Below, one piece after another: positions 1-64,000 of a stretch of 64,000 nt of DNA. The position numbers were made by a program, and so were the translations under genes. Source of the DNA: Perna viridis (Eukaryota). The DNA lies in the NCBI GenBank assembly GCA_037379345.1, contig CM074523.1, positions 4,038,525-4,102,524 of the forward strand, given 5' to 3'. How positions within the stretch are numbered: the stretch's first letter is position 1; each line of letters begins with the position of its first letter. The notes below the pieces were generated by a model. The model ran no database searches. It had not been told where the DNA came from and saw only the letters and a list, made by a program, of their open reading frames with translations.

Positions 1-623
1 ATACATCCTTCTATGTTACATAGTCCCTGTATACACTTCTTTATATATTTACCCTAATTTGCATAGGTCTTATACATATGCATGTTTTTTTCTTTAAGAA
101 CACAATGAATATTCATGTGATATGGCAGACATTTACATATTTTCATGGCACATGATGCTAATGTGAATTTTTCTTTGGTATTTTTTTGGCATATACGTTC
201 CGTACATTTTTATATGAAAAAAATGTGTTAATCTCTTGAGAATATTTACACGAACTTGTGCAGAGATTGACGTAATGATGTTTTTTGACAGATACAAAAA
301 AAGATCCCATTTAAAAACAGTACTATTCAAAGTACTTTCAATTATAAAAAATTAATTCTACAATTTTTGTAGTACTTTGTAATAAAAAAGTAGCACTTAA
401 CACAAAACTTTCAAACATTTGTGTCTACCTTTGTGTTTGGTTGAAATCCCGAAGACATGATTAAAATATTTAAAAAAAAATTTAGAAAAGTATTATGATT
501 CAAACTCTAAAATGTAACCACATACATAATTTTAAATGCTTCTTGCCAAAAATAATATAATTTTCTCTCTACTGACAACTGTTACACACCAAAACAAAGA
601 AAGACTTTCAAATTTTAACAATA

Positions 624-1393
624 CTACAGTTTATCCACAATTTTGCTATTCATTTTCAGTACAGAAGCGTGGTCATTTGATGAGGGATGAAAATATTTCA
701 GACTTCCAGCTTTACCGTTTTCCTGAATGTTTTTGGCACTTAATTGTTTAGTTGTCTTATGCTCAACACTTGAACTCCTTGCAAACTTTGGAATCTTAGA
801 TTTTTCCTTGTCTTTCGGAGTCTCTTTGTCTTTACCCTTCACTTTCTTAGGAAGCTTACTGTCTTTATCTTTAACAGTGTCTGAAGATTTTGAAAGTTTG
901 CTTCTCGAAAAGTTGAAAAATTTCTTCTCTGGTTTCGAAATTTTACTCTTGGTATTGTCAGTCCCTTTTACATCCTGAGGTTTTTGGGTACTTTGAGAAT
1001 TTCCCTGCATTTCCTGAGATTTCTGTACACTGGGAGAATTTCCTTGTACTTCCTGTTTCACTTTCACAACAGGTTTAAAGTGAATTTCTGGTCCCTTTTT
1101 CTTAGCTTCATTCAGATTTGCATTTGGCTGCATCTGTGATTGGCTAGACAATTTGTTTTGAGATCCATGAGACATAGCACTGCATGGATTAGCTGATTCA
1201 TTAAGAGAATTTTGTAAAGGTGCATTTGATTGGCCCAACATCAAACTGGTTGCCTGTTCAAGTGGATCAACAGGTACTTCATTAAGAAAATCAAATGCAG
1301 CAACAGCTTCTTGTTCTGGTTCCCCATACCGGGTAAAGAACTGAGACAGGTCTACAGCAGATCTCACTGCAGTCTGTTTTACTACAGCTTTCT
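624..1393 (-). CDS. NCKAP5: NCKAP5-like terminal coding exon (EKAVVKQ...KIVDKL*)
   Basis: Acceptor ttttattttgcAG, phase 1 matches exon 12. In frame with ORF 624-1520. Basic tail with SKLP/SKIP motifs. Confidence 0.88.
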
Positions 1394-1864
1394 CTGCAAA
1401 ATAAAATACTACATTTAAGGAAATTGAAAAAAATAGTGCCATTAAAACTGGTGGTAATACACACATAAAATGCTGTCCAGCTGTCACATGACATATATCA
1501 ACAAATTCACTGATTTCCAAACAAGATAATGGAAAAATTTCTTACTACATTGTTAAAAAGGGAAGCAGCACCTTTTCAAAGGATGTTCTCTTATTGTAGT
1601 AATTTTTGCCATTAAAGATTGTTCAAAATTCTACTAAGGTTCCTGACATGGAAATTTCCAAAGGACACATTTGGTTATGAAATAATTCTGATAGAAAAAA
1701 TATTGTCCATTGCGAATTTCTAATATTTTACTTCTTCTGGAAGAAAATAATGTCATCCATGAACTGTTGTATGAAGAAAAATTTGTTGTAACTTTAATTT
1801 TCAGGGAGCTTATCTAAAAGAAAACATATCTTTTGCAAGTAATTATAAGAAATTAAGTACTTAC

Positions 1865-1979
1865 CTGCACCACCAATGAGACGAGAACACATCACATGAT
1901 CAACCCCAATGTTATCGTCGAGACTGTCCATACTTGCACCGCTCAAATGTACCATAGCATCCAACATGGCTGCCCTTGC
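1865..1979 (-). CDS. NCKAP5: NCKAP5-like exon 12 (ARAAMLDAMVHLSGASMDSLDDNIGVDHVMCSRLIGGA)
   Basis: Not in the ORF track. Acceptor ttctgtttctAG, donor GTaagt, 115 nt, phase 0/1. Confidence 0.85.
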
Positions 1980-3077
1980 CTAGAAACAGAAAATAAACAT
2001 TCCTATATAAACAATAATGTCTTTCAGGTCTCCGTAACAACTGTCATTCAATAAATGTCCAGTGATGTCATGTTCAAATTAGGGTTGCTAGCTACTTGTA
2101 CCAATTAATAGCTAGGTTTCTAAAAGAGTAAAAATTCATACAGGAATAACTAAGTCATGAAAGTTCTAAAATATAAATGCCCATATCTACATAGTGAGAG
2201 TATTCTGACACAACCAGAAAATGCACTCATTCAGCAATTGCACAAAAATGTCTGAAGTAAGGGAAATCCACAGCCTTGGGAAAATTCATATACATGTTAG
2301 ATATGTCCCAAAATTACTTCAATCCAAAGTCAGTCTACAAGTGTTAATGAACTCTACATGTAAATTTAATGCCTTGGAGTCATCCAAGCTAGAAACAAAC
2401 ATAGCCATCTGGGGCAAGTTCAATTCTCAAACATAAAATCTCAATATTCTGAAAAAAAAATATTGTTGAAATATAAACTTATTACATATGATCAATGAAC
2501 CCCATTCAATTTTCATCTTTAACCAAAAAGATACAAATCACATATTTTGGTGCTTAATATTGCTTGGTATTGTATTTTATAATGTTAAGACTGCAAGTGA
2601 AATATGATCAAAATCACCATGATTTTAATGCATTCAAAATGTACACATTTTAAAATGTAAATTTAATAACAATCTCTTGCTCACAGCAAAACATTATAAT
2701 ACATAAGCCAATTTTGGAACAATTTTATTTCTTAAATCTGAATAAAATTTTCACCTTGTTTTAAGTACTTTAACCAGAATTTAACTTGAACAATTTATCT
2801 AGCAGTAGATAACTGAACTTTTCACATTCAATTACAACTCATTCACATCTGAATGGTAAGTTATTCTGAAGGCTATTTTTTAAAAAATGCATTTGCTAGT
2901 CATAGTACCATTTAAAATAAAAAAAAAACCCCACAATACCCTCAATATAATCTGATTTTAAGTTTTCTTTTCTCCGACATTTTTGTATTGTTTGTCATTG
3001 AATATCACCAGCATTATTAACACAAACCTGACACTGAATTAATAATTCTTATCAATGCGCTATTTTGATAAACATCT

Positions 3078-3230
3078 CCGTGGTGAATCCAAAGATTTTG
3101 AAAAGGTTGGGGTTGGATTCCTGGCTATTACATGCTAATTTTTGCCAAAATCTTGTTTTCATAAAATTAATAAAATTTTCAAACAAAAGGGGATTCCAAC
3201 CCACAGAACCTCCCTCTGGACCTGCCACTG
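3078..3230. mobile_element. Degenerate cagtggcggatcc-type MITE
   Basis: Imperfect TIRs ccgtggtgaatcca / tggacctgccactg with G/C-rich subterminal runs. Confidence 0.55.
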
Positions 3231-3432
3231 CATCCATCATTGATGACATAAAAAGTTTTTTTTTCATCTCCTTGTAATGTTCATCAATTTTAGTTATATT
3301 TGACCTATGGAGATGCAAACGCTATAATAACTAGGATGACTGTAAATCATCTATAATCACATTTTAAGAATATAAAAAATATTTTGGATTTTCATTTTTT
3401 TTTCTAACTACGCAATATTAAGTAATCCTTAC

Positions 3433-4401
3433 CTGTGGATCAAGAACTCTGTTATTCTCAGTTCTCTCTCTTGGTTCTCTGATCAATTCCTTTCTGTGAT
3501 GGCTAGGCTGTGATGGTAAATGGCCTTCGCTATGGTGTTTAGGATGACCATGACCTTCAACTCTTCTCAGACCTCTCTGTCTGCTGTAGCTGTCACATGG
3601 TACTGGCATATTTCTATCTAGATTGGCTTGAGAGCTCTGAGCAGAGGGAGGAACTCCATTTAATTCAGGGTGTCTTTGAGTTTCATCCTCTTCCTTGATA
3701 GGAGGCTGAAACTGGTGATCAGTGACATTTTCTGAGGCAAAATTTCCATAAAATTCAAATTCATCATTACATGACGTGTCATCTGCATACTCATTTATCC
3801 ATTCTGCACATGCTCCAGTGTCAGAAAATGGTGAGGCCCCCATGATAAGCTCACCTCCACAGGGGGTCAAGTAAAACTCATCATCCTCGATCCACTGGTA
3901 ACCATCACCATGGAAATCAGAGTTAGGAGACACAAACATGTGTGAATGGTCTTCATTAGATTCCTCATCAGAATCACAACTGTCCACACCATTAAATGTC
4001 TGCTGTAAGGCTGTCACAGTTTTTGAAAGACTTTGAAGCTGTTTAGAAATTTGTTCAAACTCCTCTGAGTTCTTTGCCTTTGTGCAATTTGCACATTTTG
4101 AAGGATCTTTACAACCAGTACACTTTGTCTCCTCAGTCTGAACTTGTTCAGATTCTCCCTCATTACTTCCTGAGAACAGACTTCGATTTGATCCTACCAT
4201 ACAGAGACTGTAGTAATCGCTACGGAACTTGGACGGTTGTTCTATCATTGGACTAGATTCCTTACTGGATTGTCTTCCCCTTTCATCACCTCTCTCTTCT
4301 TGAAACAAAAAATCCTCCTTGTTACCATGGAAATCAGAAGAGAGAGGGTCATCAGGGAAGTCACTCCTTTGTTTTCCACGGATAGGCTGGTTGAACTTAG
4401 A
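3433..4401 (-). CDS. NCKAP5: NCKAP5-like exon 11 (969 nt, SKFNQPIRGKQ...RVLDPQ)
   Basis: Acceptor cttttttcAG, donor GTaagg. Extends ORF 3418-4308 upstream by 31 codons in frame. Confidence 0.88.
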
Positions 4402-4796
4402 CTGAAAAAAGAGGAAGTTGAAATCATACTTTCACTTCGGTATGTCATAAAAGGCAATACAATAAGGCCAATATAAAAAAATTACTAGATTCTCATTCTG
4501 AAAAAAAAGGAAAAATAAAAAATAAATTCTTCCCCCACCCAAATTTTTCAGGAAAGTTGGATGAGAATCTAGGATTTTGTTTATTATTGCCTAATCACAG
4601 TGTTGTATTCTGTCTTTTCTAGCAGTGAATGATCAAGTATTAATGTTTCATGACCTCTTTAGGTTTTCGAGTTAAATTTTATCACAATTTATCTTATAGT
4701 TCAAAAAGATTCATACTCACAAGAGAATAAGTAGACAGACAGATTCAAATTAAACATACATCCCAGAAATGAAAGTCAAGTGCCCACATTACTAAC

Positions 4797-4904
4797 CTCA
4801 AATGATTGTTCTAGAAAGTTCTGCCTCTGTTTTTTAGCCAGTAGTTGGGCAAAGCTATAATTATGTAGGTCATCATCTGATTCACTGTCTACTGAACGGG
4901 CAAG
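4797..4904 (-). CDS. NCKAP5: NCKAP5-like exon 10 (LARSVDSESDDDLHNYSFAQLLAKKQRQNFLEQSFE)
   Basis: Poly-T tract then ctgctccAG, donor GTtagt, 108 nt, phase 0/0. Confidence 0.85.
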
Positions 4905-5361
4905 CTGGAGCAGAAAAAAAAAGGTCAGAAATTGTCTCTCAAAAAATTTTATATTGTAAACACAAAACATGAAAAATAATGAACTACTCTTATCACCAAG
5001 CAACATTGATATCATAAAACAATGGACCGATTCAGAAACTTTATTGCATTCTGGGATTATTAATGTATATGCCTGACTGGTCGAGAGGTATTAGGAGTAT
5101 GTTGTGACAACTAAACATAGTTTAATATAGCCAGAAGTTGAATTTCTGAATTGGGCCAAAAATGACAATCATTAAGGCAATGCTAATGTTCTTCATATTT
5201 TTATATAAATGCTCTAGATACAAGTAAAATTTGTTCCTTGTATTTTATAATTTAATGTGCACTTAAAGGTCAGATAACCAATTTTTGTAATGCTCATAAG
5301 TATTATACCTCAGTATAATCATTAGCTTTTTCACAGTAGTTATACTTCTATTGTCACTTAA

Positions 5362-5573
5362 GGAGGTAGACCTAAGGTAAGGGACAAAACTCTTGAAATC
5401 AAAGATATGTTTGTATCGTATTCAATTTCACCAAAGCCTTTCAAGTGTTCATTTGAAACAGAATGAAATCAATCTACGTTACTTTGATGCTTACATGTGA
5501 TTGATGTCAAATGCTGAATACAAACATGATAATGACTTGTAAGAGTTGTGTCCCTTACCCTAGGTCTACCTCA
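5362..5573. mobile_element. MITE with ~33-bp TIRs and TTAA TSD (Kolobok-like)
   Basis: ttaa|ggaggtagacctaaggtaagggacaaaactctt ... aagagttgtgtcccttaccctaggtctacctca|ttaa (3 mismatches). A purine-purine terminus with TTAA fits Kolobok better than piggyBac. Confidence 0.8.
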
Positions 5574-5640
5574 TTAAAAAAATTCAAAATAATTTCATTC
5601 CATTGCTTTAGTAATGGTTTCATGATCCAGAAAAAAGTAT

Positions 5641-6514
5641 AAACAAGAGGCTCCCAGGTGCCTGAATTGCTCACCTGGTTGAATTTTGCCTTTCAAGGGC
5701 AATAAATTAAACAAGTTGTCCAACAATTTTGACTCAAGAAAACTTTGATAGGACTTATCATAAGGATCATTTCAGTCAATCAAAGTCTAAATCTATCATA
5801 GTTTTCAAGACATTGGCTGAAAACTGTAAAAAAAAACAACCTGTCATTTTCCCCTGTCAAGGGCAATAACTCTTAAGCCTGAAGACTTTTGTAGCCCTAA
5901 AAATAAGGATCATTTCAGCAGTTGAAAGAATTTGGCTAAACCTAACCGTTTTGGAGATATATGCGAAAAACTACTGTCTGACCCCTATGTTCTATTTTTA
6001 GTAACGGTGGCCATGTTTTTTGACGGATCAAAAATCCGACATCCATTCTATGCAGGATACCCCAAGGAACATTCATACCAAGTTTGGTTCCAATTGGTCA
6101 AGTAGTGTCAGAGAAGATATTTGAAAGAAATAACATTAAAAAAAGCAAAAAAACAAAAAAAGGGCAATAACTACAACGTGGCTGCACAAATTAAAATGAA
6201 AATTTGACTTCAAATAGATCTCATCATGCTAAACACTTTTACTCGGTCAGGATTGGGCTTAACCTAACCATTTTGGAGATTTATGCGAAAAACTATTGTC
6301 TGACCCCTATGTTCTATTCTTAGTAACGGTGGCCATGTTTTTTGATGGATCAAAAATCCCCATAACAGTTCTATGCAGATACCCCAAGGAACATTCATAC
6401 CAAGTTTGGTTCCAATTGGTCAAATAGTTTCAGAGGAGAAGAGTTGTTAACGACAACGATGGACAACAATGGATGGCAATAGCTCACATGGCCTTTAGCA
6501 AGGTGAGCTAAAAA
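5641..6514 (+). mobile_element. Non-autonomous Helentron-type (HINE/pearl-like) element with internal satellite-like repeats
   Basis: Starts aaacaagagg...gctcacctg. Internal ~190-bp blocks repeat at ~5935 and ~6256. Degenerate GAC-rich microsatellite, then terminal agctcac...gtgagct palindrome and A-run. Confidence 0.8.
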
Positions 6515-6581
6515 GGGGGAAAAAGGTAATTTCTGACTCCTTAAAATTCCATTTAGACTTTTTTTTTATTATTGAATTTAA

Positions 6582-6843
6582 TACAATGAAACCTGGTTAA
6601 ACTGAACCCTAAATAAACCAATAACCTTTTGAAATCCTGTCATATCAGTTTCGAAGTATATTGAACCTGAGTAAACTAAATGATTTCTACAGCCCAAAGG
6701 TAAGTTTGCTTTAGACAGGTTTACTGAGTAAACCAAATGATTTCCACAGCCCAAAGGCAGGTTTGCTTTACACAGGTTTACTGAATAAACCAAACGATTT
6801 CTACAGCCCAAAGGCAGGTTTGCTCTAGACAGGTTTAACTGTT
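6582..6843. mobile_element. Non-autonomous DNA element (tacagtgaaacctg-type ends) with internal 57-bp tandem repeat (~3 copies)
   Basis: Imperfect termini tacaatgaaacctg / caggtttaactgt. Unit cagcccaaaggcaggtttgctttacacaggtttactgagtaaaccaaatgatttcta. Confidence 0.65.
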
Positions 6844-6903
6844 TTACAAATAACATATTTGTGGCTTTTCTGACCTAGAACATTATTTCGGTGTTTGACA
6901 TAC

Positions 6904-9858
6904 CTGCTTCAGAATATGTTCCTTAACTATATCCTGGACTCGATCATTGACAGAAATCTCATTAATCAGTGAATGATGACAGCTACGTCTCAGTGTAGGG
7001 GCCAGTCTCATGTTTGTTATCATCTCAGTTCTTGTATTCAGTGCAGAAAGGGATACTGATCTTTCTAGAGGGCGCCCAGATCGATGTTTGGTTATGTCTT
7101 CAAAAGAATCTCGCCTCATGATTTTGTCCAAGTCAGAATCTGATAAAAAGCGGCAAAGTCCAGATGTTGAAGACCAATAAAATTTCTTAACAGTAGTTTC
7201 AAATTTCTGCAGTTTTGTAATATGTGCTAATTTAGCAGCTTGTGGTCGCATTGGAAAATCAAGTAATTTCTCATTGGAAGCTCCAGACATTTCACCATAA
7301 TCCTCTCTCTCTTCTGGAATATCAGACAGAAAATTCTCCTCACTAAGGTTCAACATGTGATAAATAGAGTTTCTATCTGCAGTCATGTGGCTTCTTGATG
7401 CTGTATGGTCAGTTATGTGATTTCTTGAAGAAGTGACATGATCACTCGAAAGTGTCACATGATCTAGGCTTGAGACAAAATGGCCTTGTTCATCCCTTTG
7501 GGTTATATTACTATGGTGACTTTCATACATAAACTGGTCACATGTAACAGCTTGAGCTTGTTCTCTACATTTATCAACTTGTTCAGAGTTAAGTCCCCTA
7601 CCATATTTCTCTTCTTCTTGTACAGAGACATTCAACATGACATCCTCCCCCAGGGACCGACGGTTCACATTATGAGATGGACTTTCCTTATGTCCAAGTT
7701 TACTATCAACTGAGTAAGATTTTCGCAAAGGAAAAGGTTTTAGATGGTCGTTAGCCTGTTCACATTGAGCCTCAAACATTTGTCTCATTGCCTTGACCCT
7801 CCCTAGAGAACCATTTCCTATGCTTCTATCATGAACTTGAGGAACAGTCCTTTTTGGTGAAGTATTTGGCTGTGAATGTGCCACTGATCCTGTATCAATC
7901 ACAGAGTTATTACAAGGAATGAACTTTTGACTAGTCTCCTGAGCAACTGTTATATCATTCCTGATTTGTAAGTCACATCTTAATATTGTATCCCTCTTCA
8001 ATGAAGAATCACTAAATTTTTCCATCATTTCTGGCTGAATATCACTAGACATTGTAGAATATCCATCATCTTTACTCCCTGACCTTTCAACCTTTTCATT
8101 TTTCACACTCTCGAAGCTTGAGTCAGACGACATGTACTTATGAGTCTGGGTTACATTTGCATCACTGGGTACTATCACAGTTGGAATAGGTACAGAAGAC
8201 ACTGAGTCAGTACTCTCAAAAACACCAGTTTTAAACTCATGTGGTCTTAGTACTCCAAGGTCATGACCCTGAGTTTTGATACGTAACCCTGGAGACTGAA
8301 CCCCCATGATGATACCAGGGGAACGTCTTCCAGCCACTGGGGGCTTTTTTGGAACTGGTGGAGGAGGCTTCCTGTTTGGCTGAGTTCCATGATGAGAATT
8401 TTCATTATTTTTCACTACAATTACCTCCCTATAAATATTTTGCTCATTTGGAGGCATGAAACTTTTCTCTCCACCAGTTGGAGTTGATTCTTGTGATGAT
8501 TTCATCTGAACCTTTTCTGACTGAGAACCAGACATACTGTTTGTCTCACTACTTCCTGACTGGTTCCTTGTCTTGTATTTCAGCTGGTACTGTCGAGATA
8601 AGTGGGGCATATAGTTTTCATCACTGTCAGTACTGCTCAAACTTGATGAACTGTATGCATGTTGCATATTACTCTTGTCCTTTGAACATATTACTAAAGA
8701 AGAAGGCCTATTTACTTTTGATTTGAGAGAGTGTGGTAGAGAGCCTCTCCTACGATGAGGACGAGGACTTTTTATTTTGTTTTTCTGTTCACTATGTTCA
8801 GTGTCTTTCACAATGTCAGGTTTTCCTCTGAGACTTGAGAACATTGATTTATCTTTCTTCTTTTTACACTTATCTTTCTTTTTGTCATCCTTATGAAATT
8901 GCGGAGTTTCAAAAAATGCGAATTTTTCAGTGGTGAAATTAGCATCAAGAAGCGTATCAGTGTCATAATCATCATCCAGAATCTCATTCACGGAAGCTGT
9001 GGAGCCGTTACTGACTCCAGACACCGGACGATTAATATCACTATCTTCATCACTATAATCATAAAAGTACTGGCCATTAGGAATGGAAGGAACTCTACTT
9101 GTACCAGTATTGATTGGAGTAACCTCCCTTTGCTTATGTTCCATCTCAGTCTGGATACGAGTTTGATTCTGTTTCGATGATAGAGCTCCCTGAGTTTTTG
9201 TAGAGGTCACTGTTTTAGGCACTCGTGAGTTTAATGATACAACACCTGAGTTTCTCTTTCCTGAGTCGATTTCAGTCTTTTTCTGTGGAAGTTTACTCTG
9301 TGAAGGTTGAGGTAGAGATGACTGAGATTTACTTGTCTTTTTCATTGGAATATTTGAAGAACTTGATGATTTTTGTAACTTAGGATTAATCTTGCTTGTA
9401 GATTTACTTAATTCTGATCTGACTGGCTTAGAACCAGGTTTGGTCTGGCTGACATGTAACATACTTTTGTTAATATGTTCAGGTTGTGACAAACTCCTCT
9501 TTTTAGTGCTCGATTCAGATTGGTTATGAACAACATTGTCTATCTGACCTTGAGCAACATTGGACGAACTTGAACTCTGAGATATTACACCAGGTTGTAC
9601 AAGTCTACTTTTTGACATTGCAGCATTCGTTGAATTTGATCTAAAAGTTCGTAATTTACTCGCTGTATTTAATGAAGACGTAGAATTGCTTCGTTGTTTT
9701 GTCCTTTCAATAGAACGCTCTGATATGCTCACATGTTTCATTTTTGGACTAGAATTAGTAGCAGGGAATTCTGTTTCTATTTTTGTCCTACATTGTACAT
9801 TGTCACAGTTTGCTCCACATTTAGAATTACACTTGCTGCTTTTGGGGTCCTCAAAGGC
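6904..9858 (-). CDS. NCKAP5: NCKAP5-like giant exon 9 (2955 nt, 985 aa, Ser/Lys-rich disordered region)
   Basis: Acceptor cctttgtAG, donor GTatgt. Extends ORF 6883-9741 upstream in frame (AFEDPKSSK...). Contains SxIP-like motifs, PPPVPKKP and SKDDGYSTMSSD. Confidence 0.9.
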
Positions 9859-11053
9859 CTACAAAGGATGATAAACAGGTAAAATACAAGTAAAAACCAT
9901 TTGACTGTAACTTCAGAAATCTTATTTATTAGCAACGTTTTCATTTTTTCTTTGTTCCTTCTGCTTGATATTTTCAATATTAGGCAACTGCCATGATACT
10001 AAAAATATATGCAATTTCAAATTACAATGTTATGTCAAATTGTCACAGATAAACAGAATTACATTATTTATAAAAATCTTGATAGGACTAACATCTTGCT
10101 ACATTTGGCTAACTGTGATACTTTTTGTCAAAACTTAAAAAGTGCCATTATTATGTGTAAATTTTTAAGGAATAATTTCTTGTTTCACTAAATTAATTTT
10201 TTACCACAAGACTTGCGATAAGAAATAGGTGTTTATTTAGAAACTACTTTGATTTACTGATACATGTATATAGCATGTATAACGATGCTGGTGTTGAAAC
10301 CAATTTCTTTTTTCAGTATTTTTTTTAATATATTATTATAAATGATATAATTCTTAAATATTTTTTTCGAAGAACACAATATAAGTAATGGTTAATCATG
10401 AACTTAAACTGTATATTTTTTTCACAGAAACCCCCTAAAAAAAGACAGCACAAAAACTGCATGGCTTTCGGTAATATGTAACGGTTTAATGACAAATAAT
10501 TTAATTCGTTTTGTAACAAGCCTTCTGATTGGTTGGTTCCTATTGTGCAACATGGTTTATTTTGTATAAAACAACTTTGTACTGTAACTTAATTAATGTC
10601 AATTGGTCCTTAGTCCATAATGCAAATAATCATCAACTAAATACATTTTTGTTATTGAAGGATCAAATCTTAATTTGGACTGGAATCAATTAGAAATTTA
10701 TTCATATTTTTGCCTTTAATTTTTTACCAAGTCATGCGTACAAACCAATTTTCAGCTAATTTAGGCTTGTCCATCAAAAAGAAAAAAACAAGCCTTAAGA
10801 ATATTTTTAAAATTTGAATTTTTTACCATAAGACTTGCTATTACAAATATAACAGTGAAATATCCAATGTACACATAATATTAAAAGTATATTTAATATT
10901 CTACTATTACGTGCTACCACAGCCATGGTAAAAAAGTGATAAACGCATGACCAAAATTTCACCCAACTCACACGCTGGGTCAATTAAAAAATATGAAGAA
11001 ACTAGTCCTATTAGAATTGAAATAAATCACAGAAACTTCATTAAGTCATTTCC

Positions 11054-11159
11054 TCATTGTTTTACCATGGGCTGGTCATTTATGTCATTAATTAACCCCT
11101 CACTATCACTTGGGGTGAAATAATGTGACATAAATGGCTAGCTTGTGGTAAAACAATGA
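11054..11159. repeat. Intronic inverted repeat, 34-bp arms
   Basis: tcattgttttaccatgggctggtcatttatgtca / tgacataaatggctagcttgtggtaaaacaatga with 5 mismatches. Confidence 0.85.
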
Positions 11160-11228
11160 CAAAAGGATTTATTGATTTATTTCTTTAAGTATTTAGTAAC
11201 ATCACAGTAGTATTGAAGTAAAACATAC

Positions 11229-11483
11229 GTTATCACTGTGCAGAGAGTCATTGCTCGTAGACAGGTGACCACTAACACCAACAGAAAGTTGAGAAGAATC
11301 TGTGCTGGCAGATGGATGGTAACCCATAGCAACAGGATGTGGAGAGGTATTGGTAGAAGCAGTAAGTTGGTAACCATTAGCAACAGGGTGCAGAGGAGAG
11401 GTGTTAACAGTGCTATGGTGATTAAGTGGTAAATCAGGTTGGGTTACGTCTATGTTACAATGCGCCACCGTGGCAGAGATGTG
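11229..11483 (-). CDS. NCKAP5: NCKAP5-like exon 8, low-complexity His/Ser/Pro-rich, possibly cassette
   Basis: Acceptor cccgtcttccAG, donor GTatgt, 255 nt, phase 0/0. Lies inside ORF 11202-11549. Confidence 0.7.
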
Positions 11484-11884
11484 CTGGAAGACGGGAACAA
11501 ATGATGGATACATGAATAGAAGGATGGAAATGGGTAAAAATGAGAACAAATAATGGAAGGATTAGAAATATCTTGTAATTTGAGTTGAATATGAAAAATA
11601 TAAACAGAAAATCAAGAAAATTAGATGGATATTATTTATAGTTTTGGCTATTAATGAAAACACTACAGTAAAAATAAATACACCCAGTCTCTATATTTGT
11701 CTGATATTTTTTTTCTCATAAATTTGGTCATTGCTATTTAATAAATAATTATTCAACAAAATATCAAACCATGTCATTTTTTTTATTGTGTTGTTCATAG
11801 GAATTGGCAGTTGAAGTCAGTGAAAAGTTTATGCGGAAGGGAAATACAAGTTCAGAAAATTGTACAGGGGGTGGTATAACATAC

Positions 11885-11992
11885 CATAGCCTCTATAGAT
11901 ACAGATGATGCTGGAAGACTACATACACTGTTGTAATAACCTGAGCTCTCACATAATGTACTTGTAGACACTGTCTGACTGGCTGGAAGAGT
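11885..11992 (-). CDS. NCKAP5: Putative (possibly cassette) exon 7 (TLPASQTVSTSTLCESSGYYNSVCSLPASSVSIEAM)
   Basis: Acceptor tttattgcAG, donor GTatgt, 108 nt, open in phase 0, more GC-rich than its flanks. No homology support recalled. Confidence 0.55.
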
Positions 11993-12335
11993 CTGCAATA
12001 AATATTTTGAATAATATCATAACTGTAATTCACAGCATTGAATAAAGTAAAGAGAGGATAAGTAGAAACGAAAGAGCTTCATGATCTTAAAAAGACTGAG
12101 AAAACTTGTACAGCACCATAGAAATCCTTTTTTCATCAGTGCAGATCAAAATAACTACAGTTTAGATTTCAAAAAGAATGATCTAAAGGTTAAGGTCATC
12201 CCTTAGACATACAGTTTGTTCGTATTCATAGGATTGAAATCTATTCTGTTTGATAAACTTTTAAAAATACAGACAACCTATTTTATGTGCTATATATTAC
12301 AAAGGAAAACCTTGAAAAGAAAACAAGTTATATAC

Positions 12336-12455
12336 CTGTAACAGAGTATCTGATGAGTATTTGACTTTCTGTTGAAACATGTGATTCAATTCTTTGTTCT
12401 GATGTTCTAGATCTTGAACTCTTGTTTGCAGTTGTAAACATTCTTCCCTGAGTGT
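12336..12455 (-). CDS. NCKAP5: NCKAP5-like exon 6 (TLREECLQLQTRVQDLEHQNKELNHMFQQKVKYSSDTLLQ)
   Basis: 120 nt, AG/GT. Continues the family signature (LREEC..L..RV.DLE.QN..L...FQQK). Confidence 0.95.
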
Positions 12456-13134
12456 CTGGAATAAAAAAATAAACATTGCATGACAGAAAATAGATATCAT
12501 TCAACATTTCTTTACAAAAATCAGTTGTGCATTCTACAGACACTAGAAGAAATCCATCTTCGTTGATATATGAAAAAAAGATTGAAAAAAGAATACTCCC
12601 ATTGTTCATTTGATAACTTGACTTTTTTTTAACAAAAGTGCCTTGTTTTAATACTAATAATGACAGCATGTTGGTTTTATAGATTTTTTTCAAGGAATAA
12701 GGGTTTAAGTGTAACATACCTCATTTATAGATATATTTAATTTGTTTCATTCATGAATTTTTATTCTGATATGTTTCACATGGCAAAATCCATTTTTTCT
12801 AAACTGGGTCCATTATCTAATTTACACTGTGGAGATTTGAAGTTGTATACAGTGTATTATAAGAAACGAATTTGCTGCCTTTCATAACATCATTTTTGTT
12901 CTTTGAATCTTCCATTAGATCATAACTTTCATTGATTCAGCTTCTTTGTAATAATAAGACCATTTGAATTTAATTGTGACTCTTTGAATGATTCCAGCAA
13001 AAATTTTGAATTCAGCAATTCTTTTTATGTATTAACCTTAAAAGTTTATTAATATTCAATCATATCATTGATGGTTATGTTAAGTTTGTTTGCAGGTAAG
13101 AAAGTCAGTTGTTTTGAAAGGCTAAAATTCCTAC

Positions 13135-13305
13135 CTTCTGGGCCAGCAGTGCTTGAACCACCTGGTTGGCAATTTCATCCAGACATTTTTCATACTGTTG
13201 CCTCTGTTGCTCATTTTCTAACACCAATGATGAGTTTTCTGCTTCCAGAACCTTCAGTCTCTCCAGTAACAACTGAGTTCTCTCTTGGTCTGTACCACTA
13301 CTCAT
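13135..13305 (-). CDS. NCKAP5: NCKAP5-like exon 5 (MSSGTDQERTQLLLERLKVLEAENSSLVLENEQQRQQYEKCLDEIANQVVQALLAQK)
   Basis: 171 nt, AG/GT, phase 0/0. LEAENS...YEKCLDEIANQVVQALLAQK is the signature coiled-coil block of the NCKAP5/NCKAP5L family. Confidence 0.95.
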
Positions 13306-15319
13306 CTGTAATACAAAATATGCAAATGAGAAATATTTAATGCAAACTATGCAAATTAGACAATAGAAAAATATCAAAACAAAATGAACTGTTATATATT
13401 TACCCCATAGACATTGATTTCTAGGAAAAATCCCTCTATGAACTGACTACTAGATAAGTAAAAAAAATATCATGATTTGATAAAAAAAAAAAGAAAAAAA
13501 AAAGAACAACTTTACTTTTGAAAATGATAGCCTTTGATATTTCTTTACAATTTCAGTTCAACATTGAGCATGTTAGAACTTGAAATAAAATCATCAAGAA
13601 AAATCATTTAACAGAACACAAAAAGCTAATCAAGAAAATGCCACAATCACTCAAAAAACTAATTTGAAAGTCAACCCTTAACATTAACAACAAATAAAAT
13701 ACATAAAAAATTAAAATCAAATCACTGAGCAGAAAGAAGTCCATACTTCGATTAAACAGCTAATTAAGCTGAAGATGTTATTGAAATATTTTCACCAATT
13801 TCATCTTTATGCATGAAGAGTCAGTATGTTTTTTTTACCTTTTAAGCAGTAATTATATCGCAATACTTGAAGCTTCATTTCTCCAGAAAATTTGTCAAAA
13901 CTCTAATAAGTTCTCTCAGTATCACACTTATATAAAAAGTTCTCAATAAGTACAAAAATATCTCGTACATCGTAACACTAACATAGATTTAAACAACTGC
14001 AACTTGTTAGGAAATCAGCAAAAAATGGCAAAAATCATATTTATCCATAACACTATTATGAATTTAAACAACTGCTAACTATTTATCCATCAGCAAAACA
14101 TTTGATGCAAAGGGGACAACTTAACGTGAAAATAACTCAAGCTGACACAAATTTGTTTGAAGAAGGCAAAAATATGTTAATCAATAAAAACGTTTATACA
14201 AATTAGGTTTTGAATTTCTATAGATTTCACACATGTTACTTCAGCGGACAATTTTCTCTGATTCTCTCCAATTTCTTTTGCCACAAAGCAAGGATTGTGT
14301 ATCGGCCAGGTGTCATTACCATAAACTTAACTTGAGTGTTTGAATCAAACTATCCCTCAAGGGTAAAAGTTTCATCAAGATATTTATCTTTATTTAAATT
14401 TAAACACAGACTTTATTTTTATACAATGATCTATTTTACAGTAATTTTCTTATTAAAGGTAGCAATTTTCTTTACCAATAAATCACAACTTTCTTTTTAA
14501 CAGTAGAGTTTTTATCTCATTGGTTATTCATTCATGATTTAAGAAGATGCCTAAGGACGGACTACATTAACATGTTGCCTCCTATAAACCAACATCTCTG
14601 TGATAGATTCAGTTAAGGGGTGTTCTAAGGGTCACTTTTGTCTTCTATTGCAAATTTTGTGTAAATAATGGCCTGGAACCTTGCTTTTATAAATTTATGG
14701 ATAAGAAATTCCTTTTGTTAAATTTCTGGCATTGACATGCCCCATTTTAAAATTAGACTTCTGGATCCTCCTGTGTTTGTCATACAGATGCAAATCAAGT
14801 TTTTTATTAATTTATGAAAATTACAGAGGACATTACAGTCATATACATCTACGATTTAGGCTTTTATTCTAGTTTCTACTCTTGAGGTCTCAAGCAGCAT
14901 TCAACAATATATGATTGGCATAAATCAATCCAAAATTAAAGAGTAGCTTTTAACCATAGAGGAAAATCCTTTGATGTGACCATCAAGTCCAATCTTGTGT
15001 TGATTCAGTAGTAAAATGGTGAATTATGAGATTATTTACAGACCACAGTAATCATCAGCAAAGGTTGACCTTTCCAACAACTAATTTAAATCTTAAACAT
15101 GCAAAATTTCAAGTTTTTAGCACCAAATCATGTTGATTTAAAAAGCAAACAGAAGCACTCTGCAGCTATATATATGTTTTTATGATATGGAAAAGAGAAT
15201 TATTGTACAGTGCTACAACATGAACCAATATTCAGCATAACATCTTTAAAAGCCTCTCCGATTGTATTTATACATTAATACATTATTAAACAAAGTAATA
15301 ATCATCTTCAATGTCTCAC

Positions 15320-15409
15320 CTGTTGCTCAAACTTTTTGACATCATTTAACAGCATGATATTCTCTCTCTCTAGACTACTGATATGAGTGTTGCACTTCTG
15401 TATGTTGTT
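15320..15409 (-). CDS. NCKAP5: NCKAP5-like exon 4 (NNIQKCNTHISSLERENIMLLNDVKKFEQQ)
   Basis: Not in the ORF track. Long pyrimidine tract then cAG, donor GTgaga, 90 nt open frame with heptad pattern. Confidence 0.85.
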
Positions 15410-16040
15410 CTGAAGAGAGAAAAAAAGAAGATATTTGACAAATGAAATGAACAGGCTAAAACATAAAAGAGCTTTATTCTATGATTACAAACACAAAAAG
15501 GGGGTGGAGGGTATATGAAAAAAATAGTTCTGAAGGGGAGATAATTCTATCGCTGTTGTTTCAAGTATATTACATCAATGTTTTTTTTCCTATATACACA
15601 CAGACATACATGATTCCAAACAGAATAACCTTGACTCCCTAAATACAGCTATATAGCCTTACAAGGCAATGAACTATGGTAAAGTTTTAATCAGAAATAT
15701 GATAGATATTGTACAGTGTATTGTTTCAGACGAAATGAGTTTAATAATCTCAACTAATGCTATTACAGTCAATGAACTTCTCCTTCAACTTGTTAGCTAA
15801 AAAATTAGACTGTTTATCACTATGTATCCATGGCAATTGATGGCCCCAAGGCTGAAGTTCCTTCATTTTGGGGAAAGGTGATAACATCTTTAACGTGTTT
15901 TCTGAGTAACTTGGGCAAAAAATTAATTCTAAAATGGGCAAAACATCAACTTGAGCCTCAAAAGACACAAGGTTGACACACTGTCAAGACAGAAAACCTA
16001 TCTGACTACCACCATGTTGAAGTAGCATACAAATTTCAAA

Positions 16041-16176
16041 ACTGTAAATGTATTAATTTTTGCATTGCTAAGTTTCGCGAATTCTATCAAGTGAACATAT
16101 TCGCAGGTATCAATTTTCGTGGTTTATAAAAATGTTAAAAAAATCAATTTCGCAGATTTTTTTCTTGTTTACAGTA
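16041..16176. mobile_element. Short actgtaaa...tttacagta MITE with ttcgc repeats
   Basis: Terminal inverted actgtaaa/tttacagt and internal ttcgcg-like motifs. Confidence 0.55.
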
Positions 16177-18274
16177 TCCTAAAATTACAAATACATTAAA
16201 TTAAAACATCTCCACTGAGTAATGAAATTGTTGTATCCATTTTATGTCTTTGTGGAGAGGTAGAACCTAAAGCCTACTGTCCAGCTAGAATCACTAGGCT
16301 TTGTGAGAAAACCAAAAATACTTAAGGAAACACCTATAGATCATGTCTATAACTCATAATAATGGATGACCAAAGGCTGTTAAAGTTATTCTGAATATTT
16401 AGTGTTCTTTCCAGACACTTATCTCAAAACCACCCATATACTCATGCCATAGATCAGTAAACCCTCCATTAACTCACACCAAGGAACTGTAAACCTCAAT
16501 CTACTACTCTTTCAGTAAGCTAAACAGGACCAAATGAGCCCTCAGGGATTCATGAAGTTGGGCATTTAAACCTTACTGAAAACTGTGCGTACAGAGCAGT
16601 TAACCCTAATCTAGTAATACCATCAACAAAGACATATAGCAGAACATCTCCACAGAGGCTGAAGATAGGATGAAAATATGATGTTCCAATATAAACACAT
16701 CATTAACTGCTTCATAAATACATATCCACCTAAAAACCATGCAGAGCGTGAAAAGGCAATGCATCAAGTGATTTGAGAACCAATAAAAGCACATGTATGT
16801 AGCAGTGAAAAAAAATGGAATGGTTACATAGCAATCTATAGTAATAAAACAGGTGGGAATTTTTTTTTAAATATAATTAACAGAACTGTTTTGACTGATC
16901 TGGATACCCTACAGAAGACCATATGTAGGAGTCTTGATACTCCAACAGTAATTAGTTATTTCACTTCTATCAACATCTTAGATACAAATGTTATTGTTTT
17001 GTCCTATTCTCCATTTTTTGGGGGTGCTTTACAGTTGAAATTTTTGCATGACTCTTAGGTAGACAGGTATTAATCTGTCCACATCATAATGCTATGACAA
17101 AGTCATAATTCACATACAGTCCTAACTTTATATATAGAAAATATAGCCATGACAGAGTCTATTTCACTTAAAACTTAGAGTTTTATAAGGTAGAGATGGG
17201 CTTAAATAGCATAATTATGATCTTCCATATTAGATATTGGCATGTTTTAATGCAACAGTTGATGGAAAGGCTGTCAGTATATTTTATCACTAATTAGACT
17301 TTGATGGGCTGTGCAGTAACAACATAAATAATCACTAAAAAATTAAAATGGTTTTAAGTGACTAAATCAATATGATGAACCCTCAAATTGCTTTTTTCTT
17401 TCATTTTTTAATTAATGAGTAGCAACAAATGGTAAACCCGGTACAAGAAAGTAATACCAGAAGTAACTATACTAGATCACTGCCCAAGAGCTTTCCTCAA
17501 AAATGAAATTGATTAGTGTGAGCATATGTACAATGTATCACATGTAAAAAAATAAGATTCTGATCTATAAGGTAATTAAAGTCATTTTGAATCTCAAACA
17601 GTATATCCAATACTTCTTTCCTTTAAAATTTAGCAAAAATGTTTACATGAGTTTAAATTTCTCTGAAAAATTAGCCATAAGTTACATAAAGTACCATTAT
17701 TTGTATGGCAAAGTTCCACAAAAAAGAATTTGATATAGAATAGCATCTAAAATCTCTTACAAGGTATACCACATCTATATAAAGCCACATACAATCAATC
17801 CATCCATTGGGAGTCAAATAATCGTGATAAGAATTGGACAGATGGACAATGTGATTCCAAAATACCAGTGGAGATGTGACAAAATACTATGCCTAACTGG
17901 AAGAAAGAAAATCATCCAATATAATGGTGTTCATGTTGGTTGTTGATGAGGATTAAGCGTTGGCAATGACCTACATAAGTACATTCTCTGTCAAAACACT
18001 AATGGCTCAAAATCTTTCTGTTGGAAGTGACATATTTCTGACATGTTTCAGAAGTGACATATGCAGTTAGGATGTGATTGTTTAATACAGAAGTCTCCCA
18101 TCAAAACATCAGCCATGTAACAAAATAACAGTGCATTACCAATAAAGTTAGATGTGATTTAAGTACAGGTAGCCCCAGCCATCATAGGTAAGGCCTAAAA
18201 TCATTATATAATTTTATTATCATTAGCCAGTGACAAGAACTCTCAATAACAAAGAAACAATGATCCTTTCTGAC

Positions 18275-18365
18275 CTCATACTGCATAGATAAGCTGGTCT
18301 TCTCCTGTTTCAGTTGGTCTATCTTGGACTTGAACTGCATCATCTGGGATACAGCTTGCTCCATT
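18275..18365 (-). CDS. NCKAP5: NCKAP5-like exon 3 (K-MEQAVSQMMQFKSKIDQLKQEKTSLSMQYE)
   Basis: Acceptor ttttAG, donor GTcaga, 91 nt, phase 2/0. Completes the split Lys codon from exon 2. Confidence 0.9.
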
Positions 18366-20359
18366 CTAAAATCAAGAGAAATATTGCTATCAATACATAT
18401 TATGTTTTATACATGTTGTAAATATAAAGAAACCTGAGTCCAGTTTGAAGATAATTCCATGATATTCCTGGAAGTAAGATACTAGTATTCAGTGCTTGAA
18501 ACAACTTTATTTTTATAAATGGGATTTTAGAAATTTAAACAAGTTATCTTTGAAGTGTATAACTCATAAATTGTTGTACTAATTGTAGAATCTCTTTAAA
18601 ACATCCAAATAACTGAATTTTATTTTTGAGGCATTCATTAGTCCTGACTGCTGCATATCTAAATACAAGACCTTACCTAAGCTGGGGAAAATGTGCCATG
18701 AGAAACAGATAAAAATGCCCATGCTTATAAAAACAGTTCTACATGTATTAAAGGTTTGTATGTACTGGGTACAATTGTGTTATTGGGTCTTTTAATACGA
18801 TCTTTGTCACAGTAACTTTCACAGATCTGATTCTAAATTGATATAAACCTGCTCCTTTCATCATTAAATGCTAGTTTGATACTGAGATAAGATATAGAAA
18901 ACAAGTCTTAATGATAGTATTGCATGTTAAAATGTGACTAAACATTGGCTCTAGCCCTTGAGCACACAAAATATCCATAAATGGACAAGTTTACATTATG
19001 CTTTTAGGAAGTATCATTTCTGATTATTTATCGTATTTTAGGGCAATAAGCTGTAATGGCAATTTTCTGTAATTTGTCGGTATAAATGAGATATTTGATG
19101 AAGGTAGAAAACACGCTATAAACCTGATTTCCTTTCCTTACAAACTACAGATGGCTTCTTCAAAAGAAATTCTGTTTCTGTGAAAGTAAAATCAGCAATT
19201 CCAATCTGAGAGGGTGATTGGAAATAGGTTTGTGATAGTATCGGTAAATTGAAAATACGACTAAATTAGTTTGATACGATTTGTAATGGTTACTGAATTA
19301 GAAACATTAGCAACCTTGGCCTACAGTAGATATAATATAAAGCTCAATAGTCATCATTGGTGAAATATGATTATAACTGATTACATGTAATACAAAAATG
19401 ATGTTACATTGCCCCCTTCTCTGAAAAAATTTATGTCCTCAATAATGGAATAAACTGGTAAAACATATCTTTTATGACCACAATGGTTAATTTCATTATA
19501 TTTCTAACACACAAAAGGTCATAGCAGATAAACAGCATGGAAATTCCAATCACTGTATACTAAAATAATTAATATTTAGGATATTGGACTTTCCAGAGAG
19601 AATAAGTGATATTATCAAGGACACTTAAGAGCAAAATATGAAATATTTTCTAAAACTCTTGTCAATTAGAAGAAATTTGATAAATGGTGGTAGATATCAT
19701 TGTTACATCTCTAAAACAACTTTTAGTCAATGTGGAAATTATTAACTAATTAGAAAGCATTCACTTTATATTGAAGGAGTTAATCTAACCATAATATGAT
19801 TAAGCTCATACATATTTTAATCATTTTTTAAATATGGGCTCCTTTAGTTTGGTTACATTTTAGTGACTTAAATTTCATTAGTATATCCTCCACATTTTAT
19901 AAGGGATTTCCCATATTAAAATGTGAAGGCCAAGGCCAAGGCCATTAGCTGTCATTCACAGAGTTTTATATTTCCTTTAATGGACTTAAATCTATGAATG
20001 AAAGAGCAAAAGTACTGACAAAGTACAGTTCTAAACATTATTTGGTAAAAAGTAAGACCGATGAGCTTTAGAAATGCAGGTGTCTCTTTTCAAATGAGGC
20101 AAGTCTTTAATCCTAGAAATTCTTTTTCGTAAGATAGTTATAATGGTCCTGATTTTATTTGGTCTAAAGCTGTATCTATATTTGATATACAGTATTACAG
20201 TTGAAAAAAGTTGTCAAGTCAGATGTAAAGGCTCTGATGGACCAAAAATACTGAAGGTATATTACTTCTTGATTACAGTATAGCTTTAAAAACCAGTCAG
20301 GTGTTTTTGAAGTCTAAATGGAAGTCACAACAATTCAAAGTCACAGAGTATGGGCAGTA

Positions 20360-21125
20360 GAATGTCTGAGTAATGTGATACAGACCATTTAATGTCAGGG
20401 TTATGTGATACGGACCAAGGTATGTCAGGGTTATGTGATACGGACCAAGGAATGTGAGGGTTATGTGATACGGACCAAGGAATGTCAGGGTTTAGTAACA
20501 TGGACCATGAATGCCAGGGTTTAGTAATATGGACCAATGAATGTCAGGGGTTTGTGATATGGACCAATAAATGTCAGGGTTGTGTGATATAGATCATTGA
20601 ATGTCAGGGTTGTGTGATACGGACCAATGAATGCCAGGGTTTTGTAATATGGACCAATGAATGCCAGGGTTTTGTAATATGGACCAATCAATGTCAGGTC
20701 TTTGTGATATGGACCAATAAATGCCAGGGTTGTGATATAGATCATTGAATGTCAGGGTTTTCTGATACCGACCAATGAATGTCAGGGTTGTGTGATATGG
20801 ACCAATGAATGTCAGGGTTGTGTGATATGGACCAAGGAATGCCAGAGTTGTCCAATATGGAGCAATGAATGCCAGGTTATGTGATATGGACCAATGAATA
20901 TCAGGGTTGTGTGATATGGATCAATGAATGCCAAGGTTGTGTGATATGGTGCAATGAATGCCAGGATTGTCCAATATGGAGCAATGAATGCCAGGGTTAT
21001 GTGATATTGACCAATGACTGCCAGGGTTATATGATATAGACCAATGAATGCCAGGTTATGTGATACTGACCAATGAATGCCAGAGTTGTCTAATAGGAAG
21101 CAATGAATGCCAGGGTTATTAGATA
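20360..21125. repeat. 30-bp minisatellite, ~25 copies (ggaccaatgaatgccagggttgtgtgatat)
   Basis: Head-to-tail periodicity with no unique spacers. Explains ORFs 20325-20537 and 20521-20745. Confidence 0.95.
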
Positions 21126-22109
21126 TGTTTTATCAGACATCACTCATCATCAATACCATATTAATCATAAACTAATCTATTACCATTCTCACCAGAATGC
21201 CAGTGAAAAATACATTTATTGTCAAAAAATAATCACTTTTTAAAGAAAAATGGACATTTTTTACAGAAAGTATTGATCATTTTATTAAGTCCCTTTGTTT
21301 TTCTCGCCATTCTGGAGCCATGAAAACATAAATCATTGATATATTGAGATGGTTATTATTTTCCAGATACTTTTTTTTATATTGTCATGCTGTAAAAAAT
21401 GTTTGGAATGGGCTTCATATTACTTCATCAAATACAAGAAGTTTTGGGTTACTGTGTTAACCTTATAAAAAGACTTTGCGACAGATAGAAATTTTCTGAT
21501 AAAGTCTAAACATATGTCAGCTCCCAACTTTGATGTCTACTCGAAATCCATTTATTTTTTAAAAGATTTTGGGACAAATTAAAAAATTGATCTACAAAAT
21601 GTATACTGGCCTTACATCAATACCTACTCAAAACTCATCTAGCTTTTAACATATGCCAGCTAACTGGTCATTTTCTACTTTCATTTCACAGCCCGTTACC
21701 AGATTGATATCAAACATCTGGGAATCATAGAAGCTATAAATATATTAGTTTCTATTTTTATCAGTTAAAGAAGCTGTTGAAAAATATCTCAATGATTTGT
21801 CTGATTTGTTAAGTGCAAGAGAAATGGGTTTATTTTATAATGTAAAATTTCATGTTGATAGTAATATATTTTTTTGTTTTTCAAGGAATGCATGAAACTG
21901 AATGACTATATGAAATCTGTAAGTACCAGTCCATATAAAATTCAAACACTGCCTATGGGAAAGCGATTCATGGTGTAGAAAAACCCATGGAAAAAACGAT
22001 GCTTTTTCACTGTACTTATGTTATATTTTTTTGTGACAATAGTCCTTTCTGTATCTAGATCTGTACTTAATACAATCTTAATACAATTGTACTTACAATC
22101 AGTTCAAAA

Positions 22110-23291
22110 CTATTATCTGAATATAATAGCATTAAAACCTATGATTTTTCAACACTGTATACTTCTATTCCCCATACTCAATTAAAATCCCGACTTAAAA
22201 ACATTATACATCGTTGTTTTTCCAAAAAAGATGGTACACCTAGATACAAATATATAGTTCTTGGTAGAGATTCCTCATACTTTGTAAGAAATAATTCCAA
22301 ATCATCTTCCAAATATACAGAGGAAGATGTTTACAAAATGCTGGAATTTTTAATCAACAACATATTTGTCCAGTGTGGTGGACATGTTTTTCAACAAACG
22401 GTCGGCATTCCAATGGGAACAAATTGTGCTCCTTTACTTGCTGACCTATTCCTCTACTCTTATGAGGCTGACTTTATAGCTGATCTGATCAGAAAGAAAG
22501 AATATCGTTTGGCTAGATCCTTCAATCTCAGTTTCCGCTATATAGATGACATATTATCTTTAAACAATCCTAATTTCGGGGATTTGATACATCGCATCTA
22601 CCCCAAAAAACTTGAGATAAAGGATACTAAAGACACTGTGAAGTCAGCCTCATATCTTGACCTACACTTAGAAATCGATGGTAAAGGACAACTATTGACC
22701 AAACTTTATCACAAACGTGACGACTTTTCATTCAGAATTGTCAACTTTCCTTTCATCTGTGGCAACATCCCTTCGGGTCCTGCGTATGGAGTGTTCATAT
22801 CACAACTCATACGTTATGCCAGAGCTTGCCGAAACTACACAGACTTTTTGTATTGCGCTAGAACTCTAACAAATAGACTTTTTGAACAGGGTTATGTTGC
22901 TACAAGATTGAAGTCATCATTACAGAAGTTTTATGGTCGTCATCACAAACTCGTGGATCGTTATGGTGTATCCATCAGCACTATGAAAACTGATTTATTC
23001 AACGAGTCATAGTTTCCTTTCCTCGTTTGTCTACCCCAGACTTGACTTTTTATGAGCAACTCGGCAGGTGTTTCTAGAAAAGCAGAGGATGCTTACCCTA
23101 TTGGTGCACCTGGTCCATGCTCCCAGTTTTTAGTGGAGTCCGAGTTGCTCATTTACTTTAGTTACTTTGTATGTATGATTTTAGTTACTTTATGTTCTTT
23201 GTTGTGTATGTCTGTTTTCCATGTCTGGTCTTTGTCCCTGGATTACATTCTTTTGATTACTGCTATAACCTTGGTTCCCTTGATTACTCTT
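22110..23291 (+). mobile_element. 5'-truncated Penelope-like retroelement (RT plus 3' non-coding tail)
   Basis: RT motifs TYDFSTLYTSIPH, GIPMGTNCAPLLADLFL, FRYIDD, SYLDL and thumb (AYGVFISQLIRYARAC), then a stop at 23012 with no C-terminal GIY-YIG domain. The ~280-nt tail recurs elsewhere in the window. 5' boundary is approximate. Confidence 0.85.
22113..23012 (+). pseudogene. Penelope-like reverse transcriptase fragment (~300 aa, uninterrupted frame, no start)
   Basis: The frame stays open upstream of the ORF-track ATG at 22338 and includes RT motif A (YDF at 22140). Catalytic YIDD is intact. Confidence 0.85.
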
Positions 23292-23663
23292 CAATATAAA
23301 ACACTTCAATTTTCTACTAAAATCAACCAAATCAAACCAAATCAAGAACAATAACTCTTGCAAAGTGTTAATTTCAGCCTAGTAGTGTTAGAGGAGAAAA
23401 GTTTTGAAAAATTGTTGATGCCAAGTGAGCTAAATATTTCAAATTCTATTGACAACATATACTTCTGTACAAAGAATTTTAAGTAAGGATGCAAGCATGG
23501 CAAGGCCAGAATGTTAATGGGGAAATTAAATTTAACAATAGAAAAATCAAGATACAAAATATCCTATTGTTTCCAATCTACTGGGTTAAGGGGGTGCACA
23601 CAGTTCACCAACACTTGTATCAGTTCCTGCATTTGTATCATTGTAATGATTAGCATGACATAC

Positions 23664-23797
23664 TTTTGGAATTCTGTCTGAAGCTGTTGGAATCTGGCTT
23701 GTGAATGGCTAGTTTCTGCAGACAATTCTCGTAATCTTTTCTCAGCTTCAGTTCTTAGCATTCTCTCCCTTTCCAAGTCCTTTAGAATGGAGTCTTT
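23664..23797 (-). CDS. NCKAP5: NCKAP5-like exon 2 (KDSILKDLERERMLRTEAEKRLRELSAETSHSQARFQQLQTEFQK)
   Basis: Acceptor ttttacAG, donor GTatgt, 134 nt, phase 0/2. Coiled coil similar to NCKAP5 LEEERHLRLQSEKRL. Confidence 0.9.
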
Positions 23798-26700
23798 CTG
23801 TAAAAGAAAAAAGAAAATCTGTTGTACACAACTGTTATTCTTAATAAGTCAAAGCAATTCAATTAACATACTATATTTAATTTGAGTTAAGATCACCCAA
23901 AAAGCAAAAAACGGTCTAAAATCAAGCTTTAAATTGGCTAAGCACTGTTAAAATTTGTCCAAATACTCCCCTTACACTCTGAAGGCCCATTGAAAGATCT
24001 GGCTACAGGCCTGGAGCTTATAGAAAGACTCTGGTATGTTGGAGTAAGGTTCACTAAGGTTCAGTTTCAATTGCATAATGATGTAATTATTATCACTCTA
24101 TACAGAATTTCCATGCCTTAATATACTATCATAATAACTAGACCTTTTGTCTGATCACTTAGAAGATTTGTTCTAATCAAATTCCAAGCACAAATACACC
24201 AGCATAAAAAAATGCTCTTTGGCACTAGATGAAAATGTCTAATTTATACACAAACAGAAGCATTCCACTTCAAAGACATTTTTTCTTCCGTGGAATTTTA
24301 AGGTTATCATTTTCTTTGATTACAGTTGATAAAAAGTAAGTGAACAATACAAGATGGCATTTCTACTGACGTAAAAATCAGCAGGGTTAATTGGATGGCA
24401 AGGTCGACAGCTATAATACCAATAGTTGACCATTTTTTATTGTTTGAACTTCAGCCAATCATATTGTATAACTTGAAACAACAATGATCTAATCAGCAAG
24501 GTCAAGGTTAAAACTTGTAATATATCAACAATGGATTAGTGAAATCTATCAAGTAAAATAAAAAATTTATTCATATTTAATTGATATCACAAAATTCAAG
24601 TAATTCATAAAGAACTAAAAAGAAAGAAATATGCATGAAAACAACCCAGACTCGACAGATTCTGCTGGCTTGAAAAGAAAAGCTTGTGGCCAATAGGTTA
24701 AGTATCCTCAGCTTTTCTAGAAGGCGTTCATGTCCTTGAGTCATTAATAGTACACAAGAAAGTGACAAATTTTGTATAAAATAATTGGTCAACAGTAAAT
24801 TACAGAATTGTTCCAATTCCATTGTCAAATACAAATCTAACACCAGGTATATCACCCCATATGCATAAAAATGTCATTTCTATTAAGACTCAATATTCCT
24901 CAATTACTAACATATTTACGATAAAAAACTTTCCAGACCACTGCTACTTCTAATCCTCGTGATCTACAACATAGAGCTAACACAGAAAATCGTTCTCCTA
25001 TTTTAGGATATTTTTAATTTCCCTTTATGTATTTATTTTCCATTGTATCCTTGTGGCGACACATTTTTGCCCTTGTTTAATCAATTGTGAAAATATCATC
25101 TATTTTCAATTCGTCATCCGGTTGACATGGACATCGATTGCACAATCAAAGACAGAGGACATTTATCCCTTAACTAAATCATTGCAACGACTGAAATGGA
25201 CGATCTATTGTAAAATCAAAGCTAAATTTGTGACCTTTAAAAAGCTGTTTCACATTATGACCATTGTACATTTTTTTTTTTTTTACAAATTTTATTATTG
25301 TTGAAATCCAGGACTTTTGACCTGACTTAAAGTACAAAGCCTAAATATAACTCTTTAAGTGATTGTGGTCATACCCATGTCATAATGATGCATTGAATAT
25401 TTTTTTTCCTTTAACCCCCATTGAAATTGAACCTGTACACCAAGAGATAATGTGTGACCCAGGAGGGGGGGGGGTCTGAACCCTACCTTTTGTTGGAAAA
25501 TTTTGTTAGTTTTGGATCTGTCTCTTTTTTCAAGATATAAATAGAAAGGAAGAAAAGTTCAGTTACAAAACTGATTTTGCTTCATTTGAAAAAAATCAGT
25601 CGACAAAATTTCAACAACTACAAATATTTACATATGACCTCAGGATTATTCCTTTTTTTCAACTAAAAATTCCAGATCAGTCAAAATGATGGAGCTCTTG
25701 TATGGCCAATTAAGCAATAATCCAAACACAGACAATAGACTATTAGCTGAATACTTATTCTTATAGAATTACATAGCTACTTTAAGAGAATAGAGCCTTC
25801 AGACTTTAGATATTGTGTCACTATGTAATAAGTAATTCCCTCATCCCTAATAAAACCTTTCAACTGAGTAGTAATTGTGAAGAAATGTGTTGGAAGGAAA
25901 TTACAAGGAAAAGTGCATTATCAGCAAAATTGGTTGTATTTGGTAATTTTACAAATGTCTGGGAGATTTAAGTCACTCTGAAGGAAAGCAATATTTAAAA
26001 TGAAATGCAATTAAAAAAGTTAAAAACAGTAACTTAAAAACATGGTGTCAAAGGTCATATATCTTAATTTCATAACTCAAGGCCAGCAATGCTTTATTCT
26101 TATTAAATGACAAACTGTCATCTTAAATAACTTTAATAAACAAGGCACTGTTGTCTTGTTTGGCTTAGCTATGAATACCATAAATATCATTTACCCCTGA
26201 AAATATTTATACTTAATCAAGGTACCAACCAATCAATTTCTGCATCTGAAGAAATGCTGATTCAGCAATTTAATTGTCACTGAAGTCCTTTCTAAATAGA
26301 AAACTGTCATTCAATCTTTATGATTTTCAAGGAAGCCATTTATATTTGGTTAAACTGCTTAAATACTTAATGACAATCAGCTAAGATTTGTCACCTACCT
26401 TAATTAGTACCTTACCTTGAAAAATTTTAACATTCCCAAAAATGTGAACCAATGAAAAAAAATTTCAATGCAATAATCCCATCAATGGCATAAAATCCAA
26501 ATTTCCCATGACCGTAATTGAGTGAGAGGCGAATGTAAATGTCCACAGAAAACCTACATCCTATCGACTTTTACATAAGTCTAAAATTATCTACCAGCTC
26601 ATCGTTACTTAACACAAACCAATTTCTACAGATAAACTCCAAGAAACATCCAATAAATGTTACAGTATTGATCAGGAATTGGGTAAATCTTTCCATCAGT

Positions 26701-27045
26701 CTGACCACATTATCTATGGACAACACTTTCACTAGTGTCTGACAGTGTTATTTATGGACAACATTGTCCACACCAATTATTTCAGATTAAACTGACCAGT
26801 TTGACCAAGGCTCTGGATTATGATGACCTTTTGATTAAAGGAATGATTTCCAAAGTTCAAGTTCGCCATTCATCTCCATCTTTCTTGACAATAATTCTAT
26901 TTATGCATTTACATGAGGATAAGCAATATTTGATAATAAGGAAAGATTTCCAAATTAATCTTCATGATGGTGTTAACAAAGAGGTTGACAAGTCAAGGTT
27001 TCTATTATAAAAGGCACACTATAAATACTGTGAAAGGTGTCTACA

Positions 27046-27266
27046 CATACAGTACACAAAGAGACGACCGTGACTGATCACCAACATAGTGGTACTCCCC
27101 TCTGAGAGTGGTAGCTAATAACACTATTATTGTTTAAGATTTCTTTCTAATTCTTTTTGGAAGTAAAGTTGGCCATAATAAAATAAACTGTGGGTTACCA
27201 CTCACCGAGTGGTGTACCACTATGCCAGTGATCAGTTATGGTATGTTTCTTTCTATACTGTATATG
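27046..27266. mobile_element. Degenerate foldback MITE (~70-85-bp imperfect inverted arms)
   Basis: tacagtacacaaagagacgaccgtgactgatcacc...agtggtagc pairs with gttaccactc...gtgatcagttatggtatgtttctttctatactgta. Confidence 0.7.
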
Positions 27267-27402
27267 CATCAACAAAAAAACCTGTATAATTCATTCACAT
27301 TCCTTCTTGTCTGTAGCCATGCATTTTGAACCTGTATAAACTACACATTTGTCATAGCTAAAGAAAATTCTAGTTCTTGGTTTCATTGTTCAGCAAACAA
27401 TT

Positions 27403-27547
27403 GAAAATACAGCCAGAACAGTACCAAAACCTGATTTAATCAATCATGTAGGAAATACAGCCTAAACAGTACCAAAACCTGATTTAACCAATCATGAAGA
27501 AAATACAGTAAAACTAGCCTGAATGTTACCTACTTTAACCAATCATG
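27403..27547. repeat. ~48-bp tandem repeat (2 good copies, 1 decayed)
   Basis: aaatacagcc..aacagtaccaaaacctgatttaa.caatcatg is repeated. Confidence 0.8.
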
Positions 27548-27991
27548 CTGAGAAATCTAGTCATTTTCAATTTGGTCAGAATAATAATAATAATAATAAT
27601 AAAAAAACATTACAAACCAAAAACTTTAGTTTAATAATTTGGTAATGACAGGATTCAGAGTTTGTCAGTCTGAATCTTTACTTACTTTAATAATAGAAAA
27701 TTATTTCCTTAAAAGTTTGCACTCCCTTGTTTTATCCAACAATATCATTGTGTGTCCAGAATATGAACTAATTCCCAAGTTATAAGCCTAGAGGGCAGAC
27801 AGTCATGGTCAAACTCTGACCATTAACAAAATCTTGTGGTCAGAAAAAAATTCCCATTATTTTTGTAGTCTAATTAGTTCTTTGTTATCCTTAAACATGA
27901 CACTAACTAATGTTCTATGAAATAATCCATTTTTCTTCTTGGAGGTGTTGAAACACACATTAATCTAAAGGTAATCAGATAGAGAAATAGA

Positions 27992-28148
27992 AGGATATGG
28001 TACAAAATGTGTAAGATTTTAGACCACAATGCTATTCTTGTCGTAATTTACTTTTGGGAATCATATCACTAGGATATGGTACAAAATGTGTAAGATTTTA
28101 GACCACAATGCTATTCTTGTCGTAATTTACTTTTGGGAATCATATCAC
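27992..28148. repeat. Recent tandem duplication, 79-bp period
   Basis: aggatatggtac...catatcac is present twice and is identical over 78 bp. Confidence 0.95.
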
Positions 28149-29106
28149 AAGGAGTTCAGATTGAATATTAATATTGAATATTAGACCACTCTCCATTGTA
28201 TATACAGACTAATGGCAGTTTTGAAGTCAAGACAAAAAAATATCACAGCAAACTTATCCAGCAAAATGTGATGCTCTGTTTAGGACTCCTACAATGGATC
28301 TTTTTCCAATTGCAATTGTCACATTTATGTGAAATAATTTAGTCATTGGCTATATTGCCAATTGGTTTTAATTAAGCCAGAGATAGAAAATTTCAGGCTA
28401 CTAGTAAGATCAATGGAAAAACCATTAGGCCAAAAAAAAAAAAGAAAAAAAGAAATAAAATAAAATAAATAAATAAATAAAAAATAATATGTCTGTTTCC
28501 TGCTATCCTACCAACCCAATTCTTTTTGTGTCTACCATAAACATTTTATGGCTATTTTGGTTCAAGCACTGTTAAAGTCTAGATTGTTCCCCCATTAACT
28601 CAATGTTAAATGTTTTTGAAAATAAAATAACTTCCCTACCTACCTTATTTTTTTCCTTTTTTGCCTTAAATTCGCGATAAAATAAATTTTATATATGCCA
28701 TTTAACTGTACAACTATATTTAAAGAAAGCTGTCACAGCCCAATAGGAAATGTAAACCTGATCATGATATACTGGACCCAATAAATGTCTGGCCTATCAA
28801 GTCCACTCACACCAATAAACCTAGGTAACTCCTATATCAATACATTGTACTAGGTTTCTATGATCAGTGTCAATAATATATCAATCCATGGTTGTCCTGA
28901 TAAAAGGAAGCTGTTTTATGTCCTAATGACCTGTCTGCACTAAACCTACCATGGTTTTTAAGGTTCACATGCATTTTTTTCTTCAAATCATTGAATAAGG
29001 GTAAATAAAATATCTAAAATAACTTGTAAATGTAAAATTTGAGTACTGTAAACATTCTACATTCCAGTAGGTATAATTCTACGACTTACATTTTCACCTT
29101 ATTATT

Positions 29107-29336
29107 GGCGAGTGTTTCTAGAAAAGCAGAGGACGCTTACCCTACCAGTGCACCAGGCCCATGATCCCAGTTTTTAGTGGAGTCTGAGTTGCTCACTTAC
29201 TTTTGTTACTTTGTATGTATGATTTTAGTTACTTTATGTTCTTTGTTGTGTATGTCTGTTTTCCATGTCTGGTCTTTGTCTTTGGATTGTATTTTTTTTA
29301 TTACCACTATAACCTTGGTTCCCTTGATTACTCTTT
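29107..29336 (+). mobile_element. Solo 3'-tail copy of the Penelope-like element
   Basis: Near-identical to 23063-23291 (gtttctagaaaagcagagga...ataaccttggttcccttgattactctt). Confidence 0.9.
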
Positions 29337-31643
29337 CATTATATTAAGGTATCAATGGTAAAAATCAAATTTATTCTATCAAAACAAAACCACCCTAAAA
29401 TGTATCTATTTTTATATACATATTTTCTGATCTTCTGTTTTCATTTACAGCATCAATAACTAAAACCAATACACAACTTATCAATCATCAGAGAATGTTC
29501 TAAGTACAAAGATTAATGAAAATCTGTCAAGAAAAGAAGCTTACAGAGAAAATTAAGAAGTAGTATCTCTCACACTGACATAATCCTCTCACATCATGGC
29601 TCATCTATAGCATCTGACAGCAAGGCCTGGGGAATGAAGTATCATTTAATATGGAGGGATTTAACAAGGTAGAGTTTTCTTAGGATATTATCATAGGGAC
29701 ACTAATCACAAGGTGATGGCTCTGTCTTAGTAACTCCTAAAGTTCTAGCATTGATTGAACAAGTTTTTAAGAAGGTTTACCAATAGTTTAAGTTCCTATG
29801 AGGGCCAAATGATATTGAGCAAGGCAATAGTATTTAGAATGTATAATAAATTTAATGGAATTTAAGTCTAAAATCAGATTTTGTAACATAGCAAATCAAT
29901 CTGGTTATTAACAGCCAATTTAACTATCTTTTTTGTGCTAATTTTTAGCTTAAAAAAATCTGAAAGAATCCATAAATGGAATTATCTGCCTTGTTGCTAG
30001 AAATTCCTGAAACCAGGTTACTATAGAGCACTTTAAATATGTACAGACTCAAGTCACTCTACAAAACAATATCAAAGGACTTCCTGTTGTGGTAATAGAA
30101 TAAAAACAAATGGCAAACCTCTGCACTCTAAATCTAAGGACATTTCAAAGACATTTCCTGTTGATATGAATTGATAACATCTAGTGTGAGAGGTCATTGT
30201 AGTCCTGGGGAACAGGGAACAAATCCAAGTCAATTGTTTTTCATACTTCCTGTTTTATAAGATTCTAATGTTCTATCTACAACTCATGTCTACATTGTGT
30301 AGAAATACATTGCCAACTCGAGAAATCAAAACATATCATTTAGTCACATAGTAAAAACAAATTTTGTTATCATAGATTGATCCAAGGGGATGAAACCTTC
30401 CCCCATCCCCCTTATGGAAAAAGCTCTGCTGACTTAATTTTATAGAAAAAAAGAAGGAAATCAGTGGAGGCTGAGCCTTCCTTATCATAGTTTCAGGCTC
30501 TACCACTGATCATGGTTTGGGCAGGTTGTCATGTCTAGCTGTACAAAATTGCTATTGAGTCTGGACAAAAACTTATAATTTTTCTGTTCCAAACTTAATG
30601 GGGGTCAAATACTATCAACAAATTCAAACTTGAAGAATTTGATTTAAATTTTCATCTTTCCCTGAACCATTTAATTAAACAACATCCAATTAATGTTCTT
30701 TCATTCATGTATTTTTTTTTCAAATTTTTGTTCAATCAATTGACTAACCTGAAATTTGAACATGTCTCAAATAAATCCTTCTTCCACTTCAAAACCTCAT
30801 AAATAACAAGCCATAACAGAACTCATTGAGCTCCATGTTATAAATTATACTACCTTCATACTGAAGCCCTCAAATCCAACCTCTGCTAAGGGTCATGCAC
30901 TGATGTACCCCTCCCTAATCAAATTAATACAATTATCAGCCTAACAAAGTATGACATTAGAAATTGTTTATAGAAAATAAAGCACAAAACTCTTATAAAC
31001 TCATCAATTTTTGGATCTCACACAGAAATAGATTCCACTAATCTTTGTCTTATCTTTTATTTTTCATGTGGAGATTAGGAATGTATGGAAACAAGGCCTG
31101 GACTGGTTTAAAAGTGTGTTCTTCACATTAGGCAGTGCAGATGCACTGACCATATCTTACAAGAAAAATATGAAGTTAAAGCCCTTGTCACCAAGAAGTA
31201 TTTATACACATGAAATAATCTTCTAGGAAAAGAAATGACTTTTCCATTCATTTCTTTTTTGGCAGGAAATAATGGCTATAGCAAAATTGATGACTTCATT
31301 GAATTACACTTTTTATCTGAAATATAAACCAAAGAAAGTTACAGACTCTAGAAGCAATGTCACCAACTTGAACCACATCACCCATCCATTCCAAGTCTGA
31401 TTTTATCCATACCAATACTAATATCATTGGAATTCGATGATTTGACAGGCACCCCCATGGAGAGAATGACCACCCTACAGATTAACAGTACAGATACAAG
31501 TGCCAATAATGACTGGGTAATTAATATTAGAGATATGAGGTGTATAGAGATATAACTAGATTTGACATATTCCATTTTATACTGATACTGACAAGTTACT
31601 TTGACACTGAACATGACTCCACTGACATTGTCATATTTGTCAT

Positions 31644-31795
31644 AAATTACATGATAAATGTGTGTATTGGATGTGTAACCCCCTTCCCATTTAATTACAT
31701 GATAAATGTGTGTGTATTGGATGTAACCCTCTTTCCCATGAATTTTACTGTTTATAAAGATCCATGAGTGTTTACTGGATGTAACGCTCCCTCCA
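31644..31795. repeat. ~48-bp degenerate tandem repeat
   Basis: aattacatgataaatgtgtgtattggatgt..aacc occurs twice plus a third partial copy. Confidence 0.75.
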
Positions 31796-32128
31796 ATGTA
31801 TTTTACAGTTTATGTTTCACCAATACATATATCAAGATAGAACAGTGTAGAAGTTGTGCTTGATACGAAAAAAAAATGTTAGACTTGGTGGTAGATGGAG
31901 GAGAATCTTGGGAAGGACCAAAACCCTCATGCAAAATTTTGTTGCCAGCATGCAAAATTTTGGCAAAAACAAGCGAAAAAATGTCTGAATGCCTTTGTCA
32001 TGTCCACATTCCACTCCCTGTTTCTTTAAATACAGAATACTAAGCAAGCTTAGAAGAATGTTCTATGCTCTGGCCTAGTTATATAGAATACTAAGCAAGC
32101 CCTGAAGATTGTTCTATGCTCTGGCCTA

Positions 32129-32309
32129 CCCACCTCTCCCTATTTCCAGTGGCAATCAAAATTTGTCGACCCCATTATCCTTGTGTCCCATCAAATTTTT
32201 TATTTCATCATCATTTCATGTTCATTTTATCATCCACTTCATGTTCATCACCTGAATATAGCTGAAATATTGCTGCTCGGGCATTAAACCCCAACAATCA
32301 ATCAATCAA
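32129..32309 (+). mobile_element. 3' end of a 5'-truncated non-LTR element (LINE/SINE tail) with (CAAT)n tail and 16-bp TSD
   Basis: Ends gctgaaatattgctgctcgggcattaaaccccaacaatcaatcaatcaa. Flanked by tctatgctctggccta (32113-32128) and tctatgctctgaccta (32310-32325). Confidence 0.75.
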
Positions 32310-35300
32310 TCTATGCTCTGACCTAGTTTATCCAACTGCTCTGACCTAGTTCATCCTACTGTAGACAAATAAACTACCAGTATACAAAGTCCATAAATCA
32401 AAGACGTATGATTAATAAACATGTCCCCCACAAAATAACAATGAATAACCAAGGATATTATACATTAAGGTAATAAAAACTATCAATTTTATAAGTTTGA
32501 ACTGATAAGCATTGGATTATAAATCAATCAATGCAATCCAAATGATCATCTCTGACAATATATAATCTATCAATTAGATTTTCTTATACCCTACCTTTTT
32601 CCGAGTCCTAGCCATTTCCTGGAATAATGTAAGACGCAACATATCCACAAAATATGTATCTTTCTTTTGCAAGAAGGCTGTCACAGAAATTCCAAACACA
32701 AATTGTAAAACAAACTGTTAATAACTTGTACATGTATTACTACAAATGCATGTATGCTGTATTGAAATATCCATGCAATGTTAACATAAGAGAATAATTA
32801 ATTGAACCTTACACTTTCCAAAGTGCAAAACACTTCAGACCAATCTGAACTATAAATGAGTCCAAAATTTCTTTTCTTTTGAAAAAAAAAAAAAATATAT
32901 ATATCCTGATAAAAATAGATCAACAGTTACAATGCACCATTTTTCCTAGCTATATTGAGTTGTATTTCCCACTATCAAAGGAGAGTAAATAAATATTTCC
33001 TGGCTAATTTTAAGAACTAAAATACAATGCAGGAAGTCCACTCCTAAAGGAGACACAATAGGAAGATACTTCTGATGGTCAAGAAGTGTTGGAGGTGTGA
33101 AAGAAACCACGAAGATCATAAATAACCAGCCAACAATCCTTATGTTCATTAGCCAATGAAGTACAAGATGCTAGATGTCAATTTTCTTCCATAAAGAACT
33201 TCAAATGAACATTACTCATAAGTCATAAAGAATTCACAAAGATGTCCAGCCAGCATTGCTGATGTTATTTGGCAGTAAGATAGTATTTCAACATTCCATC
33301 TGTGAGAACTGAAGGTATCAAAGAGAACTGATTCCCAACCCATACCATGGCTCCTTCAGAGAATTTTATCTCAAGTTCCTGTTTTTGATTAAAAGCTTGG
33401 TTTTATGAATTGATTTAACAGTTCCTCATTTTGACAGGAAGTTTAATCCTTGGAATAAGGGAGGAATCTCCACTCCCCATCAAGTACTACACTTATATCC
33501 TTTCACTTAAGTTCCCTCCAGATTGAGTTTGGCCTATCCCTCAATCGACAGCCACTAAACCAGGTTTGATACAGGAAACATAACAATTTGAATGACTGGG
33601 AAGGATTATAGTACTGTAGTAACACAGCATCTCACCACAACACTTAATCCACTTAGGTATAACACTTGTGATTAAGTTAATCATTAGCTTCGATACTGAA
33701 AAGAGTACTGAGGTTTGTTGTGTTTCAACCAAAGGATGCTCAACACTGCAAATTCTCAGTAACTTGACTATAGATGGGTTATACATCTATGTTATCCCTT
33801 ACAGTAATAGCTGATGCTATCAAATAGCTACTACTGTACAAGTTATATAAATATGAACAACCACAGATTTTGTTTCAAGAATGTATCGATACACCTATGA
33901 AAACACAGTCCTAGACTATACTCTATGTATGAATGATCCTGTCAGAACTGACCATTGACACTTCACACTGTGGAGGATTTACATTGGCTTTATACATTAG
34001 CCCCTAACAAGAGTTAATATGAGTAATGGGCATGTCACCACATGTAAGAAAGGGCACCTGCTCACAAACACACCTCACATATATTTATCACCACTCTAGT
34101 TAAACACCTGTGTCAAAAATCATTTTTACCTGTTGGCATTGAGGTTTAATTGCAATTTGTCTTACCTGACATAAGTATGTTATGGAAAGTTGTTAATTAA
34201 AGTAGATATATGTGTAACTAATTAATTGACTAATATAATCATAAGTGGGGACTTAAATGTTTTTTATTCATCATAATTGTTCAATTATGTAGTGAACTGA
34301 TTACATTCATGAATTAATGTGTTTTCTTTGTCACAATACATTTGCACTGTAAATGTTTTCATACTAAGCATGTGACATATGTTTAACATGTGTAAGGATA
34401 TTTGATGCATTTAGAAACATGCTTAAAAAATAAACATGCATTTTTGCCAAGTAGATGTATTCTCGTTTTTTTAATTAACAGAAACACAATGTGCATATTC
34501 ATGAAAAGTGAAAAAAATATCAATTGCTTCAAAAATACAAAAAAATTAGTTTTTAATTCATTATTTTTTTTTTTTATAAAACTTACCAACTTTTGTGAAA
34601 AAAAATCCTGACTTTCCTGCTTGATATACAATGAAGACTGTTAAGTTGATTTCATACCAATTTATGAACATTTAAAAACTAGCTACCAGCATTAATTAAT
34701 AACTTCCCTAAAGAAACTTGCTGCTATAAATTCTATTTTAGCTTGCATTTAGAATGACTCTTTAAAAGATTAAAAGCATAGCAATTTAGAATGTATTGCG
34801 ATTCACAAATAAAAATTTATTTACATCTAAATAACTAATTCAATTTTAGCTAGATTTTTTTTCTGACTTTATGAAATATCTCAATTGTAAGTGCTTTTGA
34901 AAAACTAAATCAAGTTCCATACTTAATTCTTCCTCACCCTGTTTTACTCAATAATAAAAAGATATATTTAACTGTCTGATAGCCCATTTAGTAAAATTAG
35001 ATTAAAAGACTTTTAAAAACACAGATAAAATAGCCCCAACATTCTTAATGAAATAAAAGATGGAGATCAAGAAAAATATATAAAACCTCAATTGTCAGCC
35101 CACTTCCAAGTATAGAAACTTAAATTAAATCTGGTTTTTACTGAAGTATATTTATTCTTATTTTTTTATGAAATCAATGAATTTAATTCAACTTTATTTC
35201 CTGACTTATCAACATTCTGACCTATATTCTAGTAACTGACCTTTACTATTCAATGATAGTTGACCTATTAGATAATGACTAAGTTGACCTAATTTAAATC

Positions 35301-36732
35301 CTGACCTGAAGTGTCCTTGACAACATCAACTAATGCCAATAACAAAAGTTTTGGACATGTATTTCCAATATAATTCCTTCCATAATCAATGATGCACCAA
35401 TTAAAATTCAAAGAATTCCTTCCAAGGTCACATGTACTTTATGTAATATTTTTGGCTCAGATTGTGTTTTAAGTAACTGCAAAATTAACAAATATTTTGT
35501 TATTTTCAAATGAGGCAAAACTCAACAAAATAAACAAAACTTAGGAAAATAAACATACACAGAAATTCCGTTGTATGATTGCTAAAATCTTACGATGTCT
35601 GCTTGGCAAACTTTGGCAGTATTTGTTCGAAGATAATCAACCTATGTCTAAAAATTACATAAACTCATGTAAAACAATATATACTGTTTATACTAGGTCA
35701 CTAACCTTAGATTCTTGAGGCTTCTAGATATAAAATTAACATATGTACTTTAAATAATGATACTTCAATAAATGAATGCAAGTTACAATGTCAAACTTTG
35801 TTGAAAGACGAACCATATGGAAAACAAAACATTTTCTTTAGAGCATACATTTATCTTGCCTTCTTTCTTTGTAAGTCATGGCTTAATTGCCAACTTATCA
35901 AATTTTGTTCCTATTTTTAGAAGACATGTAAAAAGACCATGTGTATCTTTTAAAAGGCTTTCATTGCTAGTCACTAAAAAACTCCTCAACACCACTGGTT
36001 CAATGTCATGATAAGTTCCAGAAGGACCATACCTGTTAACCCTTCCACTCAACATTATGGAGAGACTCCAAAAAAAAAAAGAAATTAATAAAAAATTTAG
36101 AATCTCTGGCTTAAAAATATAAGATTTGTGGGATGTTTTTTTTTGTTATCGTGAAAAGTGCTTAAAAATTTTTTTTTGATAACTTTGCGACCAATGCAAA
36201 AATACCAGAAGTGCTATATTTAACTGTATCTAACTTTTCCATGAAATTCAAATGGTTTTGTTTTCCTTCCAACATATTTCTGTTAAAACTGTTTGTTTAT
36301 TGAATTTTCTCCAGAAACAAAAGGTTCATTTCCATTCAATCACATTATATATCAGGTAGTTTAGTTTTTTGCCCCATTAAAACTGGTAGTAACACTGTAT
36401 AATCATGTAGATCTAAATCATAGATCCAAATATAATGTAACTTTCTCCTTCATTTAACAAACAATTTTTTCACACTTTTTCGCACTTTGAAACAAATGTC
36501 TCGAAAGGGTTTAGTTTAATATCAATTAAACATCAGCACATTATGAAATATTTCCATTTTTTGGTCCTGCATTGTAATTATTTTTGTATTCAAGTGGCCA
36601 TTATCAAACTTGCCATTGGGTTATATTATACGGAGAGAAACCATTAATTATGGTGTGTTTTTTAATGAGGAAGTTCTTTCCAGTGCAATAACTTGGCCTA
36701 TAGCATAACCTTGTCTAGTAACACAACTTTAC

Positions 36733-36903
36733 CAGGGGCAGATCCAGGGTTTGAGTTTAGGGGGGTGTTAATTGAATTGAATGCTGTGCAAAGCAAGGCA
36801 AAAAATATTATGGGGTGAAAATAGTGGAGAAATATTTTTTCCTTACCGATTTAAGGGGGAAGGGGGCATACACCTGGTACGCCAGTCCTTGGATCTGTGC
36901 CTG
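36733..36903. mobile_element. MITE, caggggcagatccaggg TIR
   Basis: Left caggggcagatccaggg, right ccttggatctgtgcctg. tttac flanks both sides as a possible TSD. Confidence 0.7.
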
Positions 36904-38506
36904 TTTACCAAGAAATCTATTTTTTCAACTTGTTAAAATGGCAAAACATTTACCAGAAAATTCACTTTTCATGTCTTGTTTAAAGAAAGTCCAAAAATAG
37001 CTTTAAACTTTATTTTACAACAAATTACTTAAGTACTTGCAAAAAAAAAACCCAAATCCATATTTACAGTAACCAAAATTGATGAGGAACCTGATATGAA
37101 AAAGGGATACAACTCAAGCATTTCTGATATAGATTAGTTCATTTAATGACATAAAAATGACATGGATGCTTTGAAATGCTATAAAGATACACCAACATAA
37201 AATATTCCTATACAGAACATTAGCTTTATTGCAAGAGTGTTCACTAAATCTGCAAATATATAAAATAGCAATATACTGATTCACAAACATTTACAAAACA
37301 TAAATCATAAAATAATTCATAACATTCTTACAATTCCTTCAAGACATATAACATAATAAAACAACAGCATTCACTAATAATGAAAAGATTAGGTCATACA
37401 GGGGAGGTAATTAAGTCAGGATGCTATCACCTAAGGGGAGATAACTATCTACTCCGTATCAAGGGAGGAGGCATATATATTCTGCATTTTTGTTGAGGAT
37501 TTAATCAGGTGTAAAATGCCAAAGTTTTTTAATCTAACATCTGACAGATATTTGCATAAAATGTATTTTTTGCCATTTCAACAATGATTTGATGTAGGAT
37601 TAGGAGCCTTTAAAAATTCCAATCTGTCAAACAACCAGGAATGAATTCAATGAATGTAAAACTTGTTTTTCTTGTAACAATGATATTTGGGGGCACAGTA
37701 GCCATTGTGCTAAACTGTAGACCAGACACCTCTGTTGGTTGGAGTCCAGCAAGTGTACAGTTTTCCAGGACCCTATGTAGCTATAAGGTTCTAGTTACTC
37801 CCACAATGGACAACATTTTCTAATCTCATTGATAGGTAGAGCTGAACTTATTGAATGGTAAATAAACCAACATGTTTAAACTAACAGACAGACAGAACTT
37901 AAAAATTCGGTAGTCACAAGGGTCCAGACTCTATTAACTGCTTACAACTTGAAACATTGTAAACAATAGACAAATATAAGGACTAACCTCATTGTATTCA
38001 TCAGCTAAAAAGTAACAGCACCAATATTATCAATACACCATCATATCCTCAACAGCTTCTCCAAAAACTCATTGCTGTAAGAGATTCTTGGTTACCTTAC
38101 ATCATTTTATTACTGATTAATACTACATTAAGGCCATTTCACATTCAGTACTAAATTGACTACAAAATCCTTTTCATCTCAAGGGCTTGATTTAACATAC
38201 AACACTTACTAGTCTTAGAATGGCATAATTTTCATACCCATGGTTTTTAATCTTGCATTTTCATCAAAGAATCACATTTTCACATCATAATAGCATATAA
38301 GTGCCTAATTGCATCACTTTAGAACAGTAATCAAAGGGATTTAAATTGCAGTTGGTTGTATCATTTATAAAGTCCTTGTTGTGATGCATTGTACAGTGGA
38401 ACATATTAAAATCACTTCTAACATTTAAGATTTGTGTAGACCAAACTCATGTAGATACTTAGCTTAGAACCTTCTGAGTTCAGACCCAAATTGGTACAAA
38501 CCAAAA

Positions 38507-38679
38507 CCAAATACCTGAACCACGGTATACATAAATCTTCAGGCACAAATTTGTAAAAAAAAACAATCACTAGCTCAAACCAAGCTTTATCTTCAATAAA
38601 GCTTGGTTTGAGCTAGTGATTGTTTTTTTTTACAAATTTGTGCCTGAAGATTTATGTATACCGTGGTTCAGGTATTTGG
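38507..38679. repeat. Perfect inverted repeat, 84-bp arms with 5-nt loop
   Basis: 38507-38590 is the exact reverse complement of 38596-38679, including an A9/T9 run. Loop is cttca. Confidence 0.95.
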
Positions 38680-38840
38680 CCAAAATTTGAGGAAACCAAA
38701 TACTTGCCCAAAACAGAATGAATCTTCAGGCCAAAATTTGTGGAAACCAAACACTTGCCCAAAACAGAATGAATCTTCAGGCCAAAATTTGTGGAAACCA
38801 AACACTTGCCCAAAACAGACTGAATATTCTGCGGCAAAAT
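38680..38840. repeat. 51-bp tandem repeat, ~3 copies
   Basis: Unit caaaatttgtggaaaccaaacacttgcccaaaacagaatgaatcttcaggc. Explains the 17-aa periodic ORFs. Confidence 0.9.
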
Positions 38841-40840
38841 ACAACCTTCAATGAGGTGAAAAATTGAAGAATTTGGTAACATAAAACATTTTCTTGAAAA
38901 TCATCTTGGATTAAACATTTTTTTCTGCAGAAAGGGGTAGGAATTCCAGAATGACCATGAAAAATCACATCTTGTAGGAGATAAGACTTATTACATACTT
39001 GCCTTGAACATGGTTCTTCACAGTACATGTGACATATATCCAACTCAATTTTTCCTGCAGAATTTTGCTGCACAAGATGCATATATCATACTGTAAATCA
39101 ATTGCAGTATGCAAAGATACAGAAATTAACAGTAAATTTTTAATTCATTAGATGAGTCATCTAAAAAATTGTCCAATATTATTCAAAATATCACTCTTAC
39201 AGCTAAAATGGAGAAAAATACCAAAAAAAAAAACCAAATTTAATTTTAACATACCCATTTCAACCTTTGTCCTTTTTCGATTGCATAATTAATCAGGTAA
39301 CATCTCAGACATGCATGCATGACAGGCTGATTATTGATCACCATGGAAACATGCACGACTCAGCAGGTGAGTCATTAGCTCACCTGAAAATTACTGCCAA
39401 AATGGATCAATAGCTGTCCAATTCAAAATTGGGATTAATAGAAAAAGTTTGAACAATTCATTTTTTTCTGTCAGCTTGAAGGTATAAGCCTAAATGGAAC
39501 AATTTTCAGATAAAATTTCATAAAATGACATTGTTTTGGGATAATAATTCATAAATTGGTAAAGTCTATAACTGTGGGACAGAAAAAGCAAATGAATCAC
39601 CCTATCATTTTTTTCCTTTAATTTGAGATGAAAGCAGAAAAAAAATCAATTGCAGATTACTATGTTTTTTTTTCTCTAGCTATAATTAGAAATCATTTTC
39701 AATCTGGAAATGGTAACAAAATGATTAAATTACACAGAACAATGATACAGATCTCTGGTCCAAACGAGAAATGAAAATTTTAATTTCAACAGAGAGCCAA
39801 ATGGAAAATTCAACATGTTACTGCTTTAATGAAGTATCTAATTGCATGCAGGCAGATTTAATTTACATTAAAATATTTTATCTTTTGGGTTTGTTTTGTA
39901 ACTACAAAATGGAGATAAATAACTGATCATTGGTTGTTAATGATCATATTCTTTTTTTTATACACAATGGCCATCCTATCATTATTCCTGAATATGCAAA
40001 TTTTCTTTGTCCATCATATGCTTTCACAAACTTTCTTCAGATGACAGATAATTATAACAGAGAAACAAATTATCACTTTCATCAAAATAGGATTCAAACT
40101 TATGTCATCTGTTTATAAATTGTGGTTGATAGAATTCTGACTATCAAATTACAACAAAACTCTCAGACAAAAATTCTGCTGTTCATCCAAAAATGTAAAT
40201 TATTCAATTTGAACATGCATTTCCTTTGTTTGGACAGGGAAAGTCTCAGGTGACAAAAATCAATGAACTTAACATCAAAGAGAGGAGAATAAGGTGGATA
40301 CAATGAAGGTCAAATATTGATATCAAGGTCAAATATGGATTACTACCGCCAACAATGATTTAAGTGCATAGCAAACTTCCTAGAAGAAAACTCAACAAGA
40401 CAAAGTGGAAAATCAAACAATTCCTTCAACATTATATAATGATGAAATGGCTTCCCTTTCATTAAAGGATAATTTCTTCTAAATCTAATGCCAGAGTCAT
40501 TAATATGAAACATATGACTTATACCTTTACATAGATAAGCAGTTGAAGCCAAAAATTCTACTGATGAAAAGCAGTGGAAAATTTGAAAATCAATTAAAAT
40601 CTTTAAAGATTCCTTAGCCTATGGAATATGCAAACAATGCAATATTTTAAAATCCTGAGATTTTATAAATGAACATGTCTCATACCTAAAATTCCTAAGA
40701 TTTCTTCAACAAAAAGAATAAAACACTTCATATTATCAGGAGGACATTCTGTTAGTAACTATAAATCATATAATTACATGCATGAAAATGTTTTGATTAA
40801 CAGCATTTAAGTACAGGCAGACATAAGAATCAAGCAAAGA

Positions 40841-40969
40841 GTGAATAACAAAAATTTGATCACGAGTGCCAAAGAATGCTTAGGTTAACCTGATATGCAA
40901 AATTTTTTCTGTGCAACAGTTCACTTTTCAAGCCTTCTTGGCACGAGTAAATATATTTTGGTTATTCAC
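40841..40969. mobile_element. Degenerate palindromic repeat/MITE core (cacgagt family)
   Basis: gtgaataacaaaaattt...gtgccaaagaa inverted against ttcttggcacgagt...ttttggttattcac. Confidence 0.55.
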
Positions 40970-43900
40970 AATAATCAATTCATTAAGGTATTAATTATAC
41001 ATTTTCTCTATAATTCATTGCTGTTTTCAACATAAAATGTAAATTTTGTGATGGACATACTGATATTAACATTGTGAGGTTTTGGCGGGAAAAAGTCTGA
41101 GAGTGAAACTACCAAATTTATTTCACAGTGTGAATTGTCGAATTAGGTTAAACTGTTTTACTAAACTTCATCAAGTTACAACTGTAATAGGTATTTTTGT
41201 AGCAAATGTGACTTTCTGAAACTTTAATGTTGAAAAAAAAATTACATGATGACTTATCATCGATCTCTATTTGCATGACTCTTAGATCAGCCTGTACTTA
41301 AACAACCAAGACATCTTATTCATTTATGGACAGACCTATATGACTGAAAACATGCATGAATTTCCTCACTGTAAAGGCAGTTGAAAAGTAATCAATTTAA
41401 ACTATTTATGATAATTTTGTACTAATTAACATGATGTAATTTCAATGCAGAGATCAACATGCATGAATGGTCAAAGGAAACATAATGAAGGAGATTTAAG
41501 TACACTGGGTCGAACAAACTGCTAAGTCAGCACATCTAGTTAGTAGAGGGCAATAGTCTTATATGGTTAACCACATCTAATTTTAAACATTCTATACAGG
41601 TTTGCTTTAATTAATACAACTGAAATTCAAGTCCATTTGTTTCATCACATAATTATGTATTTCCCCAAACACGAATTCATATTTTTTTCAAATTATTTTT
41701 TCATTGAAATGATCCAGTTAATATTTGCTCTAATTATGATGATAATATATCCAACACTACTCCTTATTTATACATGATGGAACATGCACAAAAAAAAACT
41801 TATTCCTTTATATTTAATGAAAAATAGCACCTTTCTATATGGTATGTGTCAGGAAAAAGACTTCACACAATCTACTAACAGATTCTTACAACATTATGGT
41901 AGGCTTATTATAGGAAAATTAACAGATTTTCAATTCTATAATCCAATTTCTAAACATCTTGTAGTTAATTCAATCATTTCCTTAGCTGTTCCTAACACTT
42001 TAAAACAAATATTGCATCACAGTTGATAGAAGAATTTATGGGTCATTAAAGCACACTGCTGTGTCAAAACATATCCACAAGTCAACCTAATTTTAAAGAA
42101 ATATATCCTTAACTGTTCCTACCCAAAGAGTTGATAAAAACAACATTATGTCAATATTTATACAGAAACCAGTGTGAAATTATGGCCTGTTATCCCATAA
42201 TGCCATATTATTGTGACATTATGACAAAATATTACATAAATCTGTCCTATAAAACTGTCAGCAGACAACAATTGTCATCATGGTCTCTGCTGTGCTTGAA
42301 TGAATGTAATAACAAATGTAAACAAAAATAAACTATTGGATTAAGAAGTGAATTCTTAAAGGGACTTCTGGGTACAGGAAAGAATTCTAAACCCCTTTTG
42401 CAAATATAACATTTTTCTGTTTCATTTTTACCCTACAATAAACCTACCAATCATTTAACTTGATACTAATGAGAACAAGACTATACATGAATCAATCAAG
42501 TGATGTGCTGAAAGTTGTAACCTTTTATTTGACTCATATTTTAAATAATTTGTTTTTTTTACAAAGTGCTGTCAATATCATGCCCTTGTATACATTTTTT
42601 CTTAAATTTCAAAATACTAAAGTCATTTCTACCAGACATTTGATTGGCAAAATTGAGATCTTAATAGCAAGTAGCCTACCATCCAAGGCAAAAGACACCT
42701 GCCAAATTCATTGAATAGAACATTTTAGACCACCAAAGAAAAACCAAAATATGAATTATGATGGCAAAAATTCACATAACTCATATTTTATTATGCCTTC
42801 TGTGAGGTTTTGTGAAACCCTTAATTACTATGTGCAGTTAAAAACAATGGTTAACCCATCAGCACTCCTAATAATTGATTATCTACACCTTAATTATCAA
42901 CTCAAAGCCAAAACTTCTAACAATGTCCACATTCTATATTGATAGTTTTTTTTTTCATTTAGTGCTTAATGTTTAAGGTATAGTAAAATTTTCTTATGGC
43001 TTAATTGGGATTGCGTTCAGGTCCAGATTACTGGGAGAATCATACAGGCTAGCGCTAGACTCTAGTGAAATCTAAAGAACTTTGATGAAAATATCTGCAA
43101 TGTATTCTAAGCTGCTGGAAAAAACCAAAAACAAACTATTCAATACATACTCTGAATTAAAGGAACTTCAATGACACAGACATAGCTTATGTTAGCTTCT
43201 GGGCAAGTCAATTACATGTATCAGCTTCCACATGTTTCATAACTAAGGGTTGAAAACAGCAGAACAATTTATACTATTGATAGTCAAATATCAATAACAA
43301 CATGCTCGCTAAGGCTCAATGTTAAAAGTTACAATCTTGGATACTGAAGCCTAAATTGGATTACTGTGTCTTATAAGGAAAATGGGAGTTTTGTTGACAA
43401 TGACTATAAAATCATGAATGGGTACACGTCCTCTAGAAATGAATAATGTGGTATTAAATTATTTGAGCATATAAACAGATGCACCATTTCTTGCCCATAT
43501 GTCAGATCTCTTCTCAGTAGATTGTTATACTATATAAGGAAAGGTAATTATATAATCACTAACTCTAAAACCCATGGAGACAAAATTATCAATTACAATT
43601 ATGTAAATTTCTCATTCATCATACTGTGTTTTATCAATGTCATTATGGTCCTGCTTACTCTAAAATCATGTGCACTTTAAGTGGCGCTTGCTTGTCCTAG
43701 AAAATATGTTTACGACACGCCACAATAGTTGTTGCAATAACCATTATAGCATTAAATATTTATAAAGGGAAATTTGAGTGAAAATTATTTTTTTTTTGAC
43801 ATGTCACGGTCTAGCTAGTTTGTTTGATTTGAATAAATATTTCATTTCAAGTACTTCTGTAGCTTAATGAGCAATTACAAAATGACAGAAAATGTTATAT

Positions 43901-44612
43901 GCAAGAATATGTAAAATGGTCATAAAAAGTAAAGTTTCCAATATGATCATAAAGTTTTTTATAAACTTTTTTTTAACCTAGTTATAAACTCTCCATATTC
44001 ACTCTTCAACAAGCAATCCAAAATATTTTAATTCAAACCACAATAAAACACTTCCAACTAAACAGAATCTAAGAATGGACTTTATTAGGTGTATTTCAAA
44101 AAGTCGCTAAAAACAGAAACAAAATCATTGCAAAAGAATAAAAGAAAGTAAAAACCAATAAATAATTTTATCCTTATTCAGCAAGTAAATCATACTCGAA
44201 CTCATAATGAACTAAGAAAACATGTTCATAACAACTCTTCAACACCATACTCAAAGCCAACAGAGAAAAAAACATTTCCTCCATCTAGGTTCAGAGAGTT
44301 CCTACCAATTTACATAATGCCTGATATGAAATAAAATCCAGAATAATAGTTCTAAAAACTGTCCGTGAGCAGTTTCCATATGAAGAGGAAGGATATGATC
44401 AGTATGTGTGCTTGTCCATGCATTAATGATCTAATTGTTCTGCATGTGCAAACACAGTTGACAGAATCGACAAATGTATTAATTCATTATGACTGACCGA
44501 GTTAATGTAGAGAAATGATTGATCCTAAAGATGTTGGAATATTATAGGTATTGATTGGAAAAAGTGAAACAACCATCATGAGAAAGGTGTCAGAACAATA
44601 TATAAGTACAGT

Positions 44613-44956
44613 TCGTCGTTTGTCTACCCTGGACTTTTTATGAGCTACTCGGCGGGTGTTTCTAGAAAAGCAGAGGACGCTTACCCTATCGATGCACCTG
44701 GTCCATGCTCCCAGTTTTTAGTGGAGTCCGAGTTGCACATTTGCTTTTGTTACTTTGTATGTATGATTTTAGTTACTTGATGTTCTTTGTTGTGTATGTC
44801 TGTTTTCCATGTCTGGTCTTTGTCCCTGGATTACATTCTTTTGATTACCGCTATAACCTTGGTTCCCTTGATTACTCTTTGATTACCGCTATAACCTTGG
44901 TTCCATTGATTACTCTTTGATTACCGCTATAAACTTGGTTCCCTTGATTACTCTTT
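44613..44956 (+). mobile_element. Solo 3'-tail copy of the Penelope-like element with triplicated 38-bp terminus
   Basis: Matches 23023-23291. Ends in (tttgattaccgctataaccttggttcccttgattactc) x3. Confidence 0.9.
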
Positions 44957-45960
44957 ATCTCAGTTTAATATTTTGTTTATTTGATAAAGTTTCTCCATTG
45001 TAATAATGTATAAACCAATGGTTCACAAGTTTAAGCCTAAAATACTACTATAAATAATGTGCAATATCCTTCAGTTTCATTCCATATCCCCTATTTTCCC
45101 CTGTATTATATTATCCCTTGCTTTTTACAAGGATGAGATGAGAGGAACAACAGGGAAAGATAAATTTGCAAAATTCTGATAAAAATACAGTATAATAAGG
45201 ATCTGTGATGGTCAAATCCAGAATTGTAAAAGTGGAAATCCATGAGTTTAAAGTCTGCATTTTCCAATATATGCATGAGGTCCTACAAAAAAGAACACCA
45301 TCCTTTAATATGTAGCCCAATGTGACCTGAAACCCTTCAATACCTGCTAAGTTACCTGATATCTTAGCTGATAGATCCCTAATATTCATATCACACTTAT
45401 AGTGTGATCAAATTAAACCAACTAAGGACAAAGTTTCTGTCTACTTCACCAGGTCAAAGAAGCCTGACAGAAATTGAGAGACTGATAAGATTTAATCCTA
45501 AATAAATATCAAATAGGTAAAAAGTGGACCATCTTTAACAACTGGAGTGCTATCTGTTTACCACAAACATTCGAAGCTGGTTATATTTCCTACTTCAGTT
45601 AACTGTAAAGTCCACTTCAACCATCAATAGGCCAAAGTAGAAAAAAATTGTGTTTTGATTATCCAGGAACCTTAAGGTTCTAAAGGTACTAGACTAAACT
45701 GTAACTAATTGTTCTAACCTTATATCAAACCAAACTTACCATGGCCTAAGATAGCCCTCGCTTTAAACAAAACAAATCTATACATTGGCCTAAGATTTAC
45801 AATGTTTTACACAGGCAACATTATTTCAAACGATTTTCACCTGAATAGAATTTGTGACAGAGTTCATGTGAAATTCAGGTGAATTGAGCATTCATATGAA
45901 AATCACATTAATTCATTGTGAAGTTTACATAAATTTTATGTGAACAAAATTTGCTTGTGT

Positions 45961-46050
45961 AAGACTGCCCTAACTCTGTACAGAACTAAATTTTACCATG
46001 GCCTAAGACTGTCCTAACCCTGTACCGAACAAAATTTGACCATGGCCTAC
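45961..46050. repeat. ~44-bp tandem repeat (accatggcctaagactg...), with related copies at 45738-45800
   Basis: aagactg.cctaac.ctgtac.gaac.aaattt.accatggccta occurs twice. Confidence 0.65.
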
Positions 46051-49000
46051 CATTTGTCTTAAATTCTATACTAAACAAATCTTTAAAGTATATATACCAT
46101 AAATCATGTTGGTGATAGGTAAAATACAGACATTTAAAGACAAACATTATTGGTAAAGTGATTTTAAAAGTTTCAAACAAAAATTTAAAGAATGCCCTAA
46201 ACATGCAGTCAAAGTGGCAGGTTTAAAATGAGATTGTTTTTTTTTGTTTTTTACATTGTCAAATGATAGAAAGTGATTGAATTGGGTTTAGACATTAAAC
46301 AGACATATTTTACATGCTGTAAAAATTTGATGTCTACATGTTTCATTTCCTCTTAGATGTGTAATTGTAGAACAAGGCTGAAATGTTTTGCAGATCCATT
46401 TCATGTACAGCACAATACAAAGTCGACAGAATTTGCTGACTTGACAAAATTTTGTCACCTTTTGTTTTACTTTATAAGACCTAAGCAAGTAATAAGTATA
46501 TTTTTAACATGTTTCTTTTTATTAAATTTTGAAAGTGCACATGTTTCATAGATATCTATGGCACACTGTTCTCTTTCTCCTGCAAAAATGTGTTAAATTA
46601 ATTGAGAATTTGCTTTCGTGGAGTGACCCTACCACAATAACTCATACCCGATGAAGAAAACATCTACTACAGAAACTGCCTGGAAATTCCTGTATTGACA
46701 TGGGCCATCAGTGGATAATTTCAAATTGCTACATGTAAATGTATGTGGTAAGCTGGCATTTCATTCTTTGCAAGAAGTCTACCAAAATTTTACCTACTTA
46801 AATTTTCAGTCAAATTATACCTTGCCTAGCCTTACACAAAACATCCATCAACAGTTAACATTTAATACGTTAATATCACACGCATACATCCTTATCATAC
46901 AAAAAAAACCTCAGAACAAAAAAGGTTTCAAAAAAGATGTGGCTCATCAACACCTCCCCCTGCTAAATAAGCCCCTAACATGCATGAACCTTAAACAGTA
47001 GACAAGATAGAAGATATCTTATCATGTACATATCTTCAAACATGTCAATCCTGTCTGATATTAAAACTTAAGTCATCCAAAAAAGATATTCTCCTGATAA
47101 CTTCACGTCCCCTGCAAAGATGTGCAACAAAGAATAATATTTTTTGAAATAACACTTAAGCCCTTCAAAGATTTGTAAACCTGAAAAAATAGAGAGAGGC
47201 AGATTCCATGAAGATGAAAACAAATGCTATAACTTCCTGGGGAGGACTATCTTCTTTACTCTTTCAAGGCTGAGAATTTGAAATGTCTTGGCAACTCTCT
47301 ACCAAAGATATACTGACATTAGAAAATACAAAATATCTTAGAAATCAACTCCTGGAGTGATTTATATAATATCGTTAAGTTTCAAGGCTAAAAACTTGTA
47401 TATCACTTTTAGACCTTGGTGTTATGTTAGTTCCACCCATTCTAATATTAATATTAAATAAAAGATAGATTTTTTTGATATTTTGAAATAGATAGTGCTA
47501 TCTAAGCCATAAGTATCATCTTCTATAGGATCAGATAATGATTCCTCAGGACATACACTTTTTGGTATTTTTTTTTTTAGAATACCTTCAAACTTTATCG
47601 TGAAATGTAGAACTTTTAAGGTATCTATTATTTCATAGTATCATTTTTTTAAGATTGGTCAAAAACTTCATTTATTCATAGATTTTTTGAATTCATGGAT
47701 TCTATAAAAATATCAGCTTTTGAAAATGCGTTTTTTTGTTGGGACTTTAAAAATGCACTTCAACAACAAAAAAAAAAAATACCCTAGGAAAATAGTTCTT
47801 CTACTGTATAGTAAAAAGTCATGATTTTAGCAAAACCATTAAATTTCAAACACAAGCTTGAATCATTGACTATAATGACACAATTCTACTTTCTGACTTG
47901 TCCTATCAAAGACTTCATTCATAGTTCAACACAGAGGTATAAACTGAGTGCATACTCATTTGATTTTAATATTATCTTTAGAAAAGTAAAACTTCAATTT
48001 TCCAGCTGTCAAAATGAATCAATATCTTGTCATTCACATTAAAATGACAAAAACATCACATTGTTTCCCTTGTAATAAAACAGTTGACAATTTGAATACA
48101 AAATTCTACCATGCGTTTACATCTCCATAAAAACACAAAACCCTTTTTCAAATACAAATAAACAGTTCCATAAATTTATAGACAATTATTGACCAATAAT
48201 TCAAAAATGTAAGCATTATCAATTTACCTGTTTGTTAAGAACAGATGTTTGCCAGTTTCCATTGCACCCCCGGTGTGATAATAATCCCTTTCCAATACGA
48301 AATGTACAAGAAATTGACAAGTTGATTCCCACCTGTACAACAGGTAAATATCGCTTACCTTACAGAAGACTTTTTTCAGCATGGTTTAATTCCACCTGTC
48401 AAATCTATTTATAGAATTGTAAGTTAGTTTTCCATGTCTTTAAAAGTCACAAATGATTTTGTCTTTGTTGTAATCTTCAGTAATCAAAAAGTCAACATTG
48501 TCCACCAATTTCCACCATTAATGTCTAACATTTCTTCTATTCATTAAATTATAATCATAATAAAACCCATTTTAAATCCATTTTCCCATTTAAATAGAAT
48601 TACTATTTATCTTACTACAAACAAATAGTAGGTTTCTGTCCATATAAAGAAAGTTAAATTCAAACATATAAAATCATCTCTCTATTTCTGTAACATGCTA
48701 TAAGGCATTTCTTGTTCATATGAGAAAAATCCATTCTGACGATTATGGTATTTTCACATTGAAATCCACTGACTTGCAATCAAGAAAACTATTTCCTTCA
48801 GTTACTTCCAAGCAAATGATGAAGTACTGTGATAAGTAAGCATTTCCTTTTTCTAATTACATGTACATGTATCTCAATCAAGGACTAAATGAATGCTGAT
48901 AAACAACTAAGCATTTCCTCTTTAAAACAGTACATGTATTTTTAATTCAAGGTCTTATGATTCATGAATGGGATTTAAGAAATTCTCAAGCTCTTTGACG

Positions 49001-50670
49001 AAACACATCTGTTGATAATATTGAAGAATGAACTTTCCTACAATTTTATCATCCAAAGGAACCCTTAACTTAATAGCATCTTCTAAAAAAAAAAGACTAA
49101 ATCATAGAATAGAATATAGAATATAGAATCCAATGAGAAACCAGCATACCGGTATCCTTAAAATGTCAAGTTAACTTACATTACTATAGAATTTACAGGT
49201 TCAAGCAAATATAATACATCCATTATATGCTGTCTGATTTGCAAGTTTAGGATCAATCTCTCTAAGTTCCATAATTTTTGTCCACAGACATACAGACAGA
49301 CTAGTTTTAAAACAATACCAGAGCCACAGCCATTAACCAAGGTCACATCCAAACAAGTACTTCCTTTAAATAATAATACAATTATTTCCCACTTAATGAT
49401 TAATTCTGATGCTGAAAATAGCAGTCTATGTAATTTTTCTGTGATAAGTAATTAGAATTTCCTCCTAGCTAGCTAAGCTGTTAGTGGTATGGAAACTGAT
49501 ACAATGATTGTAAGCTTTTCTCACCATTCAACAACCTATTGACATTTCATGCTGAAATATTTCATGACAAATTACATGTAACAGTACATGTAGTATGAAG
49601 TTAGATTCCAATCTCAATACTGTTGTACCAACTAAATACTGCATGAAAAAAAAATATGATTCAACTTCAACGTTTCAATCCTGGCTGTTTAAATCCTAGC
49701 CGATTCCAACTCTAATACATCAATACAGTACAAATACTAGTATATGCATATTTTACATGAAACAGTTATCCTTGCAAGTCAATTAAAATAGCAGCAAGAG
49801 TTATTTTCTCCAATTACTTCCCAAAAAGATCTAAGAACATAAGCATATAAAAGTTAAAAGATGAATGTTGTCTTGAATATAGTTACACAGACTTCAGGAA
49901 TCTAAGTGTGGACTAGCACAGATATACCAGCAATGCTAGTGGAAGGTCCAACAATCCTCATTTTTCACTGGGCTAAGAAATGCTTATACATGTACATGTA
50001 ATTTGAAGAATCTTGTCAATGTTTATATCAGGTGCTTTTTAAACTCAATCCCTGCTTCACATCACCAATACACTAAAATTCCCTACCATATTTTTCACCA
50101 GCTGCTATTTATACCCCAGCTTGGGCCCTATTCGGGTACACTAAAAAGTCCTCAGTAACTCCATGTTAAAGAAAAACAGGCATGATATCTAACATTATCC
50201 ATTATTATTTAATGGTACATCTAGATACAGTATCACTTAGCGTCATAAATGAAGTAGCACATACAACATAACAGATCATGACTTGTCAAATCTATGGTAA
50301 TCTGGAGCCAATAGTAACTTCTATCCTGATATCAGGGAGAAGTACCCACAACTCACAGGTTCACTGTCAGGAATAAATGAGAATCAAGCGTCTACCACTC
50401 AAAATTCCATAAAATACTGATTCTCTATCTTATCCATGTCTGAGAGGCCAATCAAAGCCATTCTGATGAATGTTCAATAATAAATAATGTTAGTACAGGC
50501 AGACATTACAAAGTGGTGATAGTAGAATTAACTCTTGGTATTCTATAAAAAAACAACTTATACAGCCATAAAATAACAGTTTCTAATCTTGACTTAGTGG
50601 TGTAAAATGAATGTTCATCATATTCTGGTAGATTGAAGTCAAATGATTACAAAAGTTTTTTAATGGAATA

Positions 50671-50885
50671 TTAAGTGATACTCCACCAAGTAACAGTGAA
50701 AAAAGGGAGATGGCAAAGTATTCAAAATGGCCTAACTCGAAAACTACATTTTGAAAAATTAATTGATGCCTTCTCTAGTTATCATTTGTAAACTGTCAGG
50801 GGAAGGGCAGATGGAGGGACAGACACACAACTATTCAGAGGGTATCACATATTATTTTGCCACTTCATATGGCAGGCTATAAAAA
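50671..50885 (+). mobile_element. Degenerate Helentron-type (HINE) remnant
   Basis: aagtgatactcc start with an inverted gggtatcac near the end, a ggacagac microsatellite, and a terminal gcca..tggc hairpin plus tataaaaa. Confidence 0.45.
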
Positions 50886-53800
50886 CATGAAGTTACATAT
50901 GTTGTTGTGCCAGATATACCCCATTTGTACAAGGATAACAATAACAATGTACAAAACTCACTTGTCTAGTGGGGTATAAATATCAAACAGAAATTTTATT
51001 AAGCATGTGAAATAGTTGAATATGTAAAAAAGAAATTTATATGTAACTTCTGTGAATATTCTAAATTTGAATACATCCTTGAGAGCTGATATTTATTCTT
51101 AAAGATTTGTCTCCAAGCTGTAATCTCTATCATCAGATCACTACATAACAAGTCTATATATAATTCTCATGAAATTTACAAGTATTCTAAAATTGTGACT
51201 ACTCCAATTAATTGTCTATGCAAGCAACAAGTCTAAAATGTCTTCATTAAGTAGTCTCTAAATGTGAAGCTCTATCATAGCATAGTGAGAATAAAATTAC
51301 TACAAATATCAATGTAACATTAAAGCGATTTATGATCCAGCTTCAAGTCTAATAAAGCATAACACCTTAGTGACTGAATGTTGGTAGAAATCATAGCTGT
51401 TCCATCATAGCATATATCAATAATGGCTGATCGTCAAATAAACCCTTCACTGCTCAATCAGACCAGAACACTTGTACATTGAAATACATCACAATTTAAT
51501 TCATCATTTATATTTATATTTATTTAGAGGTACTGGTCCTTATAAATATCATGCAAGGTTTTTTTAATCACCATTGTTTGTTCGATTGAGAATTTCTGAA
51601 TTGCTGAAAGATCGGTGATCATAGGAACCTTGGCATTACATATAAAAATGGTTTGTTACCAAACTATATTTAACATGGAATCGTAATTTTCATTTGACAT
51701 CTCGGTAAGCTATAGTATAACATAAGGGTTCTAAATCATACATTTTTTTCACTTTTGCTCTGAGTAAAATATCCACAAATGTGTTACCTCCCTTGCTTAA
51801 ATATAACCTAGGGATATAAATCAATGATGTTATATAAACAGCTGTGATAACATTATACATCAGTGTGAGACAATGAACAGCCAATATTGGCTTCCTTTCT
51901 ACTTTATGACTTTTTTTATTTCTTATTTCCTGAAATTGAGATAAAAATAGGAGTACATTTAATGGCTTTCCTTTTTCAGGGTTCCATTTTAGATGTTATA
52001 TTACGTAATTTAGCATAAAAAAGTTCTGGAAAATCCAGAAGTAAAAAAAATCAAATAAAAATTGAACATGTTTTTTTTTTTTTAACTTACATAGGCTAAT
52101 TAATATAGTATAAAGAAACAGAACAATCTGAATACAAGGCAGAGGGTTTACAAAAGTTTTCTCACAGCTTTGTCAAACAGTGTTTATTCAAGATAACTTT
52201 CACTTTCAGTTCAGGAACAGTCTGATTGCTAGATGCAGCAATATAGCCCTTGCTACTGGTAATACTAATTTTTGAAGACTCATGACTCCCATAAAATTTT
52301 ATAGAATCCTTATATGATATTGGGAGAAGACCCATATATATAGGATTTAAAACCATCCAACAAAATTTCAGCAAAACCTGATTACCAGTATTGGTTGACC
52401 TGCACCCAATATAGCACCTATAATGGACTGACAGACAGACAGATGCTGACAATCTAACAACTCATTGCAAAAATAAGAAAAAAAGGTAAGACATTCTATA
52501 CCTCAGGACTAACATGTGTTATTCAATACAATAGGCATCTGTTATGTTATTTCCTAGCTCAATTTTATCTTATTGTTTGAAGAATTTACTTGCAATACAC
52601 CAGTTCTTTTTAATCTTATACATCTGTCAGATCAATTCTAAAATCAATTCACCTATGTAAGAGTTACCTCCCCTTTCTACAATACACATTGTCCTGCTTC
52701 CATCCAATTCTGTTAGAATTGATACATAATTAATAATTTGCTTCAAAATTAATGCAACAGTTGTAATATAATGACAAAATCATGATGAATTTATCCAGAT
52801 TTTCGATTTATTTCCGTAACTTAAACAGATTTGGGAAAAATAATATATCAAATATCATCTAATTCATCACAATAAGTGAAAATTCAATGAATGTTTTGAT
52901 AGAGATGTCAAACCTCATATGTCAGCTAAATTCAGCAACAATCAACAAGTATCAGAGTTTATTGAACTCCTGTTCATTAATTTGATTCCATTGGTAAAAA
53001 GCAAAGAAAAAAATAAAATAAAAGTTTTTGTCCTATTCCAAATTTTAAATGGTTTTTATCTGGCATTTTTATTAAAAAATGGTTAATACATGTTAAAATT
53101 AGAAATTAGCTGCAGACAAGTTTACATGGAGGTACTGCACAAATACTTGATATCCTAAAGTGTAACAGAGTTGACATCTTTTTCTTACATATAAATAAAA
53201 TATGGAGAGAGACTTACCTACCACTGGCAATCCTTCCAAATGTTTCAGTCAATTTACAATATATATTTCATACTTTAACACCTTCACAATATCAATCAAG
53301 TCATTTAAAAAACCACAATGAACAAAAACCAAACAACTGAAAATACTTCACTAATTTACATATTTTATATTAACAACTTTTATTGATTTGCATATTTTGT
53401 ATTAACAACACATGTTTTTGTTGTATCACGACTGTTCATTACATTTCTCACCCATTATGTATCTTGCTCAAATCTGCCAATTTCTCATATATACAAAACA
53501 TCTTAACGACTCCAAATGGATTTGTATTTAATTACACAAATAATTTTCTAACCATTTAAACCTACCGGAAGATCATTCCGTTTAATCGCTTCGATGTATT
53601 CATGATTATTAATAAAAACATATCAACTGAGTATAGATACTTGAAAGAAATAAATTTGATTCATATGTATTTTGTATCCATTTAAAAGTATCTATTTAAT
53701 GCAAGGTACTTGAAAGAAAAGGATTTTTAAATAAGTACTACTATGACCAGTGCTTTGGAAAATAGATTCAATTCACTAGCATTTTTTTCCAAAACATATC

Positions 53801-56800
53801 ACTTAAATCCCTCAGTGAATGTGGAATAATGGTGCTTTCAATTAAGTTGTTTGGATAGGTTTAATGGACAATAACATTTCAAGAGCACTCAAAAGATAGA
53901 ATACAAAGTGTCATGTTATTTTCAGAAGGTACTATGGCCCAGTGTTTACATAGGAACAAATAGCTCTGTGAGAAGATAGTTCAGAACCCTGGTTTCATTT
54001 TTGTGGTTTCAATGTACATGTATCATGAACCTTTTAAAGCAACCTAGAAATGAGAAGAAAATCATATTATATGTAAATACATAAGGGAAATAGCTGCAGC
54101 AAAAACCCTAATTCCATGCCCAGAGGTCAACAGAGAAAAAAACCCCAAATACACCCTGCTACAGAGGTCATAATTCACGGATATTAGAGGCATCAGGATT
54201 GTTATAGGGAAAGCTCAACCTGACATAAATTCTATCCAAGTTATTGACATGACCTATAATTCTGTAAAGACATTTCAAAATTGGTTTTACTGTTTAAAAA
54301 ATTCTGAATAAGTACTGCTTGACATAAAGGCAAAAAATTAGAAGTCGTGGGAGCATGATCTATTTAAACTGATTACAGGGCTTGCCATATACTTTTTAAA
54401 AAGTGTCAATAATTATAATCTTGTTTACAGAGTGTCATATTCATCTTAAGTAGGTGGAAAAGCAGAAATATAAAAACTCTTGAGTACTAGCTTGTTTTGA
54501 ATTCAAATAACTTTTTTAATTCAAAATCTCGATTGAAAACATTGAAAGAACAATATTTTTCTGTCGGAAACCTGAAACAATGAACAGGAAATGGGACCCA
54601 ATGTCATATTGATTTTCAAACTTACGAACCCTAGGTGACCTTGATCAAGGACAATAACTCTTTCATGAAATGCCAGAAGGTGATTTGATAATATGAATAA
54701 CAACAATAGACACAATTGAAATGCTGAAATGCCATTTTTTCCTACTGGACTTATTTTTTTAAAAAGTTTCTTTTAACCTAAATTCAGGCTGTATAAACCT
54801 ACCCAAGCAGATTCAATGAAGCCCTACATCAACAAATAGTTGATTTCGATTTCTACTTGTAGGATTGTATGAACAGAGAAACAGACTACAGCTCTCACAT
54901 CAGTCAGTTCTATTCCCACTTTTTTGTATATACTATGGAATTAAAGAAATTTAAGAAAGTGTCAAATGTTCCAAACTGATAAAATTATTCAGTTTATCAA
55001 TAATGTCAATGCTTAGGCTAAATTAAGACATAACATAAGAACTGGGGTCATCCAAAATTTATAATAGGCGGGGTCAAAAGGGGGCTGGGAGGGTGTTCAG
55101 TTCCAGAAAGTAATTAACTGGGGAGGGGTTCCAGGCTATTATGTGCTCTCCCTGGGTCTGGGACTGTAGACATTGGAAGTTGATGAAACGTTTAGTATAA
55201 TGACAGTAAGATTTCTGGAAGCATAGATAGTGGTAAAATTGCTCATAAACACCAATCACTAGTATATTACAGAAACTATTTCTTGATGGTCTAGGATAAT
55301 GGATTGGCCTTGGGGTTAATTACTACTACTACTAAACTATTTCTGATCTATACAGATATATAGTAAATTGACATTTGGCTTTAGCTGTACAGATCTACTA
55401 GGTATTTAACATTTATACAACAAATCTTATTTTTGAGACCAGGGTTAATTGTATAAATTAATGTATTACAAAGTATAACTTGTTATATTACTTCAATACA
55501 ATTACTTATCAATTTGTAGAAAGTTAATGACAAATTCATTTCCCTAAACAAAAGTTTAAATGTCTTAGGAAATGCATCCATACCAACAGTAAGAGTACAA
55601 TAATTTTATTTTTATGTGGGTATAATTTTCTTTTTTTGTGAATTGTACTCACTATTTTGTGAATTTTGAAGTGTGGATTTTATTAGAGCATCTGTTTTGA
55701 AAGAAAAATACACATTTCATTGAAAATTTGCACTCAAGGTTGGACTTAATTACTGGTATGAGAATCCTTGAAAATTACAACTCAACAAAAGATAGTCCTT
55801 CAACATATAATAAAATAATTGAACAGCTATCTAACCTGACAAATAATTCCAGCCATTATAATCTTCTATCAGGACCAGTCACAAACCTCACCATTACACC
55901 CAGAAATAATCCTAAATATCATTACAGTGCTTCCTCCATTTAACTCATTAAAGAATCATTTTCTAATATATCTCAATTAGAATTCAGAACGAACTGCAAA
56001 TGCACAATACATCTGCATGTCCATAACCAGACATTCTACAAAATTACAGTGATCTGAGAGAGCATTAACAATAATTACAAATCGTCAACCGTGTGTAATT
56101 GGACAGAAAAACTGGCTGAGTATAAAACTGTGACAAAGGAACATGCAGTCTGTGCATTGTCAACATTGTCCCCAATGACTTAGGACATCGTCATTATCCT
56201 ATAATAAAGGCATCAAAGAAAACGACCATCACCTCCATGGAGTAATGGAGGCTACAAACATGGAATTATAGAAGTCATTCTCTGGAAATGTCAAGATATC
56301 CCTTTTGGGAATATTCATAAAGCCATCATGACCTTTTTGTATGTAGATCAATATTCAATCACCAAGAGGATAGAAATATTCCAACCTTACACCATAACAA
56401 AGACAATACTTGTATGGTTACTGCAACTGGTTTCCTAATCAGGAATAGGTTACCAATCATTTTAAAAATGCAGTCTCTCAAAGACTGATCCAGGAGTGTA
56501 CATCATATTTTTGTCCCCAAATTATGTATATCAAGGTTTCCTTGTTTAAATTTTTAGTGCTGTTCACTGAGCAATAATTTGATATAATATTCATAGGATA
56601 GAATCTGGTGTCAGGGGAAAGCAAAGGCATATTAAACTGTGTAAATATGTAACTGTTAAAAAACTAAATTAACTTCTGTAGGATAAAAAGTTAATCACAT
56701 TTTTTACTAAAGGAGAGAAATAAATGATTCATTTAAACTTATAGGTGTTTAACAGTTTTCCTTTTGAACAAAAATGACATGTGAGCAACAAAGCATTGTT

Positions 56801-58394
56801 TGAGGCAGGTTATTTGATCCTAAAGCTTCACAACCAAAATAAACCTCAAATCAAAGGAAACTTATATTCCTACCTCTTTCAGAATTGTCTCAATAAATTC
56901 CAGTATTAACATTTTATCCTCCTCTTGGCTTTAACTTCATTTACTGTGTTAATTTTCTTGTCCCATGACTGGCCTTAGGGAACAGTTATCTCCCCTACCT
57001 AATTAATATTGCCATGTCCAGATCAAATTACATTGTCATAATGTCCAGCAGGTGATGAATTATGTCCCTTTGACAGCAATTAGAATAAATGGTATCCTAA
57101 TACACAATAGTCTTCATATATAATTAAACTGGCTGTACCCTGTCATCAACAGTCTCCTATACATTGCACTTTCATCATTTTTAGATTTGAAAATTGGTAC
57201 TGTTCACAATATTTACTCATATGAATCTTAAATGGCCATTCCACATATCACTCTATATCAAATACACTGGTAGGATGGAGACAATGTACAACATTAGTCT
57301 GATAAATACTTCAATTCAAATTGACAATTAGACAGGGAAAATATTCAACCGGAAATCCTTATTTGTCAAATAAATTGAATAAAAAAACATAATTAAAAAA
57401 ATCAAATTATGGAGCTTATTTAGAAAATGGAAAGTTATTCCTTTTCAAGAGTACAACACTTTCCATTGTCATCTTTTTTTATCATACAAGGAAATAAAAT
57501 GATTTCATTCAATTGTCCCCGGTTGAATAAAAAGCATTAATGCTCTGATTTCTGAAACAGATTTCTCCTATTTTCCATACAATTTCAATTTCCAATCCTA
57601 AAACGTGTGTAAAGCACGATCCCTGTTAAGAAGACCTAATGATGCATACGTTATAATTACAAACATTACATTACCAAGCAAAAGAGTCTGCACATTAAGA
57701 AAGTAGGACTATTTAACAAAGGACAGATTTTACGGGAGAGGCTGCCATGAACACATAAAAAGAATTATAATGGCATGTGACCATCTGTTGTACAGGAATT
57801 ATGGGAAGTTTCAACTGTATCCCGCCAAGACCGGAATAAAATTGGAGTCGGAAATTAATGAAAGTGTCTCATGCATGCCCTATCAAATTCAGACATGGTG
57901 TTAAAATTTTACTCTGAGGTTAATTTTAGTAATGCAGGTTAGTACCACTAAGTCAATCATTTTAATATGATGGCCATTAAGTGGCAATATACAAAACATA
58001 AAAGGTATGATATAGAGAGACAAATCTTAATAGAATGACAATAAAGGAACACTTTACAAGACGTAAAATGTGAGATATACGGTAAGGCGTTGTTCCTTTG
58101 AGCCCCAGACAACTATAAAACTTAAAGTTTCCATAATGTATGGATTACAAGCTTAGTTCTTTCCAAATCTGACATTTGTCATACTTGTCAGATTGAATGG
58201 TGTTTTATGCATACAAAAAATCAAAAGTTTTGGAAGAATTTTAAATTCATGCACTTGAAACTTTTTCTTAAGTCTTTATGTGAAGAAACATCTATAAGGA
58301 TAAATCACTTTCACAAAACTGAAACATACGAGTGAAACATGACATTTATACCCCCACTCATACAGGATGTTGATAAGGTTCTACCTATATACAG

Positions 58395-58690
58395 ACACAT
58401 ACCAAATTTGAAATTAATCAGTCCAGTGGGAGCTAAGATTTCTGTGGTAAAATTTTTATCTATCATTCCATATAGTGAAAAATGGGAAAGTCCAACAAAA
58501 CATTGATATCGGACATCAACCAAAATTGCTTACTGTGTGTGCACCATTCATATAAACCCACACACAAAATTTGAAAATCAAACCATTCAGTAAGAGTTGA
58601 GATTTTAGTGACGAAAATTTTGATGGACAGAATGACAGACAGACAAGGTGATTCTAATACACCATCTACTTGTTGAATGCAGGCATATTA
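58395..58690 (+). mobile_element. Degenerate Helentron-type (HINE) 3' remnant
   Basis: Two diverged accaaatttgaaa blocks, a (GACA)n microsatellite, and the typical aaggtgattctaatac tail. Confidence 0.5.
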
Positions 58691-58703
58691 TATGAACTTA
58701 CCT

Positions 58704-58740
<37 letters not shown>

Positions 58741-59650
58741 AAGAAATATTGCAAAAAATTTAAGAATTTGCCTAAAATCTTAAGAATTTACTTTCATTCA
58801 GATGATGTTAAGTGATTGCTAAAAAATCTGTTAAATTCAAATTACATTTTAAAACTTATAAATGTGGTGTTTGAAATCATAAATTATATGTATTAAGATT
58901 TTTCATTATGCCTATAAAACCTTCATAACATTTTTCAGAACCACAGATTATTACCTAATCAAACAAGTTAGTGCAATATTTACAGGGACATAAAATGTTA
59001 TCGCAATCATTTACATGTTCCAGTGCAATTTTTACTATAATTTTCAATAAAATTTACATTAATATCATTTTGAAGTGTTCTTTAAGCTGCTACACCAAGG
59101 CAGTGCAGAATATTTAACTTGGATAATATACCCGAAATATCCTTGAAACTTCAAGATGTTCAGAGCAAAGTTTGTGATTGAATGTACAGTGAATCCTGTT
59201 AAAACAGAACTCCTTTTACACTATAGACATACAGTCTTCATGATAAATTTTTTAGTTCTTGATCAACAGGCCTAAACCCTATTTTGGATTTTTTTTACAA
59301 ATATGACTGGCTTACAGGCCAATGAACACATTTTTAAAGCCTCAGGCTTCGGACTTGTGTTTTGGTTCACACAGGTCCAAAATACATTTAATCGGATATA
59401 AAGGGACTCTGTCTGGTTTAGACAGGTTTTTAATTTATTCAGGATTTGGCTTTGGCAGGTTAAACCCATAGTTTATCTTTCCTGCACAATTCATGCTACT
59501 CCCTCCCCCTAAAAACAATGTCATTCTTTCATATTGTTTTAATACCAATGTAGATTCTCAACAATATTATTTTTCAACTGCAATGAGTAGCAAAATGGTT
59601 GTGTCATCTACAGTTCTCCCTTAATGACAGAGTTATTCCCCTTGACTTAC

Positions 59651-59788
59651 CTCTTTAACTTCCTTGTCTCCTTTGTATCTTGCTAACTCTCTGTGTAACC
59701 GAGCTACATGGATCTTCTCTCGCTTCGACACCTGTTTTTCTTCTGCCAAATGTCGACTGAGTTCTTCAATCTTTCGTTCCAAAACATC
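59651..59788 (-). CDS. NCKAP5: NCKAP5-like gene, first coding exon visible in window (DVLERKIEELSRHLAEEKQVSKREKIHVARLHRELARYKGDKEVKE)
   Basis: Not in the ORF track. Acceptor ttttccctcAG, donor GTaagt, 138 nt, phase 0/0. The REKIHVARLHRE motif resembles the vertebrate NCKAP5 N-terminal coiled coil (REKLAVARLQRE, recalled). Joins in frame to the exon at 23664-23797. Confidence 0.85.
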
Positions 59789-60990
59789 CTGAGGGAAAAA
59801 CAAAGGGAGATAATCAGCTATAGATGATCAACATTTTATTATCCCAATGTGTAAACTTCTGCAGTTTTTTGTTATTGATATCTTTAGGCATTAAAATAAT
59901 TTAATTATAAAACAAGATCTGTACACCCAGAGGGAGAGTTATCTAGAAATTTTTCACCTGTCTGGGTCTAAAAAAATTGATACAAATCATTCAATCACCC
60001 AATTCATAGGGAGGTGAGAAAATGTCAATGGTATATTCTAAAATATCATCTAGTCAAGAAGCCTGGACAATCAAGCATTTAACTGCAAGATGAAACAAAC
60101 AGTCAAAAGGCTATTGTCTATATTTTATTTAAACAAAATACAAGATTGGCTACCTTGTATTTTACAACTATCAGACAATGGAAAAACTTTATGTTCTATC
60201 ACCCTAAGGCAGGAGTATAAATTTATTTGATGGAATATGAAGTAATGTTTCCATATTGAAAGTCATTAGACAACCAGAATGATAACAGAATGTTGAACTA
60301 CTACATACGTTTTCATCTACATCTTATAACTTTTCAATAACCTTTGAAGTGCCAGTTCAAGAGACCAAACCCAATCAACATACCCTGGTTTTAGTTCTTG
60401 TCAATTTTTTTTACTATCAATACTTATTACATTTAACAGCAGGTGGCAATAAATTTAGTAACTTTTTGTCTATTTCTTCCAGGCAACATTAATAGGGTTA
60501 TCTACATCATAAAACTGTAGATTTCAAAGGCAATTTTGTTTGAACAGAAATTGCGTTTTAATGAAGGAATAATTTTCCTCTTCAATAAACTTTGAATAAA
60601 TCTTTCAGCTGGATAGCAGTGTGAGAAAATATACAATAAATTATGAGAACCCCTTTAATTAGTAAGAATTCTCTTCATTGACTTTGTTCCTGGTCTGTTA
60701 CAGTTCTTTGGGGGTCCCTTTGAACTCAAATGATTTAGGATTCCACAATTAATTGAATTAACTATATTTTTTGTACAGCTTATCCCAAATGACAGATCTC
60801 TGAACATCAATAATTTTTTGCAACTTTGAAGTTACAAAGCTAATTTTGGGCAATTAAATTTAATGACAAATAAATTGACTATTTTATGATTATGAAATGA
60901 TTACAAGAATTAGACAATAGAGTAAAAGTCTTTATTTTGGGTTAACGACCTACTTTATTTACATGTTCTCCATTACTTAACTGATCTCCT

Positions 60991-61080
60991 TAGTTTTCCT
61001 TTCTTCTACCCCTGACATGATATTTTATTAGCAACTTAGTAGGTGTTTCTAGAAAAACAAAGGATGCTTACCCTACCAGT
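60991..61080 (+). mobile_element. Degenerate fragment of the Penelope-like 3' tail
   Basis: agcaacttagtaggtgtttctagaaaaacaaaggatgcttaccctaccagt matches the core motif. Confidence 0.75.
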
Positions 61081-61178
61081 AAGCAAAAGAATCTAACGTC
61101 ATGGTTAATTTAAGGCATCAGAATAACTCCCCAAACTCTTTTTAAACATAAATTTGGAGTTTCTGTAATTAAATTAAG

Positions 61179-61315
61179 GGCATTTTCCCCCAACATTTTT
61201 CTGTCACTTGCCTAGTGTCATTGCCCATGCCTAGTGTAATTGCCTTATGGGTATTTTCTCCAACATTTCTGATTTACTTGCCTAATATCATTGCCTTGTG
61301 GGCATTTTCCCAACA
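61179..61315. repeat. Degenerate ~50-70-bp tandem repeat
   Basis: gggcattttc.ccaaca...acttgccta..tcattgcc recurs 2-3 times. Confidence 0.6.
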
Positions 61316-61804
61316 CATTTATTACAGCTGACAGATCAGCTCAATATCACTTTATGTGATCTAAACTGAATATAAAACCAATTTCCCACCATACAGCAGG
61401 AACCAGAAAAAAACAGATGATTAAAAAATCACCACTAAGATATATATCCATTAACCCCAATGTAAAAACTTGGCACAGTTTGAATTCATGTAATTCCTTA
61501 AGCCAAAAAACATTATTTTAAACTACAAGTCTGTGTAAGAGTTTTGCACTCTAGAGAAATTTGATCTAGCCACAGATACAGTACCAGTACCGTCTAAACT
61601 TTTTCTATTTGAAAAAAAGAGCAATAACTCATGAAGAGTAATTGCATCAAACTTATTACTATTCCAAGGTTTCTAAACCAGCAGTTCATACATAAAAGGC
61701 CAACACCAGGAGATATACATCTTAGGTTGCCATGGACATAAAGTCCAAATGTCCTGCCATCACAAAATGTTAGGAATGTCATAGTGCTTTCCTCATTTGT
61801 TTTA

Positions 61805-61975
61805 GATGATGACATAGCAGGTGTTTCCAGAGGATGCTCACCCTACCAGTGCACCTGGTCCATACTGTTAGTTTTCATTGGCATCCTGGTTGCTCATTTG
61901 TTCCTTTGTTTGTGTAATTTATGTGCTTTTTTTGTCTGTTTTAAAGGTTATTTTTTCCCTTTTGGATTATGGATA
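61805..61975 (+). mobile_element. Old, diverged copy of the Penelope-like 3' tail
   Basis: gcaggtgtttccagaggatgctcaccctaccagtgcacctggtccat...ggttgctcattt matches the core. Confidence 0.7.
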
Positions 61976-63127
61976 TCTCATACCTCATTCAAATTCTTCC
62001 ATCTTGGCTTTATCTAAGATTTGAACTTCAATTTTGCCAGATTTTTAAATACCCCACTGTTTTGAAAATATTCATAGAAAAAAAAATGACAGGAAGAAGA
62101 TAAGATTTATTTGTTATCAAATTCATCAGACATAAAATTTGATTTTTTTGACAGAATCTGACACAATTTGGACAGAAAACAATGTTTACATCAAATTCCA
62201 ACACATTTTGGGAGACTTCTTTATCTGAAGTGTGATTCATTTGGTAATTCGCTCAGGTAGGTATGATCCATTCTGTGAGAGTGCCTTAAATATAACCCTC
62301 AAACCAATAGGGGGAAGCTCTTTTGCTATGGGTACTAGATTCTTGTTAAAGTACAGATTCAAATTAACAAAACAATGAATTTACTATGAAAACTATGAAA
62401 ACAATATTTAATGAAATCAGAACTGTAACAAATAACAAAGTTTCCTTTCTGGTAATGATATTTTAAAGCATTTCAATGGTTAATAAATCCAAATTTACAA
62501 TAACTTATTTGTTTATCAATGTAATATGGCACAACTCAACATGGGTTAAGTCAGAACAAAACTTATTCCTTTCTTGATGCTCATGTCTCACATGACAAAC
62601 CATGTAAGATTCTGTGATTCCAAGGATTGAATTTAAGTATTACAACTAGCTTCATTTCTGCTCAGAATACCCCAGAATGCAGAATTATGCATGAAAAATT
62701 CTAAAAAACTTTTTTGGGAAGGCACCCTCTACCCACCTTTAATGTGGCCTCCTTGAATTGGAACAAGTCCTGCTCAACTAAAATGATGTGAAAACCCTGA
62801 ACTTAAAGCAAGTACCAAAAATGTCCACTAACTCTAATTTCATTATTTCTTTACCCCTCTTATAAATTCTGCAGATTTTAGCAAGTAGTAATAATTTCTG
62901 CTTAGAAAATTTTTACTGGCATTCCCCCCTAAAATTCCATAATAGACTATTACAACCACAAGAGACCACTGAAAAAAAAATCTGGGGGTCTTTTGCATAC
63001 TTAAAACCAATTCAGGTATATGCACTAGAGGGTTTTATAGAGCAAATACAAATTTTCAGATAATAGACAAATCTTCTAATTTACAGACTTATCATTCTCA
63101 CGGATTCTTGTTCATATATTCTTATTT

Positions 63128-63305
63128 AGGATCTGTCAAGCAGTCTTATATCACCACATGATCCTACCAAACCAGGACCTGTCAAGCAGTCTCATATCAC
63201 CACACAATCCCAACTAACCAGGAAATAAGAGAGAACTTTCTGTTTGAATCTTTCAAGCAGTCTCACCATATGATCCCAACTTACCAGGATTTAAGAGAAT
63301 TTTCT
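63128..63305. repeat. Degenerate ~45-bp tandem repeat (tcaagcagtctc...accagga)
   Basis: Three copies of tcaagcagtct...atccc..c.accagga. Confidence 0.7.
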
Positions 63306-64000
63306 GGTGGTCTCCATAAACTGATTTCAATTTGGACCCAGAGAGACCACAATTAATTTTCCTGAATGATAACCCTAAATCTGAGGTGAAAACATTTATA
63401 GATAAATGCAAGATGTATGTGGTGCATTTAAAGACTGACGTAATTAGATACCTGTTTAAGGAGTGTAAAACTTCAGGATTTTTTTCCACAAATGTTTCCA
63501 TAAACTGTAATTGAACTGTTTTTGGGGTTGAAATTTTCATTTTTTCATTTTTCAGTCAAACAACAAATTAAAATTCCCACTGAAAGGTACATTCTATTTG
63601 AAAATTGTGATCAACTTTAGAAACTACAAGTTTCAAACCACTAAGTCCACTACTAAAATTAGTACTGTAGAATGAAAATACCCATTGTTACACAGTGATA
63701 AATATATCAATAGTATACAGTAACAACTGATTCTTAATCAACTCTTTCTTTATGCGAATGTTTTTGTTTGTAAAAGGGGGAGGGTTAGAAAAAAAAAAAA
63801 CAAAATGGAATACTCAAGAAAGTTCAAAATTTTCAGAAAATAGAATCTTCTAAATTATAAAATGGGAAGTCCAGCACATTTTATCCTGCGAGGACATCAT
63901 TTCACAACTAGACTGTATAAGACATATTTATACTTACAAACAATGTATAAAATTTCTTTCACATACTTGTATCCATTATAATGAAATCATCCCAATTCAT

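Follow-up and report, generated by a model that had tools for sequence, protein, structure and literature searches.

A stretch of 64,000 nt from the Perna viridis genome (contig CM074523.1 of assembly GCA_037379345.1, positions 4,038,525 to 4,102,524; hereafter the window) harbours a copy of a Penelope-like retroelement in which a segment rich in complementary strands lies just behind the reverse transcriptase (RT) reading frame. What is this segment, which element carries it, and what might it do? A preliminary description had regarded it as a cis-acting RNA of a Penelope-like element other than a hammerhead. This much is borne out by covariation across lineages together with empty Rfam scans, both presented below.

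The motif lies on the plus strand and begins 40 nt past the RT stop, which is located at 23010-23012. Its outer stem, P1, is recognised from pairing and folding; it joins 23052-23064 to 23140-23152 in 13 bp, and its sequence varies by lineage. Inside P1, the 5' arm of P2 (23065-23070; CGGGUG in the family majority, CpG-decayed in the window copy and fixed in our search pattern) pairs with the 3' arm CACCYG (23107-23112). The P2 arms enclose, in order, palindrome 1 (23071-23080; 10 nt, 8 in some lineages), recognised by self-complementarity across lineages and predicted to form a duplex between copies; conserved block 1, R-G-CAG (23081-23085), whose CAG is fixed in the search pattern; five variable nucleotides (23086-23090), the 5' strand of a pseudoknot that pairs with 23113-23117 across lineages; conserved block 2, GCUYAC-YC (23091-23098), a candidate catalytic or scissile strand that is also pattern-fixed and is found independently in published tails; and palindrome 2 (23099-23106; 6-8 nt, majority TACCGGTG), recognised by family majority and by cross-lineage self-complementarity. 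The 3' pseudoknot strand (23113-23117), complementary to 23086-23090, is outside the search pattern. It is followed by P3 (23119-23139; identified by folding and lineage comparison), a hairpin of variable length that is missing in at least one lineage, L164. Palindrome 2 of the window copy reads TATTGGTG, two CpG transitions (23101-23102) away from the majority sequence, and this copy is a slightly decayed example of the motif.

The 13-bp outer stem, the CAGGTG/CACCTG pairing, the palindrome at 23071-23080 and a GCTCC/GGAGT hairpin had all been drawn in the preliminary description, and each is present. An AAGCA/TGCTT hairpin drawn with them can form in this copy, but its innermost pair exists only through a C>T change at 23090 peculiar to this copy, and one strand of the pseudoknot occupies its loop. 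The pairings named in that drawing are real; what it missed were the pseudoknot and the second palindrome. Folding of the 116 nt from 23045 to 23160 gave z=-4.0 on the plus strand and -5.3 on the minus strand; none of 200 shuffles reached such stability. Since both strands fold better than shuffles, folding energy alone cannot choose between them.

The element that hosts the motif is a member of the Naiad clade. According to Craig et al. 2021 (PMC8557442), the hallmarks of Naiads are an N-terminal GIY-YIG domain, a CxC motif, DKA in place of DKG and a C-terminal RT, in a body of 3.4-4.4 kb with 5' truncation and partial tandems that form pseudo-LTRs. The window copy (22095-23291, plus strand, the interval spanned by sibling alignments) is 5'-truncated and retains the C-terminal part of the RT ORF, with a YIDD motif and without a C-terminal endonuclease (22095-23012, in an open frame of 22071-23012); this frame matches Pfam RVT_1 weakly, at E=7e-4, under the curated cut-off. 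A full-length sibling in the same genome measures 3,409 bp and has N-terminal GIY-YIG, CxC, DKA and RT. The GIY-YIG match of sibling L353 (E=1.9e-4, just under the curated cut-off) lies in a frame upstream of RT, and the strings CSCKTS (CxC) and PADKA (DKA) are found in siblings L353, L354, L355 and L356. Domain order, CxC and DKA, unit size, tandem junctions and upstream repeats of variable length all agree with assignment to the Naiads.

In 60 copies chosen by their 3' end, the element terminates sharply at +226 nt, counted from the base that opens P2, and its 5' ends are scattered. Stretches not selected for the element contained 14 copies in 140 kb, which by extrapolation implies tens of thousands of copies genome-wide. 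Exact tail-to-head junctions occur at 124 places in the genome. The repeats upstream of the element vary in length, extending up to 621 nt upstream of the motif (27 examined), and 18 of the 27 contain the whole motif; two motif copies therefore often flank one ORF start. At G000:C3:46.03-46.08 Mb (L350-L352), about 16 full-length 3,409-bp units, 99.2-99.9% identical, form a head-to-tail array whose first unit is 5'-truncated and which stops at the exact 3' end; the ORF of the translated unit is broken. This array is compatible with either rolling-circle copying or expansion at the DNA level. Smaller Naiad arrays are found at C5:25.03 Mb and C6:47.10-47.15 Mb. The same genome also harbours older, minor motif-bearing Naiad families (L224, L226, L231, L233 and L036:906), which differ in their palindromes and pseudoknot strands.

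An ag/gt-bounded coiled-coil exon lies on the minus strand at 23,645-23,797, 350 nt beyond the element end, so the window copy probably sits in an intron of a host gene, in antisense orientation; the minus-strand interval 624-9858 was noted together with this exon. The window contains five copies of the family, all on the plus strand. The motif core had been thought to be retained in all four solo copies. This holds for the 44.6-kb copy, which is complete (44612-44879, 93.8% identical to 23019-23291), and partially for the others, which alignment shows to begin at P2 without the P1 5' arm (29107-29343), to keep only the 5' half of the motif (60995-61080) or to have lost most of palindrome 1 by deletion (61817-61920). 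The 44.6-kb copy is followed directly by a second copy of the terminal 55 nt of the Naiad tail (44,902-44,956).

A change in the 44.6-kb copy from CAGGTG to CGGGTG had been put forward as G-U-compatible and hence as evidence for the stem. This argument falls, since CGGGTG is the family majority (G in 100 of 114 copies, A in 12): the window copy has undergone CpG decay, and the 44.6-kb copy just retains the majority base. The substitution rate inside the motif (4.3%) equals that of the rest of the 3' UTR (4.5%; 164 aligned pieces), so the local copies carry no covariation signal, and we rejected them as covariation evidence because their decay is neutral. Nor are deletions evidently clustered in the motif; the 35 observed are spread along the 3' region.

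Divergent homologues were collected with a pattern that fixed only P2, CAG and GCTTAC-YC. A pattern search of metagenomes gave at least 121 stretches. The listed metagenome matches, 11 matches from the mussel genome itself and locus L031 make up 134 motif copies, which fall into 34 clusters by downstream flank, one cluster of 86 copies being entered as a single lineage. Some of the singletons belong, in decayed form, to larger families, so the figure of 34 lineages overstates independence. Of the listed matches, 113 have 200 nt or more of sequence in front of them; 34 of these are preceded by a Naiad RT in the same orientation, and the other 79 have no RT there, as would be expected if they are 5'-truncated copies. 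The motif is found 40-350 nt past the RT stop and about 170 nt before the sharp 3' end, and it follows RTs that are only 29-34% identical to the clade of the window copy (L129 and L139).

Viral contigs contained no pattern match and no relative of the RT. Prokaryote genomes gave 31 matches to a near-identical pattern, of which 30 are chance matches and one is an animal fragment. The 30 chance matches, which serve as a negative control, include no strong palindrome 1 and two pseudoknots. The animal fragment, L404 (RAYO01000111.1, 407 bp), is nearly identical to the 3' end of a pearl-oyster Naiad consensus and represents animal Naiad contamination of a bacterial assembly. Two loci, L148 (796-nt unit, terminating in a (TATC)n microsatellite) and L153 (987-nt unit), are apparently non-coding partial tandems with one motif per unit and are possible non-autonomous, retrozyme-like Naiad derivatives. 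Six others (L131, L170, L194, L198, L202 and L206) carry the motif on contigs of 45-51% GC with no detectable RT, and their hosts are possibly not animals. A Pfam scan of 43 of the 70 open frames from 11 loci (10 without an RT match plus L107) detected no RT and three weak, sub-threshold matches.

The variable parts of the motif can be tested for covariation. The pseudoknot, formed by the five bases after CAG and the five after CACCYG, has at least 4 of its 5 pairs in 30 of 33 lineages among the matches listed, compared with 8.1 expected by partner shuffling; the maximum in 5,000 shuffles was 17, and slid registers gave 0-4. Among the same listed matches, 23 of 34 lineages form 4 bp or more per half of palindrome 1, where 1.0 would be expected, and 21 of 34 form 3 bp or more per half of palindrome 2, where the expectation is 3.7; the two palindromes show nine and six distinct central tetramers, respectively. 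The central pair of palindrome 1 is Watson-Crick in 24 of 25 listed lineages, as against 25% expected; these 25 were chosen on the outer arms only and are not fully independent. An alignment of 34 rows, one for each listed lineage, has 92.9% paired cells and a covariation score of 0.517 as opposed to 0.165; 0 of 500 shuffles reached 0.517, and slid registers give 0.06-0.14. Two-sided changes are seen at all five pseudoknot pairs and all five pairs of palindrome 1. In nine contigs with long open RT frames, pairing is complete in palindrome 1 (44/44 cells) and in the pseudoknot (45/45 cells).

P1 and P3 differ among lineages in both sequence and length. For P1 the difference from a partner-swap control is modest: it averages 7.0 bp compared with 5.3 bp (maximum 6.4) in the control, forms anchored stems of 5-16 bp (15 loci), and reaches at least 6 bp in 23 of 34 listed lineages, barely above the shuffled maximum of 22. 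P2 was fixed by the search pattern and thus falls outside the covariation test. The invariant blocks were likewise fixed by the pattern, so the case for their conservation rests on published tails read by eye. The G preceding CAG is kept in 29 of 34 listed lineages. A 3-bp helix between RGC and GCU was considered and is weakly supported, its middle pair being broken in 5 of 34 lineages and in 3 of 9 contigs with intact ORFs. Overall, P1, P3, the pseudoknot and both palindromes change in sequence yet keep pairing. The unconstrained R-U position is A-U in 22 and G-U in 12 of the 34 listed lineages, and palindrome 1 and the pseudoknot in intact-ORF contigs show four G-U and no A-C; G-U thus outnumbers A-C where the sequence is unconstrained, which is in favour of the sense RNA.

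These results identify the motif as a real, ancient and conserved RNA fold of Naiad retroelements, maintained by compensatory change in divergent copies, the comparison on which the preliminary description would have had it stand or fall. A chance fold spread by copy number and devoid of function would suit the neutral decay of the local copies, and is refuted by the covariation across lineages and phyla and by the clean negative control; its probability is negligible.

The palindromes are best read as contacts between two copies. At ten loci they are nearly without stability as lone hairpins (0 to -0.6 kcal/mol) and stable as self-duplexes (-8 to -18 kcal/mol), so that pairing between two copies is the plain reading. 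The same conclusion is suggested by self-complementarity through the palindrome centre, which a hairpin loop does not need and which is kept across lineages, as would be anticipated of an RNA whose function depends on a dimer. We consider it very probable that the motif RNA dimerises. A palindromic loop had already been proposed as a dimerisation signal, and the comparisons support this role, with two palindromes taking part instead of one.

The motif corresponds to no RNA family that we compared with it. The window has 0 matches at gathering score to Rfam 15 (4,227 families), and scans of the motif gave only unrelated weak matches (E<=10 for the 3' UTR, E<=5 for 20 diverse loci); the Rfam search thus has no relevant match, with the caveat that such models can miss permuted or palindrome-opened forms, as happened with the sister twister discussed below. 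Neither strand of the 3' UTR in the window copy contains a CUGANGA hammerhead core, as had been noted beforehand, and the hammerhead arrangement of CUGANGA and GAAA around a three-way junction is absent, also by Rfam. No twister match to the motif was found, a class with two pseudoknots and a conserved loop 4, and no covariance model for hairpin, pistol, hatchet or other Rfam ribozymes matched. A SECIS element, which would be a kink-turn hairpin with AUGA...AA...GA following an ORF that contains an in-frame UGA, is not indicated either: the sole ATGA is fully paired in P1, and Rfam gives no match. An Alu-domain-like fold was considered on general features and dropped, because covariation assigns the junction strand to a pseudoknot and no SRP family matches in Rfam.

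HDV-like ribozymes have a nested double pseudoknot and a C-N-R-A joining strand. The motif resembles them in a short conserved helix with a G-U pair that is followed by a pseudoknot strand and then by a variable hairpin. It lacks the nested double pseudoknot and the C-N-R-A strand, has a single pseudoknot of 5 bp instead of 1-2 bp, lies at the 3' rather than the 5' end, has a P3 that runs directly into P1, and is without an Rfam match.

The full-text literature that we searched contains no description of this fold, subscription journals, Repbase/Dfam notes and bioRxiv supplements being outside its reach, and the HRIMA motif supplement of PMC10085705 has no GCUUACUC or GCUUACCC string.

The fold was nevertheless visible in published data. 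We inspected by eye the tails of 28 of the 54 Naiad consensus sequences in the supplement of PMC8557442, with names assigned by file order. Eleven of these 28 tails carry the motif, in two Clytia, five bivalve and four hemichordate families, where it went unremarked in the portions of the paper available to us. Palindrome 1 is intact in 11/11 of them, palindrome 2 in 10/11, and four or more pseudoknot pairs form in 11/11; P2 and the GCUYAC-YC block, both read by eye, are present there independently of our pattern. One further tail, probably that of the clam-shrimp family, has a variant. The same portions report that no canonical hammerhead was seen in Naiads, and the only other 3' RNA structure they describe is a SECIS, in four families. 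Naiad-1_Chem carries the motif, yet in the authors' table it is flagged 'HHR_core' somewhere in the element.

Other tails in this published sample carry other structures. Six of the 28 (ctenophore, box jellyfish and four bivalves) have a twister-like fold in which two palindromes replace the first helix, six have a CUGANGA string, and four have nothing visible; none of the 28, as judged by eye, combines two kinds of motif. In this supplement, short palindromes border the hammerhead core strings in the tails of Naiad-1_Dst, Naiad_Amil and Naiad_Anas, which may be dimeric hammerheads of a variant form that escaped the authors' descriptors. In our own collection, the tail of L139 has a CUGANGA string and that of L142 matches a loose twister regular expression. 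With these two loci and the flag on Naiad-1_Chem, the tail types are not strictly exclusive on paper.

The twister-type pattern has 186 exact matches in the mussel genome. Of 25 of these loci that were fetched (L295-L319), 13 have a Naiad-type RT whose end lies no more than about 200 nt upstream of the match, and the new motif is absent from all 25. Rfam gives a weak partial match to twister-P1 in one locus (12.8 bits, E=3.9), and a scan of 12 such loci gave none; beyond this partial match the correspondence to twister, presumably of the type-P5-like order, is our own mapping by eye. The sister motif occupies the same slot past the RT stop and has two palindromes in series, the only feature common to both tail types. 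It differs in having two pseudoknots and a twister loop, where the new motif has one pseudoknot and the CAG and GCUYAC blocks, with its conserved core between its two palindromes. The RTs of the twister lineage are mostly about 50% identical to those of the window's clade (34-53%), and both groups are about 30% identical to the motif-bearing L129 and L139. In an RT tree rooted at the midpoint without an outgroup, the twister lineage is nested among motif-bearing Naiads; a search of this genome for distant RTs returned the dominant family at 30 of 30 loci and provided no new tails and no outgroup. The new motif and the twister-like motif alternate in the same slot behind the Naiad RT stop. Full-text searches found no paper that joins 'Naiad' with 'twister'.

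Because the motif occupies the slot in which sister elements carry known self-cutting RNAs, it is likely to be a self-cutting RNA itself. Among the functions offered at the outset (RT recognition, dimerisation, self-cleavage), this exchange with twister-like motifs favours dimeric self-cleavage. That the motif cleaves itself in some manner seems to us somewhat probable, and for the fuller proposition, an undescribed self-cleaving ribozyme that forms dimers, we would put the chances at even. A wholly new self-cleaving class is a shade less probable. The complete picture falls somewhat short of an even chance: a new class, obligately dimeric through two palindromic duplexes and common to cnidarian, mollusc and hemichordate Naiads, in which the chassis is kept and the core exchanged. 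To our knowledge only about a dozen natural classes of self-cleaving ribozymes are known. A genomic context shared with known ribozymes is the route by which new classes were found, and several motifs obtained by this logic did not cleave (PMC6765202).

The proposed mechanism would run as follows. The palindromes would form duplexes between copies, joining the upstream and downstream repeats of one transcript or two separate RNAs, and the invariant blocks CAG and GCUYAC would build the active site. Cleavage in both repeats would free a unit-length RNA, which might close into a circle and serve as a template copied always from the same point, the element 3' end; such copying could give both upstream repeats of variable length and head-to-tail arrays. 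The requirement for a dimer would stop tens of thousands of solo intronic copies from cutting host transcripts. The motif does occur twice around an ORF in partial tandems. Upstream repeats that reach 621 nt upstream of the motif cannot derive from a linear RNA cut at the motif; their source must be a tandem left uncut, a circle or a template jump.

The motif would thereby do the job of the hammerheads of other Penelope-like elements. Minimal Penelope hammerheads with a palindromic helix III cleave as dimers and need a second copy for that helix to form (PMC4209133). They resemble the motif in their slot in the 3' terminal repeat, in a palindromic helix formed only between two copies and in having two copies per partial tandem, but the motif lacks the CUGANGA and GAAA core, has other invariant nucleotides, and has two palindromes instead of one as well as a 5-bp pseudoknot. 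If this reading is right, Naiads keep one dimerisation chassis and swap the catalytic core (hammerhead variant, twister, new class), and these Penelope-like elements all need paired, self-cleaving terminal repeats for their template RNA. The job would be of a known kind, and the novelty would lie in the fold.

Every covariation result fits equally well with a non-catalytic element, whose double palindrome would bring two terminal repeats together and whose pseudoknot core would serve as a binding platform for loading the Naiad RT or aiding template jumping, much as R2 elements have a pseudoknot in their 3' UTR. The position of the motif between the RT stop and the sharp 3' end suits such a role, as does its retention in the apparently non-coding tandems L148 and L153. 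Nor do copy ends show a cleavage footprint: 5' ends do not pile up at any position of the motif in 60 copies and 27 upstream repeats, and a cluster of genomic 5' ends at -157, once a candidate footprint, proved to be an alignment break caused by the reference copy. An RT-binding core, however, should be common to close relatives, whereas RTs about 50% identical carry the twister-like fold and RTs about 30% identical keep the new motif, with just the two palindromes shared by both tail types. We regard this explanation as serious and on the whole unlikely. Even without cleavage, a double-palindrome dimer conserved across unrelated cores would provide a handle on the origin of pseudo-LTR tandems.

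Dimeric self-cleavage could also be achieved by a rearranged twister-sister-like ribozyme, the invariant blocks being catalytic-loop strands joined across the dimer and cleavage falling between Y and A of GCUYAC; we judge this improbable. The twister-sister(-like) core of LINE-1 and OR4K15 (PMC11620745) has the LINE-1 strands G7 C8 U9 C10/A11 A12 and G36 C37 U38 A39 G40, with residue 38 extruded and variable. The blocks GCUYAC and (G/A)CAG equal these loop strands (GCUC/AN and GCNAG) save for the missing extruded residue and A12>C. By the same source a C>U change at the cleavage site retains twister-sister activity. Three of nine intact-ORF contigs differ at the equivalent of G36, a variability more easily reconciled with a non-canonical pair than with a 3-bp helix. 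On the other hand, LINE-1 activity is almost lost with A12C, and the phosphate adjoining residue 38, the residue missing here, is contacted by G7 (PMC11620745). One published variant of the motif, in the tails inspected, has CAU for CAG. The motif has neither an SL4 loop nor P1/P2 stems flanking the blocks as the known order would have them: the blocks are five nucleotides apart on one chain and those five belong to the pseudoknot, so that the known two-stem topology is absent. Rfam finds no twister-sister match even at E<=10.

Some other role, such as protection from exonucleases, an aid to 3'-end formation or a function of single-stranded cDNA during insertion, would accommodate the strand symmetry of the palindromes and the equally good folding of the two strands. 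The bias to G-U over A-C at free positions of the plus strand speaks against this explanation, and the swap with twister-like folds would be left unexplained; we consider roles of this kind very improbable.

The window contains several further repeats. A tandem array of about 770 bp, with a unit of roughly 30 bp, occupies 20,360-21,127, and a near-perfect inverted repeat of 173 bp (97%) lies at 38,507-38,679. Weaker fold-back regions are seen at 27,044-27,266 and 11,038-11,175.
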